A stretch of 64,000 nt of DNA from Patescibacteria group bacterium. GTDB taxonomy: Bacteria; Patescibacteriota; Minisyncoccia; UBA6257; GWB1-50-10. Made by a program: the position numbers and the translations under genes. The DNA lies in NCBI GenBank assembly GCA_023474215.1, contig JAMCYI010000013.1, forward strand, positions 16,168-80,167. The letters run 5' to 3'. Numbering within the stretch: the first letter of the stretch is position 1; each line of letters begins with the position of its first letter. The notes under the pieces are model-generated. The model was not told the DNA's origin. It saw nothing but the letters and a program-made list of their open reading frames with translations, and ran no database searches. This document shows positions 1 through 64,000 of this stretch, one piece after another.

Positions 1-1
1 A

Positions 2-559
2 ACTTCGACCATCGACCTTCGGATGTCATCGTCATCCGCCGACCCCACGCTCATTTACGCAAGCGGTACGGTTGTGTATTTGGAGCAAGGGAGCTCTTCT
101 CCCGTTGCTTTGACGAATTCGAACGTCAATGTGACGAATTTTTCCGCAACGAAGTACGAAAGTCCGGGCGGCGCTTCGATCGTCCAGGTCAATATGTCCC
201 TTGCTTATAATAATCCGAGTCCCGCAAGTCAATTCAGCCAGTCGCTCCAGATCGCCGCAGCAAGGATTTCTGCTGCGACATTTGACTCGTCGCTCTATCC
301 GGCGAGTTCCACGTCGCTCGATCTGGGGAGCGCGGCGAATCCCTGGGGGAACGGCTACTTCGGCGGCAACCTGAATGTTTCGGGCCAAGTAAATTCCGGT
401 TCGGGTGTTTCGGGCGCGACGGCCCTGAAAGCGAACGGCAATGTCGGCTTTTCAACTGCGGCGCAGGGATTAATCCTCAAGTCCTCGGGCGGAACTTGTT
501 TTCTTGTTGGAGTGAACGCTTCGGGGACTTTGACGACGACTGTCGCTACCTGCCCCTGA
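2..559 (+). CDS. C-terminal fragment of a Gly/Ser/Asn-rich secreted or surface protein; the gene starts upstream of the window
   Basis: The reading frame is open from nt 2 with no upstream stop. The composition is beta-rich and low-complexity, with two C-terminal Cys. Confidence 0.4.
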   Translation, partial: TSTIDLRMSSSSADPTLIYASGTVVYLEQGSSSPVALTNSNVNVTNFSATKYESPGGASIVQVNMSLAYNNPSPASQFSQSLQIAAARISAATFDSSLYPASSTSLDLGSAANPWGNGYFGGNLNVSGQVNSGSGVSGATALKANGNVGFSTAAQGLILKSSGGTCFLVGVNASGTLTTTVATCP

Positions 560-560
560 T

Positions 561-1148
561 ATGCTGCAGTATCTCGTTCTTGTAGGAGCTTTATTTAATT
601 TTTTCGGATCACTTCCTTATCTCGTCCAAGCCCTGAAGGGGGAAAATCAGCCAAACAAAGTTAGTTGGGGCATGTGGTCTATTGCCCCGCTTATCGCGAC
701 AGCCGCGGCACTCTCCGCCCATGTGACATGGGCTGTCGTGCCGGTCTTCATGTCCGGTTTTATGCCCCTCTTGATCTTTATCTCTTCTTTTTTAAATAAA
801 AAGGCATATTGGAGATTGGAACTGTTCGATTATCTTTGCGGTGCGGCTTCGGCTTTGGCCCTCATTCTATGGGCGATTACCAAAGAGCCGACCGTCGCCG
901 TCGTGTTTGCGATCATAAGCGATGCGCTCGCCGCTGTCCCGACGCTCGTGAAGGGCTGGCAGCATCCGGAAACGGAAACCGGCTTCGTATTTTTTGCGGG
1001 GCTCATAAGCGCCCTCACGGCATTTGCCGCGATAAAAGTTTGGACTTTTCCGTCGTACGGATTCGCCGTTTACCTTGTCGTCATGAACACCATGCTTTTT
1101 ACTTCGATTTGGCATCTTAAGATAAGGAAGATTTTCCTGGGGCGTTGA
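561..1148 (+). CDS. Integral membrane protein, about 6 TM, with an internal two-fold repeat (P-x-L-V-x-x-x-K-G in each half). Paralog of 21899..22492.
   Basis: Hydrophobic helices. Both halves carry LPYLVQALKG / VPTLVKGW. Clearly similar to the ORF at 21899. Confidence 0.5.
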   Translation: MLQYLVLVGALFNFFGSLPYLVQALKGENQPNKVSWGMWSIAPLIATAAALSAHVTWAVVPVFMSGFMPLLIFISSFLNKKAYWRLELFDYLCGAASALALILWAITKEPTVAVVFAIISDALAAVPTLVKGWQHPETETGFVFFAGLISALTAFAAIKVWTFPSYGFAVYLVVMNTMLFTSIWHLKIRKIFLGR

Positions 1149-1212
1149 GGCTGATCCCCTCCGGGGCACTGAAAGCGCCCCGCTCGCCTATAATTTGATG
1201 TAAAATAAAAGT

Positions 1213-2955
1213 GTGAATCCTGAGAAGAAAACCTGTCAGAATTGTAGCCGAGAATTTACGATTGAACCGGAGGATTTTGCGTTTTATGACAAAATCAAGG
1301 TTCCGCCGCCGACATGGTGTCCCGAATGCCGGATGGTGCGAAGATTGCAGTTCAGAAACGAGCGGACGCTCTATCATTTCATATGCGAACTTTGCGGCGA
1401 GCCGGGCATTTCGATGTACCCGGATACCGCGCCCTTCCCGGTCTACTGCGCGAACTGTTGGTATTCCGACAAATGGGACCAGCTGTCTTATGCTCGCGAT
1501 TACGATTTCTCGCGCCCGTTTTTCGAACAGTGGAAAGACCTTTTCTTTAAAGTCCCCAAGGCGAGTATTTTTCATCGAAATGTTGAAAATGCGAAGTATT
1601 CGAACATTGTCGGGGAAAGCAAAAACCTATATCTCTCTTATTCTTCGACTAAAAATTCCGAGAATGTCTATTATGCCAAGAACATCGATCATTCGACCGA
1701 TGTTTTCGATTGCTTGAATATTGTGGACGTGAACCGATGCTATGGGATCGTTGACGGCACGAAGAACTACAACTCGAAGTTCCTTGTGTCATCGCAAAAT
1801 TGCATGGATTCTTCGTTCTTGTACGATTGCGCCAATTGCCGCAATTGTTTCCTTTCCACCGGCTTGCGGAATAAGGAGTACGTGATACGGAACAAGCAGT
1901 ACGCGAAGGAGGAATATGCGAAAGAAATAAAGAAATTCGATACGGGAAGCTTTTCCGCCGTCGATGCTTTAAAAAAAGAGTTCGCTTCGATGATGGAAAA
2001 AACTCCCCGAAGGTATGCGGTGGTTTTGAAGTCGGTCGATGCGACGGGGGACAATATCGTGAATTCGAAGAACGTTAAGGATTCGTTCGATGTGTACGAT
2101 ATGGAAGATACGCGGTACGTATTCCGGTCTTTCGGCACGAAAGGCGTTTACGACGCCAATAATATAGGCAATTCGGAGCTGATATACGATTTCGCGGGCG
2201 GAGGAGGAATGAATAGTTCCGGGCTGATGTTTTCAAGTAACGGCATACGTGACTTGCGGGATATCCAATATACGGATTACTGCACGACGAGCTCGCATCT
2301 GTTCGGCTGCGCAAGCATGCGGGATAAGCAATACTGCATCTTGAACAAACAATACTCGAAAGAAGAGTATGAAGCGCTCATCCCTAAAATCAAAAAGCAT
2401 ATGAACGATATGCCCTACGCGGATGCAAGAGGGAGGATATATCAATACGGCGAATTCTTTCCGCCGGAAATGTCTTCTTTTGCCTATAACGAGACGATCG
2501 CCCAGGAATACTTTCCTTTGTCGAAAGAGGAAGTGCTCGAGCGCGGATACCGATGGAAAGACCCGGAGGAGAAAAATTATCGGATTACTAAAAAAACCTC
2601 CGACTTGCCGGATCATATTAAAGATGTCGACGATTCGATACTCGAAGAAACGGTGGAATGCGCTCACGGAGGAAGATGCACCGACCAATGCACAAGTGCC
2701 TTCCGGATCGTGCGGGAGGAGTTGGTGCTTTATCGGAAATTCGATTTGCCCTTGCCCCGCCTTTGCCCCAACTGTCGCCATTACGAGCGCCTGAAATTGA
2801 AGAATCCTCTGAAGCTCTGGCACCGCTCCTGTATGTGCGATAAGCCGAACCACGGCCATGCGGGGAAATGTCCCAACGAATTCGAGACCAGCTACGCCCC
2901 GGACCGCCCGGAGATCGTGTATTGCGAGCAGTGCTACAACGCGGAGGTTGTTTAG
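1213..2955 (+). CDS. Cys-rich protein of 580 aa. N- and C-terminal CxxC zinc-ribbon clusters flank an Asn/Asp/Tyr-rich region with ~12-13-aa periodicity (beta-solenoid-like). Function unknown.
   Basis: GTG start follows the stop at 1201. TATAAT sits at 1189-1194. Multiple CxxC...CxxC pairs at both ends. Confidence 0.55.
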   Translation: MNPEKKTCQNCSREFTIEPEDFAFYDKIKVPPPTWCPECRMVRRLQFRNERTLYHFICELCGEPGISMYPDTAPFPVYCANCWYSDKWDQLSYARDYDFSRPFFEQWKDLFFKVPKASIFHRNVENAKYSNIVGESKNLYLSYSSTKNSENVYYAKNIDHSTDVFDCLNIVDVNRCYGIVDGTKNYNSKFLVSSQNCMDSSFLYDCANCRNCFLSTGLRNKEYVIRNKQYAKEEYAKEIKKFDTGSFSAVDALKKEFASMMEKTPRRYAVVLKSVDATGDNIVNSKNVKDSFDVYDMEDTRYVFRSFGTKGVYDANNIGNSELIYDFAGGGGMNSSGLMFSSNGIRDLRDIQYTDYCTTSSHLFGCASMRDKQYCILNKQYSKEEYEALIPKIKKHMNDMPYADARGRIYQYGEFFPPEMSSFAYNETIAQEYFPLSKEEVLERGYRWKDPEEKNYRITKKTSDLPDHIKDVDDSILEETVECAHGGRCTDQCTSAFRIVREELVLYRKFDLPLPRLCPNCRHYERLKLKNPLKLWHRSCMCDKPNHGHAGKCPNEFETSYAPDRPEIVYCEQCYNAEVV

Positions 2956-2956
2956 T

Positions 2957-3044
2957 TATCCCCAGATTTAAAGGCCCCCCGGTCTCCTTGAATTTTTGAG
3001 GGTCCCCCGGAGGCCTTTAATTTTTGAAGGAGAGCGGGGGCAAG
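2957..3044. repeat. GC-rich palindromic intergenic repeat, copy A. Near-identical copy at 43316..43404 and partial copy at 28065..28108.
   Basis: Shared leader ttatccccaga, 14-mer GCCCCCCG[C/G]TCTCC and its inverse, and the AATTTTTGA core. Confidence 0.7.
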
Positions 3045-3083
3045 GATTTGAGAGATACAATCCCGAGGTTATATAATAAATTT

Positions 3084-3404
3084 ATGGAACTCAAAAATCT
3101 GGTTTCCCGCGCTATGGAAGTCCGGGAGAAATACGCAGAACTCGAAAGGAAAAAATATGGCAGGGAATGGAATGAAGCGCAGATTGCGGAAGGATTCGTC
3201 GGAGATGTTGGCGATCTCATGAAGCTCGTCATGGCGAAGGAGGGAATCCGAACAACCGAAGCGGTGGAGGAGAAATTGGAACACGAACTCATGGATTGTT
3301 TGTGGTCAATTTTTGTTCTCTCCAAGAAATTTAACATAGATATCGAAAGTTCTTTCCCCAAAGCGATGGACCAGTTGGAGGAGCGAATAAAAAAAGAATT
3401 ATGA
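3084..3404 (+). CDS. MazG-like nucleoside triphosphate pyrophosphohydrolase (all-alpha NTP-PPase fold).
   Basis: EE/ExxD-type helices (EEKLEHELMDCLW...). TATAAT at 3072-3077 sits just before ATG 3084, suggesting a leaderless start. The TTG at 3024 lies inside the repeat, so the ATG is preferred. Confidence 0.5.
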   Translation: MELKNLVSRAMEVREKYAELERKKYGREWNEAQIAEGFVGDVGDLMKLVMAKEGIRTTEAVEEKLEHELMDCLWSIFVLSKKFNIDIESSFPKAMDQLEERIKKEL

Positions 3405-4213
3405 AGATAGCGCTAGTTGATTTGTGCGGCGCAAAAGATTTCAGAGAGCATAAAAGCTATGTCGATTCCATGGCGTTTCTCGCGGAGGAGGGAATCGACT
3501 TCGAGGATTACGCCTCTGGTTTGACCGGTCTCGACGCAAAGATCGAAGGCCTCAACAAGGCGCTCGCGAGTGATGCCGATCTTGTTTGGGTGATGAGGGG
3601 CGGTTTTATCTGCATCGATACGCTCGATAGAATCGATTGGGAAAAAGTCGTCGCTTCCGGCAAGAAATTTTACGGCCTGAGCGACTTTACCCACTTCTCG
3701 ACGTTCGCTGTCCCGAAAGGAGTTACGTGCTACTACGGCCAGGGCCTGAGCCATATCAAGGAGTTTTTTCCGACAGAGCCCGAAAGAAAATTCATCGCGG
3801 ATTTTTTGAAAACCGGCATTCCCGTATGTACAAGTCCGGAACCGCTGGCTTGTGCAAATGCCGGGCTTGATATAGCGAAGGAAAAGATCATCGGCGGCCA
3901 TCTCCTCATCTTCACTTTAATGGAAAGTCAACTGGAGATCGATTTGAAAGACAGATATTTGTTTCTGGAATATCATACGGGTACGACAGGCAATAACCTT
4001 GAAGAGCTCGGTTATTATTTTGACCAACTGCTGTATGTTCTAAAAAAGAATCTTCCGAAGGGATTCGTTCTCGGCCACACATCCATCAAGGGGGAGGATG
4101 GAAGTTTTATTCCCGTTGAAGTAATCAACGATTTTTGTTCAAAAAAGTTGTCGGCACTAGATTTGCCGGCCTACTATCTCGATCACTACAAAAACATCGT
4201 CACTTTTCGTTAG
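3401..4213 (+). CDS. LD-carboxypeptidase / MccF-like serine peptidase (S66 family).
   Basis: RGG motif (VMRGGF), nucleophile motif GLSDFTH, C-terminal GH. ATGA overlap with the upstream MazG-like ORF. Confidence 0.5.
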   Translation: MKIALVDLCGAKDFREHKSYVDSMAFLAEEGIDFEDYASGLTGLDAKIEGLNKALASDADLVWVMRGGFICIDTLDRIDWEKVVASGKKFYGLSDFTHFSTFAVPKGVTCYYGQGLSHIKEFFPTEPERKFIADFLKTGIPVCTSPEPLACANAGLDIAKEKIIGGHLLIFTLMESQLEIDLKDRYLFLEYHTGTTGNNLEELGYYFDQLLYVLKKNLPKGFVLGHTSIKGEDGSFIPVEVINDFCSKKLSALDLPAYYLDHYKNIVTFR

Positions 4214-4235
4214 GCGTGGTTTAGCCAGTTGCAGA

Positions 4236-4275
4236 TTTAAGGCCTCCCGGGGGCTTCGCACCGGGAGGCACGAAA
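4236..4275 (+). terminator. GC hairpin after the S66 peptidase gene: gcctcccgg / ccgggaggc.
   Basis: 9-bp perfect stem with a 10-nt loop. Confidence 0.35.
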
Positions 4276-4337
4276 GCGAGCCAAGTATCCCCGCGAAGGC
4301 TAAGACTTGGGCGTAGTTCTCGTGATACAATTCTCAT

Positions 4338-4829
4338 ATGGATCAAAAGATCAAAAATGCGGCTACAAATCTCCTGGAATCAACTGATATTTTAAACATC
4401 CTGGCTCAATTCGGCGAAGTGCATATCGTGGGTAGTTACGCATTTGATTTGATGACTGAACCGGATATCGATCTGATCGTTTTGACAAATGAACCTCAAA
4501 GATCATCGGAAGAAGCTCTAGCTTATGTTTCTAAACTTCATCTTTTTCAAAAACTCGAGTACGGGGACTTCCAGAAATTTCCACGGAAAAAGAGACCTCC
4601 TTTCTTCATTTTCAATATGAGAACCCCGTGGGAAGGGGAGTCGTTTGAGATAGAAACTTGGTTTCTACCCGAAGCCGCTGACCAGCTGGCATTCGTCGAA
4701 AAGATGAAAAAGATATCCCCGGAGCAAAAGCAAAAGATCCTCGAACTCAAATTGAAAAGAAAACAATCGGGTGCAAGTAAAGCCGAGCTCTCGTCATTCG
4801 ATATTTACAGAGACGTTCTCGATTTTTAA
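4338..4829 (+). CDS. Minimal nucleotidyltransferase of the Pol-beta superfamily; MNT antitoxin-like or antibiotic nucleotidyltransferase-like.
   Basis: Canonical GS-x9-D-x-D motif (HIVGSYAFDLMTEPDIDL). Extended -10 tgatacaat sits immediately upstream. Confidence 0.6.
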   Translation: MDQKIKNAATNLLESTDILNILAQFGEVHIVGSYAFDLMTEPDIDLIVLTNEPQRSSEEALAYVSKLHLFQKLEYGDFQKFPRKKRPPFFIFNMRTPWEGESFEIETWFLPEAADQLAFVEKMKKISPEQKQKILELKLKRKQSGASKAELSSFDIYRDVLDF

Positions 4830-4906
4830 CTGAGGAAAACCACTACCTCACCGAGAAATTCTAGCCCGCCCCTTGGGAGCCCGCCGAAGAATTCGAAACT
4901 TCGAAA

Positions 4907-4940
4907 TTGATAAAATCGCTAAAAAGTGGTATAGATTCAT
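4907..4940 (+). promoter_or_regulatory. Sigma70-like promoter for the HEPN operon: TTGATA, 17-nt spacer, TATAGA.
   Basis: Motif match. Preceded by a ttcgaaa direct repeat and followed by SD gagggg. Confidence 0.45.
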
Positions 4941-4968
4941 AAATTCGAGGGGTAGTAATGCAACACTG

Positions 4969-5151
4969 ATGTGCATCCTTCGAGATCGGGTTATGGTTCA
5001 TAAACCAGAAATAGAATGGAAGACACCGACAGAATATATTGGCATTCGACCAGGTAGTGTGGGGTTTGAGGAAGATTTTGAAAGCTTTCCCGATCAAAAA
5101 AGATTGAACTGGTTTATTACATCGAACGAGATGCACAGAAATATGCTATGA
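4969..5151 (+). CDS. Small 60-aa protein of unknown function; first gene of the operon.
   Basis: ATG follows SD gagggg. A 3-codon uORF (ATG CAA CAC TGA) overlaps the start as TGATG. Confidence 0.35.
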   Translation: MCILRDRVMVHKPEIEWKTPTEYIGIRPGSVGFEEDFESFPDQKRLNWFITSNEMHRNML

Positions 5152-5219
5152 AGGTTGGGTTATTTACTGGGATACTCATTGGTATCCCCATCGGAATCAT
5201 CTTGGCCTTTGTGGTTTAA
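5148..5219 (+). CDS. 23-aa hydrophobic single-TM peptide MKVGLFTGILIGIPIGIILAFVV; candidate small membrane toxin or regulatory peptide.
   Basis: ATGA start/stop overlap with the upstream ORF. The peptide is entirely hydrophobic. It lies 22 nt upstream of the HEPN gene. Confidence 0.3.
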   Translation: MKVGLFTGILIGIPIGIILAFVV

Positions 5220-5241
5220 TTTGAAAATATCCGTAGCTCCA

Positions 5242-5925
5242 ATGCCTAAAAACTTCTGGGAAAATATCAATTATGAGATTATCGAAGGCTTATCGAAGGG
5301 CTCTTACTCAAAATATAAAAATGGGGATCACATTGGTGCGGCTTTAATAGAGGCAGCTCTGCTAGATGGAAGTCTAAGATTCTCGTTGATAGAAGAATTC
5401 AAACGCGACGGGAAAGTTAAGGATAATGATTTTTTAAAACTTTCCGAGGAAGACAACTTTTACCACCTAATCAAATTTTTCTTGGCTTACACAAAGGATA
5501 AGAAGAACTACAGGAAACTAGATTCTGTTAGAAAAAATAGAAACAAGTTGATACACAACATACCCTACTTTAAGAGCTTGGAGGAACTAGATAATCACGC
5601 CCGCTCTTTGTACGAGGAAATTGCTGAGGTACATTCCCACTTGTTCCATGATTATCTTTCCCTGAGACCTGAAGAATTGGAGGAGAAAATACGACAAATA
5701 ACGCGCGGGGTAGGAGCGGCAGTTCACTTTCAGAAAATTAAAAGCCCAGAAGCCGTTATCGCTCTGTTCCGATGCGACAAATCAAAGTTTGACAATATAG
5801 AGAAAGGACTTCGGCGGAAAGCTCTAGCTGGCTGGCGGTATGAAATACATACCAAGAAGACGGGGAACGATGACTATCAGATAGATTTTTCAAACTTATA
5901 TGGCTATGCATATGGAAAAATATGA
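5242..5925 (+). CDS. HEPN-motif protein A, Abi-like, predicted RNase.
   Basis: R-x4-H motif (SVRKNRNKLIHN). The ORF is open back to TTG 5155, but ATG 5242 is preferred. Confidence 0.45.
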   Translation: MPKNFWENINYEIIEGLSKGSYSKYKNGDHIGAALIEAALLDGSLRFSLIEEFKRDGKVKDNDFLKLSEEDNFYHLIKFFLAYTKDKKNYRKLDSVRKNRNKLIHNIPYFKSLEELDNHARSLYEEIAEVHSHLFHDYLSLRPEELEEKIRQITRGVGAAVHFQKIKSPEAVIALFRCDKSKFDNIEKGLRRKALAGWRYEIHTKKTGNDDYQIDFSNLYGYAYGKI

Positions 5926-6440
5926 ACAAAGAAGAATTCTCAAAACTCATATTATCTGATCCAAGCGAAGCATGGAAAAAAATTAGAAGCGGAGAAATCG
6001 ACATCTCCCACGTAGATTTTAATGTCGTCAAAAAACGAGTTGAAAATAAATTCCTAACCAAGGAACAAATTGAAGCCGTTGAATCTGTATACTGGGCATC
6101 CTATCTAGTCGAGAAAGAGATATCGGATATAATTTCCTCTACAGAAAAAACATTAGGCAATACAGATATAGTTGACGCTATGTTGGGCCGCTTGGCCTTT
6201 GGAGATAAAATCTCGTTGATGGACGAGAGATACAATAAGGGAGGTCAAATTAAGCCATTCATAAGCTTTGCCTGGAGGGTTAACCAATTAAGAAATAACG
6301 TGGCACATGGAAGATTTGGAGATCTTAAGTACGAAGGGCTTGATCTATCTAACAGAAAGGGGCAGTTCAAATTCTTAATTGACCTGATTGGTGCTTTCTC
6401 AAAATCGGTTAAGAATATCCGCATGACACGTGGCACTTAG
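5922..6440 (+). CDS. HEPN-motif protein B, Abi-like, predicted RNase.
   Basis: R-x4-H motif (WRVNQLRNNVAHGRF). ATGA overlap with protein A. Confidence 0.45.
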   Translation: MNKEEFSKLILSDPSEAWKKIRSGEIDISHVDFNVVKKRVENKFLTKEQIEAVESVYWASYLVEKEISDIISSTEKTLGNTDIVDAMLGRLAFGDKISLMDERYNKGGQIKPFISFAWRVNQLRNNVAHGRFGDLKYEGLDLSNRKGQFKFLIDLIGAFSKSVKNIRMTRGT

Positions 6441-6500
6441 AAGTTCTCACGGCGTCAGCTTAGAACAAGTTCCATCACTGGAGTAGTATAATTAATAACG

Positions 6501-6827
6501 ATGAACAGAGATGAGGGGAACATCGGCGGTGGGACGATCCTTATAATAGCCGTCATAGTCCTAGGTTATTTTCTAATACGAGCCAACCAACAAGTTAATA
6601 GCTTAAATAAGGCTCTTTCAATGGCGAACAGCAATATCAGTCAACTGAATCTTGAGATCGATCAGGCAAATTCTGACATCGAAGATCTTAACGGCCAAAT
6701 GTACGACGCCCAGAGTTACGCTTGGAGTGATTATTACACTATGGGTTCTACTCTAGAAAACCTTAATCCCATTGAAGATTCATTTGACACCTTACCAACA
6801 GTCAGTAGTTCTACTTCCAGCCAATAA
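6501..6827 (+). CDS. Small N-terminally membrane-anchored coiled-coil protein.
   Basis: TM helix at residues 12-27 followed by a heptad-like region. Own TATAAT at about 6487. Confidence 0.4.
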   Translation: MNRDEGNIGGGTILIIAVIVLGYFLIRANQQVNSLNKALSMANSNISQLNLEIDQANSDIEDLNGQMYDAQSYAWSDYYTMGSTLENLNPIEDSFDTLPTVSSSTSSQ

Positions 6828-6869
6828 AATACACCGAGGTAGATTCACTCCCAGATTAAATTTATCAAC

Positions 6870-7820
6870 ATGAGAAAGGTAGACATTTTTGAAGAGGAAA
6901 ATTCAATCGTCATAGATGATCAGTACTCTACTGACACCTTCAATTTCTTTCCTAAAGAGAGAAAGTTTGAGGTGAGTTCAAGCACAAAAAATGATGTTTT
7001 TTATAACAACTCAACGGTTGAGTATAAAATTTCTCTCAACCCAATAGAGTTATGGATGAGAACAACAGAACTCTCACACGAGCCACCGCTGGAATACTCG
7101 ATAAAGGACGGCGTCGTACTAGAATCAGAGATTAATAAAAACAAATTCATTCAAAAAGATTGGATAGAACACCTCAAGAAAGAGGTTGAATGGACAAAAA
7201 TTCCATTGCTCAACAACTGCGAAGTAAATCTTTACATTCTTTCTAAACACCCCGAAATTATTTCCAAGGACGATTACAGAAGGATCTTGAGGCAATCTCT
7301 CGAGAAAATAAAGCTCGGCGTTTCCAAGGTCGAAGAAGCCGTCAGGGAAGATAAGTACAGCTTGCAAATTGAGACTACTGAGTGTAGCAAGGGTATATGG
7401 TATCCCGAAAGCGAGGCGGAAAAAAAGGAAAGAAATGAATATTACAAATTAGATGCCGAAAAGCAAAAGAACTCCCCCTATGAGAAAAGGTTTAAATACG
7501 TCAGAGATTTTGAAGACTCTCTTTTCAAGGAAAATTCGCCGAAGTACGTAGGCATATCCGAAGAGGAGTTTAGAGGCAGTGACGAGATAATGAGGCATCT
7601 GCAAAAGCTCCTCGATAAAAAAGAATCAACATCGGAGACTAGTGCCGAACCGAAGATCTCAAAGGCAAATGGGATTATCATCTCATTACTCCTAACCCTC
7701 TTCATTTCGTGGGTTGTTAGTTGGTTTATTGCTATTAACCCATTCCTGATTTTTATACTGGTGGAAATCGTAGCTTTTCTCCAAGGCGTTATTGGCAGCT
7801 GGATAGAGAAACGACTCTAG
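6870..7820 (+). CDS. 316-aa protein with C-terminal double-TM anchor, function unknown. Low GC.
   Basis: Long ORF with two hydrophobic helices at the C-terminus. Confidence 0.4.
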   Translation: MRKVDIFEEENSIVIDDQYSTDTFNFFPKERKFEVSSSTKNDVFYNNSTVEYKISLNPIELWMRTTELSHEPPLEYSIKDGVVLESEINKNKFIQKDWIEHLKKEVEWTKIPLLNNCEVNLYILSKHPEIISKDDYRRILRQSLEKIKLGVSKVEEAVREDKYSLQIETTECSKGIWYPESEAEKKERNEYYKLDAEKQKNSPYEKRFKYVRDFEDSLFKENSPKYVGISEEEFRGSDEIMRHLQKLLDKKESTSETSAEPKISKANGIIISLLLTLFISWVVSWFIAINPFLIFILVEIVAFLQGVIGSWIEKRL

Positions 7821-7902
7821 CGCGTACACAAATTAGTTCGAAAATCGTCCAAAACCCGCAGCAAGCCACCAGGCGAGCCAAGCACCCCGCGAAATCGGGG
7901 CA

Positions 7903-8214
7903 TTGACTAATAACTTAGTACGTTTTATAACAATAGGCCATCCCGGTTTGGCGGGTATGATGATGGACTCATTCGGAGAATCGCAGATAACCAATTTTAC
8001 TCTCTCGAAAGGCATCCTAGCTTTTACCAAGCAGTACCAGAACCGCCCCCCAATCAAATACAAGTTAGAACTAACAACAAGACCGTGGGGTAGTTGGTAC
8101 AAGGGACAATATAATGGCAAGGACTGCAAGAATGGGTTTGCTCATTGCGTGGTGAACGTCGTTGATGAGGAATTTTTCCAGCCCGAGGAACTACCTGCCG
8201 CCTTCAAAAAATAG
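7903..8214 (+). CDS. Hypothetical 103-aa protein.
   Basis: ORF followed by the terminator hairpin at 8239-8275. Confidence 0.3.
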   Translation: MTNNLVRFITIGHPGLAGMMMDSFGESQITNFTLSKGILAFTKQYQNRPPIKYKLELTTRPWGSWYKGQYNGKDCKNGFAHCVVNVVDEEFFQPEELPAAFKK

Positions 8215-8238
8215 CTTCCGGCTTGAAGCTGTATAAAG

Positions 8239-8275
8239 CTTGGGTTCACAGAAATGTGAACCCTCCTTTGTTTTT
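8239..8275 (+). terminator. Rho-independent terminator: gggttcaca-gaaa-tgtgaaccc followed by a T-tract.
   Basis: 9-bp perfect stem plus tcctttgttttt. Confidence 0.6.
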
Positions 8276-8412
8276 ATCAATTCCATGAAGGAGCGGGAGA
8301 ACCTATTCCCGAACGAACATTGCCAGAATGAGCGTTAAAATCACCCGTAACAATGTTTAAATACAAAAAGGTCCACTGTTAAGTAGACCTTTCGGGAATG
8401 CGTGAAGATCAT

Positions 8413-8607
8413 TCACTTACATTCGCAATACTTCTTCATGATCTCCTCAAGGCATTCTTCGCGAGGTTTTATTAATTCGATCATCGAATTAAAAAAGAAA
8501 TTCGCCCTTTGATCGCCAGCTCCATACGCCTCGTCCAGCATCTGTTCGACGATCTTCTTTGAACCTTCGTCCAGAACCAGCTTGTTTGCGACAACTTCGG
8601 CCGACAT
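8413..8607 (-). CDS. Hypothetical 64-aa protein ending ...KKYCECK.
   Basis: ORF with a hairpin plus T-tract terminator downstream on the - strand (8352-8385). Confidence 0.25.
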   Translation of the reverse strand: MSAEVVANKLVLDEGSKKIVEQMLDEAYGAGDQRANFFFNSMIELIKPREECLEEIMKKYCECK

Positions 8608-8738
8608 TCTATCATCTCCATTTTTGATTAGTAAGAGCTGTAGGATTATGCCCAGAGAATAATACCAAAACTAAGCAGTGTCAATGAAAAGGGAGTCGTT
8701 TTCCCCTGAAAAGGATGGTTTGCATAATTATTTCTAGG

Positions 8739-8876
8739 AGGATACCTTATCTTGTGAGAAAACTGTCTCGGAGGCCGAGCGGGCATGGTTGCTCGAAGGG
8801 CAGAGCGAGGCCGAGAGCAAGCGCAAATTCCTCGCCGGGGAATTTGATAGCGTGTTTTCGAGCAGGATAAGGTATC
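8739..8876 (-). repeat. Structured repeat element, copy H: 15-bp inverted repeat flanking a 108-nt GC-rich core that is homologous to the cores at 53310-53422 and 53475-53587.
   Basis: ggataccttatcttg / caggataaggtatcc. The reverse complement of the core aligns to the 53-kb copies (...aaccatgcccgctcgg.ctccg...gttttctca). Confidence 0.55.
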
Positions 8877-8889
8877 CGACGCCCCTCTT

Positions 8890-8916
8890 TTAGCGCTTGA
8901 CACTCCCCAGTGCTAA
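8890..8916 (+). promoter_or_regulatory. CIRCE operator (HrcA site) overlapping the -10 of the hrcA promoter.
   Basis: TTAGCGCTT-N9-CAGTGCTAA versus consensus TTAGCACTC-N9-GAGTGCTAA. TATAAT at 8917-8922. Confidence 0.6.
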
Positions 8917-8933
8917 TATATAATGGTTCCTAC

Positions 8934-9635
8934 ATGGAGAAAGACCGGACCAAAGAAATATTGAAAGCGGCCGTCGAGGACTACATCAAGACCGGCCGTC
9001 CCATCACGTCCGAAGGCCTCTACGAAGACCACCAGTTCGGCATCAAGCCCGCCATGATCCGGTGGGAGCTGAATGATCTCTCTGAAGACGGCTATTTTTA
9101 CCAAACCCACCCCTCCGGCGGGCGTTTTCCTTCCGACAAGGCCTACCGGTTCTTCGTCGAGGAACTCGTGAGAGACGGCTTGAAGGCCCGGTATGCCGAC
9201 GCCGGATACCGGAACTCGGTTTTGAAATTCTTGAAAGGGGAAATGGATTCCTTTGTGGAGGACGTCTCGGACGAACTCAGTATGCTCTCCGTGGGGTATG
9301 AGGCGAAGAGGAACGAGATGTGGACGAGCGGCCTCTACGAGCTTTTGGACAATCTGGATCTCTTGAACCGGGAAGAGCTGGTCGATGTCGTGAAAGACGT
9401 TGAAATGCTTCCGGAAAAGATACGGACGGGATTTTGGAAAGACGAAGAGAATTGGCCGAAAGTGTTCATCGGCAAGAATCCCTTCGTGCGGAGCAAGGAG
9501 GTCGCGGTCGTGGCGAACTGCCTCAAAATCGACGGCGAAAACTTCCTGTTCCTCGCCATCGGTCCGAAACGGATGGATTACGCGAAGCCGCTGGGGCTTT
9601 TTGAAATATTAAACAAGTCGGTAGAAGAAAAATAA
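8934..9635 (+). CDS. hrcA: Heat-inducible transcription repressor HrcA (short form).
   Basis: N-terminal winged-helix signature (RTKEILKAAVEDYIKTGRPITSEGL). CIRCE upstream; grpE-dnaK downstream. Confidence 0.7.
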   Translation: MEKDRTKEILKAAVEDYIKTGRPITSEGLYEDHQFGIKPAMIRWELNDLSEDGYFYQTHPSGGRFPSDKAYRFFVEELVRDGLKARYADAGYRNSVLKFLKGEMDSFVEDVSDELSMLSVGYEAKRNEMWTSGLYELLDNLDLLNREELVDVVKDVEMLPEKIRTGFWKDEENWPKVFIGKNPFVRSKEVAVVANCLKIDGENFLFLAIGPKRMDYAKPLGLFEILNKSVEEK

Positions 9636-9665
9636 TCAGTAACTAGTAACAAGTAACTAATAACT

Positions 9666-10166
9666 ATGACAAACGACGATACAAAAGAAGTGCAGCAACA
9701 GGTCGAAGAAACGGAGGTCGAGAAACTTACCAAGGAGCGGGATGAGTACCTCGACGGGTGGAAACGGGCGAAGGCGGACCTCGCGAACTATAAAAAAGAG
9801 GAAGCCGAGCGGATGGAACAGTTCGTACGATACAGCACGCAAGCCGTCATTGCCGACCTCGTAACCGTCCTCGACAGCTTCGATCTGGGGCTTTCCGTCA
9901 TCAAGGAAGATGATCCGGCGCGGAAAGGTGTCATTCTCATTAAAAGTCAGCTGGAAGACATTTTGAAGCGGTATGGCTTGGAGCGGATCGAGACGAAAAA
10001 GGGAGAAGCATTCGACCCCTCGATCCACGAAGCCGTTGAAACCGTCGAATCGGAAGCACCGCCGGGAACGATCGTCGATGAGCTTTCCCCGGGGTACCGA
10101 CTCCAGGGAAAGGTCATTCGGCCGGCGAGAGTAAACGTATCAAAACAAAAAGGTCAAGATAAATAA
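9666..10166 (+). CDS. grpE: Nucleotide exchange factor GrpE.
   Basis: Coiled-coil N-terminus and GrpE C-terminal motif, positioned between hrcA and dnaK. Confidence 0.85.
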   Translation: MTNDDTKEVQQQVEETEVEKLTKERDEYLDGWKRAKADLANYKKEEAERMEQFVRYSTQAVIADLVTVLDSFDLGLSVIKEDDPARKGVILIKSQLEDILKRYGLERIETKKGEAFDPSIHEAVETVESEAPPGTIVDELSPGYRLQGKVIRPARVNVSKQKGQDK

Positions 10167-10188
10167 CATAAATTAAACAAACAAAAAC

Positions 10189-12066
10189 ATGAGTAAAATA
10201 TTGGGAATCGATTTAGGGACGACGAACTCAGCAATGGCCGTCGTCGAAGGCGGCGAGCCGAGAGTCCTCGAAAACGTCGAAGGCGCACGGACGACGCCGT
10301 CCATCGTCGCGATATCGAAATCGAACGAGCGACTGGTCGGTCTCCTCGCGAAGCGGCAGGCGGTCGTGAATCCGCAGAACACCATTTTTTCGGTAAAGCG
10401 CTTGATTGGCCGGAAATTCACCGATGCGGAAGTCCAGCGCGACAAAGCGTGGCTGCCGTATGAAATCAAGGAAGGGGCGAACGGCGGCGTCGAGATCAAG
10501 ATGGCCGACCGGTGGTATAAGCCGGAAGAAATCTCCGCGATGGTTCTTCAGAAACTGAAAGCGGACGCGGAAGCGAAGCTCGGCGAGAAGATCGAGGAGG
10601 CCGTGATCACAGTGCCGGCCTACTTCGACGACAGTCAAAGGCAAGCAACCAAGAATGCCGGCGAGATAGCCGGATTCAAGGTCAGAAGGATTTTGAACGA
10701 ACCGACGGCCGCGGCCCTGGCTTACGGTATGAACAAGCAGAAGAACGAGAAGATCGTCGTCTACGATTTCGGCGGCGGTACGTTCGACATCTCGATTCTC
10801 GAGGTGGGCGACGATACGGTGGAGGTTAAGGCGACCGGCGGCGACACGCACTTGGGCGGCGACGATTTTGACAAGACGATCATGGAATACTTGGTCGCCG
10901 AATACAAGAAGCGGGAAGGCGCCGATCTTTCCAAGGATACGCTGGCACTCCAGCGGCTGAAGGAAGCTGCGGAACGCGCGAAGCACGAACTCTCGACGAC
11001 CATGGAAACGGAAATCAATCTTCCGTACATCACGTCCGACGCGACCGGTCCCAAGCACTTCCTTATGAAATTAACGAGAGCCAAACTCGAAGAGCTGGTT
11101 CGGGAGATGATCGACCACTCGATCCAACTCGTGAAGGAAGCCGTCGAATCGCCGTCGCCGAAGGGAGCCGGCATGAAACTCTCGGACATCAATGAGGTTG
11201 TCATGGTTGGCGGCCAGACCCGGATGCCGGCCATCCAAGAAGCGGTGAAAAAACTTTTCGGGAAAGAACCCCACAAGGGGATCAACCCCGACGAGGTCGT
11301 TGCCGTGGGAGCCGCCATTCAGGCGGGGATTCTCCAGGGCGACGTGAAGGATATCTTGCTTCTCGACGTCACGCCTTTGACCTTGAGCATCGAGACCTTG
11401 GGCGGCGTCGCGACGCCCATGATCCAAAAGAACACGACGGTTCCGACCGCGAAGACGCAGGTCTTTTCGACGGCGGCCGACAATCAAACGTCGGTCGAAG
11501 TCCACGTGGGACAGGGGGAACGGCCGATGATGGCGGACAACAAAACGCTTGCCCGGTTCATCTTGGACGGCATTCCGCCCGCGCCGCGCGGCGTACCGCA
11601 AGTGGAAGTCACCTTTGACATCGATGCAAACGGGATTTTAACCGTGAAAGCCGTCGATAAGGCGACCAACAAGGAACAATCGGTAAAGATCGAAGCCTCG
11701 ACGAGCTTGAACAAGGATGAGATCGAACGCTTGAAGAAAGAAGCGGCCGAACATGCCGCGGAAGACGAGCGGAAGAAAGAATTGGCTGAACTCCGGAACC
11801 AAGCGGAAATGACGGTGTATCAAGCGGAGAAGGCTTTGAAAGATGCGGAGGGGAAAGTGAGTGACGACGTGAAGAATGCGATCAACGAGAAGGTGAGCGC
11901 CGTGAAGGCGGTGAAGGATGGAACCGACGCGGAAGCCATCAAGAAAGCGCTCTCTGAATTGTCATCGGAACTCCAAAAGATAGGGGAAGCAATGTATAAT
12001 AAGAAAGAAGAACCAAAAGAGGGAGAGCAAAACCCCAATGGAACCGAACCTACAAGTGGTCAGTGA
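10189..12066 (+). CDS. dnaK: Chaperone DnaK (Hsp70).
   Basis: Hsp70 signatures IDLGTTNS and DLGGGTFD. 625 aa. Confidence 0.97.
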
Positions 12067-13096
12067 ATCGCCGGAGGCCGATGAAGATCGGAAGTGGTGG
12101 AAAATAATCCTCATGGCCGTTTTGGGCGCCGGCGCAAGCGTCGGAGCGCTCCATTACTTCAATATTTTCCTTATCAACCTCAATACGTCAGACTTTTGGC
12201 TGTTCGTCGCTTGTTTTGTCTTGCTGCTCATTTTTTCGCTTCTCGAGGTCCTCTTTGTGAAAGGCATTTGGAAAATATTCTTTCTGGGTCTTTTTCAAGC
12301 CTGTGTTCCGCTCATTCTCTTTATCAATCGTTTCGCCACTTCGAACTCCAATGACGTGCGGATCTTGATCTTAGGGTTCCTCGTGGGCTTTTACTTCGTC
12401 TTTCTCGGTATGCACCGGGGGCGGCGATTGATTCAGAACGCCATGAAGTTGCGCTTCTTCGACGTATCAAGGCGGACGCTGCCGCGGGTAGCTTCCGGCA
12501 TGCTTATCGTCGTTTCGGTCGTTCTTTATCTCAGTTACTTTTCATGGGGTGTCGCTCCCGCCGACGTCGGCATGAAGATCACCAACGGGATCGTTTCCGA
12601 CATGAAACCGTTTTCGGGCATCATCGTACCGGGTGCGGCCATCGATCCGCAGCAAAATATGGGCGACTTGATCAAAAGCATCGCGCTCCAAAAACTCGAA
12701 TCGTCCAAGATAACGGTACAGGATCAAAATCGAAGCGTTCAAGTCACCTACGCAAGTTTACCGCCGGACTATCAAGCAAAAGTGCTGAATGATGTCATGA
12801 ACGGGATCGACGGAGGGCTCCAAAGCCAATTCAGCTTCTTTAATTCGAACCAAACCGTCGGAACGTTCGTCTTCGGCGTGGCAAACGAATACTTTGCCAA
12901 ATTCAGTTCGTTCTTGGGCCCGTACGCTTCGATCCTTATCATTGCAGTTCTCTTCTTTTTGGCAAAGGGAACGCTTGCTGTATTTTATTGGCTGATAGAA
13001 TTTTTGGCGTTCGTTTTGTTCAAAATATTGATCGTTTTCGGGTTCGCCTATGTGAACCTCGAAACAAGGACCAGGGAATTCCTCCTCTTGTCATAG
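12038..13096 (+). CDS. Polytopic membrane protein of unknown function inserted between dnaK and dnaJ.
   Basis: Multiple TM helices. Overlaps the dnaK 3' end. Confidence 0.45.
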
Positions 13097-13114
13097 CGGG
13101 ATTTTTTCAACGGA

Positions 13115-14209
13115 ATGAAAGATTACTATAAAATTTTGGGCGTTTCGAAAAACGCCACGGACGAAGATATCAAAAAAGCCTATCGAAAACTGGCGCATCA
13201 ATACCATCCGGACAAACCTGGAGGCGATGAAGCGAAATTCAAAGAGATCAACGAGGCTTATCAAGTTCTCTCAAACAAGGAAAAACGCGCTCAATACGAC
13301 CAGTTCGGCCAGGTCTTCGAAGGCGGTGCAGGACCGCAAGGCGGGTGGAATCCGTTCGAGGGGGCTCAAGGATTCGGCGGATTCGGTGCAAATGGCGGCT
13401 TCGACGTCGATTTGGGGGATATTTTCGAGGGGATTTTCGGCGGACCGTTCGGCGGTGCGGCCCGAAGGGTCGATCGCAAAGGATCGGATGTCGAGCTTGC
13501 AATTCAAATCACCCTGGAAGATGCATTCCGGGGATTGAGGCGGGATATAAGCTTCAAAACATTCGTGGAATGTCAGGTTTGCAAAGGATTGGGGTATGAC
13601 AAATCGAAGGGCACAAAAAAATGTACGACGTGTGGCGGTAAAGGGCAGGTGCGGGTGGAACGAAGAACGTTCTTCGGCAACTTTGCGCAGGTAAAGGTCT
13701 GCTCAACATGCGATGGAAAAGGAGAAGTCCCCAATGCGCCGTGCAGCGCTTGTAAGGGAGAAGGGAGGATCTATTCGACAAAAGCGGTTCCCGTGACCAT
13801 TGCTCCCGGCGTCGAAGACGGACACGTGATAAAGGTAAGCGGCGGGGGCGAAGCGGGCGCGAAAGGAAGTTCGAGCGGAGATCTCTATGTGGTCGTGAAA
13901 GTTTCACCCGACACTCGTTTCGAACGCAGAGGGAGTGATCTTTATGCGGTGAAAGACGTCGGTTTGCGGGATGTACTTCTCCAAAAAGAGATACCAATGA
14001 CGGACGTCGGCGGAGAAAAGTTCACCGTCTCCATACCGGCCGGTTTTTCGTTGAAGGATAAAATGAAAATATCGCGCCGTGGCATGCCGAAATTCGGTCT
14101 CGGCGGACGGGGCGACCTCTACCTTACGTTCAACTTGAAAACACCGAAGTCGATGTCGTCCAAGGCGAAAAAGCTCATCGAGGAACTGGGCGATGAGCTC
14201 GGAGGATAG
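13115..14209 (+). CDS. dnaJ: Chaperone DnaJ (J domain, G/F region, 4x CxxCxGxG zinc finger).
   Basis: HPD motif (QYHPDK) and four CxxCxG repeats. Confidence 0.95.
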
Positions 14210-15341
14210 CATGGACACTGCGGAAAAAATCTGGAGCGTCGAAGGGTTTCTTGATCACGTGAACGAGATCCTGTCCGGCGACAAAGCTTCCATCGTCGGC
14301 GAAGTGAGCGAGCTTCGGAAACATCCGACCGGCTTTTATTTCTCCTTGAAGGATAACGAAGGCGGCAATGGCATCCTGCAATGCTATTTGAGCCCTTGGA
14401 AGGCGCGGATGCTCGGCATCGATTTTGAAGAAGGGTTTTTGATCAAGGCACGCGGAACACCCTCAATTTACAAACCGCGCGGCAGCTTCAGTTTCGTTGT
14501 GGAAGAAGTTGAGCTCGTAGGGGAAGGATCGCTCAAGAAAGCCTACGAACTCTTGAAGAGCAAACTCGAACAAGAGGGCCTCTTTGCGAGAAAACGGGAA
14601 TTGCCGCAATTTATAACATCGATCGGCGTCATTACCTCGAAGACCGGAGCCGTCATCGACGATTTCAGGAAAAATTTGAAAAAACTCGGATTCCAGGTGT
14701 TCTTGTACGATTCGCGCGTCGAAGGGGCGCAAGCGGTCCCCATGATCGTCAGGGGCATCGATCACTTCAATGCAGCGTCGGCGAACTCCGTCGATATCCT
14801 CGTCATCATCAGGGGCGGCGGCAGTCTGGAAGATCTTCAAGCGTTCAACAACGAACTCGTCGCGAGAAAGATATTCTCATCCCGTATCCCCGTCCTTTGC
14901 GGCATCGGCCACGACCGGGACGTTCCGATCGCAAGCTTGGTATGCGACAAGGCGGTTTCAACTCCTTCCATGGCCGCGGAAACGGTGAACGCTTCATGGG
15001 ACGGCTTGTTTCTCGATTTGCCCGTTGCAGTACACCGCCTGGTATCGCTCTTTGAAGCGGTCATCGTGCGCGAAACGAACGTCGTGGAGATGCTTGCAGG
15101 GCCTCTTGCGGATCGCTTTGCTTCGGTTGCGGAAGGCGTACGGGAAAAACTGGAAAATATTTCAGCCTATTTACGGGCAGCGGATCCCATGCGCAACTTG
15201 AAGTTAGGATACAGCGTCGTTTTCGACGCTGCGGGAAAGGTGGTAAAAGATGCCCGATTTTTGAAAAAAGGTGATACAATGAAAACCAAGCTGTACCGGG
15301 GATCGGTCGAAAGCGAAGTTTCGAAGATCAGTGGGGAATAA
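14193..15341 (+). CDS. xseA: Exodeoxyribonuclease VII large subunit.
   Basis: N-terminal OB-fold signature and overall length. xseB follows. Confidence 0.8.
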
Positions 15342-15346
15342 CAACC

Positions 15347-15556
15347 ATGCCGGCAAAGAAAGAAAAAAGTAAAATAACGGAAGATCTCGCGAAACTCAAA
15401 AAGATCGTTGAATGGTTTGAAGCGCGAGAAGAAGTGGATGTGGAGGAAGGATTGGAAAAGGTGAAGGAAGGATCGGAGATCGTGAAACGCTTAAAAGCAC
15501 GCATGGGTGAGATTGAAAACGAATTTGAGATGGTGAAGAAAGATTTGGAACAATAG
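15347..15556 (+). CDS. xseB: Exodeoxyribonuclease VII small subunit.
   Basis: 69-aa helical protein immediately after xseA. Confidence 0.75.
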   Translation: MPAKKEKSKITEDLAKLKKIVEWFEAREEVDVEEGLEKVKEGSEIVKRLKARMGEIENEFEMVKKDLEQ

Positions 15557-15557
15557 C

Positions 15558-15884
15558 ATGGCGAATATCTCAATAGAACAATTCAAGGAGATCGACCTCA
15601 GGGTGGCGAGGATAACCGCAGCCGAGAAGGTCGAAGGGACTGATAAGCTGTTGAAATTGCAAATCGATCTGGGGGATGAGCAGCGACAGATCGTTTCCGG
15701 AATCGCCGAAAAATACGCCCCCGAGGATATTGTGGGGCGCGAGATCATTGTGGTCTATAACTTGGAGTCGAAATCCCTCAAAGGCGTTGAAAGTCAAGGA
15801 ATGCTCCTTGCGGCATCCGGCGACGGATTCATTTCGCTCCTCGCGCCCGATCAAGAGGTTCCGCCGGGAAGTAGGATACACTAG
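15558..15884 (+). CDS. tRNA-binding domain protein (CsaA/Trbp111/MetRS-C-like OB fold).
   Basis: Motif pattern LRVARI...GDEQRQIVSGIAEKY...GREIIVVYNL. Confidence 0.7.
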   Translation: MANISIEQFKEIDLRVARITAAEKVEGTDKLLKLQIDLGDEQRQIVSGIAEKYAPEDIVGREIIVVYNLESKSLKGVESQGMLLAASGDGFISLLAPDQEVPPGSRIH

Positions 15885-15978
15885 ACGAGGGTCTGGGGAA
15901 TAGGGTATAGAGACAGATACTAACGGATATACAGAGATATATCAGATAGGACGGATATTTACGGAAATAAATAGAACT

Positions 15979-16245
15979 ATGGAAGATCTCAAAAACGACA
16001 TCGATAAATTGAAGGAACGGGGAAAAGGCTTGCGGCATGACGTGCGCATCAAAACAGCCGGTTACTTGATTGCCGCCTTCGGTCTCGTTGCGGGGCTTGC
16101 GTGGAACAATGCCGTAACGTCGCTCATCAATTACTTGTTTCCGTTTGCGGCAAACACCGTGCTTGCCAAATTCGTCTACGCCGCCTTGATCACGCTTGTG
16201 GTGGTCGTCATCGGAACTTATCTTTCGCGTTTAGCGGAAAAATGA
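15979..16245 (+). CDS. Small membrane protein, 88 aa.
   Basis: Two hydrophobic segments. Confidence 0.35.
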   Translation: MEDLKNDIDKLKERGKGLRHDVRIKTAGYLIAAFGLVAGLAWNNAVTSLINYLFPFAANTVLAKFVYAALITLVVVVIGTYLSRLAEK

Positions 16246-16523
16246 ACAGGATCGTGAAATTTATATTCGGTCTTTTGGAAAAAATCCTGATACTTGCGGA
16301 ATCCCTCTTGGGGGTACGTTTCATTCTGCGGTTTTTGAATGCAAGTTCCGGAGCTGAAGTGGTACGACTTTTTTACTCGCTTACCGACTTCCTCATTGTG
16401 CCGTTTGAGGGGATTTTCCATGAAGTCATTATATTCGGCGGGGTCGTGGACACCGTCATTCTGTCGACTGGTGTCGCGTATGCTCTGATCTTTTTTATCT
16501 TGAAAAAGATATTTGTGAGATAG
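16242..16523 (+). CDS. YggT-family small membrane protein.
   Basis: About 93 aa, two TM helices, VLRFL-like motif. The internal ATG at 16242 is preferred. Confidence 0.4.
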   Translation: MNRIVKFIFGLLEKILILAESLLGVRFILRFLNASSGAEVVRLFYSLTDFLIVPFEGIFHEVIIFGGVVDTVILSTGVAYALIFFILKKIFVR

Positions 16524-16543
16524 AAAATCCTCGATTTTCTTCA

Positions 16544-16990
16544 TTACCATTGAAGAAAGTTTAGAATTTGTAGAATTGCGCTGATTATCGTTGCGATTCC
16601 AGCAAGAATTCCCAGCCAGGTATAAAAAGGGTACCTTTTGAATATCGATAATGATCGATACCCTTCGGATGTAAGAAATATTTCCTTCTGGCCATTAAGG
16701 TAGCCTTCCCCATCTTTTAAAATTGGCTTTATTTTCCCATCGTTAGCCAATAATCGTAGGTTCTCCTCAACGTCATCTTTGGTATATTTGCCTTGTTCTA
16801 TAAATCCCATCTCTATCCAGGTAGTCACATACTCTTTGTGAGCAATACCGTTTTTAAAGGTGCTACTTTTAACTTTCCGACCATTCATATCGACAACGGG
16901 GATTTTCCCGTCATTATAATCAGCGATAAATTTCAATAACTTTTTTTGGAGCGAAGGATTTTCCATAAGAAATTTATTGTATAAAAGCAT
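16544..16990 (-). CDS. Hypothetical protein with C-terminal TM anchor, immediately downstream of the homing endonuclease gene.
   Basis: ORF overlaps the stop of the endonuclease gene by 17 nt. Confidence 0.35.
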   Translation of the reverse strand: MLLYNKFLMENPSLQKKLLKFIADYNDGKIPVVDMNGRKVKSSTFKNGIAHKEYVTTWIEMGFIEQGKYTKDDVEENLRLLANDGKIKPILKDGEGYLNGQKEIFLTSEGYRSLSIFKRYPFYTWLGILAGIATIISAILQILNFLQW

Positions 16991-17675
16991 ACTCCCGCCT
17001 TTTTGTTTTTGAAATGATTTCTACCGCTTTCTGAGCGATTTTTCTTTTTCTCCAGAGGCAGGGGAGATCTTTTCGGTAGTAAATCCACTTGATAAGTTTG
17101 AGGGAATCTCTTTTAGCAAACTGGAGTGCGTACAAAGTAACGTTATGTTCGCCAGCCGGTCCGGTGATTATTATCGAACCAGGCACTTGGATCAAGTATC
17201 GTGTCTTTTGCTGAATCCAATACACAAAAGCATTACTAGCTGAAAATATTCTTATAAAAAGTCTTTGCGTCGAATATATCCTGCCTTTGTACTTGTTGTA
17301 TGAATCGGTGTAAGTACGAATGCATCCATCGCCATCTATGCAGCCCCGCAAGAAATCTCTGAAGAATCTATCCGGCACGTCGATCTTTGCAATCGTGTAA
17401 GATTTCGCCGGAAAGAGGCCTATTTTTAAAAGCCAATTATAGAATTGGACATCGCCGAATTGAACTCGGTAACCTCCTTGCCTTCTGGTATATCCGATTT
17501 TATTTTTTAGGCGCAGGCAATCCCTGAATGTTTTGAGCATGGGGATCTCCGCTGATCTCATGACGATATGCCGGCCGTCGTTGGATAAATTGCCGTCAGT
17601 TGCCAAAAGCCCAACAGCGTAAGCGAGCTTTGGAGTCCATTCAAAATCTACCTTTGGTAGTTTCGGTTTGGGCAT
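16974..17675 (-). CDS. Free-standing double-motif LAGLIDADG homing endonuclease.
   Basis: Two LAGLIDADG motifs (VGLLATDGNL and FLRGCIDGDGCI). The ATG at 17675 lies 3 nt from the tRNA-Leu 3' end. Confidence 0.75.
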   Translation of the reverse strand: MPKPKLPKVDFEWTPKLAYAVGLLATDGNLSNDGRHIVMRSAEIPMLKTFRDCLRLKNKIGYTRRQGGYRVQFGDVQFYNWLLKIGLFPAKSYTIAKIDVPDRFFRDFLRGCIDGDGCIRTYTDSYNKYKGRIYSTQRLFIRIFSASNAFVYWIQQKTRYLIQVPGSIIITGPAGEHNVTLYALQFAKRDSLKLIKWIYYRKDLPCLWRKRKIAQKAVEIISKTKRREYAFIQ

Positions 17676-17678
17676 CAG

Positions 17679-17762
17679 TGCCCGGGGAGGGACTCGAACC
17701 CTCAAGGCCTTACGACCATAGCATTTTGAGTGCTACGCGGGTACCAATTGCGCCACCCGGGC
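17679..17762 (-). tRNA. tRNA-Leu(CAA), class II with long variable arm.
   Basis: Cloverleaf: acceptor GCCCGGG / CCCGGGC, anticodon loop CTCAAAA, T-arm GGTTCGAGTCC. Confidence 0.85.
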
Positions 17763-17810
17763 AAGTTTATGCATTGAGAATACCACGAAAAAACGTTATA
17801 GTAAACATCA

Positions 17811-18635
17811 ATGGCACGCGTAATGGCGATATGCAATCAAAAGGGAGGCGTCGGAAAGACAACGACCGCCATGAATCTCGCCGCGTATCTCGCGATGTTC
17901 GGCAAGAAAACACTTCTCATCGATTTCGATCCGCAATACAACTCAACATCGGGTCTCGGCGTACGCCATCTTTCGGAAGAAACGATCTATCACGCGCTCC
18001 TTGCGGGAATCGCACCGGAGAAGGTCATCAAATCGAGCTATCTTTCAAATCTCGAGATCGTTCCCGCATCACCCGATCTTGCCGGCGCATTGGTTGAACT
18101 CGTGAATCTGCCCGAGCGCGAATGGTACCTCCGAAGGTTCACCGAGAAGATCGGCGCATGGTATGATTTCATCGTCATCGATTCCGGTCCGAACTTAAAC
18201 CTCTTGACGGTGAACGCGCTCGTCGCCGCCGACGAGATCCTTGTGCCGATCCAATGTGAGTACTTCAGTTTGGAGGGGTTGTCGCAGCTCCTTGAAACCG
18301 TTGATCTTATCAAGAACAATTTGGGGCACGAGGTCAGGAGCGTCACCGCTCTTCTTACCATGTATGACAAGCGGGAACGGCTATCGCGGGAAATCGCTCG
18401 GGAGATCCGGAAGCGATTTCCTAATTACGTGTATGAGGTGGAAATTCCACGGTCCGTAGCGCTCGCGGAAGCACCGAGTTTTCAAAAACCCATCATGCTG
18501 TATGCCCCGCAAAGCCCGGGGGCCTTGGCGTACGAGCGTTTGGCGCGGGAAATCATCGAAGGGAAGCGATTGACGGGAACGGCCGATGATGGCGAAGCAT
18601 TATATCCGCAAAAACCTTTTGACATCGTCCGGTGA
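17811..18635 (+). CDS. parA: Chromosome partitioning ATPase ParA/Soj.
   Basis: Deviant Walker A KGGVGKTT. Confidence 0.9.
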   Translation: MARVMAICNQKGGVGKTTTAMNLAAYLAMFGKKTLLIDFDPQYNSTSGLGVRHLSEETIYHALLAGIAPEKVIKSSYLSNLEIVPASPDLAGALVELVNLPEREWYLRRFTEKIGAWYDFIVIDSGPNLNLLTVNALVAADEILVPIQCEYFSLEGLSQLLETVDLIKNNLGHEVRSVTALLTMYDKRERLSREIAREIRKRFPNYVYEVEIPRSVALAEAPSFQKPIMLYAPQSPGALAYERLAREIIEGKRLTGTADDGEALYPQKPFDIVR

Positions 18636-18916
18636 TATGCTATGATTCTCCTCGGAACGTACCGTTCCTAAGATATTGAGGGAGTGATCATATGCGGCCG
18701 CTTTGGTTGCGACTTTAATATTTGAGGGATGGCGCGAACCACGTCTAGACGTTTGCTAATTCGGAGGTAGAACCGGGTTCCCGAAGGAATCGACCTCTAG
18801 CTGATACTGCGAGTTGCTCTTTATTTTTATTTATTTACTCTCGTAGTAAATTCAGCGAAGGGTTGGTTTTGAGGGGCTTTGATTCGCCTCCGTTTTAGTT
18901 TATTATTAATTGCAAT

Positions 18917-20026
18917 ATGCCACTGGGAAGAGGATTATCATCACTTATTCCACCGAAGGAGGGAGGTGAGAACGGGAAGACATCTTCGGAAGACACTGTC
19001 GTTTCTCCCCAGCGCGGAGAAACGCAGTTCGACTCTCGACCTCGCTCTTCCGCTCCAAGCGGAAACCCTGCCCGCTCGGTCTCCGAGACGCTTCCTCAGA
19101 CGCCTTCCCATTCTTTTAGAGAAAACAATTTGTCCGAGACATTTTCTTCGGCTATTTCACCGGAAAGCCACAGTGTTGGTGGTGAAGAAGTAGTACAGAA
19201 GGAAAAGGAGGCGCTCAGGGAAGCGGTGACTCGCTTGCCGCACGAAGCGGTATTTCAAATCGAAATTTCGAAGATTGTTCCCAATCCGTTCCAGCCGCGG
19301 CGCGAATTCGAGGACGGCGCGATCGACGAGCTGGCCGAATCCATCAAGCAGTTCGGCATCATCCAGCCGCTCATTGTTTCAAAAATAACCGAAGAGACCG
19401 AGACGGGAACGAATGTTTTTTACCAACTGATCGCCGGCGAACGTCGTTTTCGGGCGGCGAAAAAACTCGGCCTCGAGCGGGTTCCCGCCATCGTGCGGGA
19501 GGTGGATCATCCGGGAAGAAAACTCGAACTTGCCCTTATCGAAAACATCCAACGACGAGACCTGAATCCGATCGAGGAAGCGAGAGCTTATTCGCGATTG
19601 CAGGATGAATTCGGCCTGACGCAAAAAGAGATCGCGGTTCGGGTTGGAAAGAGCCGGGAGGTCGTGGCAAACAGCTTGCGGCTCCTCAATTTGCCGCCGG
19701 ACGCCCAGAAAGCTCTCGGCGAAGGGAAAGTGACAAGTTCTCAGGCGAGAATGCTTCTTTCGATCTCAAATGTGACCGATCAAGAACGGACTTTGCGCGA
19801 GATCCTGGATCAAAAACTTTCGGTGCGAGGCATCCGAACGGAGATCAAGCGGCAGGTGGTAGATCATCCCGAAGATCCGGAAGTGATCTTCTTGAAAAAG
19901 AAGCTTGAAGAGTATCTCGGCATGCCGGTCAGGATCACTGATCTTGGCGGAAAGGGGAAGATCACGATCGACTTTTTCTCGAAGGACGATATCAGGAATT
20001 TCATCGACAAGCTCGGCGGGGAGTAG
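18917..20026 (+). CDS. parB: Chromosome partitioning protein ParB/Spo0J with a long low-complexity N-terminal linker.
   Basis: N-terminal GRGLSSLI peptide and ParB box GERRFRAAK. Confidence 0.85.
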   Translation: MPLGRGLSSLIPPKEGGENGKTSSEDTVVSPQRGETQFDSRPRSSAPSGNPARSVSETLPQTPSHSFRENNLSETFSSAISPESHSVGGEEVVQKEKEALREAVTRLPHEAVFQIEISKIVPNPFQPRREFEDGAIDELAESIKQFGIIQPLIVSKITEETETGTNVFYQLIAGERRFRAAKKLGLERVPAIVREVDHPGRKLELALIENIQRRDLNPIEEARAYSRLQDEFGLTQKEIAVRVGKSREVVANSLRLLNLPPDAQKALGEGKVTSSQARMLLSISNVTDQERTLREILDQKLSVRGIRTEIKRQVVDHPEDPEVIFLKKKLEEYLGMPVRITDLGGKGKITIDFFSKDDIRNFIDKLGGE

Positions 20027-20120
20027 GTCTTTTGTTCCTCATTCGTTCACAGGCTCTCGCTTGCTAAAATCCTCCGACCGCTTCGTTGGAATTAAGCCAC
20101 GAAATATCGAACTCAACCTT

Positions 20121-20138
20121 GGTTTCATTAATGAAACC
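20121..20138. promoter_or_regulatory. parS-like palindrome GGTTTCATTAATGAAACC nested inside an 11-bp outer inverted repeat (20099-20109 / 20156-20166).
   Basis: The half-sites GTTTCA/TGAAAC match the parS consensus tGTTTCAcGTGAAACa. About 95 bp downstream of parB. Confidence 0.4.
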
Positions 20139-20259
20139 GGCGGGATTCAGACAGGCGATATTTCGTTCATTCCTTCCTCATCGCTCGGGGATTTTAACGC
20201 AATCTCGAACAAGTTCACTCATGAGGAAGAGAAAGACCTATTTGCTATAATTCATTGGA

Positions 20260-20856
20260 ATGGATCAAAAAACGATCGACACATACAACGAACTGGCGAA
20301 AGAATACGACGAAGAAACGATCGATTTCTGGGAGAGATTTCCCAGAACTTTTTTGAATAAGTTCATAGCGTCAGTTAAGAAAGGAGGGAAAGTGCTCGAT
20401 GTCGGGAGTGGCCCCGGAAGGGATGGCTTGCTTCTCAAAGAAGCAGGTTTTGATGTTATCTGTTTCGATGCTTCGGCGGCGATGATTGAGCTCTCAAAGC
20501 AAAAAGGCCTCGAATCAGTACTTGGAGATTTCAATGAATTGCCGTTCGAGGATGGGACGTTCGACGGTGTCTGGGCCTATACGTCGCTCCTGCACATCCC
20601 GAAATCAGAAGTGGAAAAACCTCTTCGGGAAATAAGGAGGGCATTGAAACCCTCGGGCATTTTCGGCTTGGGTCTCATGGAAGGCGACAAGGAGCTCTAT
20701 CGGGAAAGTTCCGGCGTCAAGAAAGAGCGGTGGTTCAGCTTTTATACGAAGGAAGAAATCGAGCAACTGCTCGCTCGCAATGGATTCGAAATCACGTATT
20801 TCGAGGAGTTCAATACCGGCAAAGATTATCTCAATTACGTCTCAAGGAAGAAGTAG
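20260..20856 (+). CDS. Class I SAM-dependent methyltransferase.
   Basis: Motif I VLDVGSGPG. Confidence 0.7.
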   Translation: MDQKTIDTYNELAKEYDEETIDFWERFPRTFLNKFIASVKKGGKVLDVGSGPGRDGLLLKEAGFDVICFDASAAMIELSKQKGLESVLGDFNELPFEDGTFDGVWAYTSLLHIPKSEVEKPLREIRRALKPSGIFGLGLMEGDKELYRESSGVKKERWFSFYTKEEIEQLLARNGFEITYFEEFNTGKDYLNYVSRKK

Positions 20857-20877
20857 ATCCGTGGTATACTGGAGAAA

Positions 20878-21294
20878 ATGGAAGTGAAACAATTCACGGC
20901 GGTACGGGCGCTCATCGTGCACGAGGGGAAAGTGCTCATCATCCGCGAATCGACGAACTACAAGGGCGGATCGAACATCGGGAAATATGATCTGCCGGGC
21001 GGAAAAATCAAGCCCGGCGAGACCTACCAGCAGGCGCTCGAGCGGGAATCGCTCGAGGAGTGCGGGCTAAAGATAACGATCGGGAAGCCCCTCTTCGTCG
21101 ACGAGTGGTGGCCGGAAGTAGCGAAGGGGGAAGTGCAGATTATCGGTATCTTCTTTGAATGCTTTGCCGAAAGCAACCACGTTGTTCTGAGCAACGACCA
21201 CGATGATTATCAATGGATCGACCCTGCAAATTATGGCAACTACGATATGATCGAGGCGGATAAAAAAGCGCTTGAAGCTTATCTCGGGAGATAG
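20878..21294 (+). CDS. NUDIX hydrolase.
   Basis: Nudix box GGKIKPGETYQQALERESLEECGL. Confidence 0.8.
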   Translation: MEVKQFTAVRALIVHEGKVLIIRESTNYKGGSNIGKYDLPGGKIKPGETYQQALERESLEECGLKITIGKPLFVDEWWPEVAKGEVQIIGIFFECFAESNHVVLSNDHDDYQWIDPANYGNYDMIEADKKALEAYLGR

Positions 21295-21297
21295 GTC

Positions 21298-21918
21298 ATG
21301 AATAAAACAAATAAACTTGCCGTTGATATTGCTCTTCTCCCATCCGAGGAAATGACCGATTTTGTAATTGGTTTGAATAAAGCGGTAGCAGGAGAGAACG
21401 CTGATAAGATGATTTTGAACACGGCGGATTGTTTGCCGCATTGTACGCTTTCCATGGGTTTCATTGACCGGGAAAATTTAGAAAAAGTTACCGATAAACT
21501 TCAAATGATTTCAGAGCAATTCAGCGCCTTTCATTTAGTTTCCGATGGACTCGATTTCGGGAAAATGTCGTCTGGCTATGAGATCGTTGCCCTTCATATT
21601 CAAAAACAATCCGATATTCAGCAATTGCACGAAATGATAACTAACGAACTTCCCCCTTATCTGAGCTCCGAAGGTTCGGGCAATGATTTTCATAAACCCC
21701 AACGAGATGAGGTATTGTCTTACATCAAAAACTTCAAAGCTGTTGCGAGTTTTGAGAAATATAACCCCCATATCACCATCGGCTTGGGAAAACTGGAGAA
21801 CATCAAACTCCCTATTACATTCACCGCCGACAAGCTTGCGCTGTGCCATCTTGGCGATAATTATACCTGCGCAAAAATACTCTGGTCCGTCAAATTAAAT
21901 GATGCAGATGGACATTAA
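21298..21918 (+). CDS. 2H phosphoesterase (LigT/CPDase-like).
   Basis: Two H-x-T-x motifs (PHCTLS, PHITIG). Confidence 0.55.
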   Translation: MNKTNKLAVDIALLPSEEMTDFVIGLNKAVAGENADKMILNTADCLPHCTLSMGFIDRENLEKVTDKLQMISEQFSAFHLVSDGLDFGKMSSGYEIVALHIQKQSDIQQLHEMITNELPPYLSSEGSGNDFHKPQRDEVLSYIKNFKAVASFEKYNPHITIGLGKLENIKLPITFTADKLALCHLGDNYTCAKILWSVKLNDADGH

Positions 21919-22492
21919 GTTCTTCTTCGGCGTTATAGGCGGGATTCTGAACGTCATAAGCTTTGTCCCGTATCTCCTCGACATCTTCAGGGGGAAAACG
22001 AAGCCGCATTCGTACACATGGCTCATCTGGAGCATTCTTCAAACGATGGGAACAATAGCCATATTCCTGAACGGCGGCGGGTACGGGGCACTCGGCCTTG
22101 CGATCGGGGCATTGTTCTGCATCTTCATCTTTTTTCTATCGCTCAAGTACGGCACGAAGAACATCGTCCGATTCGACACCGTCCTTCTCGTCGGCGCGCT
22201 TCTCGCTGTCGTCGTCTGGATCCTTACGAAAAACGCCCTCTATTCGGTCATTCTCGTATCAGCGATTGATTTTACGGGGTACCTGCCGACCGCCCGCAAG
22301 GGATACGAAGAGCCGGAGAGCGAAACCATTTCTTTGTACTTCATGAACGCCCTGACTGATATTCTTGGCCTATTGGCTCTTTCGGCATACTCCGTTACTA
22401 CTGTTTTATATCCAGCCGTACTCCTTTTTTCCAATAGCTCACTGGTTGTTCTACTTTCTCTGAGAAGGCGCCAGGTTTTAGTGATAAAATAA
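21899..22492 (+). CDS. Integral membrane protein, paralog of 561..1148 (two-fold repeat, PQ-loop-like topology).
   Basis: Similarity to ORF 561: VPYLLDIFRGKTKP / ARKGYEEPESET. Confidence 0.5.
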   Translation: MMQMDIKFFFGVIGGILNVISFVPYLLDIFRGKTKPHSYTWLIWSILQTMGTIAIFLNGGGYGALGLAIGALFCIFIFFLSLKYGTKNIVRFDTVLLVGALLAVVVWILTKNALYSVILVSAIDFTGYLPTARKGYEEPESETISLYFMNALTDILGLLALSAYSVTTVLYPAVLLFSNSSLVVLLSLRRRQVLVIK

Positions 22493-22497
22493 TTAAT

Positions 22498-22962
22498 ATG
22501 CAAAAATTCAAGCCAAAGCGGGGACAAGTTGATTTCACTCATATCCGCTGGGCGCCGGTCGTGAACTGCGTCCTCAGGTACCGCGGGAAGATCCTCCTCG
22601 TGAAGCGGAACAACGATATGCACTTCTATCCGGGGTACTACAACGGCATCTCGGGATTTTTGGATGACCATAAGAGTTTGGAAGAAAAAGTCATCGAAGA
22701 ATTGCGAGAGGAGATCGGTATTACGAAGAAGGAAATAAAGAGAATAAGGACGGGGGGTGTTTTCGATCAAGATGAACCGAAGTACAAGAAAACGTGGATC
22801 GTTCATCCGGTCCTCGTCGATGTTCTGACCGACAGGATACGCCTCGATTGGGAAGCCGAAAAATATCGTTGGGTGAAACCGACCGAAGCGAGAAAACTGA
22901 AACTGCTTCCCGGTTTTGACAAAGTTTTGAAAGCAACCGGCGTATGGAAAAATAGAAAATGA
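22498..22962 (+). CDS. NUDIX hydrolase.
   Basis: Nudix box GFLDDHKSLEEKVIEELREEIGI. Confidence 0.75.
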   Translation: MQKFKPKRGQVDFTHIRWAPVVNCVLRYRGKILLVKRNNDMHFYPGYYNGISGFLDDHKSLEEKVIEELREEIGITKKEIKRIRTGGVFDQDEPKYKKTWIVHPVLVDVLTDRIRLDWEAEKYRWVKPTEARKLKLLPGFDKVLKATGVWKNRK

Positions 22963-23363
22963 CAAAAAAGAAGATCATCATAGCGGGAAGCGCGAAGCTT
23001 CAAGAAGAGATAAAAAGATGGATCGACTACTGGGAGGAAAGGGGTTGTACCGTTGTTGATTTTCCGCGCAGTATTCCTAAAAAAACTTTCAATAAGACGT
23101 ATCCCGGCGTCCATAAGAGGTTTTATGCCGATATCCTGAAGGCTGATATCTTCTTTGTTGCGAACGGAAAGAAGAACGGCATCGCGGGATACATCGGCCC
23201 GGAAACATTCGCCGAGCTGTCGTTTGCGGTGATCAGAAAGATCTCGAACAAACAGAAGATCAGGATCGTTCTCGCTCGGATGCCATCGAGGAAAGTTGCT
23301 TCATATGAAGAAATAAAGCGGTGGTTGCGCTTGGGTTGGGTCGACGAGATACTGCACAAATGA
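22959..23363 (+). CDS. Nucleoside 2-deoxyribosyltransferase-like protein (LOG/SLOG fold).
   Basis: Rossmann-like fold with GYIGPETFAELSFA, resembling the catalytic Glu segment of NDT (DSGTAFELGYA). Confidence 0.4.
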   Translation: MTKKKIIIAGSAKLQEEIKRWIDYWEERGCTVVDFPRSIPKKTFNKTYPGVHKRFYADILKADIFFVANGKKNGIAGYIGPETFAELSFAVIRKISNKQKIRIVLARMPSRKVASYEEIKRWLRLGWVDEILHK

Positions 23364-24118
23364 AGATTGTCGCTTGGAACGTGAACGGCTTGCGGTCGGT
23401 CGAACGGAACGGGTTTTCCGCATGGCTTAAGAAAAGCGGCGCCGACATCGTCTGCATCGAGGAAATGAAGGCGCACAAAGAACAGATCCCCGAGGACCTG
23501 CTTTCGCTCAAGGAATACTCCTTATATATAAATCAGGCCGAAAAGAAGGGGTACAGCGGCGTTGCCGTTTTTACCAAAGAAAAGCCGCTCAAGGAAAATT
23601 ATAAGCTCGGATTGGAACGTTTCGACAAAGAGGGGAGAATGGTCGAACTGGAATACGGAAAATTCATCTTCATCGCGCTCTACCTGCCGCACGGCGGCCG
23701 GTTCAAGGAAAATCTGCAATACAAGTTAGAAGTTTACAAACATCTCTTCACTCATCTCCGGAAATTAAAAAACAAGAACGTCATTCTTGCCGGAGATTTC
23801 AATATCGCCCATAAAGACATCGATCTTGCGCGGCCAAACGGGAATCGGAACAACATCATGTTCACGCCGGAAGAGCGGAAACAACTCGATGTGCTCATAG
23901 CAAGCGGCTTCGTCGATACGTTCAGACAATTCCATAAAGGGGGAGGTAATTATACCTGGTGGCCGTATTTCGCGAATGCCCGAGAAAGGAATCTCGGCTG
24001 GCGGATCGATTACGTGTTCGTTTCGAACCCGCTCGCAAAAAAGCTCAAAGACGCATTTATCTTGAACAAAGTGTCCGGTTCCGATCATTGCCCCGTTGGC
24101 ATCACCATTGGTATTTAG
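23360..24118 (+). CDS. xth: Exodeoxyribonuclease III (AP endonuclease, EEP family).
   Basis: MKIVAWNVNGLRS N-terminus and C-terminal SDHCPV. Confidence 0.85.
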   Translation: MKIVAWNVNGLRSVERNGFSAWLKKSGADIVCIEEMKAHKEQIPEDLLSLKEYSLYINQAEKKGYSGVAVFTKEKPLKENYKLGLERFDKEGRMVELEYGKFIFIALYLPHGGRFKENLQYKLEVYKHLFTHLRKLKNKNVILAGDFNIAHKDIDLARPNGNRNNIMFTPEERKQLDVLIASGFVDTFRQFHKGGGNYTWWPYFANARERNLGWRIDYVFVSNPLAKKLKDAFILNKVSGSDHCPVGITIGI

Positions 24119-24304
24119 CCATTAAAAATTAGGAGAATGAAAAGGTTTCTCCGGACCCTTGCGGAGAATCGCCGGAAAATAAGGAGCTTTCGAGGTGAAA
24201 ATAGCGGTCGGAAAATCCCGAAGCGAAGCGGAGGGAGGAACGGGAACCGCGAGTTGATTTTCAAGACTCGGAGCGCTTGGGTGAGGGAAACCCTTTCGTT
24301 CTTC

Positions 24305-25999
24305 CTATCTCAGAAACTTGTAGCTCACTTCCTTGCTGCCGGATATTTTCTTAAGCTTCACGACGAGCGTTTCCAGTTTGCCCTGCGGAAGCGTCGGACA
24401 GCGGAGAATAACGGTCGAAAATGCCGATCGGTGATCCGTCTCGCTCGTAAGGAAAGTGATGTTGATCTTCGAATTGGCGAAAATCTCCGTGATATCCTTC
24501 AAAAAACCTGGACGATCGGCGTTCACGACTTTAAATTCAACAGCCTTTGGCGCTGCTTTGCCGATGAGTTTACGTTCGTTCTCATTAATGGCACTTTTCA
24601 CTTTCTTCCGCGCTTCGCTTGTTTTCACGAACCGAAGCCACCCTTCAGTCGGCTTCTTACCTTTTTGCGTTACGATTTCGACAACGTCGCCTGATTTCAA
24701 CTCGTAATCCAGGGGCGTGATCTTTCCGTTTACGCGGGCTCCCACGCAGCTGTCGCCGATCTGGGAATGGATGCGGTAGGCGAAATCGACCGGCGTCGAA
24801 CCAGCCGGCAGGTCGATAACGTCGTTATGCGGCGTGAAGACGAAGATCCGGTCTTTGAAGAAATCGACTTTCACGGCGTTCAAGAACTCTTCTTGGCTCG
24901 CGAACTTCTTTTGCCAGTTCTGTAATTGCTGCACCCACATAAGCTCCTTTTTGTTTTTCACGCCTTTCCAGCCCGAGCGGGTCTTATTCGAGCTTTTGAC
25001 TTGTTCATATGCCCAGTGGGCGGCGATACCGAGTTCGTTTTCGTCGTGCATTTCTTTCGTCTTGATCTGAACCTCGAGGATCTTGTTGTCGATGCAAAAG
25101 ACGGTCGTGTGCAAGCTCCGGTAGCCGTTCGGCTTCGGACGCGCGATATAGTCCTTGAAGCGGCCGGTCATCGGCGGCCACATGGCGTGGATCACGCCCA
25201 AGACCGCATAGCATTCTTCGACGGTTTTGACGATGATGCGAAGCGCCACAAGGTCGTGGATCTCGTTCAAATTCATGTTGTGCCGCAAAAGTTTTTTGTA
25301 CAAGCTGAAATATCGCTTGGCGCGGGCATCGATGGCGATCGGTTTGATATGGTGGCTTGCGAGCGTCTTTTCAATGAGGGGAAGAACCTTTCGAACGTAC
25401 TCTTGCCGTTCTTCGTAGGTGTCTTTTACTTCGTGAACAAGCCATCGGTATTCTTCCGGATGGATGTAGGGGAAGGCGAGATCTTCGAGTTCGCCGGAAA
25501 GTTTCTGCATGCCGAGTCGGTAAGCGAGCGGAGCGTAAATTTCCGCGGTTTCGAGCGCGAACGGTTTTTGCCGTTCTTCGGGCAAAAACTGAAGTGTCCG
25601 CATGTTATGAAGGCGGTCGGCAAGCTTGATGATGAGGACGCGAAGATCTTCGCTGAAGGCGATGATGAATTTCCGCAAATTCTCCGCGTCTTGGTTTTTG
25701 GGAATGGCGATGTTCTGCAGTTTCGTGAGTCCTTGCACAAGGAAGGCGATTTCGTCCCCGAATTCCTTTCGGATGTCTTCGATGGTGATGGAAGAATCCT
25801 CAACGACGTCATGAAGAAGCGCCGCGGCGACGGAATCTTCGTCGAGGCCCCATGATTGCACGGCTTCGGCAACGGCAAGCGGATGAACGATGTACGGGTC
25901 GCCGTTCATGCGCCGTTCTCCTTCGTGAGCTTTCAAGGCAACTTCGTATGCCTTGTCGAGGAGCGGGGAATGCGTTTTTTCAAGCCAAGCGGTTGACAT
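24305..25999 (-). CDS. RelA/SpoT-family (p)ppGpp synthetase/hydrolase (HD, synthetase, TGS and ACT domains).
   Basis: HD motif (HDVVED), synthetase region (RxKD...YRSLHT), 564 aa. Confidence 0.9.
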   Translation of the reverse strand: MSTAWLEKTHSPLLDKAYEVALKAHEGERRMNGDPYIVHPLAVAEAVQSWGLDEDSVAAALLHDVVEDSSITIEDIRKEFGDEIAFLVQGLTKLQNIAIPKNQDAENLRKFIIAFSEDLRVLIIKLADRLHNMRTLQFLPEERQKPFALETAEIYAPLAYRLGMQKLSGELEDLAFPYIHPEEYRWLVHEVKDTYEERQEYVRKVLPLIEKTLASHHIKPIAIDARAKRYFSLYKKLLRHNMNLNEIHDLVALRIIVKTVEECYAVLGVIHAMWPPMTGRFKDYIARPKPNGYRSLHTTVFCIDNKILEVQIKTKEMHDENELGIAAHWAYEQVKSSNKTRSGWKGVKNKKELMWVQQLQNWQKKFASQEEFLNAVKVDFFKDRIFVFTPHNDVIDLPAGSTPVDFAYRIHSQIGDSCVGARVNGKITPLDYELKSGDVVEIVTQKGKKPTEGWLRFVKTSEARKKVKSAINENERKLIGKAAPKAVEFKVVNADRPGFLKDITEIFANSKINITFLTSETDHRSAFSTVILRCPTLPQGKLETLVVKLKKISGSKEVSYKFLR

Positions 26000-26041
26000 A
26001 TCGTTAAAATTATATTGCTTTTATCGGATTTAGGAAAGTTA

Positions 26042-26070
26042 TTGACAAACTGGATGTCAAAAAATAGAAT
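26042..26070 (+). promoter_or_regulatory. Sigma70 promoter of groES: TTGACA, 17-nt spacer, TAGAAT.
   Basis: Near-consensus hexamers with correct spacing. Confidence 0.6.
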
Positions 26071-26096
26071 TAGCACGAAAAGGTCAATGTTGCTAA
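26070..26096 (+). promoter_or_regulatory. Degenerate CIRCE-like inverted repeat: TTAGCACGA-N9-TGTTGCTAA.
   Basis: TTAGCA/TGCTAA arms with a 9-nt spacer between the promoter and groES. Confidence 0.45.
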
Positions 26097-26106
26097 TAAA
26101 AGTAAA

Positions 26107-26403
26107 ATGAATGTAAAACCATTGTCGAATCGCGTGCTCGTCGAACTTATCGTGGACGAGCAAAAAACGACTAAGTCGGGGATCGTTCTTCCCGACACGG
26201 TCGATAAGAAGGAGCAAACGAAAGGTATCGTGGTCGCCGTCGGTCCCGGGAAATTCCAGAACGGAGCGCGGGTCGCACCGGACCTAAAGCCGGGTGATAA
26301 AGTGCTCTTCTCGAAGCCATGGGGCGACGACAAAAAGATCGAAGAAGGGGAAAAGACGTATTTTCTGGTCGACGAAGACGATATTTTGGCGATAATCCAA
26401 TAA
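26107..26403 (+). CDS. groES: Co-chaperonin GroES.
   Basis: Family signature and 98-aa length. Confidence 0.95.
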   Translation: MNVKPLSNRVLVELIVDEQKTTKSGIVLPDTVDKKEQTKGIVVAVGPGKFQNGARVAPDLKPGDKVLFSKPWGDDKKIEEGEKTYFLVDEDDILAIIQ

Positions 26404-26407
26404 ACGT

Positions 26408-28051
26408 ATGGCAAAACAAATATTATTCGACGAAAAAGCTCGTTCTTCAATGAAGCGGGGGATCGACAAGCTAGCCCAAGCCGTCAGGATGACATTGGGT
26501 CCCAGGGGACGCGCCGCCGTCATCGAAAAGGGGTACGGCGCACCGCAGGTGACCTTCGATGGTGTAACGGTCGCAAAAGAGATCGAATTACAGGATAAAT
26601 ACGAGAATCTTGGAGCGGAATTTTTGAAACAAGCTGCCGATAAAACCGACAATAACGTCGGCGACGGCACGACGACATCAGTTGTTCTGGCGCACGCCAT
26701 GATCGAAGAAGGCGAGCGAGCCATCATGGAAAAGGGGTTCAATGTCATTCAGCTTGCCGAAGAATTGAAGAAAAAAAGCGAAGCGATCATCAAGGCCCTG
26801 GAAAAGCAAAAAGAAGAAATCAACGACAATAAGAAAGTTCAAGAGGTTGCAACCCTTTCGGCAAAAGACCCGGAGATCGGAAAGCTCATCGCCGAAGTCA
26901 TGGCGAAAGTCGGCAAAGAAGGCGTGGTGACGGTGGAGGATTCGAACACCATCGGCAATTCATACGAAGTGGTCGAAGGCATGCAATTCGATCGCGGGTA
27001 TATTTCTCCTTATATGGTGACGAACCAGGAGCGGATGGAATCTGCCCTTGAGGAGCCTTATATCCTTGTGACCGACAAGAAAATTTCGTCGATCAACGAA
27101 CTTTTACCGCTTCTCGAAAAGATCGTTCAAAGCGGCAAGAAGGAGCTTTTGATCGTTGCCGACGACGTGGACGGTGAAGCCTTGGCGACCTTGATCTTGA
27201 ACAAGATCCGGGGCGTTTTCAGTGTGCTTGCCGTAAAGGCTCCCGGCTTCGGCGATCGGAAGAAGGAAATGCTTCAGGATATCGCGGTCGTGACGGGTGC
27301 ATCGTTCATTTCCGACGACCTTGGGAAAAAATTCGAGAATATCGAACTGGAAGAACTCGGCCATGCGCACCGCGTGGTTTCCGACAAAGACAAAACGACG
27401 ATCGTCGGCGGCATGGGCGACAAGCAGGTCATTGAAGACCGTGTGCGTCAAATCAAGGCCCAGATCAAAACGACGGATTCCGATTTTGACAAGGAAAAAT
27501 TGCAGGAACGCCTCGGAAAGCTCGCGGGCGGCGTTGCCGTCATCAAAGTCGGCGCTCCAACTGAATCAGCGCAAAAAGAATTGAAGCAGCGCGTCGAGGA
27601 TGCCGTGGGTGCGACGCGCGCAGCCATGGAAGAGGGGATCATTCCGGGCGGCGGCACGGCGCTCTTTAACGCTATTCCGTCAATAACGCTCGAGAAAGCG
27701 GAAAACTCCATTGCAGCCGCGGTTTCCGCGATTCTTTCGCGGGCGCTCCTTGCTCCAGTGACCGCGATCATCGAGAACAGCGGTGAAAACGCAAAAAGCA
27801 TTACGAACAAACTGGAGGCGAACTGGCAAAAGGAGACGAACTGGAATGGCTTTAATGCTTTTACGAACAAAATTGAAGACTTGAAAGAAGCCGGCGTCGT
27901 CGACCCCCTGAAGGTCACGAAAACAGCCTTCACGAACGCCGTCTCGGTGGCCGCCAACTATCTTACGATCGGCGCCGCCATCACCGACATTCCGGAAAAG
28001 AAAGAGGGCGGAGGAATGCCCGCTCTGGGGGATATGTCGGGAGGATACTGA
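26408..28051 (+). CDS. groEL: Chaperonin GroEL.
   Basis: AAVEEGIVPGGG and C-terminal GGM tail. Confidence 0.97.
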   Translation: MAKQILFDEKARSSMKRGIDKLAQAVRMTLGPRGRAAVIEKGYGAPQVTFDGVTVAKEIELQDKYENLGAEFLKQAADKTDNNVGDGTTTSVVLAHAMIEEGERAIMEKGFNVIQLAEELKKKSEAIIKALEKQKEEINDNKKVQEVATLSAKDPEIGKLIAEVMAKVGKEGVVTVEDSNTIGNSYEVVEGMQFDRGYISPYMVTNQERMESALEEPYILVTDKKISSINELLPLLEKIVQSGKKELLIVADDVDGEALATLILNKIRGVFSVLAVKAPGFGDRKKEMLQDIAVVTGASFISDDLGKKFENIELEELGHAHRVVSDKDKTTIVGGMGDKQVIEDRVRQIKAQIKTTDSDFDKEKLQERLGKLAGGVAVIKVGAPTESAQKELKQRVEDAVGATRAAMEEGIIPGGGTALFNAIPSITLEKAENSIAAAVSAILSRALLAPVTAIIENSGENAKSITNKLEANWQKETNWNGFNAFTNKIEDLKEAGVVDPLKVTKTAFTNAVSVAANYLTIGAAITDIPEKKEGGGMPALGDMSGGY

Positions 28052-28064
28052 GCCAAAGAACTTC

Positions 28065-28108
28065 GCCCCCCGCTCTCCTTTAAAAATTAAAGGCCTCCGG
28101 GGGGGCCT
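28065..28108. repeat. Partial copy B of the GC-rich palindromic intergenic repeat.
   Basis: gccccccgctctcc plus the inverted centre aaaggcctccgggggggcc. Confidence 0.55.
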
Positions 28109-28159
28109 TGATTCTGTGGATAAATTTCTCAGAAACCGTCCATCGCATGATGGGCGGTT

Positions 28160-29107
28160 TTGGTTTATACTCATGATATGCGACAATATCTCGATTTGCT
28201 CCGCGACGTCATGGAGCACGGTACGAAAAAAGGCGACCGGACGGGAACGGGAACCGTTTCGATATTCGGACGGCAAATCCGCTTCGATCTCAGCGAAGGT
28301 TTCCCCGCAGTGACGACAAAGAAATTATATTTGAAAGGAGTGATCCACGAGTTGCTTTGGCTCCTCATGGGAGAAACGAACATTCAATATCTCGTGAAAA
28401 ATGACGTGAAGATTTGGAACGAGTGGGCTTTTGAGGTCTATCTCGCGAAAAATAATCTGCGGGAACAGTACCCCCGCTACTCGGAAGCTTGGCAGAAAAA
28501 AATGGGGGAGTTCGTCGATCAAATAAAGACCGATGACGCGTTTGCGAAAGAGTGGGGTGAGCTCGGCCCCATTTACGGAAAACAATGGAGAAGATGGCGG
28601 GGGCCGAACGGCGAAGAAATCGACCAAATTGCGAACGTCATCGATCTTATTAAAAACGACCCGACCTCTCGAAGGATCATCGTGAGCGGCTGGAACGTAG
28701 GGGAAATCCAGGAACTGGTGCGAAACCATCACTCGGCGCCGCCGCCGTGCCACACGCTTTTCCAATTCATCGTCGTCGATGGCAAACTTTCCTGCCAATT
28801 ATACCAGCGAAGCGCCGATCTTTTCCTTGGCGTACCGTTCAATATCGCATCGTATGCGCTTCTGACGATGATGATCGCTCAAACGACCGGACTCAAGCCG
28901 GGCGAATTCATTCACACGTTCGGCGACGCGCATATCTATTTGAACCACCTCGATCAAGTGAAAGAACAACTTTCGAGAACTCCGCGCCCGCTGCCGGAAA
29001 TGAAGATCAATCCGAACGTAAAATCGATCTTCGATTTCAAATACGAGGACTTCGAACTCGTCGGGTACGACCCATATCCGGCCATCAAGGCACCTATTTC
29101 GGTATAA
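28160..29107 (+). CDS. thyA: Thymidylate synthase ThyA.
   Basis: Active-site motif PPCH...[20 protein letters not shown]. Confidence 0.95.
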
Positions 29108-29116
29108 GCGAACCTC

Positions 29117-29620
29117 ATGACCATTTCTCTCATTGCGGCGGTTGCAAAAAACGGCGTCATCGGCAACGCCGGAAAGATCCCATGGCACCTCCCCAATGAC
29201 ATGAAGCATTTTCGGGAGATCACATTGAACCATCCGGTGATCATGGGGCGGAAAACATACGAATCGATCGGAAAACCGCTCCCGGGACGGAACAACATCA
29301 TCGTCACCCGCCAAGAGGATTATGAAGCGCCGGAATGCGCGGTGGTGCATACGCTCGAAGATGCGCTCAAAGCGGCGCGGCAAGAGGGGGCCGAAGAAGC
29401 ATTCGTCATCGGCGGGTCGGAGCTTTACCGGGAGGCAATGCCCGTTGCGGACCGCCTTTATATCACGGCAATCGGCGAAAATTTCGAGGGGGACGCTCTC
29501 TTTCCCGAAATAAATTCCTTCGAGTGGAAGAAAATATCCGAAGAAAAGGGGACTGTCGACGAAAAAAATCGTCATCCTCACACTTTCCTCATATTCGAAA
29601 GGAAGGAAAAAGGAAATTGA
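29117..29620 (+). CDS. folA: Dihydrofolate reductase.
   Basis: ISLIAAVAKNGVIG...IMGRKTYES. Confidence 0.9.
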   Translation: MTISLIAAVAKNGVIGNAGKIPWHLPNDMKHFREITLNHPVIMGRKTYESIGKPLPGRNNIIVTRQEDYEAPECAVVHTLEDALKAARQEGAEEAFVIGGSELYREAMPVADRLYITAIGENFEGDALFPEINSFEWKKISEEKGTVDEKNRHPHTFLIFERKEKGN

Positions 29621-29632
29621 TTCCGGTTATAT

Positions 29633-30208
29633 TTGTGGTATGATAGAAGTATTATGACGCCATCAACCATCATCGCAATCGTCGTCGCTCTCGTCGTTTT
29701 ATGGCTTATTTTCGCCTTCAATGGCCTCGTGCGGAAGAAAAACCGCGTTCAGGAAGCATGGTCCGACATCGAAGTGCAGCTGAAACGCCGATATGATTTG
29801 ATCCCGAATCTCGTCGAGACGGTGAAGGGATATGCAACGCACGAAAGAACGGTTTTGGAAGACGTCACGAACGCACGCGTTGCTGCAATGGGAGCAGTCG
29901 ACCCGAAAGCGAAACTTCAAGCGAACGATCAGTTGTCGAATACTTTGAAATCGCTTTTTGCTGTTGCAGAAAACTATCCGAACCTCAAGGCCAACGAGAA
30001 CTTTGCGAAACTGCAGGACGAGCTGACCGACACGGAAGACAAGATCCAAGCGGCGCGGAGGTTCTATAACGCGAATGTCCGCGACTTCAATACCTCGATC
30101 CAGGTGTTCCCGACAAATTTGATCGCCGGGACGTTCCATTTCACGAAGCAAGAGCTTTTCGACGTTGACAACCCGGCAGAACGGGAACCGGTCAAGGTCC
30201 AGTTTTAG
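29633..30208 (+). CDS. lemA: LemA-family membrane protein.
   Basis: N-terminal TM and conserved LemA core (ENYPNLKAN). Confidence 0.8.
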   Translation: MWYDRSIMTPSTIIAIVVALVVLWLIFAFNGLVRKKNRVQEAWSDIEVQLKRRYDLIPNLVETVKGYATHERTVLEDVTNARVAAMGAVDPKAKLQANDQLSNTLKSLFAVAENYPNLKANENFAKLQDELTDTEDKIQAARRFYNANVRDFNTSIQVFPTNLIAGTFHFTKQELFDVDNPAEREPVKVQF

Positions 30209-30213
30209 CACCA

Positions 30214-31125
30214 ATGAAAACACTGTATACGGAAGCGTCATCCAACGTGCGGAAGACGTGGGCGCTCATGACGGGCGTCTTCGTTTTGATCATTGCTCTC
30301 GGCTGGATCTTTTCGCAGGTCTATGACTCGCCGGGCATTCTTGTCTTCGCCGTCGCTTTAAGCATTGTGCTGAACGTCACGAGCTATTGGTACTCCGACA
30401 AGATCGTTCTTGCAACAACCGGCGCGAAACAGATCCAAAAGAGCGACAATCCGGAGCTTTGGCGGATCGTCGAAAATCTCTCCATTGCTTCCGGCCTGCC
30501 GATGCCAAAGCTCTTCATTGTTCCGACCGGAGCGCCGAATGCCTTTGCGACCGGACGCGATAAAGAGCATGCATCCGTCGCCGTCACGGCCGGCCTTCTC
30601 CAGATCATGGATAAAGACGAATTGGAAGGCGTATTGGCGCATGAGCTTTCCCACGTGGGAAACAAGGATATGTTGGTTTCGACCGTCGTCGTGGTCCTCG
30701 TGGGAACGATTTCTCTTCTTGCGGATTTTTTCCTGAGGATGAGCTTTTGGGGCGGAGGGCGGAGAAACGACCGGGAAGGAAACGGCAATCTTATGTTCTT
30801 TCTGGGGATCGTGGGAGCGATCCTTGCGCCGATCGCCGCAACCTTGATCCAGCTTGCCATATCGCGAAAGCGCGAATCCTTGGCCGATGCTTCGGGAGCG
30901 CTCCTGACGCGCTATCCTGAGGGTCTCGCGAGCGCGCTCGAGAAGATAGAACAAAATCCGTCTCCGACCGCCGGCGCAAGTTCCGCAACCGCCCATCTTT
31001 ATTTCACGAATCCTTTCAAAGCGGATGCGGGGAATGAAAAGAAAACGCCGTTTTTCGTCAAACTGTTCATGACGCACCCTCCGATCGAGGAACGGATCAA
31101 AAAATTAAGGGCAATGTCTTTATGA
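30214..31125 (+). CDS. htpX: Zinc metalloprotease HtpX (M48).
   Basis: HELSHV motif and TM segments. Confidence 0.85.
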   Translation: MKTLYTEASSNVRKTWALMTGVFVLIIALGWIFSQVYDSPGILVFAVALSIVLNVTSYWYSDKIVLATTGAKQIQKSDNPELWRIVENLSIASGLPMPKLFIVPTGAPNAFATGRDKEHASVAVTAGLLQIMDKDELEGVLAHELSHVGNKDMLVSTVVVVLVGTISLLADFFLRMSFWGGGRRNDREGNGNLMFFLGIVGAILAPIAATLIQLAISRKRESLADASGALLTRYPEGLASALEKIEQNPSPTAGASSATAHLYFTNPFKADAGNEKKTPFFVKLFMTHPPIEERIKKLRAMSL

Positions 31126-31814
31126 AATATCAATTCGGCAAAATCGTGGTCATTTCGCTCGGCGGATCGATCGTCTATCCAAAAGACATCGATCTTCTTT
31201 TTTTGAAGGATTTCAAAAAACTCATCGAACGGGAGATCAGAAAAGGGAGGAAATTCGTCGTCGTGATCGGCGGCGGACACTTGGCCCGCATCTTCCAGCA
31301 GGCGGCGGAGCACATGGGTCAAGTCACCGACGAAGACAAAGACTGGATCGGCATCCATGCAACGCGCTTGAACGCACAGCTCCTTCGGACCGTTTTTAAG
31401 AAAATTGCCGACCCGATCGTTTTCGATCAGCGGAAGAAAATAACGAAGCTCACGCATCCGGTGACCATTGCTTCCGGCTGGCGACCCGGCTGGTCGACGG
31501 ATTTCGTGGCTGCGGCGATCGCAAAAGATTTGGGCGTCGGTGAATACCTGGAGGTAGGGAAGCCCGATCACGTTTACGACAAGGATCCCTCCGTTTACCG
31601 GGACGCAAAGCCATTCGAAATCATCAGTTGGGAAGATTATCGGCGACTCATTCCGCGGAAATGGGTCCCCGGGTCCCATTCTCCGGTCGACCCCATTGCT
31701 GCCAAACTTTCGAGCAATGCGGGGATACGATCGATCGTCCTCGACGGGAGGGATCTGAAAAATTTTCAAAATCTCCTCGGAGGAAGGGATTTCAGGGGAA
31801 CGATCATTCAATGA
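31122..31814 (+). CDS. pyrH: Archaeal-type UMP kinase (amino-acid-kinase family).
   Basis: ISLGGS...VVVIGGGHLAR...IHATRLNAQLL...IVLDG closely parallels archaeal UMP kinases. Confidence 0.6.
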   Translation: MKYQFGKIVVISLGGSIVYPKDIDLLFLKDFKKLIEREIRKGRKFVVVIGGGHLARIFQQAAEHMGQVTDEDKDWIGIHATRLNAQLLRTVFKKIADPIVFDQRKKITKLTHPVTIASGWRPGWSTDFVAAAIAKDLGVGEYLEVGKPDHVYDKDPSVYRDAKPFEIISWEDYRRLIPRKWVPGSHSPVDPIAAKLSSNAGIRSIVLDGRDLKNFQNLLGGRDFRGTIIQ

Positions 31815-32200
31815 ACCAAACGGACCGCCACATACAAATCGTCCTTGTTCTCCTCGTCCTTGTTCTCCTCGTCCTCGTGATGACCTTCATCAAGGAATAT
31901 GAAGGCGTGAAAAAACTCGAAACGCTGGGTCCGCACGACGTTTTCACGAATATTTTGAATCACCGCGGCCCCTTTACCGCGAACGACGTTCAGCTTATCC
32001 AGGGCTGGATGACGTTCGATTATGTGAATAAGATATTCGGACTTCCGTCGAACGAGCTTGAAATGAGCCTCAATATAACCGACGTTTCGTATCCGCGGGA
32101 AACGCTCGCGAGGTATGCCGAACGGCATCGCGTGAACACCGCCGCATTTGTCGATGAAGTTCAAAACGCAGTTCGCGGATTTTTAACCAAGACACAATAG
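31811..32200 (+). CDS. Membrane-anchored hypothetical protein; the TM helix is encoded by a 15-bp tandem duplication.
   Basis: ATGA overlap with the upstream gene. VLVLLVLVLLVLV segment. Confidence 0.4.
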   Translation: MNQTDRHIQIVLVLLVLVLLVLVMTFIKEYEGVKKLETLGPHDVFTNILNHRGPFTANDVQLIQGWMTFDYVNKIFGLPSNELEMSLNITDVSYPRETLARYAERHRVNTAAFVDEVQNAVRGFLTKTQ

Positions 32201-32201
32201 A

Positions 32202-32816
32202 ATGACGTCCATCGTGAGTTTCCTCCTTTCCTCCCTTTTACTGTACAAATATGCCGCGCTCTTTGTTATCAGCTTCTTGGCGGCCATTATCGTGCCGCTT
32301 CCCGTTACCGAAGTCATGCTTGGCATCGGCGCCTTTGTCGGCCAAGGCTATTTTAACTTTTGGGGTTCACTTGCGGCTGCGCACATCGCAAACGTCCTCG
32401 GCGATCTAGCCGACTACGCTTTTGCCAGACGATACGGCAGCGGCATCGTTCATAAGGTCAGGCTTGATCGATCCCGCTTTTTTGCCAAGATCGAGCAGGA
32501 AATGCAAACCCACGCGCGGTCGACGATCTTTATAACCCGCTTTGCCGGGGAATTGGGACCGCTCGTCAATTTCCTTTCAGGTGCCGCTGGCATACCGATC
32601 AAAAAATTCCTTATCTTCGATTTCGCCGGCAATCTCGCATACTATGTCGGCATTCTCTTGATCGGTCTTTGGGCCGGGAATTACTGGGAAAATTTCTCGG
32701 AACTTATGAGCCTCCTTATCAGCATCTTCGTGGTCCTTATCATCATAAAATGGCTTTGGCATATCTATCGGAGATTCAGAAACAACCGCAAGGAACGAAA
32801 GAAGGCTGCTCTTTAA
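32202..32816 (+). CDS. DedA/SNARE-associated family membrane protein.
   Basis: DedA core motifs and TM helices. Confidence 0.65.
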   Translation: MTSIVSFLLSSLLLYKYAALFVISFLAAIIVPLPVTEVMLGIGAFVGQGYFNFWGSLAAAHIANVLGDLADYAFARRYGSGIVHKVRLDRSRFFAKIEQEMQTHARSTIFITRFAGELGPLVNFLSGAAGIPIKKFLIFDFAGNLAYYVGILLIGLWAGNYWENFSELMSLLISIFVVLIIIKWLWHIYRRFRNNRKERKKAAL

Positions 32817-33637
32817 TCACAAGGATGATCGTCGGCAAGCTCGAGGATGACGGGATCGTGATCCGAAAGAGGGGGTTTCAAATATTCCGGTTCGTAGCGG
32901 ACAACCTGAAGGCCGACGGCGTCCGTATTTTTGACGAACACATAGTCGTATCGCTTGGGAAATCGAATCCGGTTCAGCCAGTTATCCACATAGCGATTGT
33001 CCGGACGGTAGGTCGGCTCGGAATCGGATTTGCGCCCGCAAACGGAAGGAACGAGGAATCCCGTGAGCTTGAAGAGTTCGGCAAACTCATGCTCCCGGAT
33101 CATATAATTTTCGTTGAAATCTCCGGCAATGATCGTGGGCAGCTGATCATGGTTGGTTCGCCGGAGCATGTTTGCCGTTTGACGCAATCGTATCTTCCGG
33201 CTGAAGAAGAGCGTTTCTTGGTGCATATGGGTGTTCACCACTTTGAGATTTCCGCGGGGAGTTTTACAAATCACCTCGAGAAACCCCTTTCGCCCGAGTG
33301 CTTCCGTTATCGCCGAATTCAAGAATCGATTATAAGGGACGAAGCGGCTGTAAAGAATGGGGAATTTCGAAAGAATGACGAGCCCTCCCGTAACATCGAA
33401 AAGCTTGAAAAATAAAATGCGGCGATGATCTTTGGTGTTGCCGGCAATATGATATCGGTCCTTCAATGCATCGCAGAGAAACGCGCGATGGTAAATGTCG
33501 AATGATTCTTGAAGGCAAATGACGTCGGCGTCGGAATTTTTGAGATACTGCACAATGCCGGCAATCCTTTTCTTTCGGTCCTTGATGAACCAAAACGGCA
33601 GATCCCAAATATTGAAGGTGATCACTTTCATGCGCAT
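32813..33637 (-). CDS. Endonuclease/exonuclease/phosphatase (EEP) family protein.
   Basis: VITFNIWDLPFW...VICLQE N-terminal motifs. Confidence 0.65.
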   Translation of the reverse strand: MRMKVITFNIWDLPFWFIKDRKKRIAGIVQYLKNSDADVICLQESFDIYHRAFLCDALKDRYHIAGNTKDHRRILFFKLFDVTGGLVILSKFPILYSRFVPYNRFLNSAITEALGRKGFLEVICKTPRGNLKVVNTHMHQETLFFSRKIRLRQTANMLRRTNHDQLPTIIAGDFNENYMIREHEFAELFKLTGFLVPSVCGRKSDSEPTYRPDNRYVDNWLNRIRFPKRYDYVFVKNTDAVGLQVVRYEPEYLKPPLSDHDPVILELADDHPCD

Positions 33638-33706
33638 GTCACTTTATGGTAGGGGATGGATATGGTTGAGTCAATCCATTTCCGATGATACAATACATCT
33701 CGCGAT

Positions 33707-33794
33707 GGAGGGGTCGCATAGTGGCCTAGTGCGCACGCTTGGAAAGCGTGTATACCGCAAGGTATCGAGGGTTCGAATCCCTCCCCCTCCGCCA
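33707..33794 (+). tRNA. tRNA-Ser(GGA) with encoded CCA.
   Basis: Acceptor GGAGGGG / CCCCTCC, anticodon loop TTGGAAA, long variable arm, T-arm GGTTCGAATCC. Confidence 0.85.
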
Positions 33795-33834
33795 ATGCAA
33801 AGCAGTATGCCTTTATGGTATGCTGCTTTGCATT
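33795..33834 (+). other. 12-bp perfect hairpin immediately 3' of tRNA-Ser, with no T-tract.
   Basis: aatgcaaagcag / ctgctttgcatt. Confidence 0.3.
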
Positions 33835-33935
33835 AATGGGAGAGATTCGAACGGAACTTTCGCGCCTGCGGGGTAGGATGAAGCGAAAGTCCGTGGCTTC
33901 GGAGGAGTAATTTCCGTGAAATTGCGGGGGAGAAG

Positions 33936-33953
33936 GAATCCCTCCCCCTCCGC
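33936..33953 (+). repeat. 18-nt direct duplicate of the tRNA-Ser 3' end (identical to 33775-33792); att-like scar.
   Basis: gaatccctccccctccgc, identical in both copies. Confidence 0.6.
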
Positions 33954-33958
33954 AAAAT

Positions 33959-33986
33959 AACAGCGCGTCAGCGCTGTTTCATTTTG
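33959..33986 (+). terminator. Rho-independent terminator: aacagcgc-gtca-gcgctgtt followed by tcattttg.
   Basis: 8-bp perfect stem plus T-tract. Confidence 0.6.
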
Positions 33987-34033
33987 CGAGGGGGGAGCAA
34001 GACAAATCACAAAAATTGTGATACATTGACGAT

Positions 34034-35002
34034 ATGAGTACAAAAAAGAACATTGCCGCCGTTATTGTTCTCGTCCTCGTCGCGATCGGCGTTGGTTATG
34101 CGCTCGCACATCCGCACAATCAGCCGAGTTCGTCAACGCAATCATCCTCGACAACTGAGATGTCTGTCGGCCAGCCCATCGCAACGGCTTCGTATGTTTG
34201 CGACGGGGGAAAGACGATCGATGCGAAGTTCTATCAAGGGCAGACAAAGCCGCCCGCGGGACCGAATGAACCCCCGACGCCGGGCGGAAGCGCGGAGATT
34301 TCCCTGAGCGACGGTCGAACGATGACGCTCCAGCAAACGCTTTCGGCAGACGGTGCCCGATATTCCAACGGGAATCCCATGATCCAAGGCAACGAAACTT
34401 TCGTCTTTTGGAGCAAGGGGAATGGCGCCTTCGTTCTCGAGAACGGCCAGCAGCAAACCTATAGCGGCTGCATCGCGGTTGTTCCGGATCCGGGCAATTT
34501 GCCGCAGGTGTACGAGAGCGGTTCGAACGGCTTCTCGATCAGATATCCGGCGGGATACACCGTGAATCCGAATTTCCAATATCAGGAACTGGGACCGGGC
34601 AAGGGAATTTCCGGAGTATCGTTCACGATACCGACGTCAACCGCCGCGGGGACCAACCTCGCTCCGGATTCGTACGTGAGCGTCGAGGAAATCCCGCAGG
34701 CACAAGCATGCAGCGCGGACCTTTTTCTCCCGCCGAATTCGATGAGCGGAGTACTCGGCGTCACGACCACAACGGAGAATGGGGTAACATATTCGGTTGC
34801 TTCATCAACGGGTGCCGGCGCGGGTAACCGATATGAAGAGGTCGCCTATGCGATTCCGGGAACCAATCCTTGCATCGCCGTGCATTACTTCATCCACTAC
34901 GGAGTGATTGAAAACTATCCGGCGGGGGCAGTGAAAGCCTTCGACCGACAATCGATCCTCGACCAGTTTGACGCGATCCGCAAAACGCTGACGATCCAAT
35001 AA
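34034..35002 (+). CDS. Secreted or lipoprotein-like protein with an MliC-like domain (membrane-bound lysozyme inhibitor of C-type lysozyme) plus a C-terminal domain.
   Basis: Signal/TM segment. YVCDGG...ISLSDGRTMTLQQTLSADGARY...GNGAFVLE pattern. Confidence 0.45.
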   Translation: MSTKKNIAAVIVLVLVAIGVGYALAHPHNQPSSSTQSSSTTEMSVGQPIATASYVCDGGKTIDAKFYQGQTKPPAGPNEPPTPGGSAEISLSDGRTMTLQQTLSADGARYSNGNPMIQGNETFVFWSKGNGAFVLENGQQQTYSGCIAVVPDPGNLPQVYESGSNGFSIRYPAGYTVNPNFQYQELGPGKGISGVSFTIPTSTAAGTNLAPDSYVSVEEIPQAQACSADLFLPPNSMSGVLGVTTTTENGVTYSVASSTGAGAGNRYEEVAYAIPGTNPCIAVHYFIHYGVIENYPAGAVKAFDRQSILDQFDAIRKTLTIQ

Positions 35003-35015
35003 CATCTTTCAAACC

Positions 35016-35810
35016 GTGGATATCATTACGGTAAAAAACCTCGTCAAAAAGTTCGGCGATCTTATCGCCGTGAACGACATTTCCTTCTCCGTGAAAAGAG
35101 GGGAGATTTTCGCGTTCCTGGGACCGAACGGAGCCGGAAAATCGACGACCATCAAAATGCTGACGACGATCCTCTCGCCCACGAGCGGAGAAATCCTTCT
35201 CGACGGCCACAACCCGACGCATGATGCGCTTCAAGCCCGCAAATCGTTCGGCATCGTTTTCCAAGATCCAAGCTTGGACGACGAACTCACGGCATACGAG
35301 AACATAGAATTTCACGGCGTTCTCTATGGCGTGCCGCGGGAAACGGGAAAAGAGCGGGCCGAGCAACTTTTAAAAATCGTTGAGTTGTGGGATCGAAAGG
35401 ATGAACTGGTCAAAAATTTCTCCGGTGGCATGAAGCGACGGCTCGAAATCGCGCGGGGACTCCTCCATCATCCGAAGATCTTATTCCTCGATGAACCGAC
35501 GCAAGGGTTGGATCCGCAAACCAGGAACCATATCTGGAGCTATATCCAAAATTTGAACAAAGAGGAGGAGATAACCATTTTCTTTACCACCCACTATATG
35601 GAAGAAGCGGAAAAAGTCGCCGGCCGCGTCGACGTGATCGATCACGGGCATATCGTCGCCGAAGGGACGCCGGAGGAATTGAAAAAGAAAACAAACGCAT
35701 CCTCTTTGGAAGAAGCGTTCCTATCGCTCACCGGGCACGACATTCGGGATGAAAGCGCGTCGGGTTCTGACCATATGCGGACGATGGGCCGTGCATGGGG
35801 GAGACATTAA
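35016..35810 (+). CDS. ABC transporter ATP-binding protein.
   Basis: Walker A GPNGAGKST, signature FSGGMKRRLEIA, Walker B LFLDEPT. Confidence 0.9.
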   Translation: MDIITVKNLVKKFGDLIAVNDISFSVKRGEIFAFLGPNGAGKSTTIKMLTTILSPTSGEILLDGHNPTHDALQARKSFGIVFQDPSLDDELTAYENIEFHGVLYGVPRETGKERAEQLLKIVELWDRKDELVKNFSGGMKRRLEIARGLLHHPKILFLDEPTQGLDPQTRNHIWSYIQNLNKEEEITIFFTTHYMEEAEKVAGRVDVIDHGHIVAEGTPEELKKKTNASSLEEAFLSLTGHDIRDESASGSDHMRTMGRAWGRH

Positions 35811-35817
35811 GACAAAT

Positions 35818-36570
35818 ATGCGGGCAATTTACATCATTTGGCTCCGACAATTGAAGCGGTATCTGCGTTCCAAATCGAGGATCGTCGGTTCTCTCGGTCA
35901 GCCGCTTTTATTCCTCGTCGCGCTCGGCTTCGGCCTGGGACCAATTTTCCAGAAAGCCGGCGGCGGCAACTATCTGGATTTCCTCGCACCGGGCGTCATT
36001 GCCATGGGCATCCTCTTTACAGCGCTCTTCTCGGGGGTTGAAATCATCTGGGACCGGCAGTTCGGCTTCCTGAAGGAAACGCTCGTTGCTCCGGTGTCGC
36101 GTTTGAAAATCATGATCGGGCGGACCTTGGGTGGCGCAACCGTCGCCATGATTCAAGGGGTGGTCGTCTTCATTTTGGCGTTCCTCGTGGGCTTCAGACC
36201 GGGGTATCTCACGTTCGGCACGTTTCTCCTGGCACTCATTTTTATGTTCCTCATCGCGGTACTCTTCACGGCCCTTGGCACAGCAATTGCCTCCCAGCTG
36301 GATGATATGCAGGGGTTCCAGCTTATCATGAACTTCGTCGTTATGCCGCTCTTTTTCCTTTCCGGAGCTCTTTTTCCCACGGAAGGCCTGCCGAGCGGGA
36401 TCGCACTCATCGTGAAGATCGACCCCTTGTCCTACGGAGTCGATGGCCTGCGGCACGCCTTGACAGGCATCGCAAGTTTCGGCTTCGGAACGGACCTTGC
36501 GGTCCTTGCCGGCATAACCGCCCTCCTCGTCGTTTTGGGGAGTTATCTTTTCTCAAAGATACAGATATAG
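35818..36570 (+). CDS. ABC-2 family permease.
   Basis: Six TM helices. The internal ATG is preferred, placed after the ATPase stop. Confidence 0.75.
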   Translation: MRAIYIIWLRQLKRYLRSKSRIVGSLGQPLLFLVALGFGLGPIFQKAGGGNYLDFLAPGVIAMGILFTALFSGVEIIWDRQFGFLKETLVAPVSRLKIMIGRTLGGATVAMIQGVVVFILAFLVGFRPGYLTFGTFLLALIFMFLIAVLFTALGTAIASQLDDMQGFQLIMNFVVMPLFFLSGALFPTEGLPSGIALIVKIDPLSYGVDGLRHALTGIASFGFGTDLAVLAGITALLVVLGSYLFSKIQI

Positions 36571-36658
36571 AAACGCCAAAGAGGAGGGGTGGGGATAAAA
36601 AAGTTGTAAAAAAAGGGATTTTACGTTAAAATATCTCCGGTTTTGCTTTTGACCACTT

Positions 36659-37402
36659 ATGGGTATAGGAGATGAAATTTCACTAAAAGCCGAACACCTT
36701 TTCAGCATGGGGGGGTTTCCGGTCACCAACACGTTGCTCTTGAGCTTCGTTGCGGTCATCTTTTTTGTAGTCTTCGGGCTTTCCTTTAGGAGCAAAATAA
36801 AGGTGGTTCCGGGGAAATTTCAAGCATTTTTCGAGTGGATTCTGGACGAGATTTTGAACTTGATGGAAAACGTTCTGGGAAGCAGAGCGGCGGCGGAGAA
36901 ATATTTATCGCTCGTCGCTTCGATCTTCTTCTTTGTTCTAATCTCAAACTGGTTGGGGATCCTTCCCGGTTTGAGCTCTGTCGGCCTTAAGGAAGGCAAC
37001 ATCATCGTCCCGTTCTTCCGGTCGCCAGCGAGCGATCTCAATTTCACGCTCGCTTTGGCGATCGTATCGGTAGTTGCAACGAACATCATTGCCATTCGAT
37101 CGCTCGGTATAAGAATTCACTTGAAAAAATTCTTCAATTTTCAAAATCCTATCAAGTTCTTCGTTGGCATTTTAGAGCTCGTCTCGGAATTCGCGAAAAT
37201 CGTCTCTTTTTCATTCCGGTTGTTCGGAAATGTCTTTGCCGGGGAAGTACTCCTCATCACCATCGGAGCCCTTGTCCCTTATTTCATTCCCATGCCTTTC
37301 CTCGTGATGGAGCTTTTTGTCGGCTTCATTCAAGCCTTCATCTTCGCGATGTTGACGATCGTCTTCATCGCGTCGGCGACCGCTCTCGAGGAAGGACATT
37401 AA
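36659..37402 (+). CDS. atpB: F0F1 ATP synthase subunit a.
   Basis: Conserved R-containing helix (FSFRLFGNVFAGE). Confidence 0.9.
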   Translation: MGIGDEISLKAEHLFSMGGFPVTNTLLLSFVAVIFFVVFGLSFRSKIKVVPGKFQAFFEWILDEILNLMENVLGSRAAAEKYLSLVASIFFFVLISNWLGILPGLSSVGLKEGNIIVPFFRSPASDLNFTLALAIVSVVATNIIAIRSLGIRIHLKKFFNFQNPIKFFVGILELVSEFAKIVSFSFRLFGNVFAGEVLLITIGALVPYFIPMPFLVMELFVGFIQAFIFAMLTIVFIASATALEEGH

Positions 37403-37434
37403 AGGTCGGGAAAAACAAAAATAAAATCATCACC

Positions 37435-37662
37435 ATGGATTTATCAAGCATTAAGTTGATCGCAGTCGCGGCCGCCATCGCCATCGGCGTCTTGGGCCCC
37501 GCACTTGCCATCGGAAAGATTGGATCGAGTTCGGCTGAAGCGATCGGGAGGAATCCCGAAGCGGCCCCGAAGATCCAGACCGCCATGATTTTGGCCATCG
37601 CGTTCGCGGAAGCCGTTGCCATTTATACGCTCGTCGTAGCGCTTATCATCAAATTCACTTAA
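37435..37662 (+). CDS. atpE: ATP synthase subunit c.
   Basis: 75-aa hairpin proteolipid. Confidence 0.9.
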   Translation: MDLSSIKLIAVAAAIAIGVLGPALAIGKIGSSSAEAIGRNPEAAPKIQTAMILAIAFAEAVAIYTLVVALIIKFT

Positions 37663-37764
37663 AATAATGCGAATATGACGCAACTCTATGCGAATGCCGC
37701 GAAAAATATTTGTATCATTCGTATTGATTCGTAGATTGGCATTATTAAGTTAGCGAAGATAACT

Positions 37765-38271
37765 ATGCAATCGTTAATCCAAAATTTCGGGATAAACTGG
37801 GAGGTTCTCGCGAGCCAAGTTTTCAATTTTCTCGTGATTTTCGGCGTCATTGCCTTCCTGGTCTACAAACCGCTCGCGAAGAGTATTGCCGAGCGACGAA
37901 AGAAGATCCAGGAAGGATTGGACAAAGAAGAAGAAGCTTCCCGCCGCCTGACGGAGATCGGCACTTTGGAAAGCGAAACGTTGAAAAAGGCGGAAGAGAA
38001 AGCCGTCGACCTCATCTCCCGAGCGGAAAAGAAGGCAAAGGAGGAGGAGGCGAAAATCCTGAAAGAAACTGAGGAGCGGGAGCAAGAAATGAAAGAAAAA
38101 AATCTCGAGGCGATCCAGGAAGCGAAAGACAAATCGATAAAAGAAGCACAATCGGAATTGGCAACGCTCGCGAAAGAAATCCTCGTGAAGACCGTGAAAG
38201 TCAATCCCCATGCGGTCGACGAGGCTCTCTTGAAACGGGTGGCCGATGAAGTCGTAAAAGGCGCTAAGTAA
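37765..38271 (+). CDS. atpF: ATP synthase subunit b.
   Basis: N-terminal TM plus long charged helix. Confidence 0.85.
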   Translation: MQSLIQNFGINWEVLASQVFNFLVIFGVIAFLVYKPLAKSIAERRKKIQEGLDKEEEASRRLTEIGTLESETLKKAEEKAVDLISRAEKKAKEEEAKILKETEEREQEMKEKNLEAIQEAKDKSIKEAQSELATLAKEILVKTVKVNPHAVDEALLKRVADEVVKGAK

Positions 38272-38273
38272 CC

Positions 38274-38666
38274 ATGAAGATACCCTCGAAGTTGTATGCC
38301 AAGGTGTTCTCGGAGGTGACCAAGGGGAAAAGCCCCGAGGAGATCAAAAAAATGGCGGAGCGCCTCGCCGGTTTGATCGACCGGAATGGAGACGCCGGAC
38401 GGAAAGAGGAAATCCTCAAATTTGCGGAACGATATGCCCGCGAACTCCGGGGAAAACACCTCTTGAACGTCGAAACTGCCCGGGAGCTTCCCGATCATTT
38501 TTATGAGGAGATCGCGGAAAAATTGGGCAAGGGGAAATACGATATCGAGAAGCATATCAACGAAGAACTGGTTGCTGGCGCGAAGCTCACGGTCGACGAC
38601 GAGCGGGAACTCGATATGACGCTCAGAACGATACTGAAAAATTTATTCAATACTAAAGAAAAATAA
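38274..38666 (+). CDS. atpH: ATP synthase subunit delta (short, 130 aa).
   Basis: Position between atpF and atpA. Confidence 0.65.
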
Positions 38667-38668
38667 CT

Positions 38669-40186
38669 ATGAGTTATGAAATAGTGGAAAAACTGCGGCG
38701 AGCACTCGAGGATTCCGATCGGAAAACCGAGTGGGAAGACGTCGGTCGCGTCGTTGAAATCGGCGACGGCGTTGCGAAGATCTCCGGGCTTCGGAACGTG
38801 AAGAGCCAGGAGATCGTGACGATCGTGACCGGGGAGGGCTCGGTGCCGGCCTTGGCATTGAACCTCGAAGAAGAAAGCTTGGGTGCGCTCATTTTAGGCG
38901 CCGATTCGGGCATTCGAAGCGGCGACGAAGTGCGACGAACGGGCGAAATTCTTTCGATCGAGGTCGGCGACGAAATGCTGGGACGGGTCGTCGATCCTTT
39001 GGGTCGGCCTCTCGATGGCCGCGGCGAAATTTTTAAAACCAAAAAGCCCGTGCGGTATTTTCTGGAACGGAGCGCCCCTTCGGTTTTGGATCGGGAAGGC
39101 GTGAAGATACCGCTTCATACGGGGATTAAATCGATCGACGCCATGATCCCGATTGGCCGGGGACAGCGGGAGCTTATCATCGGCGACCGACAAACGGGAA
39201 AGACGGCGATCGTCATCGATGCGATCATCAATCAGCGACAGGACAGCGGCAGAAAATTGCCGGTTTGCATCTATGTCGCGATCGGTCAAAAGGAATCCAA
39301 AGTAGCGGAGCTTGTGAAAACGCTCGAGGAAAACGGCGCGATGAAATACTCGATCATCGTCGTTGCGGGCGCTTCATCGCCGGCCGCTTTTTGGTACTTG
39401 GCTCCGTACGCCGGGTGCGCCATCGGCGAATATTTCATGGACAAAGGCGAAGATGCGCTCGCAATCTACGACGATCTTTCAAAACACGCGTGGGCGTATC
39501 GACAAATATCGCTCCTCCTTCGGCGTCCGCCGGGAAGAGAAGCGTATCCCGGGGACGTGTTCTATCTCCACTCGCGTCTTTTAGAGCGAGCGGCAAAATT
39601 GAGCCCCGAAAAGGGCGGCGGATCTTTGACGGCCCTTCCGATCATTGAAACGCAGCTCGGCGACATCTCCGCCTATATTCCGACGAACGTGATCTCCATT
39701 ACGGACGGACAAATCTATCTCGAATCCGACCTCTTCAATCAGGGGGTCCGGCCGGCCATCAACGCCGGACTTTCGGTTTCGCGCGTCGGGTCAAGCGCAC
39801 AGACGAAAGTGATGAAAAAAGTTGCCGGCCGCCTGCGGCTCGAACTCGCGCAATTCCGGGAACTCCAAGCATTCGTCCAGTTTGCTTCGGAAGTGGACGA
39901 GGCGACGAAAAAGCGGATCAAGCGGGGTGAAGTACTGACCGAAATTTTGAAACAAAGCGACCTTGCACCGGTCGCCATGGAAAAACAGGTATGTCTTGCC
40001 TATGCCGCCGTGAACGGCTATTTCGACGATGCAAAGAAAGAAGAAATAAGAGATAAGGCGGATGAGTTCGCCAAATACCTCGAAGACCTCCATGCCGACA
40101 TCCTGAAGAAAATAGGGGAAACGGGGGATCTGGAAAAAGAAACCGAAGAATCGCTGAAAAAAGCGTGTGAATCATGGCATCGTTAA
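38669..40186 (+). CDS. atpA: ATP synthase subunit alpha.
   Basis: Walker A GDRQTGKT. Confidence 0.97.
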
Positions 40187-41130
40187 ACAATCTCAAAAAA
40201 AGAATAGGCGGCGTGAAAAGCATCAACCAGATCACTTCTGCCATGGAGCTTGTTGCCGCAACGAAGATGCGGAAAGCGCAGGAAGCGGCGCTTGCTTCGC
40301 GCTTCTATGCCTTCGATGCTCTCGAGATCTTGGGAAATGTCACAGACTACCTCGTAAAATCGGGCGCGGAACTCGAAAAAACATTCTTCGCCCGGACCGT
40401 CGAAAAAACCCTCATCCTCATCGTGACTTCGGACAAGGGGCTGGTCGGATCCTTCAATAGCTCGATCATAAAGAAGGTTGAAAAATTCCTCAAGGAAAAC
40501 GCCGACGATTTCAAGGCGGGAAAATTCAGCTTCGTGACCGTCGGCCAAAAGGGAACCGATTTCGTGCGGCGCCTCGGCATAACGCCAGCCGGTCATTTTT
40601 CAAACTACGGAGATATCATCGATGTCGGCGAAATCGAAGAACTCGCAGGAATCCTCGACCGCGGATACCGGAAAAGGAAGTGGGACCGGATCGTTTCGTT
40701 CTCAATGAATTTCACTTCGGCACTCTCTCAAGAGGTTGTCGAACGGCGAATCCTGCCGTTCGAGGCGAAGCAGATCAGGAAGACCGTCGAGGAAGTCATC
40801 CCGAATACCGGGCGGTACTCGAACCTCAAGGCGGAGATCTCGAAACGGCGGGCGACCGAAACGCTCGACTATATCATGGAACCGTCGCCAAAAGAGATCC
40901 TCGATGATCTTTTGCCGCATCTCTTGAAGATTCAAGTGTATCACCTCATGCTTGAAGCGAATGCCTCCGAGCATTCGTCGAGAAGGGTGACCATGAAAAA
41001 TGCATCCGATAATGCACATGAGCTCACAAATGAGCTTACGCTCGCATATAATAAGACACGGCAAGAGATGATCACCAAAGAACTTGGGGAATTGACCGGA
41101 ACGGTCGCGGCAATTACCAATAATGTTTAA
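40174..41130 (+). CDS. atpG: ATP synthase subunit gamma.
   Basis: N-terminal signature and position. Confidence 0.9.
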
Positions 41131-42770
<1,640 letters not shown>

Positions 42771-42842
42771 TCGCTGTTTTTAACGTATACTAGCGCGAAG
42801 TTGGTCGCTCACGACTTTTGTCAATTAAATTAAGGAAAAAAT

Positions 42843-43253
42843 ATGAAAAAGATCTTGTCAGTTGAATCGCCCGAAGGGCACTACCACGCGAAATCCGTCA
42901 TACTTTGGTGCTTCGATGACCGTTTCTCGGGAGCTTTGGAAAAATTCTTGAAGGAGCATCCCGATCAGCACTTCGATATCATCAAGGTTGCCGGCGGCGT
43001 CAAACAGCTGGTCTCACCTGAACATGAAACCGATCGGGACTTCATTCTTCGCCAAATAGCCGCTTCCATCAAGCTTCACGGAGCGGAAAACGTCGACATC
43101 ATGGCGCACGACGAATGTGGCGCCTATGGCGGCAAAAGAGAAGTATCGTTCTACGAAGAAGAATTAAGAAAGGGGGAAGAGGTATTGAAGGAATTCCTCC
43201 ATATCGGGGTAACAAAGATGTTCGTCGGTTTCGACGGCATCTACGAGGTTTAA
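42843..43253 (+). CDS. Small beta-class carbonic anhydrase-like protein.
   Basis: C-x-D-x-R motif (CFDDRF) and H-x-x-C-G motif (HDECGAYGG). Confidence 0.4.
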   Translation: MKKILSVESPEGHYHAKSVILWCFDDRFSGALEKFLKEHPDQHFDIIKVAGGVKQLVSPEHETDRDFILRQIAASIKLHGAENVDIMAHDECGAYGGKREVSFYEEELRKGEEVLKEFLHIGVTKMFVGFDGIYEV

Positions 43254-43270
43254 CTGAAATTCATAGAGAG

Positions 43271-43310
43271 ACCGCGGGAAAGCAACATCTTCCTGCGGTC
43301 TTTTGCTTTT
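43271..43310 (+). terminator. Terminator hairpin accgcggg...cctgcggt followed by cttttgctttt.
   Basis: 8-bp stem with one G-U pair, then a T-tract. Confidence 0.5.
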
Positions 43311-43315
43311 CAAAC

Positions 43316-43404
43316 TTATCCCCAGAATCTTTGGCCCCCCGCTCTCCTCGAATTTTTGAGGGAGACCGGGGGGCCTGCAATTTTTGAAGGAGAGCGGGGG
43401 GCGG
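43316..43404. repeat. GC-rich palindromic intergenic repeat, copy C: a 14-bp perfect stem closes a 43-nt loop containing AATTTTTGA twice.
   Basis: gccccccgctctcc (43334-47) pairs with ggagagcggggggc (43391-404). Same leader ttatccccaga as copy A. Confidence 0.7.
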
Positions 43405-43483
43405 AAGCTGGGGACAGGATCGGGACGGAAACCGAAGGGGCGGAAGTTGGCAGGAGGAGGCAGACGGATATAGAATAAGAGCG

Positions 43484-45193
43484 ATGCCAAAGGATGTCGA
43501 TCTCATCAAGGAAAAAGTCGGCGTTGTCGACCTTTTGAAGTCGTACGTCGAACTTATTCCGGCCGGCAAAAATTTCAAGGCGCTCTGCCCCTTCCATCAG
43601 GAAAAAACGCCGTCGTTTTTCGTGTCGCCGGAACGGAAGATGTGGCACTGCTTCGGATGCGGCCTCGGGGGCGACGTCATCAAATTCGTCATGCTCTATG
43701 AGCACGTCGAATTTCCCGAAGCCCTCAAATTCCTCGCCGAAAAAGCCGGTCTTCAGATCCAAACCTTGAATCCCGCCGAGCAGCGCGAATTCGGCGTTCT
43801 TTACGACGTCAACGAAGCCGCCGCTGCATTCTACCGCCAAAATCTTCTCCGAAACCAACAGGTACTTGCATATCTCACGGAAAGAGGGCTCAAGCCCGAA
43901 ACAATGGAGGAGTTCAAGATCGGCTATGCGACGGGAGGAGACGATCTTGTGAGATATCTCATCAAGAACCGCTATACGGTGAACGATGCCATGCGGGCAG
44001 GACTCGCGCAAAAGAACGCGCGCGGCCTCATCAAGGATAAATTCTTCGGTCGGATCATGTTCCCGATCGCGAATCAAGTCGGAAAAACGGTCGCCTTCAC
44101 CGGCCGCATCGTCCCGGGAGCGAACGGCGAAGACGCCCACGATGCCCCGAAGTACCTGAACTCTCCCGAAACCATCATTTTCAACAAATCGAAGGTCTTG
44201 TACGGATTCGATAGATCGAAGCAAGCGATCGCCGAATCGAAGGTTGTCATTATCGTCGAAGGACAAATGGATTTTTTGATGTCGTGGCAATCGGGCGTCA
44301 AAAACGTCGTCGCCGTCTCGGGAACCGGCCTTACGGAAGAACACTTGCTGCGCCTCCGAAGATTCGCCGATACCGTCATGGTGAGCTTCGATAAAGACGA
44401 GGCCGGCATCAAGGCTCTCGAGCGGAGCTTGGACTATTTTCACAACTTCGATTTCCACGTGAAGGTCATCGACCTCGGCACGTTCAAAGATCCGGCGGAC
44501 GCGTGCCGCGAAAACCCGGAATTCATGAAAACGGCCTTGAGCTGGGCAAAACCGGCGCTTTCGTATCTTATGAATGTCTATTTCACAAGCGCTTCGTATG
44601 CGGAGGGGGACATCCCAACCAAGAAGAGGATCCTTCGCCACGTCCTTTCGAAGATCGACACGGTAAAGAGCGCCGTCGAAAAAGGCATGTGGATCGGCGA
44701 GTGCTCCAAGCTTTCCGGCATTGCGGAAAACGATCTCCGGGAGGAAATGGGGAACCTTTCCGTCGAGGAAATCAAAGATGCGCCGCCGGAATTCATATCC
44801 CGGGAGGATCAGGCGGATAAACAAGAAGAGCTGGCCAGAAAGCTGGTCGCCGTTGCTTTGACAAACAAGGCCTTTCTTGATACCTTGAAAAACGAACTGG
44901 AGTTCCTCCCTGAAAAATTCAGGACCATCGTTGAAAGCGGAGCAAGCGCCGACGACGGAGGCGTACTGGAACTCGAAGCGTCGTATCTTGCAAGCTCGCT
45001 CGATGAAAAAACGATCAAAAAAGAATTCAATGATCTCTTGAAAAGGATCAAGATTTTGTCCATCAACGAGACAAGATCGTCGCTTAAAAAAGCGCTCCGG
45101 GAAGCCGAAAGCTCCGAAGACGAAGAAAGCATCTCGAAACTTTTGACCCGTTTCTCCGACGAAAGCAAAAAACTGAACGATCTGAAAAAATAA
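43484..45193 (+). CDS. dnaG: DNA primase DnaG.
   Basis: Zinc ribbon [11 protein letters not shown]...CFGCG and a TOPRIM domain. Confidence 0.92.
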
Positions 45194-45194
45194 C

Positions 45195-46391
45195 ATGGCC
45201 TCCGTAAAAAAACACAAGCAAAAACAACCCGCCGCAAGAAAGAAAACGGCGGCAAAGTCCATAAAGACAAAAAAGCGGCAGCTGAAGCCGAAGAAAGAAA
45301 AATTGATCCCCGTGCCGCCGGAGTATGCGGAAGCCCTGGAAGAACTCGTCAAACGCGGACGGGGAAGGGAATTCCTGACAGATGCGGAAGTTTTGAACTA
45401 CTTCCCGGAAATAGAGAAAAACCTGCCGTTTTTGGAACAAGTGTACGCGCGCCTCGAGCATGAGGGGATCAAAATCAAAGAATCGGGTCCGGTCATCAAA
45501 AATCTGAATCTCGAGGAGGTTTCCGCGAGCGAACTCAAGGAAGCGACGAGGATCGAAAACGACCTCCCGGATGCCGTTCAAATGTATTTGAAGGAGATCG
45601 GCAAGACCCCTCTTTTGACGTCCGCTGAGGAAAAAGACCTCGCGAAACGCATCGAGAAGGGAGATGAAGCCGCGAGAAAAAGATTGATCCAAGCGAACCT
45701 CCGGCTCGTCGTTTCCATCGCGAAGCGCTATGCCAATCGAAGCCAGCGTTTGAGCATCCTCGACTTGATCCAAGAGGGGAATATCGGCCTTTCGCGCGCC
45801 GTCGATAAATTCGATTATACGAAAGGGTTCAAATTCTCGACGTACGCCACGTGGTGGATCAGGCAGGCCGTGACGCGCGCGTTGGCGGACTACTCGCGAA
45901 CCATTCGCATTCCGGTCCACATGGTGGAAACGATCACGAAATACACGCAAATCAAGCGGCAGCTCATGCAAGAGCTCGGCCGAGAACCGCTGCCGGAAGA
46001 AATCGCTTCCGAAATGGGCATGGACGTGAAGAAGATCCATTACATCCAAAAGATCTCGCAGGAGGTCATGTCCCTTGAGGCTCCGATCGGCGACAGCGAG
46101 GACGATCTTACGCTCTCCGATTTTATCAAGGACGAACAAAGCTTGAGCCCCGACGAAATGGCGAACCAAGCGCTCCTGAAAGATCAGATCAAGGAAATTT
46201 TGGCGGATCTCACGGAACGGGAGCAAAAGATCCTCGCCATGCGCTTCGGCCTTGAAGACAATATCCCGCACACGCTTGAGGAAGTCGGCAAGGAATTCGG
46301 CGTCACGCGCGAACGCATCCGGCAAATCGAAGCAAAAGCCCTCGAAAAAATCAGGACGCACCAGAAATCGAAAAAGCTGGAGGGGTACTAG
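45195..46391 (+). CDS. rpoD: RNA polymerase sigma factor RpoD (sigma-70).
   Basis: Regions 2-4 ([25 protein letters not shown]...). Confidence 0.95.
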
Positions 46392-46424
46392 ACGAAAATT
46401 TTTAATTTACAATTTTCAATTTTT

Positions 46425-46452
46425 AAAACGTCCCACGATGGACGTTTTTGGT
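46425..46452 (+). terminator. rpoD terminator: aaaacgtcc-cacgat-ggacgtttt followed by T's.
   Basis: 9-bp perfect stem. Confidence 0.55.
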
Positions 46453-46548
46453 TGTTGTGCTACAATAACCATCACTGCAATCGCAGGATTCCTGTCATTG
46501 TGGCGGGAATAACTGTTCCTTTCATCAATTATTCACTGGAGGCATCTA

Positions 46549-46833
46549 ATGTGTTTTTTCCGAGAAACGTTCGCCGCGACCGTTACGAAAAGTAACGGCA
46601 AACATTTCACCGTCTCCTTTTTCATGGGGAAGGAAGAAATAAAGATTTCTGTCCCCAAGAAAAAGAACCTTCAAGAAAGGGTCGGAGAGATTCTTTTTTT
46701 GAAGGTGACGAAGAAGAAGGGTAGATTGGTCGTCAAAGAAATCTGGCGATCCGGCGAGCGAGGCATAGAAACGGGGGAAACAAAAAGGAGGGAAAATTGC
46801 CGGAGACCGGTAATGTCTGCGGCTACGACCTAA
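46549..46833 (+). CDS. Questionable small ORF; low confidence.
   Basis: ORF only. The competing antisense ORF overlaps tRNA-Pro. Confidence 0.15.
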   Translation: MCFFRETFAATVTKSNGKHFTVSFFMGKEEIKISVPKKKNLQERVGEILFLKVTKKKGRLVVKEIWRSGERGIETGETKRRENCRRPVMSAATT

Positions 46834-46887
46834 CAAGATCAAGATTCTCGAGGGCTCTGCAAAACATGCGGAGCCTCTCATTTTTTG

Positions 46888-46958
46888 TCGGGCTGCCGGG
46901 AGTTGAACCCGGGTCGCACCCACCCCAAGGGTGTATACTACCGCTATACTACAGCCCG
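46888..46958 (-). tRNA. tRNA-Pro(GGG).
   Basis: Acceptor CGGGCTG / CAGCCCG, anticodon loop TTGGGGT, T-arm GGTTCAACTCC. Confidence 0.8.
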
Positions 46959-46969
46959 AAAAAAGCGCC

Positions 46970-47173
46970 CTATTTTTTGACGGGCGCTTTCTTCTTACTC
47001 AAAGTTTTCAAGCATTTGACGCACACCAAAACCCGCTTTCCCGGAACGATGTTCCGCACAAGTTTCAAGTTTGCCCGCTTTCTGTGGGAAGATGTCGGGT
47101 TGTAATGGCTCCGGAGCATCACGCGCGTATTGGCGGTCTTATATGATTTTCCGCAGATATAGCACTGTCGCAT
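46970..47173 (-). CDS. rpmB: 50S ribosomal protein L28.
   Basis: MRQCYICGK...VCVKC zinc-ribbon L28 pattern. Confidence 0.75.
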   Translation of the reverse strand: MRQCYICGKSYKTANTRVMLRSHYNPTSSHRKRANLKLVRNIVPGKRVLVCVKCLKTLSKKKAPVKK

Positions 47174-47211
47174 ATGGTTGGATGTTACCTAAAGAGAACC
47201 CGGATGTCAAT

Positions 47212-47910
47212 TCAATAAAGAGGAATACCGGTGAAAATTCGAAAGATGAACGAAATGATCGGCGTTATCACGGAAAAGCCGAAAAAGATGAACGCAACGA
47301 GGATGAACCAGCCGTATGGGTTGTTCTCCGCAAGGAACCGCTTTACCTTCCACGCACGGTCCGGGAGTGCTGCCGTAAGGACCTTCGCTCCGTCAAGGGG
47401 AGGGATCGGCACCAAATTGAAAACACCAAGCAGCACGTTGATCGCAACGATGATGCCGGCAAACGCATTGAAGCTCGCGAGAATCCCGGTATTGTACGGA
47501 GCAGTGATCCTGAAGAGGATGCCGAAAACGAGCGCCAGAGCGAAATTGGAAAGGGGGCCGGCAGCCGCGATCTTGGCGGCTCCTTTTTCAGGGTCCTTTA
47601 AATTGTAAGGATTGTACGGAACGGGTTTCGCCCAGCCGAAGATGATCCCTCCGGGGATGAGGGCAAGGAGCAGGGGAAGAATGACCGATCCGAAGGGATC
47701 CAAGTGCTTCAAAGGATTCAGCGTCAATCTCCCCGAAAGCCTCGCGGTCGGATCTCCCAGCTTATCAGCCACGAAGCCGTGCGATACCTCGTGGATGACC
47801 GCGGAAAATATCAAAATAATCACTTCGAAGACAACGGTTGTCATTGTGGTAACCTTCTCATGATATAATAGAACCATGAACAAAAACAGAAGCCTCAGGA
47901 ATCTGTACAT
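47212..47910 (-). CDS. Site-2 protease family (M50) membrane metalloprotease.
   Basis: HEVSHG motif and multiple TM helices. Confidence 0.75.
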   Translation of the reverse strand: MYRFLRLLFLFMVLLYHEKVTTMTTVVFEVIILIFSAVIHEVSHGFVADKLGDPTARLSGRLTLNPLKHLDPFGSVILPLLLALIPGGIIFGWAKPVPYNPYNLKDPEKGAAKIAAAGPLSNFALALVFGILFRITAPYNTGILASFNAFAGIIVAINVLLGVFNLVPIPPLDGAKVLTAALPDRAWKVKRFLAENNPYGWFILVAFIFFGFSVITPIISFIFRIFTGIPLY

Positions 47911-48520
47911 GGTATTAGGAGTGATGGTTGTTCTTATGATCGCCGGATTCTATATTCTTTTCCAAAAGATCGGAACCTTGGAAAGCTCCGATTCCCAAGA
48001 CGTCACGAACATTGCAAGCGTGAGCACGAGCACAAATACGGGCTCAAGCTCGAATCCAAGCTCAAGCACAAGCACACCCGCGGAAACAACGACAACGGCA
48101 ACTTCCTCCCAACTGTCGCCGGTTTCGATAAATTCCAGCATCTTGTTCAATGCGACGTCGAGCCCCGACCTCCAGCCGCAGGCGAAACTCACCGTTCTCG
48201 TGAGCAGGGTCACGAAGACCCCTGACGGAAATATCGCCGTAACGGTCAAGGTATTCACCGATTCCGCGACGAGCTACAGTGCCGTCGATCTTTCGAACCT
48301 CGTGCAGATCTTCAATCCTTCGGGGAGCAACGCGACGTCGACGAGCATTACCGGCGCTTTCAAGGCGATGCCTCCGCAAAGCTCCGTGGATGGCATCGTG
48401 AATTTTTCCATGGATCCGTCGGCGGCAAGCCTCATTCTTCAGGTCGGTCCTTCCGACAACGCCGCTTTTTATCAATTCGACTTCACAAACGGGAGCTACA
48501 AACCGGTCACGGTGGGTTGA
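47876..48520 (+). CDS. Secreted Ser/Thr-rich protein with an N-terminal TM anchor.
   Basis: Signal/TM segment, S/T-rich low-complexity region, then a beta-rich C-terminus. Confidence 0.45.
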   Translation: MNKNRSLRNLYMVLGVMVVLMIAGFYILFQKIGTLESSDSQDVTNIASVSTSTNTGSSSNPSSSTSTPAETTTTATSSQLSPVSINSSILFNATSSPDLQPQAKLTVLVSRVTKTPDGNIAVTVKVFTDSATSYSAVDLSNLVQIFNPSGSNATSTSITGAFKAMPPQSSVDGIVNFSMDPSAASLILQVGPSDNAAFYQFDFTNGSYKPVTVG

Positions 48521-48565
48521 CAATTTTAACGATCGCCCTTACCATATCTATCCGTAGCGACACAA

Positions 48566-48979
48566 ATGCCCACTGTTAATCAGTTGATCAAGAAAGGCAG
48601 GTTGACTGCCAAGAAGAAATCGAAATCTCCAGCCCTGGAGTTTTATTTCAATTATTTGAAAAACCGGCCCGTCGACTCGCCGTCGCCCTTCAAGCGGGGA
48701 GTGTGCTTGAAGGTCTTCACGACGACGCCGAAAAAACCGAACTCAGCCCTCCGAAAAGTCGCGAGAGTGCGGCTCACGAACGGCATGGAAGTCACCGCTT
48801 ATATCCCCGGCGAAGGCCACAACTTGCAGGAACACTCCGTCGTCGTGATCCGCGGCGGGAGGGTGAAGGACCTTCCGGGCGTCCGCTATCACATCGTTCG
48901 GGGTATCTTGGATACGCAAGGCGTCGAAGCGAGGAAACAACAGCGCTCCAAATACGGGGCGAAGCGTCCGAAAAAATAA
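48566..48979 (+). CDS. rpsL: 30S ribosomal protein S12.
   Basis: [12 protein letters not shown]... signature. Confidence 0.97.
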
Positions 48980-48984
48980 TCATC

Positions 48985-49455
48985 ATGCGAAGGAAAGGAT
49001 TCAAAAAAAGAGAGCATAATCCCGACCACGTCCACGGCCGCGTGGATATGGGCCGTTTTGTGAACTATCTTATGGAAGACGGCAAAAAACTGGCCGCCGA
49101 GAAAATTTTGTATGAAAGTTTGCAACATATCGAAAAGGAAACGAAAGAAGATCCCATCCAGGTCTTCGAACGGGCGCTTGAAAATGCAACGCCGCTTCTC
49201 GAAGTAACCTCGAAGCGGATCGGCGGAGCGAACTATCAAATACCGCGGGAAGTAAGGAGCGAACGGAAATTCTTCCTTGCAACGCATTGGATCATCGATG
49301 CAGCAAGAAAAAAGAAGGGAAAGCCCATGGCTCAAAAGCTCGCAGAAGAAATCATTGCCGCCTCCAAGAACGAAGGAACGGCAATTAAGAAAAAACAAGA
49401 TACGCACCGCATGGCAGAGGCAAACCGGGCCTTCGCGAGCTACTTGAGGGGTTAA
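48985..49455 (+). CDS. rpsG: 30S ribosomal protein S7.
   Basis: Close match to S7 along its full length. The internal ATG at 48985 is preferred. Confidence 0.9.
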
Positions 49456-49460
49456 TCATT

Positions 49461-51566
49461 ATGCCGAGACAGTACCCATTGGAAAAAGTGAGGGATATCG
49501 GCATTATTGCCCATATCGACGCAGGGAAAACAACGACGTCGGAGCGTGTTTTGTTTTACACAGGCGTTTCCCACAAGATCGGCGAAGTGCACGAAGGGGA
49601 CACCGTTATGGACTGGATGGAGCAAGAACGGGAACGAGGTATTACCATTACCTCGGCCGCCACGACGTGCTTTTGGATACCGACTTCCGCCAAAGGCGAT
49701 AAAGCGCACGAACACCGGATCAACCTCATCGACACTCCCGGACATATCGATTTTACGGTGGAAGTAAAGCGCTCGCTCCGGGTTTTGGACGGCGCCGTCG
49801 TCGTATTTGACGGCGTTGCTGGCGTTGAGCCGCAATCGGAAACGAACTGGCATTATGCGGACGAATATCAAGTGCCAAGGATCTGCTTCATAAACAAACT
49901 TGACCGAATGGGAGCGAGTTTCGATTTCAGCTTCAATTCGATCCTCGAACGGCTGACGCCGAATGCCGTCGCCATGCAAATACCCATCGGCTCGGAATCA
50001 GCTTTTGAAGGTGTCATCGATCTCTTGAACATGAAGGCGGTCCGCTTCGAAGGCGAGCATGGAGAAAAAATCATCGAAAGCGAAATTCCTGCCGATCTTT
50101 TAGAAACGGCCAAGACGAAACGACATGAACTCATCGAAAAGATCGTCGAAAAAGACGATGCCTTGATGGCGGAATACTTGGAAGGAAGGGAGCCTTCGAT
50201 TGACGCCTTGAAGAAGGTTTTGCGGAAAGAGACGATCGCAAACCGCTTGGTGCCCGTTTTTTGCGGATCCGCACTCCAAAACAAAGGCGTGCAGTTGATC
50301 CTTGATGCAGTCATCGATTATCTTCCTTCGCCTTTGGACATGCCCCCGACGAAGGGCATCAATCCCGAAACGGGCAACGAAGAAGAACGGCATCCGAAGG
50401 ACGATGAACCGTTTGCCGGTTTAGCCTTCAAAATAGCCGCTGATCCTTTCGTCGGATCGCTCACGTATTTCCGGATTTACTCGGGCGTCATCAAGCGGGG
50501 CAGCTATATTTTGAATTCGACTAAAAACAACCAAGAGCGCATCGGCAGGATGGTTCGGATGCACGCCAATCACCGCGAAGAGGTGGAAGAATTGTATGCG
50601 GGCGACTTGGGTGCCATCGTCGGCCTTAAAAACACGACGACCGGCGACAGCTTAACCGATCCGGAACATCCGATCATCCTCGAAAAGATCACGTTCCCAG
50701 AACCCGTCATTTCCGTTCGCATCGAACCAAAGACGAAGGCTGATCAGGAAAAAATGGGCATTGCTTTGCATCGTCTTTCCGAAGAAGATCCGACCTTCCG
50801 GGTCGCCGGCGACGAAGAGACGGGCGAAACCATCATTTCAGGCATGGGCGAACTTCACCTCGAGATCATCGTCGATCGCATGAAACGGGAATTCAACGTC
50901 GAAGCGAACGTCGGCAGGCCGCAAGTCGCTTACAAAGAAACCATCAAGGGGAAAGCGGAAGCCGAGGGAAAATACATCAGGCAATCGGGAGGCCGCGGAC
51001 AGTACGGACACGTGTGGATCAACGTGGAACCTTTGGAGCGCGGTACCGGGTTCGAATTCGTGGACGCCATCAAGGGAGGCGTCATCCCGCAGGAATTCAT
51101 ACCGGCCGTGGAAAAGGGTATCCGAGAGGCATTGAATCGCGGCATTTTGGCCGGCTACCCCCTGATCGACCTCAAGGTCCAACTTTTCGACGGATCGTAC
51201 CACGAAGTAGACTCTTCCGAATTCGCTTTCAAGATCGCCGGCTCCATGGCGCTTCAAGAAGCATGTACCAAAGCGAAGCTTGTACTCCTTGAACCGATCA
51301 TGAAGGTGCAAGTCATCGTTCCGCCCGATTTCTTGGGCGACGTGACGGGCGACCTGAGCTCCAAACGCGGTAAGATCAAGGCGATGGGGGAACGGGGCAC
51401 CATTCGCGTTATCGACGCGAACGTCCCGCTTGCTGAAATGTTCGGTTATTCGACCGCACTCAGATCGATGACCCAAGGCCGGGGTTCATTCAACATGGAA
51501 TTTTCCCACTACGAGGAAGTGCCGCAAAATGTGGCTCAAACCATCATCGAGGGAAGAAAGAAATAG
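49461..51566 (+). CDS. fusA: Elongation factor G.
   Basis: G-domain AHIDAGKTT and 701-aa length. Confidence 0.97.
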
Positions 51567-51669
51567 GAAAACGGACAGGAAACCATTGACAAATCTTGAT
51601 AAAAAGAGGAGAATGTTCTACACTATCAATAACTAAAAGTCTTTAGGTCGAAACAAAAAAACAAAAACC

Positions 51670-52869
51670 ATGGCAGAAAAAGAAAAATACGTAAGAACCA
51701 AACCGCACGTCAACGTTGGGACGATCGGTCACGTGGACCACGGAAAAACGACATTGACCGCGGCCATCACCCACGTCCTTCACATGAAGGGTTTGGCGAA
51801 GAAGGAAGAAGCCGTCGATCAAATCGATAATGCGCCGGAAGAAAGAGCACGCGGCATTACGATCGCGTTGCACCACTCCGAATACGAATCGGAAAAGCGC
51901 CACTATGCGCATATCGATGCTCCGGGACATGCCGATTACATCAAGAACATGATCACGGGCGCCGCACAAATGGACGGCGCAATCCTCGTCGTTTCGGCAG
52001 CTGACGGCCCGATGCCGCAGACGCGGGAGCACATCTTACTCGCATACCAAGTCGGCGTTCCGAAGATCATCGTTTTCCTGAACAAGGTGGACATGGTCGA
52101 CGATCCGGAACTCATCGATCTCGTCGAATCGGAAGTTAGAGAACTTTTGAAGAAGTATCATTTCGACGGAGATGCGACTCCGATCATCCGCGGGTCTGCA
52201 TTGAAAGCGCTCGAAGCGAAATCAGCCGATGACGAAGCTGCAAAGCCGATCCTCGAGCTCGTGAAAGCGTTAGATGATTACATTCCTGAACCGGTCCGTG
52301 CAATCGACAAACCGTTCCTGATGCCGATCGAAGACATCTTTTCGATCGAAGGACGCGGAACCGTCGTAACCGGAAGGGTTGAACGGGGGATCGTCAAAGT
52401 GAACGACGAAGTGGAAATCATCGGTCTCCGGCCGACGACGAAGACGGTCATCACCGGCATCGAAATGTTCCAAAAAACCCTCGATGAAGGGCAGGCAGGC
52501 GATAACGTGGGAGTCCTCCTCCGCGGCTTGAAGAAAGAAGACGTAGAGCGGGGCCAAGTCATCGCAAAGCCAGGCAGCGTTACGCCTCACACCGAATTCA
52601 CGGCGGAGGTGTACGTCCTCTCAAAAGAAGAAGGCGGCCGGCACACGCCGTTCTTCAAGGGGTATAAACCGCAATTCTACATCAGAACGACCGACGTGAC
52701 GGGAGAAGTCACGCTTCCGGAAGGGACCGAAATGGTCATGCCGGGAGATACGGTGAACATCACGGTGAAGCTCATTGCACCGGTCGCCCTTGAAGAGCAG
52801 CAACGGTTCGCCATTCGCGAAGGCGGCAAAACCGTCGGCGCCGGAGTCGTCACAAAGATCATCAAATAA
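51670..52869 (+). CDS. tuf: Elongation factor Tu.
   Basis: [14 protein letters not shown] and NKVD motifs. Confidence 0.98.
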
Positions 52870-52901
52870 CTAACCATCCATCGCAGCTCTTTCAAACGAC
52901 A

Positions 52902-53234
52902 ATGCCCAAAAAAGATTCAGATCTCCAAAAAGACAAATTGAGAATAAAGATCAAAGCGTACGATCCAAAATTGATCGACAACTCTGTCCGCCAGATCATC
53001 GAAACGATCAAGCGGCAGGGTGGCGAAATCGTAGGACCGATACCTTTGCCGACCGAGTTCAAGAAATATACCGTGAACCGTTCGACGTTCGTGCACAAAA
53101 AATCGAGGGAGCAGTTCGAGCTTCGCATTCACAAACGGCTTCTCGATATCATGAGCCCCGAACAAAAAACGATAGAATCCTTGACCGACCTCAACTTGCC
53201 TTCGGGCGTGGACGTTGAAATCAAGATGGAGTAG
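52902..53234 (+). CDS. rpsJ: 30S ribosomal protein S10.
   Basis: LRIKIKAYD signature. Confidence 0.95.
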   Translation: MPKKDSDLQKDKLRIKIKAYDPKLIDNSVRQIIETIKRQGGEIVGPIPLPTEFKKYTVNRSTFVHKKSREQFELRIHKRLLDIMSPEQKTIESLTDLNLPSGVDVEIKME

Positions 53235-53256
53235 GGATCGAACAAAGAGCACCAAT

Positions 53257-53285
53257 ACAAACACCGCCATCTCGGCGGTGTTTGC
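53257..53285 (+). terminator. Hairpin aaacaccgcc-atct-cggcggtgttt after rpsJ.
   Basis: 10-bp perfect stem followed by gcgttat (a weak T-tract). Confidence 0.45.
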
Positions 53286-53294
53286 GTTATGCCA

Positions 53295-53437
53295 CAGGGA
53301 GGATTTTCTTCTCGCAAACACGCGTCGCGTTTCCCGGCGCGAAACGCGCGCTCGTGCTCATTCTCGCTCTTCTCGCTCCGCTCGAAACCATGCCCGCTCG
53401 GACTCCGCAACGGTTTTCTCAGAGAAAATCCTCCCTG
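53295..53437 (+). repeat. Structured repeat element, copy 1: 15-bp perfect inverted repeat enclosing a 113-nt GC-rich core.
   Basis: cagggaggattttct / agaaaatcctccctg. The core contains nested hairpins (cgcgttt...aaacgcg). Confidence 0.6.
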
Positions 53438-53455
53438 CGAATCCAATCACAACGA

Positions 53456-53606
53456 GCAGATATCCATCATATCCGAACGGGCAGCTCTCGGAGGCGAAAA
53501 AGCTCGGTTCCGCCCGTGAGGCGGATTTTTCGCCGAGAGCGCAGGATGGCTTTCGCCGCCGGAGCGAAAGAACGCCCGGTGCTGAGAGGATATGATGGAT
53601 ATCTGC
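53456..53606 (-). repeat. Structured repeat element, copy 2 (inverted relative to copy 1): 19-bp perfect inverted repeat enclosing a 113-nt core.
   Basis: gcagatatccatcatatcc / ggatatgatggatatctgc. The core shares segments with copy 1 and copy H (tcgctccg..cgaaa.ccat.c..cgctc.gg, tctcggaggc, gccgagagc). Confidence 0.6.
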
Positions 53607-53719
53607 GACTCTCCTGTTGACAAAAAATGCCCTTTTGTCTACTATAAGACCCAAGGAGACAAGTAGCCAAAAGAACGACCGTGGCGAAGTCCCGGCCATT
53701 TTTTTTGACCATACTAACC

Positions 53720-54139
53720 ATGAAAGTCAGCGGCACAAAACTAAAAATGTCTCAAGTTTGGAAGGAAGACGAGTGCATAGCCGTCACGCCGGTTAAAGTT
53801 GCCGAAAACTCCGATCTTTCAGAAGTGAAAGAGGGGGAATTGGTAAAAGTAAGCGGCACAACGAAAGGGCGTGGTTTTCAAGGCGTTGTGAAACGGCATG
53901 GCTTCCACGGAGGTCCCAAGAGCCACGGACAAAAAGACCGTTTGCGCGCTCCTGGATCGAACGGTCCGACGGCACCCCAAAGAACCATCAAAGGAAGAAG
54001 GATGGCAGGACACATGGGTGTCGAAAGAGTGACCGTCAAAAATCTGGAAGTCATCGGCGTCAAAGCTGACGAAAAGATCGTCCTTATGAAGGGGGCGATC
54101 CCCGGACCGGTCGGCGGAAAAATCGAAATACAAAAATGA
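53720..54139 (+). CDS. rplC: 50S ribosomal protein L3 (short form).
   Basis: MKVSGTKLKMSQVW N-terminus and C-terminal GAIPGP. Confidence 0.8.
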   Translation: MKVSGTKLKMSQVWKEDECIAVTPVKVAENSDLSEVKEGELVKVSGTTKGRGFQGVVKRHGFHGGPKSHGQKDRLRAPGSNGPTAPQRTIKGRRMAGHMGVERVTVKNLEVIGVKADEKIVLMKGAIPGPVGGKIEIQK

Positions 54140-54765
54140 AACTGGACGTTTTTGATAAGGCCAATAAAAAGACGGGAACCGTTGAGGTATCAGAATCGCT
54201 TTTTGCCGTAAAATGGAATCCCGATCTCGTTCATCAAGCCTTCGTGGCATTTACCTCGAACGGAAGGCGGCCGTGGGCGCACACCAAAGACCGATCAGAG
54301 GTTTCCGGCGGCGGTAAGAAGCCGTGGAGCCAAAAGCATACCGGCCGTTCGCGGCATGGTTCGACCCGGTCACCGCTTTGGATCGGCGGCGGCGTCACCT
54401 TCGGACCGCGGAACGAGAAGGATTATTCGAAGAAGATCAACGCAAAAATGAAAAAGCTTGCTTTGCTTTCAGTCCTCTCCAAAAAGATCAAGGATAACGA
54501 CATGAAGATAGTGGACGATCTCAATTTAGAAGCACCGAAAACGAAGAAAGCAGCCGAAGTCATGAAAAATCTGTCGGAGAAACGCGGCCGGGTCCTTTTG
54601 GTCGTTGAACCAAAAAATAAAACGGCGCTTTTGGCCTTCCGCAATCTTCCAACCGTTGAACTTTCGACGCCGCAATCCCTGAACATCTATGAATCTCTTC
54701 TTTCTCGGAAGATCTTTTTCGAGAAGGAGGCCTTGTCGACGTTCGCTAAAAAATACGAAAAATAG
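54136..54765 (+). CDS. rplD: 50S ribosomal protein L4.
   Basis: Family pattern and position. Confidence 0.9.
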   Translation: MKLDVFDKANKKTGTVEVSESLFAVKWNPDLVHQAFVAFTSNGRRPWAHTKDRSEVSGGGKKPWSQKHTGRSRHGSTRSPLWIGGGVTFGPRNEKDYSKKINAKMKKLALLSVLSKKIKDNDMKIVDDLNLEAPKTKKAAEVMKNLSEKRGRVLLVVEPKNKTALLAFRNLPTVELSTPQSLNIYESLLSRKIFFEKEALSTFAKKYEK

Positions 54766-54767
54766 CC

Positions 54768-55154
54768 ATGGCCATTTTTAAAAAACAACCGAAAACCGCA
54801 CAGGAAGAGCCCGCAGTCAAAGCGGAACAACCCAAGGCGGAACAGCAAAAGAAGGCCGAACCGAAAAAAGCGGCAAAGCACGCAGCGCGGAACGTTTTGG
54901 TAAAGCCGTGGATCACCGAACGGGCGACCGATCTTTCGGCGCTCAATAAATACGTCTTTCTTGTCGACGGGTCCGCAACAAAGCCGCTCGTCAAAGAAAA
55001 CATCGCCGAACGCTACAACGTGAAGCCCACGGCCGTCGACATCGTGAACATAAAGGGAAAACTGAAATACTTCAGGAACCAACCTCGTCGGCGCCAGTCG
55101 ATCAAAAAAGCGATCATAACCCTCAAAAAAGGGGATAAGATCGAAATACAATAA
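54768..55154 (+). CDS. rplW: 50S ribosomal protein L23 with a Lys/Ala-rich N-terminal extension.
   Basis: Conserved C-terminal L23 core. Position. Confidence 0.85.
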   Translation: MAIFKKQPKTAQEEPAVKAEQPKAEQQKKAEPKKAAKHAARNVLVKPWITERATDLSALNKYVFLVDGSATKPLVKENIAERYNVKPTAVDIVNIKGKLKYFRNQPRRRQSIKKAIITLKKGDKIEIQ

Positions 55155-55156
55155 CC

Positions 55157-55981
55157 ATGATCAAGAAACTGAACCCCCGAACTCCATCAACGAGATCAAT
55201 GACGGTAGCCGACTATCGGGGTCTTTCCGCCGTGAAACCCCGAAAACAGCTCACCGAGCGCCTCAAGAAAAACGCCGGAAGGAACAATCAGGGGAAAATT
55301 TCCATGCGGCACCAAGGGGGCGGGAACAAGATCGTCTATCGCCAGATCGACTTCAAGCAATCGAAGATCGGCATACCGGGGAAGATAGAAACCATCGAAT
55401 ACGATCCATACCGAACCGCTTTCATCGCCCTCGTCCTCTATGCGGACGGGGAACGAAGGTATATTTTGGCGCCACACACCATGAAGGTTGGCGACCGCAT
55501 CCTTACGGACCCCAATGCACCTCTCGAGAACGGCATGAGGACCGTTTTGAAACGGATTCCCGTCGGAGCATTCGTCCACAACGTGGAATTGCAGCCGGGA
55601 ACGGGAGGGCAACTCATCCGCTCTGCGGGAGCGTCGGCACAAATCCTCGCGCACGAAGACGGCTACACGCATCTCAAAATGCCGTCCGGTGAAATAAGAA
55701 AAATACTGTGGGATTGCTACGCTTCCATTGGACAAATATCCAATCCAGAATATAATTTGGTAACACTCGGCAAGGCGGGACGATCGCGGTGGCTGAACAT
55801 CCGGCCGACCGTCCGCGGCTCCGTCATGAACCCGCGGGATCACCCTTACGGCGGCGGCGAAGGCCGGCAACCGCGGGGAACCAGGAAACCCAAGACCAAA
55901 TGGGGGAAGATCACCGGTGGTCACAAAACCAGGAGAAAGAACCGGTATTCAAATAAACTTATCGTCAAACGAAGAAAATAA
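55157..55981 (+). CDS. rplB: 50S ribosomal protein L2.
   Basis: L2 signatures and 274-aa length. Confidence 0.97.
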
Positions 55982-55985
55982 AACC

Positions 55986-56303
55986 ATGTCACGATCAAGC
56001 AAAAAAGGTCCGTTTGTGGATCCCAAACTCCTGAAGAAGATCTCGAAACTGAAAGCGAGCGATGCGCCAGCCATTAAAACGTGGTCGCGCGATTCTGAAA
56101 TCTCTCCCGAGATGGTCGGATTCCTTTTTCTCGTCCACAATGGAAAGAACTTCATTGAAGTTCGCATCAACGAGGACATGGTCGGACATCACCTCGGCGA
56201 ATTCGCGCCGACAAGGAAATTCATCAAGCACGGCGGAAAGATGCAAAAAGAACTCGAAAAAGGAGCAACGCCGGCGCCGGCGCCTGCAGCGGGCAATAAA
56301 TAA
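55986..56303 (+). CDS. rpsS: 30S ribosomal protein S19.
   Basis: [13 protein letters not shown]-terminus. Confidence 0.9.
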
Positions 56304-56854
56304 TGAATTCTATGGCGAATGAAGTAACTGAAATAAAAGCAACCCTCAAGTACCTCCGCATGCCTCATCGGAAGGTGCGTTTTGTCGCGGACCTTTTGAA
56401 AAACCTTCCCGTGGACGTTGCCGAAGCGAAGCTCACTGTGAATCCGAGGCGCTCCAAGGAACCCTTATTGAAGCTTTTGCGATCGGCCGTTTCGAACGCC
56501 GCAACCAATCACCATCTCGACACGAAAAAACTGTTCGTCAAAACGATAACGGTGGACAACGGCCCGATGTTCAAGCGATGGATAACCCGATCGCGGGGAG
56601 GCGTCGACCCGATCCAAAAAAAGACGAGTCACGTGACAATGGTCTTAGGAGTTTCCGATCACCAGGTCGGGGGCGCATTTACGTTCGTACGAACCAAAAA
56701 ATCCAAGAAGGAAACCAAACCGGAAAAAGAAGAAAAGCAAACCAAACAGCCGAAACAAGAACCGGTCATAAAAGAAATGAAAGAGATCGACACGCCAAAA
56801 CCAGCGGCTGAAACCGGAGCGCTGAAGAAGGTTTTCAGAAGGAAAGCGATCTAA
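56303..56854 (+). CDS. rplV: 50S ribosomal protein L22 with a C-terminal basic extension.
   Basis: L22 core plus Lys-rich tail. Confidence 0.9.
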   Translation: MNSMANEVTEIKATLKYLRMPHRKVRFVADLLKNLPVDVAEAKLTVNPRRSKEPLLKLLRSAVSNAATNHHLDTKKLFVKTITVDNGPMFKRWITRSRGGVDPIQKKTSHVTMVLGVSDHQVGGAFTFVRTKKSKKETKPEKEEKQTKQPKQEPVIKEMKEIDTPKPAAETGALKKVFRRKAI

Positions 56855-56868
56855 AAATATTTAAAGAC

Positions 56869-57540
56869 ATGGCTCAAAAAATAAAACCAAATGCATACCG
56901 GCTCGGAGTGACCATCCCATGGTCATCGCGATGGTTCTTGAAAAAATCGAACAAATTCTTTGTGGAAGAGGATCATATGATCCGTGAGATCATCAATGCC
57001 TCGATCCTGCCTGCCGGCATCGCAGCAATCGACATTGAACGCGCAGGCGAAAACGTCCGCGTGAACATCAAATCCGCCAAGCCGGGACTCATTATCGGCA
57101 GGGGAGGGAAAGGCATCGAAGAGCTGAAAAACAAGATCCAAAAGGCGCTGAAAAAACTGAGGAAGAAGAATACTATCAATCAAAACTTTTCGCTGAATAT
57201 CAACATCGAAGAGCTCAAACGATTCGAAATTTCCGCAGCCGTCATCGCGCAGCAATTAGCGGCAGATCTCCAAAAGAGGCTTCCGTACCGGCGCGTCATG
57301 AAGCGGGGATTGGAATCGATCATGCAAAATCGGGATGTGAAGGGAGCGAAGATTAAAATGGGCGGCCGTCTCGACGGCGCGGAAATATCGAGAAGCGATT
57401 TTCTCTTGAAGGGCAAAATGCCCCTCTCAAGCCTCCGATCGAACATCGATTACGGCGAGGCGACATCGCACAATTCATACGGCACCGTCGGCATCAAAGT
57501 ATGGATCTATAAAGGCGAGATTTTTGAAGAAACCAAGTAA
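56869..57540 (+). CDS. rpsC: 30S ribosomal protein S3.
   Basis: MAQKIKPNAYRLGV N-terminus and KH domain. Confidence 0.95.
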   Translation: MAQKIKPNAYRLGVTIPWSSRWFLKKSNKFFVEEDHMIREIINASILPAGIAAIDIERAGENVRVNIKSAKPGLIIGRGGKGIEELKNKIQKALKKLRKKNTINQNFSLNINIEELKRFEISAAVIAQQLAADLQKRLPYRRVMKRGLESIMQNRDVKGAKIKMGGRLDGAEISRSDFLLKGKMPLSSLRSNIDYGEATSHNSYGTVGIKVWIYKGEIFEETK

Positions 57541-57549
57541 GAGACCGAC

Positions 57550-57966
57550 ATGTTTCTGCAACCAAAAAAACAAAAGCATCGAAAACAGCAAAAAGGAAGG
57601 TCCAAGAAACGGATGAAAGAGACAAGGGGACTCTCCTTGAGCTTTGGCACCGTCGGCCTTCAAGCAACCGAAGCGGCCTGGATAACGGGGCAGCAAATCG
57701 AAGCAGCGAGAAAATCGATCGCGCACGCTCTGAAAAAAGGCGGTAAGAGCTGGATCCGCATTTTCCCCGATAAACCGATCACAAAGCTTCCTCCGGAAGT
57801 GACGCTCGGAGGCGGCAAGGGAAACATCGATCATTATGTCGCCCCGGTACGCCCCGGCAGGGTTCTCTTTGAAATAGACGGCATACCGAAAGCAGCAGCC
57901 CATGAAGCGCTCCGCATCGCCGGACACAAACTTCCGGTCAAAACAAAAATCATCGAAAAGAACTAA
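57550..57966 (+). CDS. rplP: 50S ribosomal protein L16.
   Basis: Family signature. Confidence 0.95.
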
Positions 57967-57967
57967 C

Positions 57968-58168
57968 ATGGCGAAGAAAGAAGCAAAAAATTTAAACAAC
58001 GTTCCGATAATCGAATTGGAAAAAGAACTCGCGGAAGAGCGTCAAAAGCTCGTGGATTTGAAATTTAATCTGGCGGCTGGTAAAGTGAAGAACATCAAAG
58101 AGGTCAAAAAGACCAAGGTGAGGATAGCGCAAATCCTCACGGCTAAAAACGCGCGCAAAGAGAACTAA
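57968..58168 (+). CDS. rpmC: 50S ribosomal protein L29.
   Basis: 66-aa helical protein in the correct position. Confidence 0.85.
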   Translation: MAKKEAKNLNNVPIIELEKELAEERQKLVDLKFNLAAGKVKNIKEVKKTKVRIAQILTAKNARKEN

Positions 58169-58172
58169 TACC

Positions 58173-58400
58173 ATGAGAAAACTCCAAGGCATCGTCGTTT
58201 CCGATAAAATGCAAAAAACGAGAATTGTGGAGGTTGAACGCCTGAAAAAACACCCCCGCTATCAGAAATTCTACAAAGTAACGCAGCGCTTCAAAGCGCA
58301 TGACGAGAAGAACGAATACAAGACGGGAGAAAAGGTGATCATCCAGGATTCGAGACCGCTCAGCAAAGATAAACGCTGGGTCATCAGCGGACGCGTATAA
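58173..58400 (+). CDS. rpsQ: 30S ribosomal protein S17.
   Basis: Family signature. Confidence 0.93.
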   Translation: MRKLQGIVVSDKMQKTRIVEVERLKKHPRYQKFYKVTQRFKAHDEKNEYKTGEKVIIQDSRPLSKDKRWVISGRV

Positions 58401-58404
58401 AATC

Positions 58405-58776
58405 ATGATACAGGAACGTTCCATATTAAAAGTGGCGGACAACTCGGGTGCGAAAATCGTACGGTGTTTCCGGATTTTGGGAGGCAGCAAGCGGAGATAT
58501 GCGCGCATCGGCGATGTCGTCGTGGCGTCCGTCCAAACCGCGGAACCTCGGAAACAGATCAAGAAAAAGGATATCGTGAACGTCTTGGTCGTCCGACAGC
58601 GTGAACCGCTGCGACGGAAAGACGGCTCCTATGTCCGGTTCGGCGACAATGCCGTCGTCATCATCGATAAGGATAAAAAAGAACCGAAGGCGACCAGGGT
58701 TTTCGGTCCGCTTCCGCGGGAAATAAAAGAACAGGGATACGACACCATCGCATCGCTTGCCGAAGAACTGGTGTAA
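58405..58776 (+). CDS. rplN: 50S ribosomal protein L14.
   Basis: MIQERSILKVADNSGAK N-terminus. Confidence 0.97.
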   Translation: MIQERSILKVADNSGAKIVRCFRILGGSKRRYARIGDVVVASVQTAEPRKQIKKKDIVNVLVVRQREPLRRKDGSYVRFGDNAVVIIDKDKKEPKATRVFGPLPREIKEQGYDTIASLAEELV

Positions 58777-58782
58777 TACAAC

Positions 58783-59088
58783 ATGAAAATCAAGAAAGGG
58801 GACATGGTAAAAATAACGACGGGAAAAGATGCCGGAAAAAGCGGCAAGATTATTAATGTCGACTCGCGAGCCGGCAAAATAGTCGTTGAAGGGTTGAACA
58901 TATTCAAAAAGCACGCGCGCCCCAGAACACAAAACGAAAAAGGACAGATCGTCGACGTTCCGCGGCCGATACAAGCCTCGAACGTCTTACTCGTATGCCC
59001 TTCGTGCCATAAGCCGACGCGGATCGGCACAAAAATCAACGGAACGAAAAAGGAAAGAGTGTGCAGAAAATGCAAAGCGATCATATAA
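58783..59088 (+). CDS. rplX: 50S ribosomal protein L24.
   Basis: KOW motif MKIKKGDMVKIT. Confidence 0.93.
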   Translation: MKIKKGDMVKITTGKDAGKSGKIINVDSRAGKIVVEGLNIFKKHARPRTQNEKGQIVDVPRPIQASNVLLVCPSCHKPTRIGTKINGTKKERVCRKCKAII

Positions 59089-59093
59089 CGACC

Positions 59094-59576
59094 ATGGAAG
59101 ACTTTATGAAAAAAATCGAAAAAGTGGTGGTCAATTCCGGCATCGGGAGACGCAGCCAGGAAGATCATTTTGAAGACAAGGGCTTGCCGGAGATCGAGAA
59201 AGACCTTGCGGCAATCACCGGTCAAAAAGCTTCCCGGAGACAAGCGAAACAATCCATCGCTGGATTCAAAGTGCGCGCAGGGCAGATTATTGGTCTCAAG
59301 GTGACACTCCGGGGATCACGCATGAAAAATTTCTTGGAAAAAACCATCAATCTTGCTTTGCCCCGCGTTAAGGATTTTCGCGGATTGAACCTTTCAAATG
59401 TCGATGCGAACGGGAATTTGAACATTGGATTTAAAGATCAAACCGTTTTCCCGGAAATAGAATTGGAAAAAACAAGGACGATGTTCGGCATTCAAGTCAC
59501 GATCGTCCCAAAGGACAAAAATCGCGATGCTGCAATTGATTTATACCGCAACCTTGGGGTACCATTGAAGAAATAA
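59094..59576 (+). CDS. rplE: 50S ribosomal protein L5.
   Basis: [10 protein letters not shown]-terminal core. Confidence 0.9.
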
Positions 59577-59580
59577 ATTC

Positions 59581-59766
59581 ATGTCAAAGACATCTACCTA
59601 CGTACGATCCAAAAGAACGCCGAAATTCACGACCAGGAAAGTGAATCGCTGTTTTCGCTGCGGAAGAGCGCACGGTTACCTTCGGGATTTCAATCTTTGC
59701 AGGATTTGTTTCAGGGAACTCGCGAGCCGGGGCGAAATTCCGGGAATTAAAAAGGCAAGCTGGTAA
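59581..59766 (+). CDS. rpsN: 30S ribosomal protein S14, type Z (zinc-binding, 61 aa).
   Basis: CFRCGR...CRIC motif. Confidence 0.93.
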
Positions 59767-59767
59767 T

Positions 59768-60139
59768 ATGTACATCGATCTCATCATAAAAATCAAAAAC
59801 GCCCAAAAGGCGAAAAAGGAAACCGTCAAGAGCCGCTATTCTAAATTGGACAAGGCGGTCGTCGACATTCTCGAAATGAAGGGCTTCGTCAAGAATTCCG
59901 AGGTCAAGGGAAAGGGATACAAGAAGTACATCGAGATGAACGTCATGGGGAGAAAGACGATCCAAGGCATACGGATCTTGAGCAAGCCTTCGGTCAAGCA
60001 ATATCTCGGCTATCGCGATATTCGGAGCGTTAAGAGCGGCTTCGGAACCCTCATTCTTTCGACACCGAAAGGGATCCTTTCGGGAAGTGATGCGAAAAAA
60101 CTCGGCGTCGGAGGTCAACTTTTGTTCGAAATTTGGTAA
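59768..60139 (+). CDS. rpsH: 30S ribosomal protein S8.
   Basis: Family pattern. Confidence 0.93.
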   Translation: MYIDLIIKIKNAQKAKKETVKSRYSKLDKAVVDILEMKGFVKNSEVKGKGYKKYIEMNVMGRKTIQGIRILSKPSVKQYLGYRDIRSVKSGFGTLILSTPKGILSGSDAKKLGVGGQLLFEIW

Positions 60140-60146
60140 CACTACT

Positions 60147-60698
60147 ATGTCAAAGATAGGCAAACAACCAATAACAATACCCGAAGGCGTCACCGTGACG
60201 GTTGCTGATAACCACGTTTCCGTAAAGGGCCCGAAGGGGGAGCTTACGATACCGATCCTTACGGGCATTACGGTTTCGATGGAGGACAAAGCCCTCACGA
60301 CGAAAGCGGAATCGCGCATCAAGCAAGTGAAGAGCAATTGGGGGACCGAACGAGCGCTCCTGCAAAATGCCGTAACGGGCGTCCTGAAAGGATTCGAAAA
60401 AACTCTCATTTTGGAAGGCGTCGGCTACCGCGTCATGAAAGAGGGTGAAAATTTGAACTTGAGCTTGGGATTTTCCCATCCGGTGAAATTCCCGGCTCCG
60501 AAAGGAATTTCCTTTGAAGTTGAAAAGAACTCGATCCTGAAGATAAGGGGGGTCGACAAGAACTTGGTCGGCAAAACGGCCGCGGACATACGGCAAATGA
60601 AGAAACCGGAACCGTACAAGGGTAAGGGATTCCACTACGAAGGGGAGGTGGTGCGAAGGAAGGCCGGCAAGAAAGCAGCAACCACATCAGCTGCATAA
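60147..60698 (+). CDS. rplF: 50S ribosomal protein L6.
   Basis: MSKIGKQPITIPEGV N-terminus. Confidence 0.93.
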   Translation: MSKIGKQPITIPEGVTVTVADNHVSVKGPKGELTIPILTGITVSMEDKALTTKAESRIKQVKSNWGTERALLQNAVTGVLKGFEKTLILEGVGYRVMKEGENLNLSLGFSHPVKFPAPKGISFEVEKNSILKIRGVDKNLVGKTAADIRQMKKPEPYKGKGFHYEGEVVRRKAGKKAATTSAA

Positions 60699-60701
60699 AC
60701 C

Positions 60702-61052
60702 ATGAAACAATCGTTAATCAACAAGAGGAATAATCGAAGGGCGATACGGACCCGGACGAAGATCAAGAGCGTCGGGAACGGCGTACGGCTTTCCGTTTTC
60801 AGAAGCAACACCAACGTCTACGCCCAAATCATCGACGATGCAACGGGGAAAACGCTCGTGTCGGCTTCTTCGCTTGAGACCAAAACAAAAGGAAAGAAAA
60901 CGGATGCTTCGAAAAATGTCGGAAAAACGATCGCAGAAAAAGCGCTGAAAGCGGGAATAAAGAAGGTGGTTTTTGACAAAGGGAAATACAAATATCACGG
61001 CCGGATCAAAGCGGTCGCCGAGGGCGCCCGGGAAGCGGGTCTTTCATTATAA
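60702..61052 (+). CDS. rplR: 50S ribosomal protein L18.
   Basis: Family pattern. Confidence 0.92.
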
Positions 61053-61057
61053 ATTCC

Positions 61058-61555
61058 ATGAATCCACGAAACCCACACATAAAAAAGAAACCGAGCGAAT
61101 TTCAGGAAAAAGTGCTCGAAATAAAAAGGGTCACGAGAGTCGTTGCCGGAGGAAAAAGAATGAGCTTCCGGGCGACCATCGTCATCGGCGACAAGAAGGG
61201 GAGGGTCGGCCTCGGCATCGGCAAGGGGCTCGATGTTGCCGCTTCCGTCGAAAAGGCAAAACGGCAGGCTCAGAAGAACCTCATTACGGTGAATTTGAAG
61301 GACAGCCGGACGATCCCTCATGAGATAGAAGAAAAATACAGCGCCGCCAGAATCCGCTTGAAGCCGGCAAAACTGAACCATGGTCTCATCGCCGGCGGAT
61401 CGGCCAGGACCGTCCTCGAGCTCGCGGGAGTGCGGGACGTCTCCGCAAAGATCCTCGGCAGAACTACCAATAAACTGACGAATGCGCTCGCAACCATGAA
61501 CGCCCTCCGGAAACTCGCAAAGAAAGCGGAACCGTCGACCCCCGAAACCGTTTAA
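61058..61555 (+). CDS. rpsE: 30S ribosomal protein S5.
   Basis: Family pattern. Confidence 0.95.
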   Translation: MNPRNPHIKKKPSEFQEKVLEIKRVTRVVAGGKRMSFRATIVIGDKKGRVGLGIGKGLDVAASVEKAKRQAQKNLITVNLKDSRTIPHEIEEKYSAARIRLKPAKLNHGLIAGGSARTVLELAGVRDVSAKILGRTTNKLTNALATMNALRKLAKKAEPSTPETV

Positions 61556-61560
61556 CATCC

Positions 61561-61983
61561 ATGCAAATACACGAATTAAAACCCAAACACGCCCTGCGGA
61601 AAGAAAAGAGGATCGGCCGGGGCGGAAAAAGAGGAACGACGTCCGGCGGCGGACAAAAAGGACAGAAATCGCGGGCTGGGCATAAAATACGTCCCGCCCA
61701 GCGCGACATGATCCAGCGGCTCCCGAAACTTCGAGGCGTGAAAAATCCCCCAAAGAAAAGAGGACAAATCGTCATCATCCACACAAGCCGGCTCGAGAGT
61801 GTCGCTGAAAACAAGGCGATATCTCCAAAAATACTCAAAGGAAAGGGTATAATAAAGAAAGATTCCGATCCGGTGAAAATCCTCTTCGACAAAGAACCCG
61901 GAGCGGCGTTTGCCGTCACGGGGCTCCGGCTTTCCGAAAAAGCGAAGGCCGCGATCCTGAAAGCGGGAGGCACGGTGGCGTAA
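61561..61983 (+). CDS. rplO: 50S ribosomal protein L15. It directly follows rpsE; there is no L30 gene.
   Basis: Gly-rich N-terminus GRGGKRGTTSGGG. Confidence 0.93.
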   Translation: MQIHELKPKHALRKEKRIGRGGKRGTTSGGGQKGQKSRAGHKIRPAQRDMIQRLPKLRGVKNPPKKRGQIVIIHTSRLESVAENKAISPKILKGKGIIKKDSDPVKILFDKEPGAAFAVTGLRLSEKAKAAILKAGGTVA

Positions 61984-61986
61984 TCC

Positions 61987-63258
61987 ATGAAAAAATTCCT
62001 TCAGATTTTCAAGATACCCGATTTAAGGAAAAAGGTCTTAAGCGTCCTTTTCCTGCTTTTTGTTTTCCGATTGATGGCCGCAATCCCGATCCCGGGAATC
62101 AACGCGGCGCAATTGCAGCAATTCTTATCATCCAACCAACTCTTCGGATTCTTGAACATCTTTTCAGGGGGAGGCATATCGAATCTTTCCATCATGATGC
62201 TCGGCGTCGGCCCTTACATCACGGCAACGATCATCATGCAGCTTTTAACGATCGTCTTTCCGCAACTCAAAAAGATCTACTATGAAGAAGGAGCCGAGGG
62301 ACAAGCAAAATTCAACCGGATCTCGCGCTATATCACGGTTCCTCTTGCCATCCTCCAGGCATACGGATTTTTGAACCTCTTAATATCTCAAAAAGTCTTG
62401 AACCCGCTTCCGTTTTCGAACGTCATTGCGAACGTCCTCGTCATTACGGCAGGAAGCGTATTCTTGATGTGGATCGGCGAACTCATTTCTGAATACAATA
62501 TCGGGAACGGCGTTTCCCTTATCATCTTCGCCGGCATCGTATCCGGCCTTCCAAGGGAAATCGGCGCCATGTTCTTCAATTACAATCCTTCGATGCTTCC
62601 AACCTACCTCGCCTTCGTCGTTCTTGCCGTGATCGTGATCGCGGGAGTCACCTTCATCAATGAAAGCGAACGGAAGATCCCCATTTCATACGCCAAACAA
62701 GTGCGGGGAATGAAGATGTACGGCGGCGTCTCGACATACTTACCGCTCAAGGTGAACCAAGCAGGCGTCATTCCCATTATTTTCGCCATCTCGCTCTTGC
62801 TCTTCCCGCAGTTCTTCGCACAAGCTGCCGCCGTCATATCGCCGGGCTTATCGGCAACCATGACAGCGTGGTCATCTTCCTTCTTCAATAATATTCCGTT
62901 GTACAGCTTGGCATATTTCATTCTTGTCGTTCTCTTCACATACTTCTATACCGCCATTACTTTCGATCCGGAAGAAATCGCAAAAAATCTGCAGCGGAGC
63001 GGCGGATTCATCCCCGGCATCCGGCCCGGCGAAGCAACGGCCGAGATGATAACGCGAGTGATCCATCGGATCACATTTTGGGGCGCGCTTTTCCTCGGCG
63101 TTGTCGCCATCCTTCCGAACTTGACGCAAATAGCGACCGGTATAACCTCCCTCACGATCGGCGGAACAGCACTCCTTATCGTCGTCGCCGTCGCCCTCGA
63201 GGTGATGAAAGCGGTTGAATCGCAACTCACCGTCAGGGAATACGAAGGAATAATGTAA
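61987..63258 (+). CDS. secY: Preprotein translocase SecY.
   Basis: Ten TM helices and SecY signatures. Confidence 0.97.
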   Translation: MKKFLQIFKIPDLRKKVLSVLFLLFVFRLMAAIPIPGINAAQLQQFLSSNQLFGFLNIFSGGGISNLSIMMLGVGPYITATIIMQLLTIVFPQLKKIYYEEGAEGQAKFNRISRYITVPLAILQAYGFLNLLISQKVLNPLPFSNVIANVLVITAGSVFLMWIGELISEYNIGNGVSLIIFAGIVSGLPREIGAMFFNYNPSMLPTYLAFVVLAVIVIAGVTFINESERKIPISYAKQVRGMKMYGGVSTYLPLKVNQAGVIPIIFAISLLLFPQFFAQAAAVISPGLSATMTAWSSSFFNNIPLYSLAYFILVVLFTYFYTAITFDPEEIAKNLQRSGGFIPGIRPGEATAEMITRVIHRITFWGALFLGVVAILPNLTQIATGITSLTIGGTALLIVVAVALEVMKAVESQLTVREYEGIM

Positions 63259-63941
63259 TGAAAACAGCCGTCGCCATTTACGGCCCTCCAGGCTCCGGGA
63301 AGGGAACTCAAGCAGAGCTCTTGGTAAAACGATACGGTTTTTTTCACTTTGACACCGGTGCGTATCTCCGGAGGCTTTTGAACGACCCTAAAAACAAGCA
63401 CGACAAGGAGATCCAAAAGGAGAAAAAATTGAACGACGAGGGGACCCTCAATACGCCCTCGTTCGTTCTGAAGCGGGTGAAAAAAGAAACCGAACGGATC
63501 TCGAGAACGGGCCAAAGCATCGTCTACAGCGGATCTCCGAGAACGCTCTTTGAGGCTTTTGGGGATACGAAGAACAAAGGATTGCTCGCTTTATTGAAAA
63601 AAGAATACGGACCGAAAAACGTCTTCATCGTGCAGCTCTTGGTAAATCCGAAAACCGCCGCAAAGCGGAATGCAGGGAGGCTTATGTGCTCGGTATGCGG
63701 ACTGCCTATCCTTGCAGCGTCGAAAGCAAAGACATGCTCCTTTTGCGGAGCGAAAGCCATGCGGAGGATCGATGACAATCCGAAGCTTTTCGCACACCGC
63801 CTCGATCAATACAAAAAGCGGACGTTCCCCATTTTGCTCAAAGCGGAAAAAGCTGGTTACGCCATTAAAAAAGTGAACGGGGAACCGGCGCCGTACCTCA
63901 TCCATCGGAAAATAGCCGCCCTCCTGCGCTTCGCAAAATAG
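63258..63941 (+). CDS. adk: Adenylate kinase with a zinc-binding LID.
   Basis: P-loop GPPGSGKGT and Cys4 LID (CSVCG...CSFCG). Confidence 0.93.
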   Translation: MKTAVAIYGPPGSGKGTQAELLVKRYGFFHFDTGAYLRRLLNDPKNKHDKEIQKEKKLNDEGTLNTPSFVLKRVKKETERISRTGQSIVYSGSPRTLFEAFGDTKNKGLLALLKKEYGPKNVFIVQLLVNPKTAAKRNAGRLMCSVCGLPILAASKAKTCSFCGAKAMRRIDDNPKLFAHRLDQYKKRTFPILLKAEKAGYAIKKVNGEPAPYLIHRKIAALLRFAK

Positions 63942-63945
63942 ACCA

Positions 63946-64000
63946 ATGGTTCTTCTTAAAAAAGACAAGGATATCGACGGCTTACGGAAGTCGGGGAAAA
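63946..64000 (+). CDS. map: Probable methionine aminopeptidase, 5' fragment; continues beyond the window.
   Basis: Canonical position after adk. Only 18 codons are visible. Confidence 0.4.
   Translation, partial: MVLLKKDKDIDGLRKSGK

Follow-up and report, generated by a model that had tools for sequence, protein, structure and literature searches.

The window analyzed here is a 64-kb stretch of Patescibacteria DNA, and all coordinates are positions within it. It contains a low-GC islet that lies in the slot between a nucleotidyltransferase gene and the hrcA-grpE-dnaK genes. The islet encodes two predicted HEPN proteins, here called HEPN1 and HEPN2, together with small candidate open reading frames (ORFs) and putative membrane proteins. 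The features of the locus are listed in Table 1.

Table 1. Features of the HEPN1/HEPN2 islet and its upstream border.
Feature	Position	Strand	Description
Nucleotidyltransferase	4338–4829	+	163 aa; conserved backbone gene bordering the islet, outside it
Nucleotidyltransferase motif	4431–4472	+	G32-S33-x9-D43-x-D45
Low-GC replacement islet	4830–8731		3.9 kb, lineage-specific; nucleotidyltransferase gene to hrcA
Putative promoter	4908–4936	+	TTGATA-17-TATAGA, TGg before it (extended -10-like)
uORF	4958–4969	+	3 codons, MQH-stop; stop overlaps ATG 4969 as TGATG
Candidate 60-aa ORF	4969–5151	+	preceded by GAGGGG sequence and uORF
Candidate 23-aa ORF	5148–5219	+	MKVGLFTGILIGIPIGIILAFVV; fully hydrophobic; ATGA overlap with stop of 60-aa ORF
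HEPN1	5242–5925	+	227 aa; predicted N-terminal HEPN domain (about residues 5–140) and C-terminal alpha/beta domain (about residues 143–215)
HEPN1 motif RNKLIH	5539–5556	+	residues 100–105, closing helix 87–105
HEPN2	5922–6440	+	172 aa; single predicted HEPN-like domain; ATGA overlap with HEPN1
HEPN2 motif RNNVAH	6291–6308	+	residues 124–129, end of helix 111–128
108-aa protein	6501–6827	+	N-terminal TM helix, coiled coil, Ser-rich tail; islet cargo
316-aa protein	6870–7820	+	two C-terminal TM helices
103-aa ORF	7903–8214	+	84–85 aa as called in other assemblies; last plus-strand islet gene
Terminator-like hairpin	8242–8263	+	with T-run
64-aa ORF	8413–8607	-	inside islet; own terminator-like hairpin 8393–8366

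The GC content at positions 4830–8650 is 40.7%, compared with 50.0% for the window, and this is the lowest-GC 3.8-kb segment of the 64 kb (segment mean 0.500, sd 0.028). An initial annotation of this DNA had correctly recognized an AT-rich block but set it between flanks of 55–60% GC; the genes at 1213–4213 have 44–48%, hrcA and grpE 52.5%, and only dnaK reaches 56%. The unit had also been delimited as 4296–6440, whereas blastn comparison with relatives moves the borders to 4830 and 8731. Identity to the relatives is 82–86% up to 4829, exactly the stop codon of the nucleotidyltransferase gene, and again from about 8732, with no match between. The comparison of gene neighborhoods that had been proposed finds the block absent from the relatives' slot, so there is no core-like conservation in all relatives. 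Their slot holds other cargo (His_Phos_1, NUDIX, and further genes), and since this is not defense-like, the slot is not a dedicated defense hotspot. Judged from these alignments, the contents of the slot between the nucleotidyltransferase gene and the hrcA-grpE-dnaK operon vary within this Patescibacteria lineage, and the block is supported as a lineage-specific, low-GC accessory insert. The islet locus is 100% identical in five of five other assemblies, and the assembly breaks at 4846 in two independent assemblies. Mobile-element signatures were rejected, as a tRNA (within 9 kb), an integrase, and flanking direct repeats were sought at the islet ends and none was found. A phage origin was rejected because IMG/VR contigs hold no relatives of the HEPN1 family, the HEPN2 family, or the 316-aa protein; a PHROGs search of the islet proteins gave no meaningful match.

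Upstream of the HEPN genes, a promoter and four translationally coupled ORFs had been described. The TTGATA-17-TATAGA sequence is present, but as a promoter it is only putative: it falls below the criteria of the scan used, and the region has no excess of promoter-like sites (8, compared with 8.8 in shuffles). The TGATG overlap (ATG 4958/ATG 4969) and both ATGA overlaps, 60-aa/23-aa and HEPN1/HEPN2, are found where they were reported, but coupling breaks down between the 23-aa ORF and HEPN1, where a 22-nt gap without an SD intervenes. The HEPN1 start is fixed at ATG 5242 by the N-termini of its homologues. Gene callers return a 52-aa version (ATG 4993) of the 60-aa candidate in two assemblies and none in a third. 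Neither the 60-aa nor the 103-aa ORF matches a family in Pfam, PADLOC, NCBIfam, or PHROGs, and the 316-aa protein has no significant family match in these collections. The hairpin behind the 103-aa ORF is probably the end of the plus-strand transcription unit. In all other copies of the locus (5/5 assemblies), the candidate 60-aa and 23-aa ORFs are identical.

In the HEPN superfamily, the motif R-N-x3-H forms the RNase site, which needs no metal. Both such motifs in the islet are confirmed at the sites originally reported, RNKLIH in HEPN1 and RNNVAH in HEPN2. The Arg and His are invariant in the HEPN1-family alignment, whose members are only 20–32% identical to HEPN1, and in the HEPN2-family alignment, in which HEPN2 keeps RNxxAH. 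The residue two after the His is I/L/V/A in the HEPN1 family, and the HEPN2 family has H-G/Q-R/K, with no Tyr. The D42-x3-R46 of HEPN1 corresponds to the E-x3-R of its family. The C-terminal alpha/beta domain of HEPN1 is missing from most homologues, and one of them (P0018) bears a different C-terminal extension. [quoted passage not shown]

The HMM searches suggested by the initial annotation gave a divided result. The nucleotidyltransferase reaches the cut-off of Pfam NTP_transf_2 (21.3 bits, cut-off 21), but all HEPN matches are sub-threshold (E 0.005–0.1) and include HEPN_Cthe2314, HEPN_RiboL-PSP, HEPN_Apea, Abi_C, and CARF_HEPN. No significant match was obtained with the curated HEPN sequence models covered (Pfam, PADLOC, and NCBIfam), NCBIfam giving nothing; PADLOC-DB v2 system models gave none for the islet proteins (best E 0.0076–0.03), and neither did searches of PDB sequences with single proteins and profiles. 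In a profile alignment with HepS, the RNKIIH of profile A1 is matched to RNKYAH, but the E value of 0.98 makes this only suggestive. Structural matches include HEPN toxins of HEPN/MNT systems; all-helical folds also draw many unrelated helical proteins, designed ones among them. The original assignment of both large proteins as HEPN holds: structure prediction and motif conservation together support a HEPN fold with a conserved Rx4H in each.

The nucleotidyltransferase had been taken as the MNT partner of these proteins. In HepT/MntA, the HEPN/MNT type VII toxin–antitoxin (TA) system, MntA AMPylates the Tyr of RX4HXY in the toxin, and the MNT motif is GSX10DXD (PMC7641770). The locus resembles this system in its small, predicted RNase-type HEPN proteins and in the GS...DxD nucleotidyltransferase encoded upstream on the same strand, and HEPN/MNT toxins are found among the structural matches, so that AMPylation of one or both HEPN proteins by this enzyme may be envisaged. 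The ORF and its GS-x9-DxD motif are indeed present as described. All 14 members of the nucleotidyltransferase family match NTP_transf_2 (best 5e-7), 13 of the 14 match DUF4269, and the G, S, and both D residues are conserved across the family, although the spacing is one residue shorter than in GSX10DXD. However, orthologues with 84–87% identity occupy the same syntenic place in two relatives without HEPN genes (L018 and L020), one further orthologue is in a different, HEPN-free context, and a HEPN neighbor is absent in all three orthologous loci (L018, L020, and L021). The gene is thus genetically unlinked to HEPN in relatives, homology with them stops exactly at its stop codon, and its order with HEPN1 is not tightly coupled, as the two are separated by 412 nt with a possible separate promoter inside. 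Furthermore, unlike HepT, the islet HEPN proteins have no DUF86 or NTase_sub_bind match, and the Tyr of RX4HXY is absent from both families. The HEPN/MNT pairing was rejected on synteny and the missing Tyr; comparison with relatives largely refutes a variant type VII system, which we regard as very improbable. The GC content of the gene (41%) is intrinsic, since the relatives' orthologues have 40–41%. A nucleotidyltransferase adjoining HEPN genes need not be an MNT antitoxin, and synteny comparison is a cheap test.

It had also been proposed that HEPN1 and HEPN2 form a heterodimer. HEPN active sites form at subunit interfaces. A heteromeric RNase with a composite site, to which each protein would contribute one Rx4H and which may rely on the membrane proteins for sensing or as effectors, is in keeping with the intact RNxxxH of both proteins and with the ATGA overlap, which implies coupled and about equimolar synthesis. 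The tetramer of HepS offers a precedent for such interfaces (PMC13043305), and a homologue of the 316-aa protein (L014:3431-4342; 37% identity, E 1e-49) recurs 1.6 kb upstream of the HEPN2 homologue in L014. Against this, the pairing is known from one species, and the partner family is absent from all six HEPN2 contexts and five HEPN1-family contexts examined elsewhere, HEPN2 homologues being either solitary or preceded by unrelated genes. No relationship between the families is detectable (hhalign probability 0.9%), on which ground a paralogous origin was rejected, and upstream neighbors of HEPN2 homologues were rejected as HEPN1 relatives (BLASTP E about 3 or worse). The ATGA is made by the conserved Met-Asn/Thr start of HEPN2, and in L016 it likewise overlaps a gene for an unrelated 245-aa membrane protein, so an overlap of this kind does not point to partnership. 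The two genes also appear to differ in history, as HEPN2 is 60–81% identical to its homologues and HEPN1 at most 33% to anything. The separate occurrence of the families elsewhere disfavors obligate pairing, and the proposed heterodimer fares poorly; a heteromeric enzyme seems unlikely.

Self-contained modules of another kind are conceivable, in which one HEPN protein would be a toxin and the other HEPN protein, or the 60-aa, 23-aa, or antisense-strand 64-aa product, its antitoxin. We consider such a TA-like module quite unlikely, as the candidate antitoxins are conserved with neither HEPN family at other loci, the small candidate ORFs lack homologues, and searches with Pfam, PADLOC, and NCBIfam revealed no DNA-binding domain of the antitoxin type. 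A type III antitoxin or other ncRNA in the 412-nt spacer (4830–5241) was rejected, since no tandem repeats, stable structure (fold z-score -0.75), or Rfam match was found there.

The neighborhoods of HEPN1- and HEPN2-family homologues make a toxin or defense role plausible. The HEPN1-family locus L022 contains AbiEi/AbiEii, about 3 kb upstream of the HEPN gene, a type IIG R-M system, NYN, and HicAB. AbiEii belongs to the nucleotidyltransferase-type toxins; in none of the HEPN1- and HEPN2-family loci examined does a nucleotidyltransferase gene lie immediately beside the HEPN gene. Other homologue neighborhoods include a second HEPN-like gene, a ResIII helicase, and Mrr_cat (L030), Mrr_cat (L017), HEPN_AbiU2 (L027), and NYN (L014). 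The toxin or defense flavor of the original proposal is thus retained on the strength of these neighborhoods, while the nucleotidyltransferase is lost as a partner on synteny. The alternative that HEPN1 and HEPN2 are housekeeping or regulatory factors, MtlR-like proteins that bind or process RNA and whose genes lie in a generally plastic region of a symbiont's small genome, has a precedent in the MtlR/YggD family, a large fraction of which has lost Rx4-6H and regulates mannitol operons of gamma-proteobacteria (PMC3710099). HEPN2 differs from that family in that its RNxxAH is kept and invariant and its context is not a sugar operon. We find this alternative improbable, because non-catalytic HEPN proteins usually lose Rx4-6H (PMC3710099) while Arg and His are invariant here, and because a patchy, AT-rich distribution (HEPN2-family genes are 4–11 GC points below their host loci) in variable, often defense-like contexts is typical of conflict genes. 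This GC difference, like the replacement of the relatives' slot cargo by the islet, also speaks for mobility.

Single-protein HEPN effectors of abortive infection include HepS, and AbiU2 is annotated as one; in a HepS-like system, a lone HEPN-domain protein detects phage and also cuts tRNA, and there is no antitoxin. The predicted architecture of HEPN1 and HEPN2 is compatible with such a HepS-like protein. HepS itself is a single-HEPN abortive-infection protein of the Gifsy-1 prophage and forms a tetramer (PMC13043305). The islet differs in that its HEPN genes are not on a prophage, two different ones lie in tandem, HEPN1 has an extra C-terminal domain, and no significant sequence relationship to HepS exists. 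It also differs from lactococcal-type HEPN Abi proteins (the AbiA HEPN domain, AbiD/AbiF, AbiU2, and AbiV), as Abi_2, AbiU2, and Abi_C are unmatched at significance, from AbiA in lacking its reverse-transcriptase or polymerase domain, and from AbiF/ToxIN type III TA in having no tandem-repeat antitoxin RNA.

With a rough probability of 0.55, we favor the interpretation that the islet is a variable-slot stack of two self-contained, non-obligate HEPN effector genes in which the nucleotidyltransferase is uninvolved. The islet core would consist of two overlapping, co-transcribed genes for unrelated HEPN-domain proteins that are stacked effectors and neighbors by chance, and the small ORFs and membrane proteins would be co-resident, co-expressed cargo. 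HEPN1 and HEPN2 may each self-assemble into a homo-oligomer, in which juxtaposed Rx4H motifs would form an RNase site. This site would stay inactive until triggered, for example by phage infection, and would then cut tRNA or mRNA, leading to cell arrest, a mode of action known from HepS and other single-protein HEPN effectors. No immunity or antitoxin component was identified, and the silencing step is purely an inference, as a constitutively active free RNase would be lethal. Owing to the ATGA overlap, HEPN1 and HEPN2 would be made together, and an interaction in this genome is compatible with this interpretation.

Patescibacteria (CPR) have tiny genomes, and since their proteins escape standard profile models, little of their repertoire of defense systems and toxins has been charted. 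The two predicted HEPN-fold families described here have intact catalytic motifs but escape Pfam, NCBIfam, and PADLOC, and are recognizable only through structure prediction and motif conservation. Cataloguing both as HEPN would improve the annotation of CPR defense islands and adds small candidate RNases (172–227 aa) for testing. A hetero-oligomeric HEPN1–HEPN2 RNase specific to Patescibacteria and gated by the 23-aa, 108-aa, and 316-aa membrane components is a long shot; if true, it would represent an undescribed kind of abortive-infection system, coupled to the membrane and built on two HEPN proteins. The 108-aa protein has weak, architecture-type matches only, for example to the Rz-like spanin phrog_739 (5.6e-5) and FtsL/DivIC. 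Across HEPN2 loci, the downstream membrane proteins are mutually dissimilar, with the exception of the 316-aa protein and its L014 homologue; the 316-aa protein is possibly a recurrent neighbor of the HEPN2 family.

The region between the nucleotidyltransferase gene and hrcA is best read as a lineage-specific accessory islet (4830-8731) in which two independent effector genes of the HEPN RNase type, HEPN1 and HEPN2, lie stacked; they come from two small families. The source of the window is a Patescibacteria (CPR) metagenome-assembled genome; NCBI entries under the name "Patescibacteria group bacterium" match both HEPN proteins at 100% identity, and across 14 kb the window matches a 465-kb contig of GCA_027423645.1, also at 100%. 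The plus-strand transcription unit probably extends from about 4937 to about 8270, as indicated by a terminator-like hairpin at 8242-8263. The upstream 580-aa protein contains many CxxC pairs and has no precomputed Pfam family; its DNA is partly conserved in relatives, where its length varies (532 and 593 aa).

Genes and open reading frames of the islet and its flanks (window positions)
Feature	Position	Strand
580-aa Cys-rich protein	1213-2955	+
MazG-like protein	3024-3404	+
Peptidase_S66	3401-4213	+
163-aa nucleotidyltransferase	4338-4829	+
60-aa ORF	4969-5151	+
23-aa hydrophobic ORF	5148-5219	+
HEPN1 (227 aa)	5242-5925	+
HEPN2 (172 aa)	5922-6440	+
108-aa TM + coiled-coil protein	6501-6827	+
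316-aa protein, C-terminal TM helices	6870-7820	+
103-aa ORF	7903-8214	+
64-aa ORF	8413-8607	-
hrcA, grpE, dnaK, dnaJ	from about 8934	+

The low GC content noted in the initial annotation is real: 4830-8650 has 40.7% against 50.0% for the window and is the lowest 3.8-kb stretch in the 64 kb (mean 0.500, sd 0.028). The flanks are not uniformly at 55-60%, as had been stated, since the upstream genes lie at 44-48% and dnaK is the only gene to attain 56%. The nucleotidyltransferase gene has 41% GC, an intrinsic property because its orthologues in relatives also have 40-41%. The GS-x9-DxD motif of the nucleotidyltransferase (4431-4472), the TGATG uORF junction (4967-4971), the ATGA overlaps (5148-5151 and 5922-5925), and the motifs RNKLIH (5539-5556) and RNNVAH (6291-6308) are all present as described. 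The proposed coupling of four ORFs holds for these overlaps but not between the 23-aa ORF and HEPN1, where a gap of 22 nt lacks an SD; the HEPN1 start, ATG 5242, is fixed in the family alignment by the N-termini of homologues. The proposed promoter fails the criteria of a promoter scan, in which promoter-like sites were not enriched in the region (8 versus 8.8 in shuffles). Gene callers differ on the 60-aa and 23-aa ORFs, which have no comparative support because all other assemblies of the locus are identical.

Neither HEPN1 nor HEPN2 has an above-threshold match in Pfam, NCBIfam, or PADLOC. The profile searches that had been proposed gave nothing significant for HEPN, but sub-threshold matches to the Cthe2314, RiboL-PSP, Apea, Abi_C, and CARF_HEPN models recur when all family members are scanned. 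HEPN1 has just 12 relatives among 1.84 billion representatives, all distant (23-33% identity), and R100 and H105 are two of only four invariant columns in their alignment; most members also have an E-x3-R in an earlier helix, which fits the published second HEPN motif (PMC3710099). HEPN2 has seven homologues besides the window's own protein (60-81% identity), with R124 and H129 invariant. The predicted structures are reasonably confident (pLDDT 77.9 for HEPN1 and 86.2 for HEPN2), and both place Rx4H at the C-terminus of a long helix, with a loop and the last long helix after it, which agrees with the "end of helix-3" position in the superfamily (PMC3710099). Structure searches returned unrelated helical proteins, including designed ones, mixed among HEPN matches; Foldseek gave no significant match for HEPN2, for which the top two matches are HEPN toxins. 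Overall, HEPN1 is very probably a HEPN protein and HEPN2 a likely one.

The initial annotation grouped the nucleotidyltransferase with the HEPN proteins in a candidate defence or toxin-antitoxin module that departs from the classic HEPN/MNT layout. This enzyme belongs to a well-conserved Patescibacteria family (NTP_transf_2 in 14/14 members, DUF4269 in 13), and in two relatives (84-87% protein identity) the order is SerRS, nucleotidyltransferase, a variable slot, and hrcA-grpE-dnaK-dnaJ. The slot there carries His_Phos_1, NUDIX, RNase_T-like and DNA-alkylation-repair genes, or unknown genes, and no HEPN genes; the context of another member, 70% identical, is very different and also HEPN-free. 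By blastn against the two relatives, identity of 82-86% runs to 4829, the nucleotidyltransferase stop codon, and resumes from about 8732, with nothing between. HepT/MntA systems are defined by adjoining genes, a toxin with RX4HXY, and an antitoxin with GSX10DXD (PMC7641770). No member of the HEPN1 or HEPN2 family has Tyr at H+2; the GS-x9-DxD motif is one residue shorter, with G, S, and both D conserved in its family. Given the synteny in HEPN-free relatives, the end of homology at 4829, and the absent RX4HXY, the nucleotidyltransferase is rejected as the HEPN partner, and the HEPN/MNT idea is essentially refuted. Two independent assemblies of the locus (L012 and L013) both begin at 4846, 17 nt past this stop codon, as might be seen if the population is heterogeneous at this edge of the islet.

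The two HEPN genes had also been proposed to encode a heterodimer. The two families have no detectable relationship (hhalign probability 0.9%), and their genes occur apart in the loci examined in other genomes. HEPN2 homologues follow an HTH gene and a 149-aa secreted or TM protein in L001, only a homologue of this TM protein in L027, and a 102-aa TM and Zn-ribbon protein in L014, and one overlaps a 245-aa polytopic membrane protein in L016; in L005 about 500 nt separate the homologue from the nearest upstream plus-strand gene, and most copies have a 68-aa gene on the opposite strand in this gap. These upstream genes all lack similarity to HEPN1. HEPN1-family genes occur alongside AbiEi/AbiEii, a type IIG R-M enzyme, NYN, and HicAB in a defence island (L022), between a second HEPN-like gene with a ResIII helicase and a TM-Mrr_cat gene (L030), near a TM-Mrr_cat gene and overlapped by a Clp-protease-like gene (L017), and on short contigs where HEPN2 is absent. 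The ATGA overlap is not evidence of partnership because it is made by HEPN2's own conserved Met-Asn/Thr start, exactly where homology among HEPN2 loci begins, and recurs with the unrelated upstream gene in L016. Comparative evidence says that HEPN1 and HEPN2 are not an obligate pair, and a heteromer is an unlikely, minority possibility. The GC content of HEPN2-family genes is in every case 4-11 points lower than that of their host loci, as expected for horizontal movement. On an unrelated contig, L014:3431-4342 encodes a protein homologous to the 316-aa membrane protein (37% identity, E 1e-49), 1.6 kb upstream of the HEPN2 homologue, with a small GIY-YIG gene, an NYN gene, and a TM and Zn-ribbon gene between the two; this association may be recurring, a lead only from one repeat.

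Several of these neighbourhoods have features of their own. L030:1141-5403 encodes, in order, a 175-aa HEPN-like protein (RNFLMH motif; hhalign E 2e-4 to the HEPN1 family), a 751-aa ResIII/DEAD helicase, the HEPN1-family protein, a 67-aa ORF, and the TM-Mrr_cat nuclease, and may be an uncharacterised multi-gene defence module. At L017:4986-6030, in a Saccharibacteria genome, the overlap at the HEPN1-family gene's 3' end involves a 195-aa Clp-protease-family gene (Pfam 1.8e-23). The secreted or TM protein that is conserved directly upstream of HEPN2 homologues on two different contigs (L001:5085-5534 and L027:223-738) has a Cys-containing C-terminal domain (...NGCTSS...KCNC.FDYL...); in L001 the accompanying HTH gene is XRE-type and a small GIY-YIG gene follows the HEPN2 homologue.

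A type III antitoxin was dropped as unsupported, since neither a tandem-repeat RNA nor a stable structure nor an Rfam family is present in the 412-nt spacer. The islet ends carry no tRNA, integrase, or flanking repeat, and no relatives were found among viral contigs; it resembles cargo in a slot prone to recombination more than it does an integrated element. Of the candidate defence or toxin-antitoxin module, the accessory low-GC islet with two HEPN genes stands, while the nucleotidyltransferase partner and the obligate HEPN pair do not. Each HEPN protein would probably act as a homo-oligomer, probably silent until triggered, by analogy with HepS, a single-protein HEPN abortive-infection nuclease (PMC13043305). 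The RNase activity, trigger, and target, and any role of the small and membrane proteins, are inferences. HEPN1 and HEPN2 are useful in the annotation of CPR genomes and would not surprise a specialist, because the superfamily is known for fast-evolving, hard-to-detect families.

Just upstream of hrcA, a CIRCE-like HrcA operator (TTAGCGCTT-N9-CAGTGCTAA, 8890-8924), with 15/18 matches to a CIRCE consensus, overlaps a perfect sigma-70 promoter, TTGACA-16-TATAAT (12/12 in the promoter scan). Translation of hrcA probably begins at ATG 8934, which gives the 233-aa protein annotated in other assemblies, not at GTG 8910. The hrcA leader contains an inverted repeat (8740-8877; 24-nt arms, 83% complementary, 90 nt apart) with no Rfam match, and 8735-8782, part of this repeat region, is 92% conserved in the relative L018. 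Mutually similar GC-rich palindromic intergenic elements, TTTAAAGGCC(C/T)CCCGG..., lie at 2967-3022 and 4235-4270, and similar copies occupy other intergenic sites in the relative L020, including the one immediately before its hrcA. These elements may represent a small dispersed repeat, either terminator-like or REP-like. A second low-GC patch (16200-17762; 38.6-39.2% in 1-kb windows) carries a 148-aa ORF with a C-terminal TM helix and a minus-strand 243-aa ORF (16974-17705) with LAGLIDADG-like motifs recognized by eye, which adjoins tRNA-Leu(CAA) at 17678-17762.

Follow-up and report, generated by a model that had tools for sequence, protein, structure and literature searches.

REP sequences are 20-40 nt long and conserved in sequence within a genome, where they are paired as REPINs with a variable loop and mobilised by RAYT (HUH) proteins. 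Integron attC sites (57-141 nt) are recognised as a folded single strand, carry conserved R'' and R' boxes and are found in cassette arrays beside intI. Some of the features attributed to Rickettsia palindromic elements (RPEs) reportedly go back to the work of Ogata et al. from 2000. RPEs are palindromic, non-coding, multi-copy repeats of ~100-150 nt that are located both between genes and in-frame within housekeeping genes (in part after PMC10969869). Bacterial MITEs such as Correia/CREE, ERIC, RUP and BOX are shorter than 500 nt, have terminal inverted repeats and are present in many non-coding copies; their transcripts fold as stable stem-loops, and the elements cluster, nest and can be co-transcribed within operons (PMC10969869).

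Here we analysed a 64-kb window (the whole stretch of DNA under study) in which the ribosomal protein genes rpsJ and rplC are separated by an unusual spacer. The extra length of this spacer is probably due to two repeats from a superfamily of small, non-coding, hairpin-closed interspersed elements, which would be non-autonomous selfish DNA similar to RPEs and MITEs rather than a regulator of the S10 operon.

Results

Layout of the rpsJ-rplC spacer

The initial annotation placed rpsJ and rplC about 480 nt apart; we measured a spacer of 485 nt with two hairpin-closed elements, c1 and c2, inside it (Table 1). This spacer recurred in 11 independent assemblies of the host species (97.3-99.98% identity), and c1 was found in 11 of the 11 strains of this species examined. 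The terminator-like hairpin that follows rpsJ is also found in the relatives L126, L128 and L130, and the leader of rplC consists of an A-run, a hairpin and a T-run in a leader alignment. Because c1 and c2 are downstream of the rpsJ hairpin and upstream of the rplC promoter-like site, they fall outside the predicted transcription units. In L132 and L133, two relatives that lack the elements, the spacer is 104 nt long and the same rplC promoter and leader come directly after rpsJ.

Overlapping open frames had been noted across the spacer. These frames are present but are mostly an effect of composition, with 2.99 open frames per element vs 2.55 in dinucleotide shuffles. Selection for stop-free frames was considered and dropped because this excess is slight.

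Table 1. Positions of the repeat copies in the window and of the features that delimit the rpsJ-rplC spacer.
Feature	Positions	Strand	Description
cH, family F1, upstream of hrcA	8740-8877	-	Arms 8740-8763 / 8854-8877, 24 nt, 83% complementarity
c4, family F1, inside parB ORF 18917-20026	18969-19114	+	blastn match; closing stem degenerate
rpsJ (ribosomal protein S10)	52902-53234	+	ORF and Pfam Ribosomal_S10; upstream spacer boundary
GC-rich terminator-like hairpin CAAACACCGCC..GGCGGTGTTTG	53258-53284	+	11-nt perfect inverted repeat just after rpsJ
c1, family F1	53295-53437	+	Arms 53295-53309 / 53423-53437, 15 nt, 100% complementary, 113 nt between
c2, family F2	53456-53606	-	Arms 53456-53474 / 53588-53606, 19 nt, 100% complementary, 113 nt between
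rplC promoter-like site and conserved leader	53617-53645, leader to 53719	+	TTGACA-17-TACTAT, 10/12 matches
rplC (ribosomal protein L3, 139 aa)	53720-54139	+	ORF and Pfam Ribosomal_L3; downstream spacer boundary

Four copies in the window

Perfect inverted repeats of at least 15 nt with a loop of 20-200 nt were found at three places in the window: c1, c2 and 43334/43388. The initial description of c1 and c2 as perfect repeats of 15 and 19 bp, respectively, each around a 113-nt core and in opposite orientations, was borne out. Chance inverted repeats or an assembly artefact are hardly conceivable as an explanation. All that speaks for them is that the source is a metagenome-assembled genome; however, thirty shuffles of the window yielded one comparable perfect repeat in total, the same spacer recurs in the independent assemblies described above, and the family is present in more than 100 other genomes.

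Three copies had originally been counted in the window, which was not complete, as a fourth copy (c4) is located inside parB. The window thus holds three copies of one family, F1 (c1, cH and c4), and one copy of another, F2 (c2). A covariance model of F1 matched c1 at 53309-53423 (91 bits, E 6e-25), cH at 8753-8864 on the minus strand (99.2 bits) and c4 at 18982-19101 (104.6 bits). The core of c1 comprises a P2 hairpin with the loop CCCGGCG, junction helices, a P3 hairpin and a conserved AACCATGCCCGCTCGGACTCCG block, and that of c2 has a P2 hairpin with the loop TCCGGCG and a CUCUCGG/CCGAGAG helix around an inner hairpin.

The cores of all copies had been described as homologous. This was true of c1 and cH, which are 72% identical over 115 nt (blastn, E 5e-14), but c2 was without blastn similarity to c1 and matched the F1 model only distantly (21.1 bits, E 2e-4), on the minus strand and in the orientation opposite to c1. 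We place c2 in a sister family, F2, that is a distant relative of F1. Relatives of c2 were found in L016 (86%), L076 (79%) and L092 (72%), along with three JGI metagenome contigs; the arms differ in each of these F2 relatives and the P2 stem covaries.

The copy upstream of hrcA has the single G.T pair in its outer 15 nt that had been reported for it, although its coordinates had been given off by one. It is flanked by divergent promoter-like sites at 8684-8656 (minus strand) and 8897-8924 (plus strand) and is therefore also outside the predicted transcription units. The intergenic copies of the window thus occupy either the gap from a terminator-like hairpin to the next promoter (c1 and c2) or a gap flanked by divergent promoters (cH), so that neither their transcription nor an effect on expression is required.

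Fold and covariation

The F1 covariance model was built from 58 seed copies and had 125 matches, and covariation was measured over 123 distinct copies from many phyla. Each element has a long closing stem of free sequence (P1) around a conserved core. In this core, the P2 hairpin carries a CCRGCG loop and is accompanied by a CUCUCGG/CCGAGAG helix, a GCC/GGN helix and a P3 hairpin that can be of any length, and an AACCNUGCCCGCUC block stays unpaired. Of the cells, 88.5% were paired, vs 62.6% after shuffling and 32-46% after sliding, and the covariation score was 0.52 vs 0.16. Four helices covary, namely the P2 and P3 hairpins and the two junction helices, and double changes were seen at 20 of 21 pairs. 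It is the fold, not the terminal sequence, that is conserved by compensatory change, and the secondary structure under selection that was proposed from the window copies thus held across the 123 copies. A pseudoknot between the P2 loop and the junction (AGCGAG with CTCGCT) was also considered, but the junction is invariant and so gives it no covariation support.

Elements are 115-170 nt long, or up to ~500 nt with nested inserts, and have a GC content of 0.55-0.69. Inserts in P3 are at most 375 nt long, and other hairpin elements nest in the P3 tip. On the reverse strand, GGCCGAGCGG resembles the D-arms of class II tRNAs. We set aside a tRNA-like origin, as this is a resemblance only and the Rfam tRNA model was without a match on the elements.

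Every copy is closed by an inverted repeat of 10-30 bp whose sequence differs between most copies. Arms are common only within subgroups: a Bipolaricaulota/'Thermotogae' set, L026 with L080, and c1 with the copy in L128. The initial contrast with MITEs, in which terminal repeats are common to the copies, therefore stood for most arms but not for the L026/L080 and c1/L128 pairs. The L026 copy is located in FolD and has the same arms as the L080 copy, in a different genome and gene. Because copies in different genomes and genes share arms, the P1 arms appear to travel with the element but evolve fast. In the inner helices, G.U pairs exceed A.C pairs on the c1 strand (105:30 in the model-fitted alignment and 43:24 in a MAFFT alignment), whereas the P1 arms have the opposite bias (A.C 86 vs G.T 31). 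Because the inner helices and P1 arms disagree, a strand is not callable from wobble pairs.

Distribution and genomic setting

Across GTDB species genomes, at least 115 stretches, representing about ten phyla, carry the exact F1 core pattern, AACCNTGCCCGCTCGGNCTCCG (22 nt). Hosts among the matches listed include CPR/Patescibacteria, Bipolaricaulota/Acetothermia, WOR-3, Omnitrophota, Aminicenantes, Planctomycetes, Chloroflexota and Actinobacteria MAGs. The core is also found on complete chromosomes, and often on many contigs per genome in several MAGs. Approximately 80% of copies are intergenic, and both orientations occur, with 10 copies antisense and 5 sense within ORFs. Eight of the ten copies in short intra-operon spacers are co-oriented with the genes; because many copies outside the window are in such spacers, these must be co-transcribed.

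We did not find a constant neighbour gene among the 115 loci, as ORF clustering returned only syntenic housekeeping genes. Conserved flanks, or a promoter or terminator travelling with the element, were likewise not found. The same 115 loci contained no recurrent RAYT-like, reverse transcriptase, HUH or integrase gene near the copies and no recurrent neighbouring ORF that could represent an autonomous parent, and no long P3 insert carried an ORF.

A search of the window against Rfam 15 at the gathering threshold returned three tRNAs only and left the elements unmatched. At E ≤ 10, the best scores for the spacer and for L110 were at most 18 bits, vs thresholds of 37-191. The F1 element had no match in phage collections, IMG/VR, PLSDB plasmids (rickettsial plasmids included) or E. 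coli genomes; because it lacks similarity to anything in E. coli genomes, F1 is not ERIC, REP or BIME. Literature searches on the core sequence, on palindromic elements in CPR and on MITEs in Patescibacteria retrieved nothing relevant. The family is apparently undescribed, as the initial annotation had thought possible, and the Rfam 15 result agrees with this.

Copies translated in-frame

In-frame coding copies were identified, in what appear to be permissive loops, in ParB, TsaD, DnaX, LigA, FolD and an IscS/NifS-like protein. The TsaD copies are in the same loop but in opposite orientations in two genomes. In the window, the parB ORF stays open across c4, which is read in-frame as part of the protein's N-terminal linker. 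The element-encoded ParB peptide (..VVSPQRGET..PRSS..GNPARSVSETL) is present in relatives down to ~52% identity and absent in others. A search with an element-encoded 48-mer peptide returned no candidates, and an element-encoded 42-mer searched against 1.8 billion representatives retrieved only ParB and two low-complexity proteins.

Turnover between relatives

The rpsJ-rplC gap and the site upstream of hrcA are hot spots at which close relatives have different elements or none. In relatives, rpsJ and rplC are 104, 367, 486, 549 or 690 nt apart, and the element families found between them differ. In strain L136, homology to the window stops exactly at 8876/8877, where cH ends, and the sequence adjoining this junction is an element of another family.

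L128 and L129 differ by the presence or absence of 141 nt bounded by a 7-nt direct repeat. The 'empty' allele of L129 looks like a slippage deletion, since the left arm is kept. This retention of the left arm initially looked supportive of target-derived arms. Target-derived arms, whether from insertion into a pre-existing hairpin or from an inverted copy of a flank, were rejected because arms are common to copies in different genes and genomes (L026/L080 and c1/L128) and because those of L128 are imperfect. Among the relatives compared, no filled site had a clean empty counterpart that would define a target-site duplication unambiguously, and a global alignment of the window spacer with the L126 spacer showed no clean empty site. 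Identical 2-bp flanking repeats, mostly TC, were present at 12 of 55 copies vs ~3.6 in shifted controls, a weak signal; direct repeats of 3-4 bp gave no signal at these 55 copies.

Discussion

The rpsJ-rplC gap in the window is most likely a landing pad for repeats, and a new regulator of the S10 operon is disfavoured. Selfish repeat DNA is the most likely nature of the elements because they are scattered over many uncultivated phyla and are found in-frame in housekeeping genes. The initial annotation proposed cis-regulatory RNAs, small ncRNAs or hairpin-forming repeats; the last of these fits, but the first two are disfavoured by the context, the orientations and the coding copies. It may be that a trans-acting enzyme copies, or once copied, the element by recognising its folded single strand, either as DNA or as RNA. 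Recognition would occur through the conserved unpaired motifs and the closing helix and not through terminal sequence. Arms that drift yet stay complementary would follow from such fold-based recognition by an enzyme. Insertion could possibly be staggered by 2 bp, mostly at TC, and the persistence of copies may be explained by a self-contained fold that does not stop the host gene from working and breaks few reading frames.

Several observations do not sit easily with selfish DNA. The exact 22-nt core across phyla, together with the conserved loops, is more reminiscent of a functional RNA or a protein-binding site than of drifting junk. Co-orientation in tight operon spacers hints at selection at the RNA level. 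Neither an autonomous parent nor a partner enzyme was found in the loci searched, and, unlike in MITEs, the termini are the least conserved part of the element and its GC content is high. The lack of a clean filled/empty pair among the relatives, of matches in IMG/VR, phage and plasmid collections, and of a consistent strand in the wobble comparison also counts against it.

We consider it quite unlikely that the elements form a family of structured RNAs with a function, whether in cis (mRNA processing, mRNA stability or the insulation of cistrons from one another) or as small ncRNAs, in which helices and unpaired nucleotides would be selected, for example, for catalysis or for binding a protein or ligand. 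The four strongly covarying helices with invariant junction and loop nucleotides would suit such a role, as would a P3 of variable length, which is seen in many aptamers and ribozymes, the mostly co-oriented copies in short operon spacers and the excess of G.U pairs in the inner helices. However, the P1 arms have the opposite wobble bias, no gene is a constant neighbour, and copies are found in both orientations, including antisense inside ORFs. The element brings no promoter or terminator of its own, the window's intergenic copies fall outside the predicted transcription units, translation occurs in-frame in at least six protein families, and close relatives have no elements, or others, at the same site. 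This last observation can also be read as though a hairpin were wanted there, since relatives re-occupy the same gaps with different hairpin families. A DNA architecture element domesticated by the host, similar to REP/BIME and retained for nucleoid, gyrase or condensin-type binding or as a terminator-promoter insulator, would agree with this. The location of the window copies in terminator-promoter and divergent-promoter gaps is in line with such a role, and the lack of a consistent strand asymmetry is expected of a duplex or cruciform. We nevertheless judge this role very unlikely, because L132 and L133 manage without an element in the 104-nt spacer, with the promoter directly after rpsJ, because an intergenic architectural role cannot account for in-frame coding copies, and because conserved loops and junctions together with covarying stems are better explained by a single-stranded fold than by duplex binding.

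A single-stranded fold is what a non-autonomous, SINE-like retroelement or a substrate for structure-specific single-strand recombination (attC-like or HUH-type) would present to an enzyme encoded elsewhere. This possibility is a specific version of the mobility step in the selfish-repeat explanation. It agrees with a conserved fold and loops whose arms are free but complementary, with the lack of a conserved terminal inverted-repeat sequence, as expected if the folded strand is recognised, and with the nesting of other hairpin elements in the P3 tip. Its probability is nonetheless low: genes for a reverse transcriptase, HUH protein or integrase do not recur around the copies in the 115 loci, attC R'/R'' boxes are not visible in the alignment, and we saw no poly-A or target duplication of variable length, with the 2-bp direct repeat being weak. 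More broadly, we tentatively suggest, as an unlikely but not far-fetched idea, that the CCRGCG loop, the unpaired AACCNUGCCCGCUC block, the two junction helices and the sequence-free closing helix together make up an active nucleic-acid machine or a recognition module. It could be a new class of RNA that processes itself, or a substrate on which a structure-specific single-strand recombinase or a reverse transcriptase acts. If this is true, an element of ~120 nt could spread between phyla and settle harmlessly in essential genes, and it would represent a new kind of bacterial mobile element that is defined by its fold rather than its ends.

To our knowledge, palindromic repeats that invade housekeeping genes in-frame have so far been regarded as peculiar to Rickettsia. 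We find the same kind of invasion in a family common to CPR/Patescibacteria, Bipolaricaulota, WOR-3, Omnitrophota, Aminicenantes and others. If the family is indeed undescribed, model R1 lets annotators mask spurious ORFs and explain odd insertions in ribosomal operons and essential proteins of uncultivated bacteria. The family would also provide a marker of horizontal exchange between these phyla, and it raises the concrete question of what enzyme could recognise a folded strand whose termini are free.

Of the known systems, RPEs are similar in that a palindromic repeat is found in-frame in unrelated genes, adds a peptide at a tolerated position and has no known transposase or clear termini. 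However, RPEs are confined to Rickettsia, whereas the exact 22-nt core of F1 is found in about ten phyla. Compared by description only, F1 also differs in keeping a branched fold, in which the arms differ and the internal hairpins covary, and not the sequence of a palindrome.

With MITEs, F1 shares its small size (<500 bp), non-coding nature and multiple copies within a genome, and it clusters and nests as they do. In MITEs, the terminal repeats are the conserved, transposase-binding part, whereas the termini of F1 are its most variable part. Target duplications are regular in MITEs, but F1 has only the weak 2-bp repeat, and MITEs are typically AT-rich with an IS parent, whereas F1 is GC-rich and no parent was found in the 115 loci. 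Structured RNAs in Rfam 15, such as riboswitch-like and ribozyme motifs, also combine covarying helices and invariant junctions with a single hairpin that varies in length, but riboswitches and sRNA genes do not behave like a repeat that is dispersed in many copies, occurs in both orientations and has in-frame coding copies.

REP sequences and REPINs are likewise interspersed repeats that form hairpins; their hairpin is presumably important in the form of single-stranded DNA and is preserved by compensatory changes. In contrast, F1 is a branched unit of 115-150 nt with a conserved centre of 90-110 nt and variable stems, and no RAYT-like ORF recurred in the 115 loci. Finally, attC sites resemble F1 in that structure is conserved rather than sequence and the terminal structure is variable. 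The arrangement is nevertheless reversed: attC sites have conserved ends and a variable centre, whereas F1 has a conserved centre and variable ends, with copies dispersed in housekeeping loci.

Palindromic elements in the rpsJ-rplC spacer

The spacer between rpsJ and rplC is 485 nt long in the window, and it is real, because the same spacer (486/487 nt there) is carried by ten further same-species assemblies, 97.3-99.98% identical. The initial annotation had placed two inverted-repeat elements here and a third copy upstream of hrcA (cH). Both spacer elements were recovered by a repeat finder with perfect arms, and the inverted repeat near hrcA was likewise present. Perfect inverted repeats of at least 15 nt around a 20-200 nt loop occurred at three places in the whole window; 30 shuffles of the window produced one such seed in total.

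Elements 1 and 2 (c1 and c2) lie between a hairpin after rpsJ and a promoter-like site for rplC. As passengers in this terminator-promoter gap, they probably take no part in controlling the S10 operon. On read-through, RNase III might act on their 15-19 bp perfect stems, an activity shown on Correia elements (PMC10969869).

In the rplC leader, kept in five relatives, AAGGAGACAAGTAGCC is accompanied by an A-run, a GC hairpin and a T-run. It resembles an attenuator or ribosomal-protein leader; an Rfam search of it gave no match. RplC is just 139 aa (130-146 aa in relatives); L3 has about 210 aa in most bacteria.

Positions of the elements and neighbouring features, in the window unless a locus of another genome is named; R1 is the F1 covariance model
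Feature	Position	Strand	Remarks
64-aa ORF	8416-8607	-	divergent from hrcA
Promoter-like site of the 64-aa ORF	8684-8656	-	
cH	arms 8740-8763 / 8854-8877	-	R1 99.2 bits
CIRCE-like repeat/hrcA promoter	8889-8924		TTAGCGCTTGACACTCCCCAGTGCTAA
Promoter-like site	8897-8924	+	12/12 matches
c4	about 18986-19100	+	R1 104.6 bits
parB indel	about 19090-19140		51 nt
Third family	20061-20200		inverted repeat 20088-20109 / 20156-20177
Fourth family	43301-43430; 2956-3040; 28064-28101		20-nt inverted repeat 43329-43348 / 43388-43407
tuf	51670-52869	+	
rpsJ	52902-53234	+	
Hairpin after rpsJ	53258-53284		
c1	arms 53295-53309 / 53423-53437	+	15 nt, perfect, 113 nt between; R1 91 bits
c2	arms 53456-53474 / 53588-53606	-	19 nt, perfect, 113 nt between; R1 21.1 bits (E 2e-4)
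rplC promoter-like site	53617-53645		TTGACA-17-TACTAT, 10/12 matches
rplC leader	within 53617-53719		
rplC	53720-54139	+	
F1 element with nested P3 insert, L110	6466-6884		
Inserted gene, L130	607-1983		
Hairpin loop, L128	1811-1850		
Hairpin loop, L129	704-743		
Homology breakpoint, L136	about 1700-1711		

Two related families

By blastn, c1 and cH share 72% identity over 115 nt (E 5e-14), and a fourth copy, c4, was found within an ORF, parB; c2 had no blastn similarity to c1. R1, made from the family's copies, found no further convincing match in the window beyond these four. Closer relatives of c2 were found on three JGI contigs and, at 86, 79 and 72% identity, in three GTDB genomes; the closing arms differ in each, and the stem of the inner hairpin P2 differs yet stays complementary. 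Because c2 lacks blastn likeness to c1, scores weakly with R1 and has closer relatives of its own, we assign it to a sister family, F2, and c1, cH and c4 to family F1. Common to both are the closing stem (P1), a P2 hairpin with a CCRGCG loop and a CUCUCGG/CCGAGAG helix. Of the three cores called homologous in the initial annotation, those of c1 and cH are linked by blastn, and R1 places c2 as a distant relative.

A conserved fold

In c1 orientation, the element runs 5' to 3' from the P1 left arm (10-30 bp, sequence free) through GAAAAnACGC, the P2 hairpin (stem variable, loop yCCCAGCGnGG), GCUCGnnUCUCGGCCUCGCUCU, the P3 hairpin (of any sequence; as short as 5 bp, or enlarged by nested inserts of 281-284 or 360-375 nt) and AACCnUGCCCGCUCGGnCUCCGAGAnG..UUUUC to the P1 right arm. 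Given 58 copies aligned with plain MAFFT, RNAalifold predicted P2 and P3 together with a CGnUCUC/GAnAGG helix and a GCC/GGN helix, with double changes in 18 of 21 pairs. In the model alignment of 123 distinct copies, pairing was seen in 88.5% of cells, compared with 62.6% in column shuffles and 32-46% with slid partners; the covariation score was 0.52 (0.16 shuffled, <0.1 slid), and two-sided changes were seen at 20 of 21 pairs, in counts that take in related copies, so that events are not independent. The branched fold and its invariant unpaired motifs are conserved, and preservation of the fold by compensatory change, as initially proposed, extends far beyond the window.

In the inner helices, the c1 strand had a G.U:A.C ratio of 105:30 in the model-fitted alignment and 43:24, chiefly from two pairs, in the unfitted one. 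The P1 arms had the reverse bias (G.T 31 vs A.C 86, or roughly 17 vs 50 with one systematic position discounted). The nested P3 insert is conserved in F1 copies of Bipolaricaulota and 'Thermotogae' MAGs (L110; similar in L037, L041, L084, L099, L120 and L121) and had no ORF and no Rfam match.

Spread and turnover

An exact scan of the 22-nt F1 block AACCNTGCCCGCTCGGNCTCCG against one genome per GTDB species returned at least 115 stretches. Among the matches listed, hosts were Saccharibacteria and many other Patescibacteria, Bipolaricaulota/Acetothermia, MAGs labelled Thermotogae, WOR-3, Omnitrophota, Aminicenantes, Planctomycetes, Chloroflexota and Actinobacteria; the block was present in complete chromosomes CP070655.1, OY970122.1 and OY970216.1, and many genomes had it on several contigs. 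MAG labels may be imperfect; complete chromosomes of three phyla do carry the element, which is multi-copy and spread across phyla. It had no match in IMG/VR, GenBank phages, PLSDB plasmids or E. coli genomes. Rfam 15 assigned no family to the elements, either at gathering thresholds on the window or at E <= 10 on the spacer and a large variant, and we found no description in the literature searched, coverage of which was incomplete.

The rpsJ-rplC gap is a re-used hot spot that differs among relatives in the presence or absence of elements. In L132 and L133 (RplC 73-75% identical to that of the window) the spacer is 104 nt, with a promoter directly after rpsJ, and in L126 and L127 (94%) it is 367 nt with different hairpin elements. 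The 690-nt spacer of L128 (82%) holds an F1 copy and, from another family, a 250-nt element. L129, with the same RplC protein and a 549-nt spacer, lacks 141 nt of this F1 copy; a 7-nt direct repeat lies at the bounds, and the left arm is kept. L130 (82%) has a whole gene in the gap, which therefore accepts whole genes too; this gene encodes 458 aa (N_methyl, Laminin_G_3). The loop of the post-rpsJ hairpin (CCTCCCGAGC..GCTCGGGAGG) is inverted between L128 and L129, apparently through an inversion that the inverted repeat mediated.

On the hrcA side, strain L136 is 98.8% identical to the window, and homology ends exactly at the end of cH (8876/8877), where a third-family element abuts the same junction in L136 and the genes upstream differ. 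This junction is a rearrangement breakpoint at the element end. The third hairpin-repeat family also lies just downstream of parB, in the gap of L128, L129 and L130, and in L073 and L118. A fourth family is represented in the window by three copies or fragments; its copy at 2992-3092 matched the F1 model weakly (E 0.03), and it may be a distant F1 relative.

The left arm kept in L129 prompted the idea that arms are supplied by the target, which was rejected since arms are common to copies in different genomes. Because L026 (in FolD) and L080, from different genomes, have about 24 nt of arm sequence in common, the c1 arms are homologous to those of the L128 copy, and Bipolaricaulota/'Thermotogae' genomes show a recognisable arm consensus whose variants are compensated, the sequences indicate that arms travel with the element, free to change while pairing holds. 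The same dinucleotide flanked 12 of 55 copies on both sides (about 3.6 in shifted controls), TC in 8 of these 12, c2 and cH included; direct repeats of 3-4 bp gave no signal in the 55. The 2-bp identity could reflect a decayed target duplication of 2 bp or a target preference.

Gene context

We clustered ORFs of at least 120 aa in 115 loci, using rough ORF calls. No neighbour gene recurred other than syntenic housekeeping genes, and no partner gene was found near the copies in these loci. About 64 of 79 strong copies are intergenic, some of the others lying merely within spurious N-terminal ORF extensions, and the copies lie in either orientation to the flanking genes. The window's intergenic copies sit outside predicted transcription units, cH between divergent promoter-like sites. 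Beside it are a 64-aa ORF and a CIRCE-like inverted repeat overlapping the hrcA promoter.

Coding copies also occur. c4 is in-frame in ParB, where it lies in a disordered N-terminal linker. The peptide it encodes recurs in the ParB proteins of relatives as distant as about 52% identity; other relatives lack it. In two genomes TsaD has an element in one and the same loop, inserted in opposite orientations; two genomes have an in-frame element in an IscS/NifS-like protein, and DnaX, LigA and FolD provide one in-frame case each. Element-free homologues of these proteins align across the gap. Directly after c4, an in-frame indel gives ParB 17 extra residues (about 58-74; ETLPQTPSHSFRENNLS) relative to the 93%-identical homologue P0002.

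The elements had initially been read as either an RNA family or hairpin repeats. The lack of a fixed neighbour, the mixed placement and orientation, the coding copies, the position outside predicted transcription units and the turnover argue for dispersed selfish DNA over a dedicated RNA gene, so the hairpin-repeat alternative is favoured.

Comparison with known systems

As selfish DNA, the element is probably non-autonomous and depends for its spread on an enzyme encoded at another locus. Such an enzyme would read the folded single strand via the conserved loops and closing helix, which would account for conserved loops alongside free but complementary arms.

MITEs resemble these elements in how large and numerous they are, in their inverted repeats and in nesting. 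Unlike MITEs, the present elements are most variable at their termini and rich in GC (0.55-0.69); no IS parent turned up among the loci analysed, and any target duplication is weak and no longer than 2 bp. REP/REPIN elements differ in size, and the conserved branched centre is a feature of the present elements; in attC sites it is the ends that are conserved and the centre that varies, the reverse of what we see. Closest in behaviour are the Rickettsia palindromic elements, which are about 150 nt, palindromic and in-frame in unrelated genes (PMC10969869). We file the present elements as a variant of the interspersed palindromic repeat kind and claim membership of no named family.
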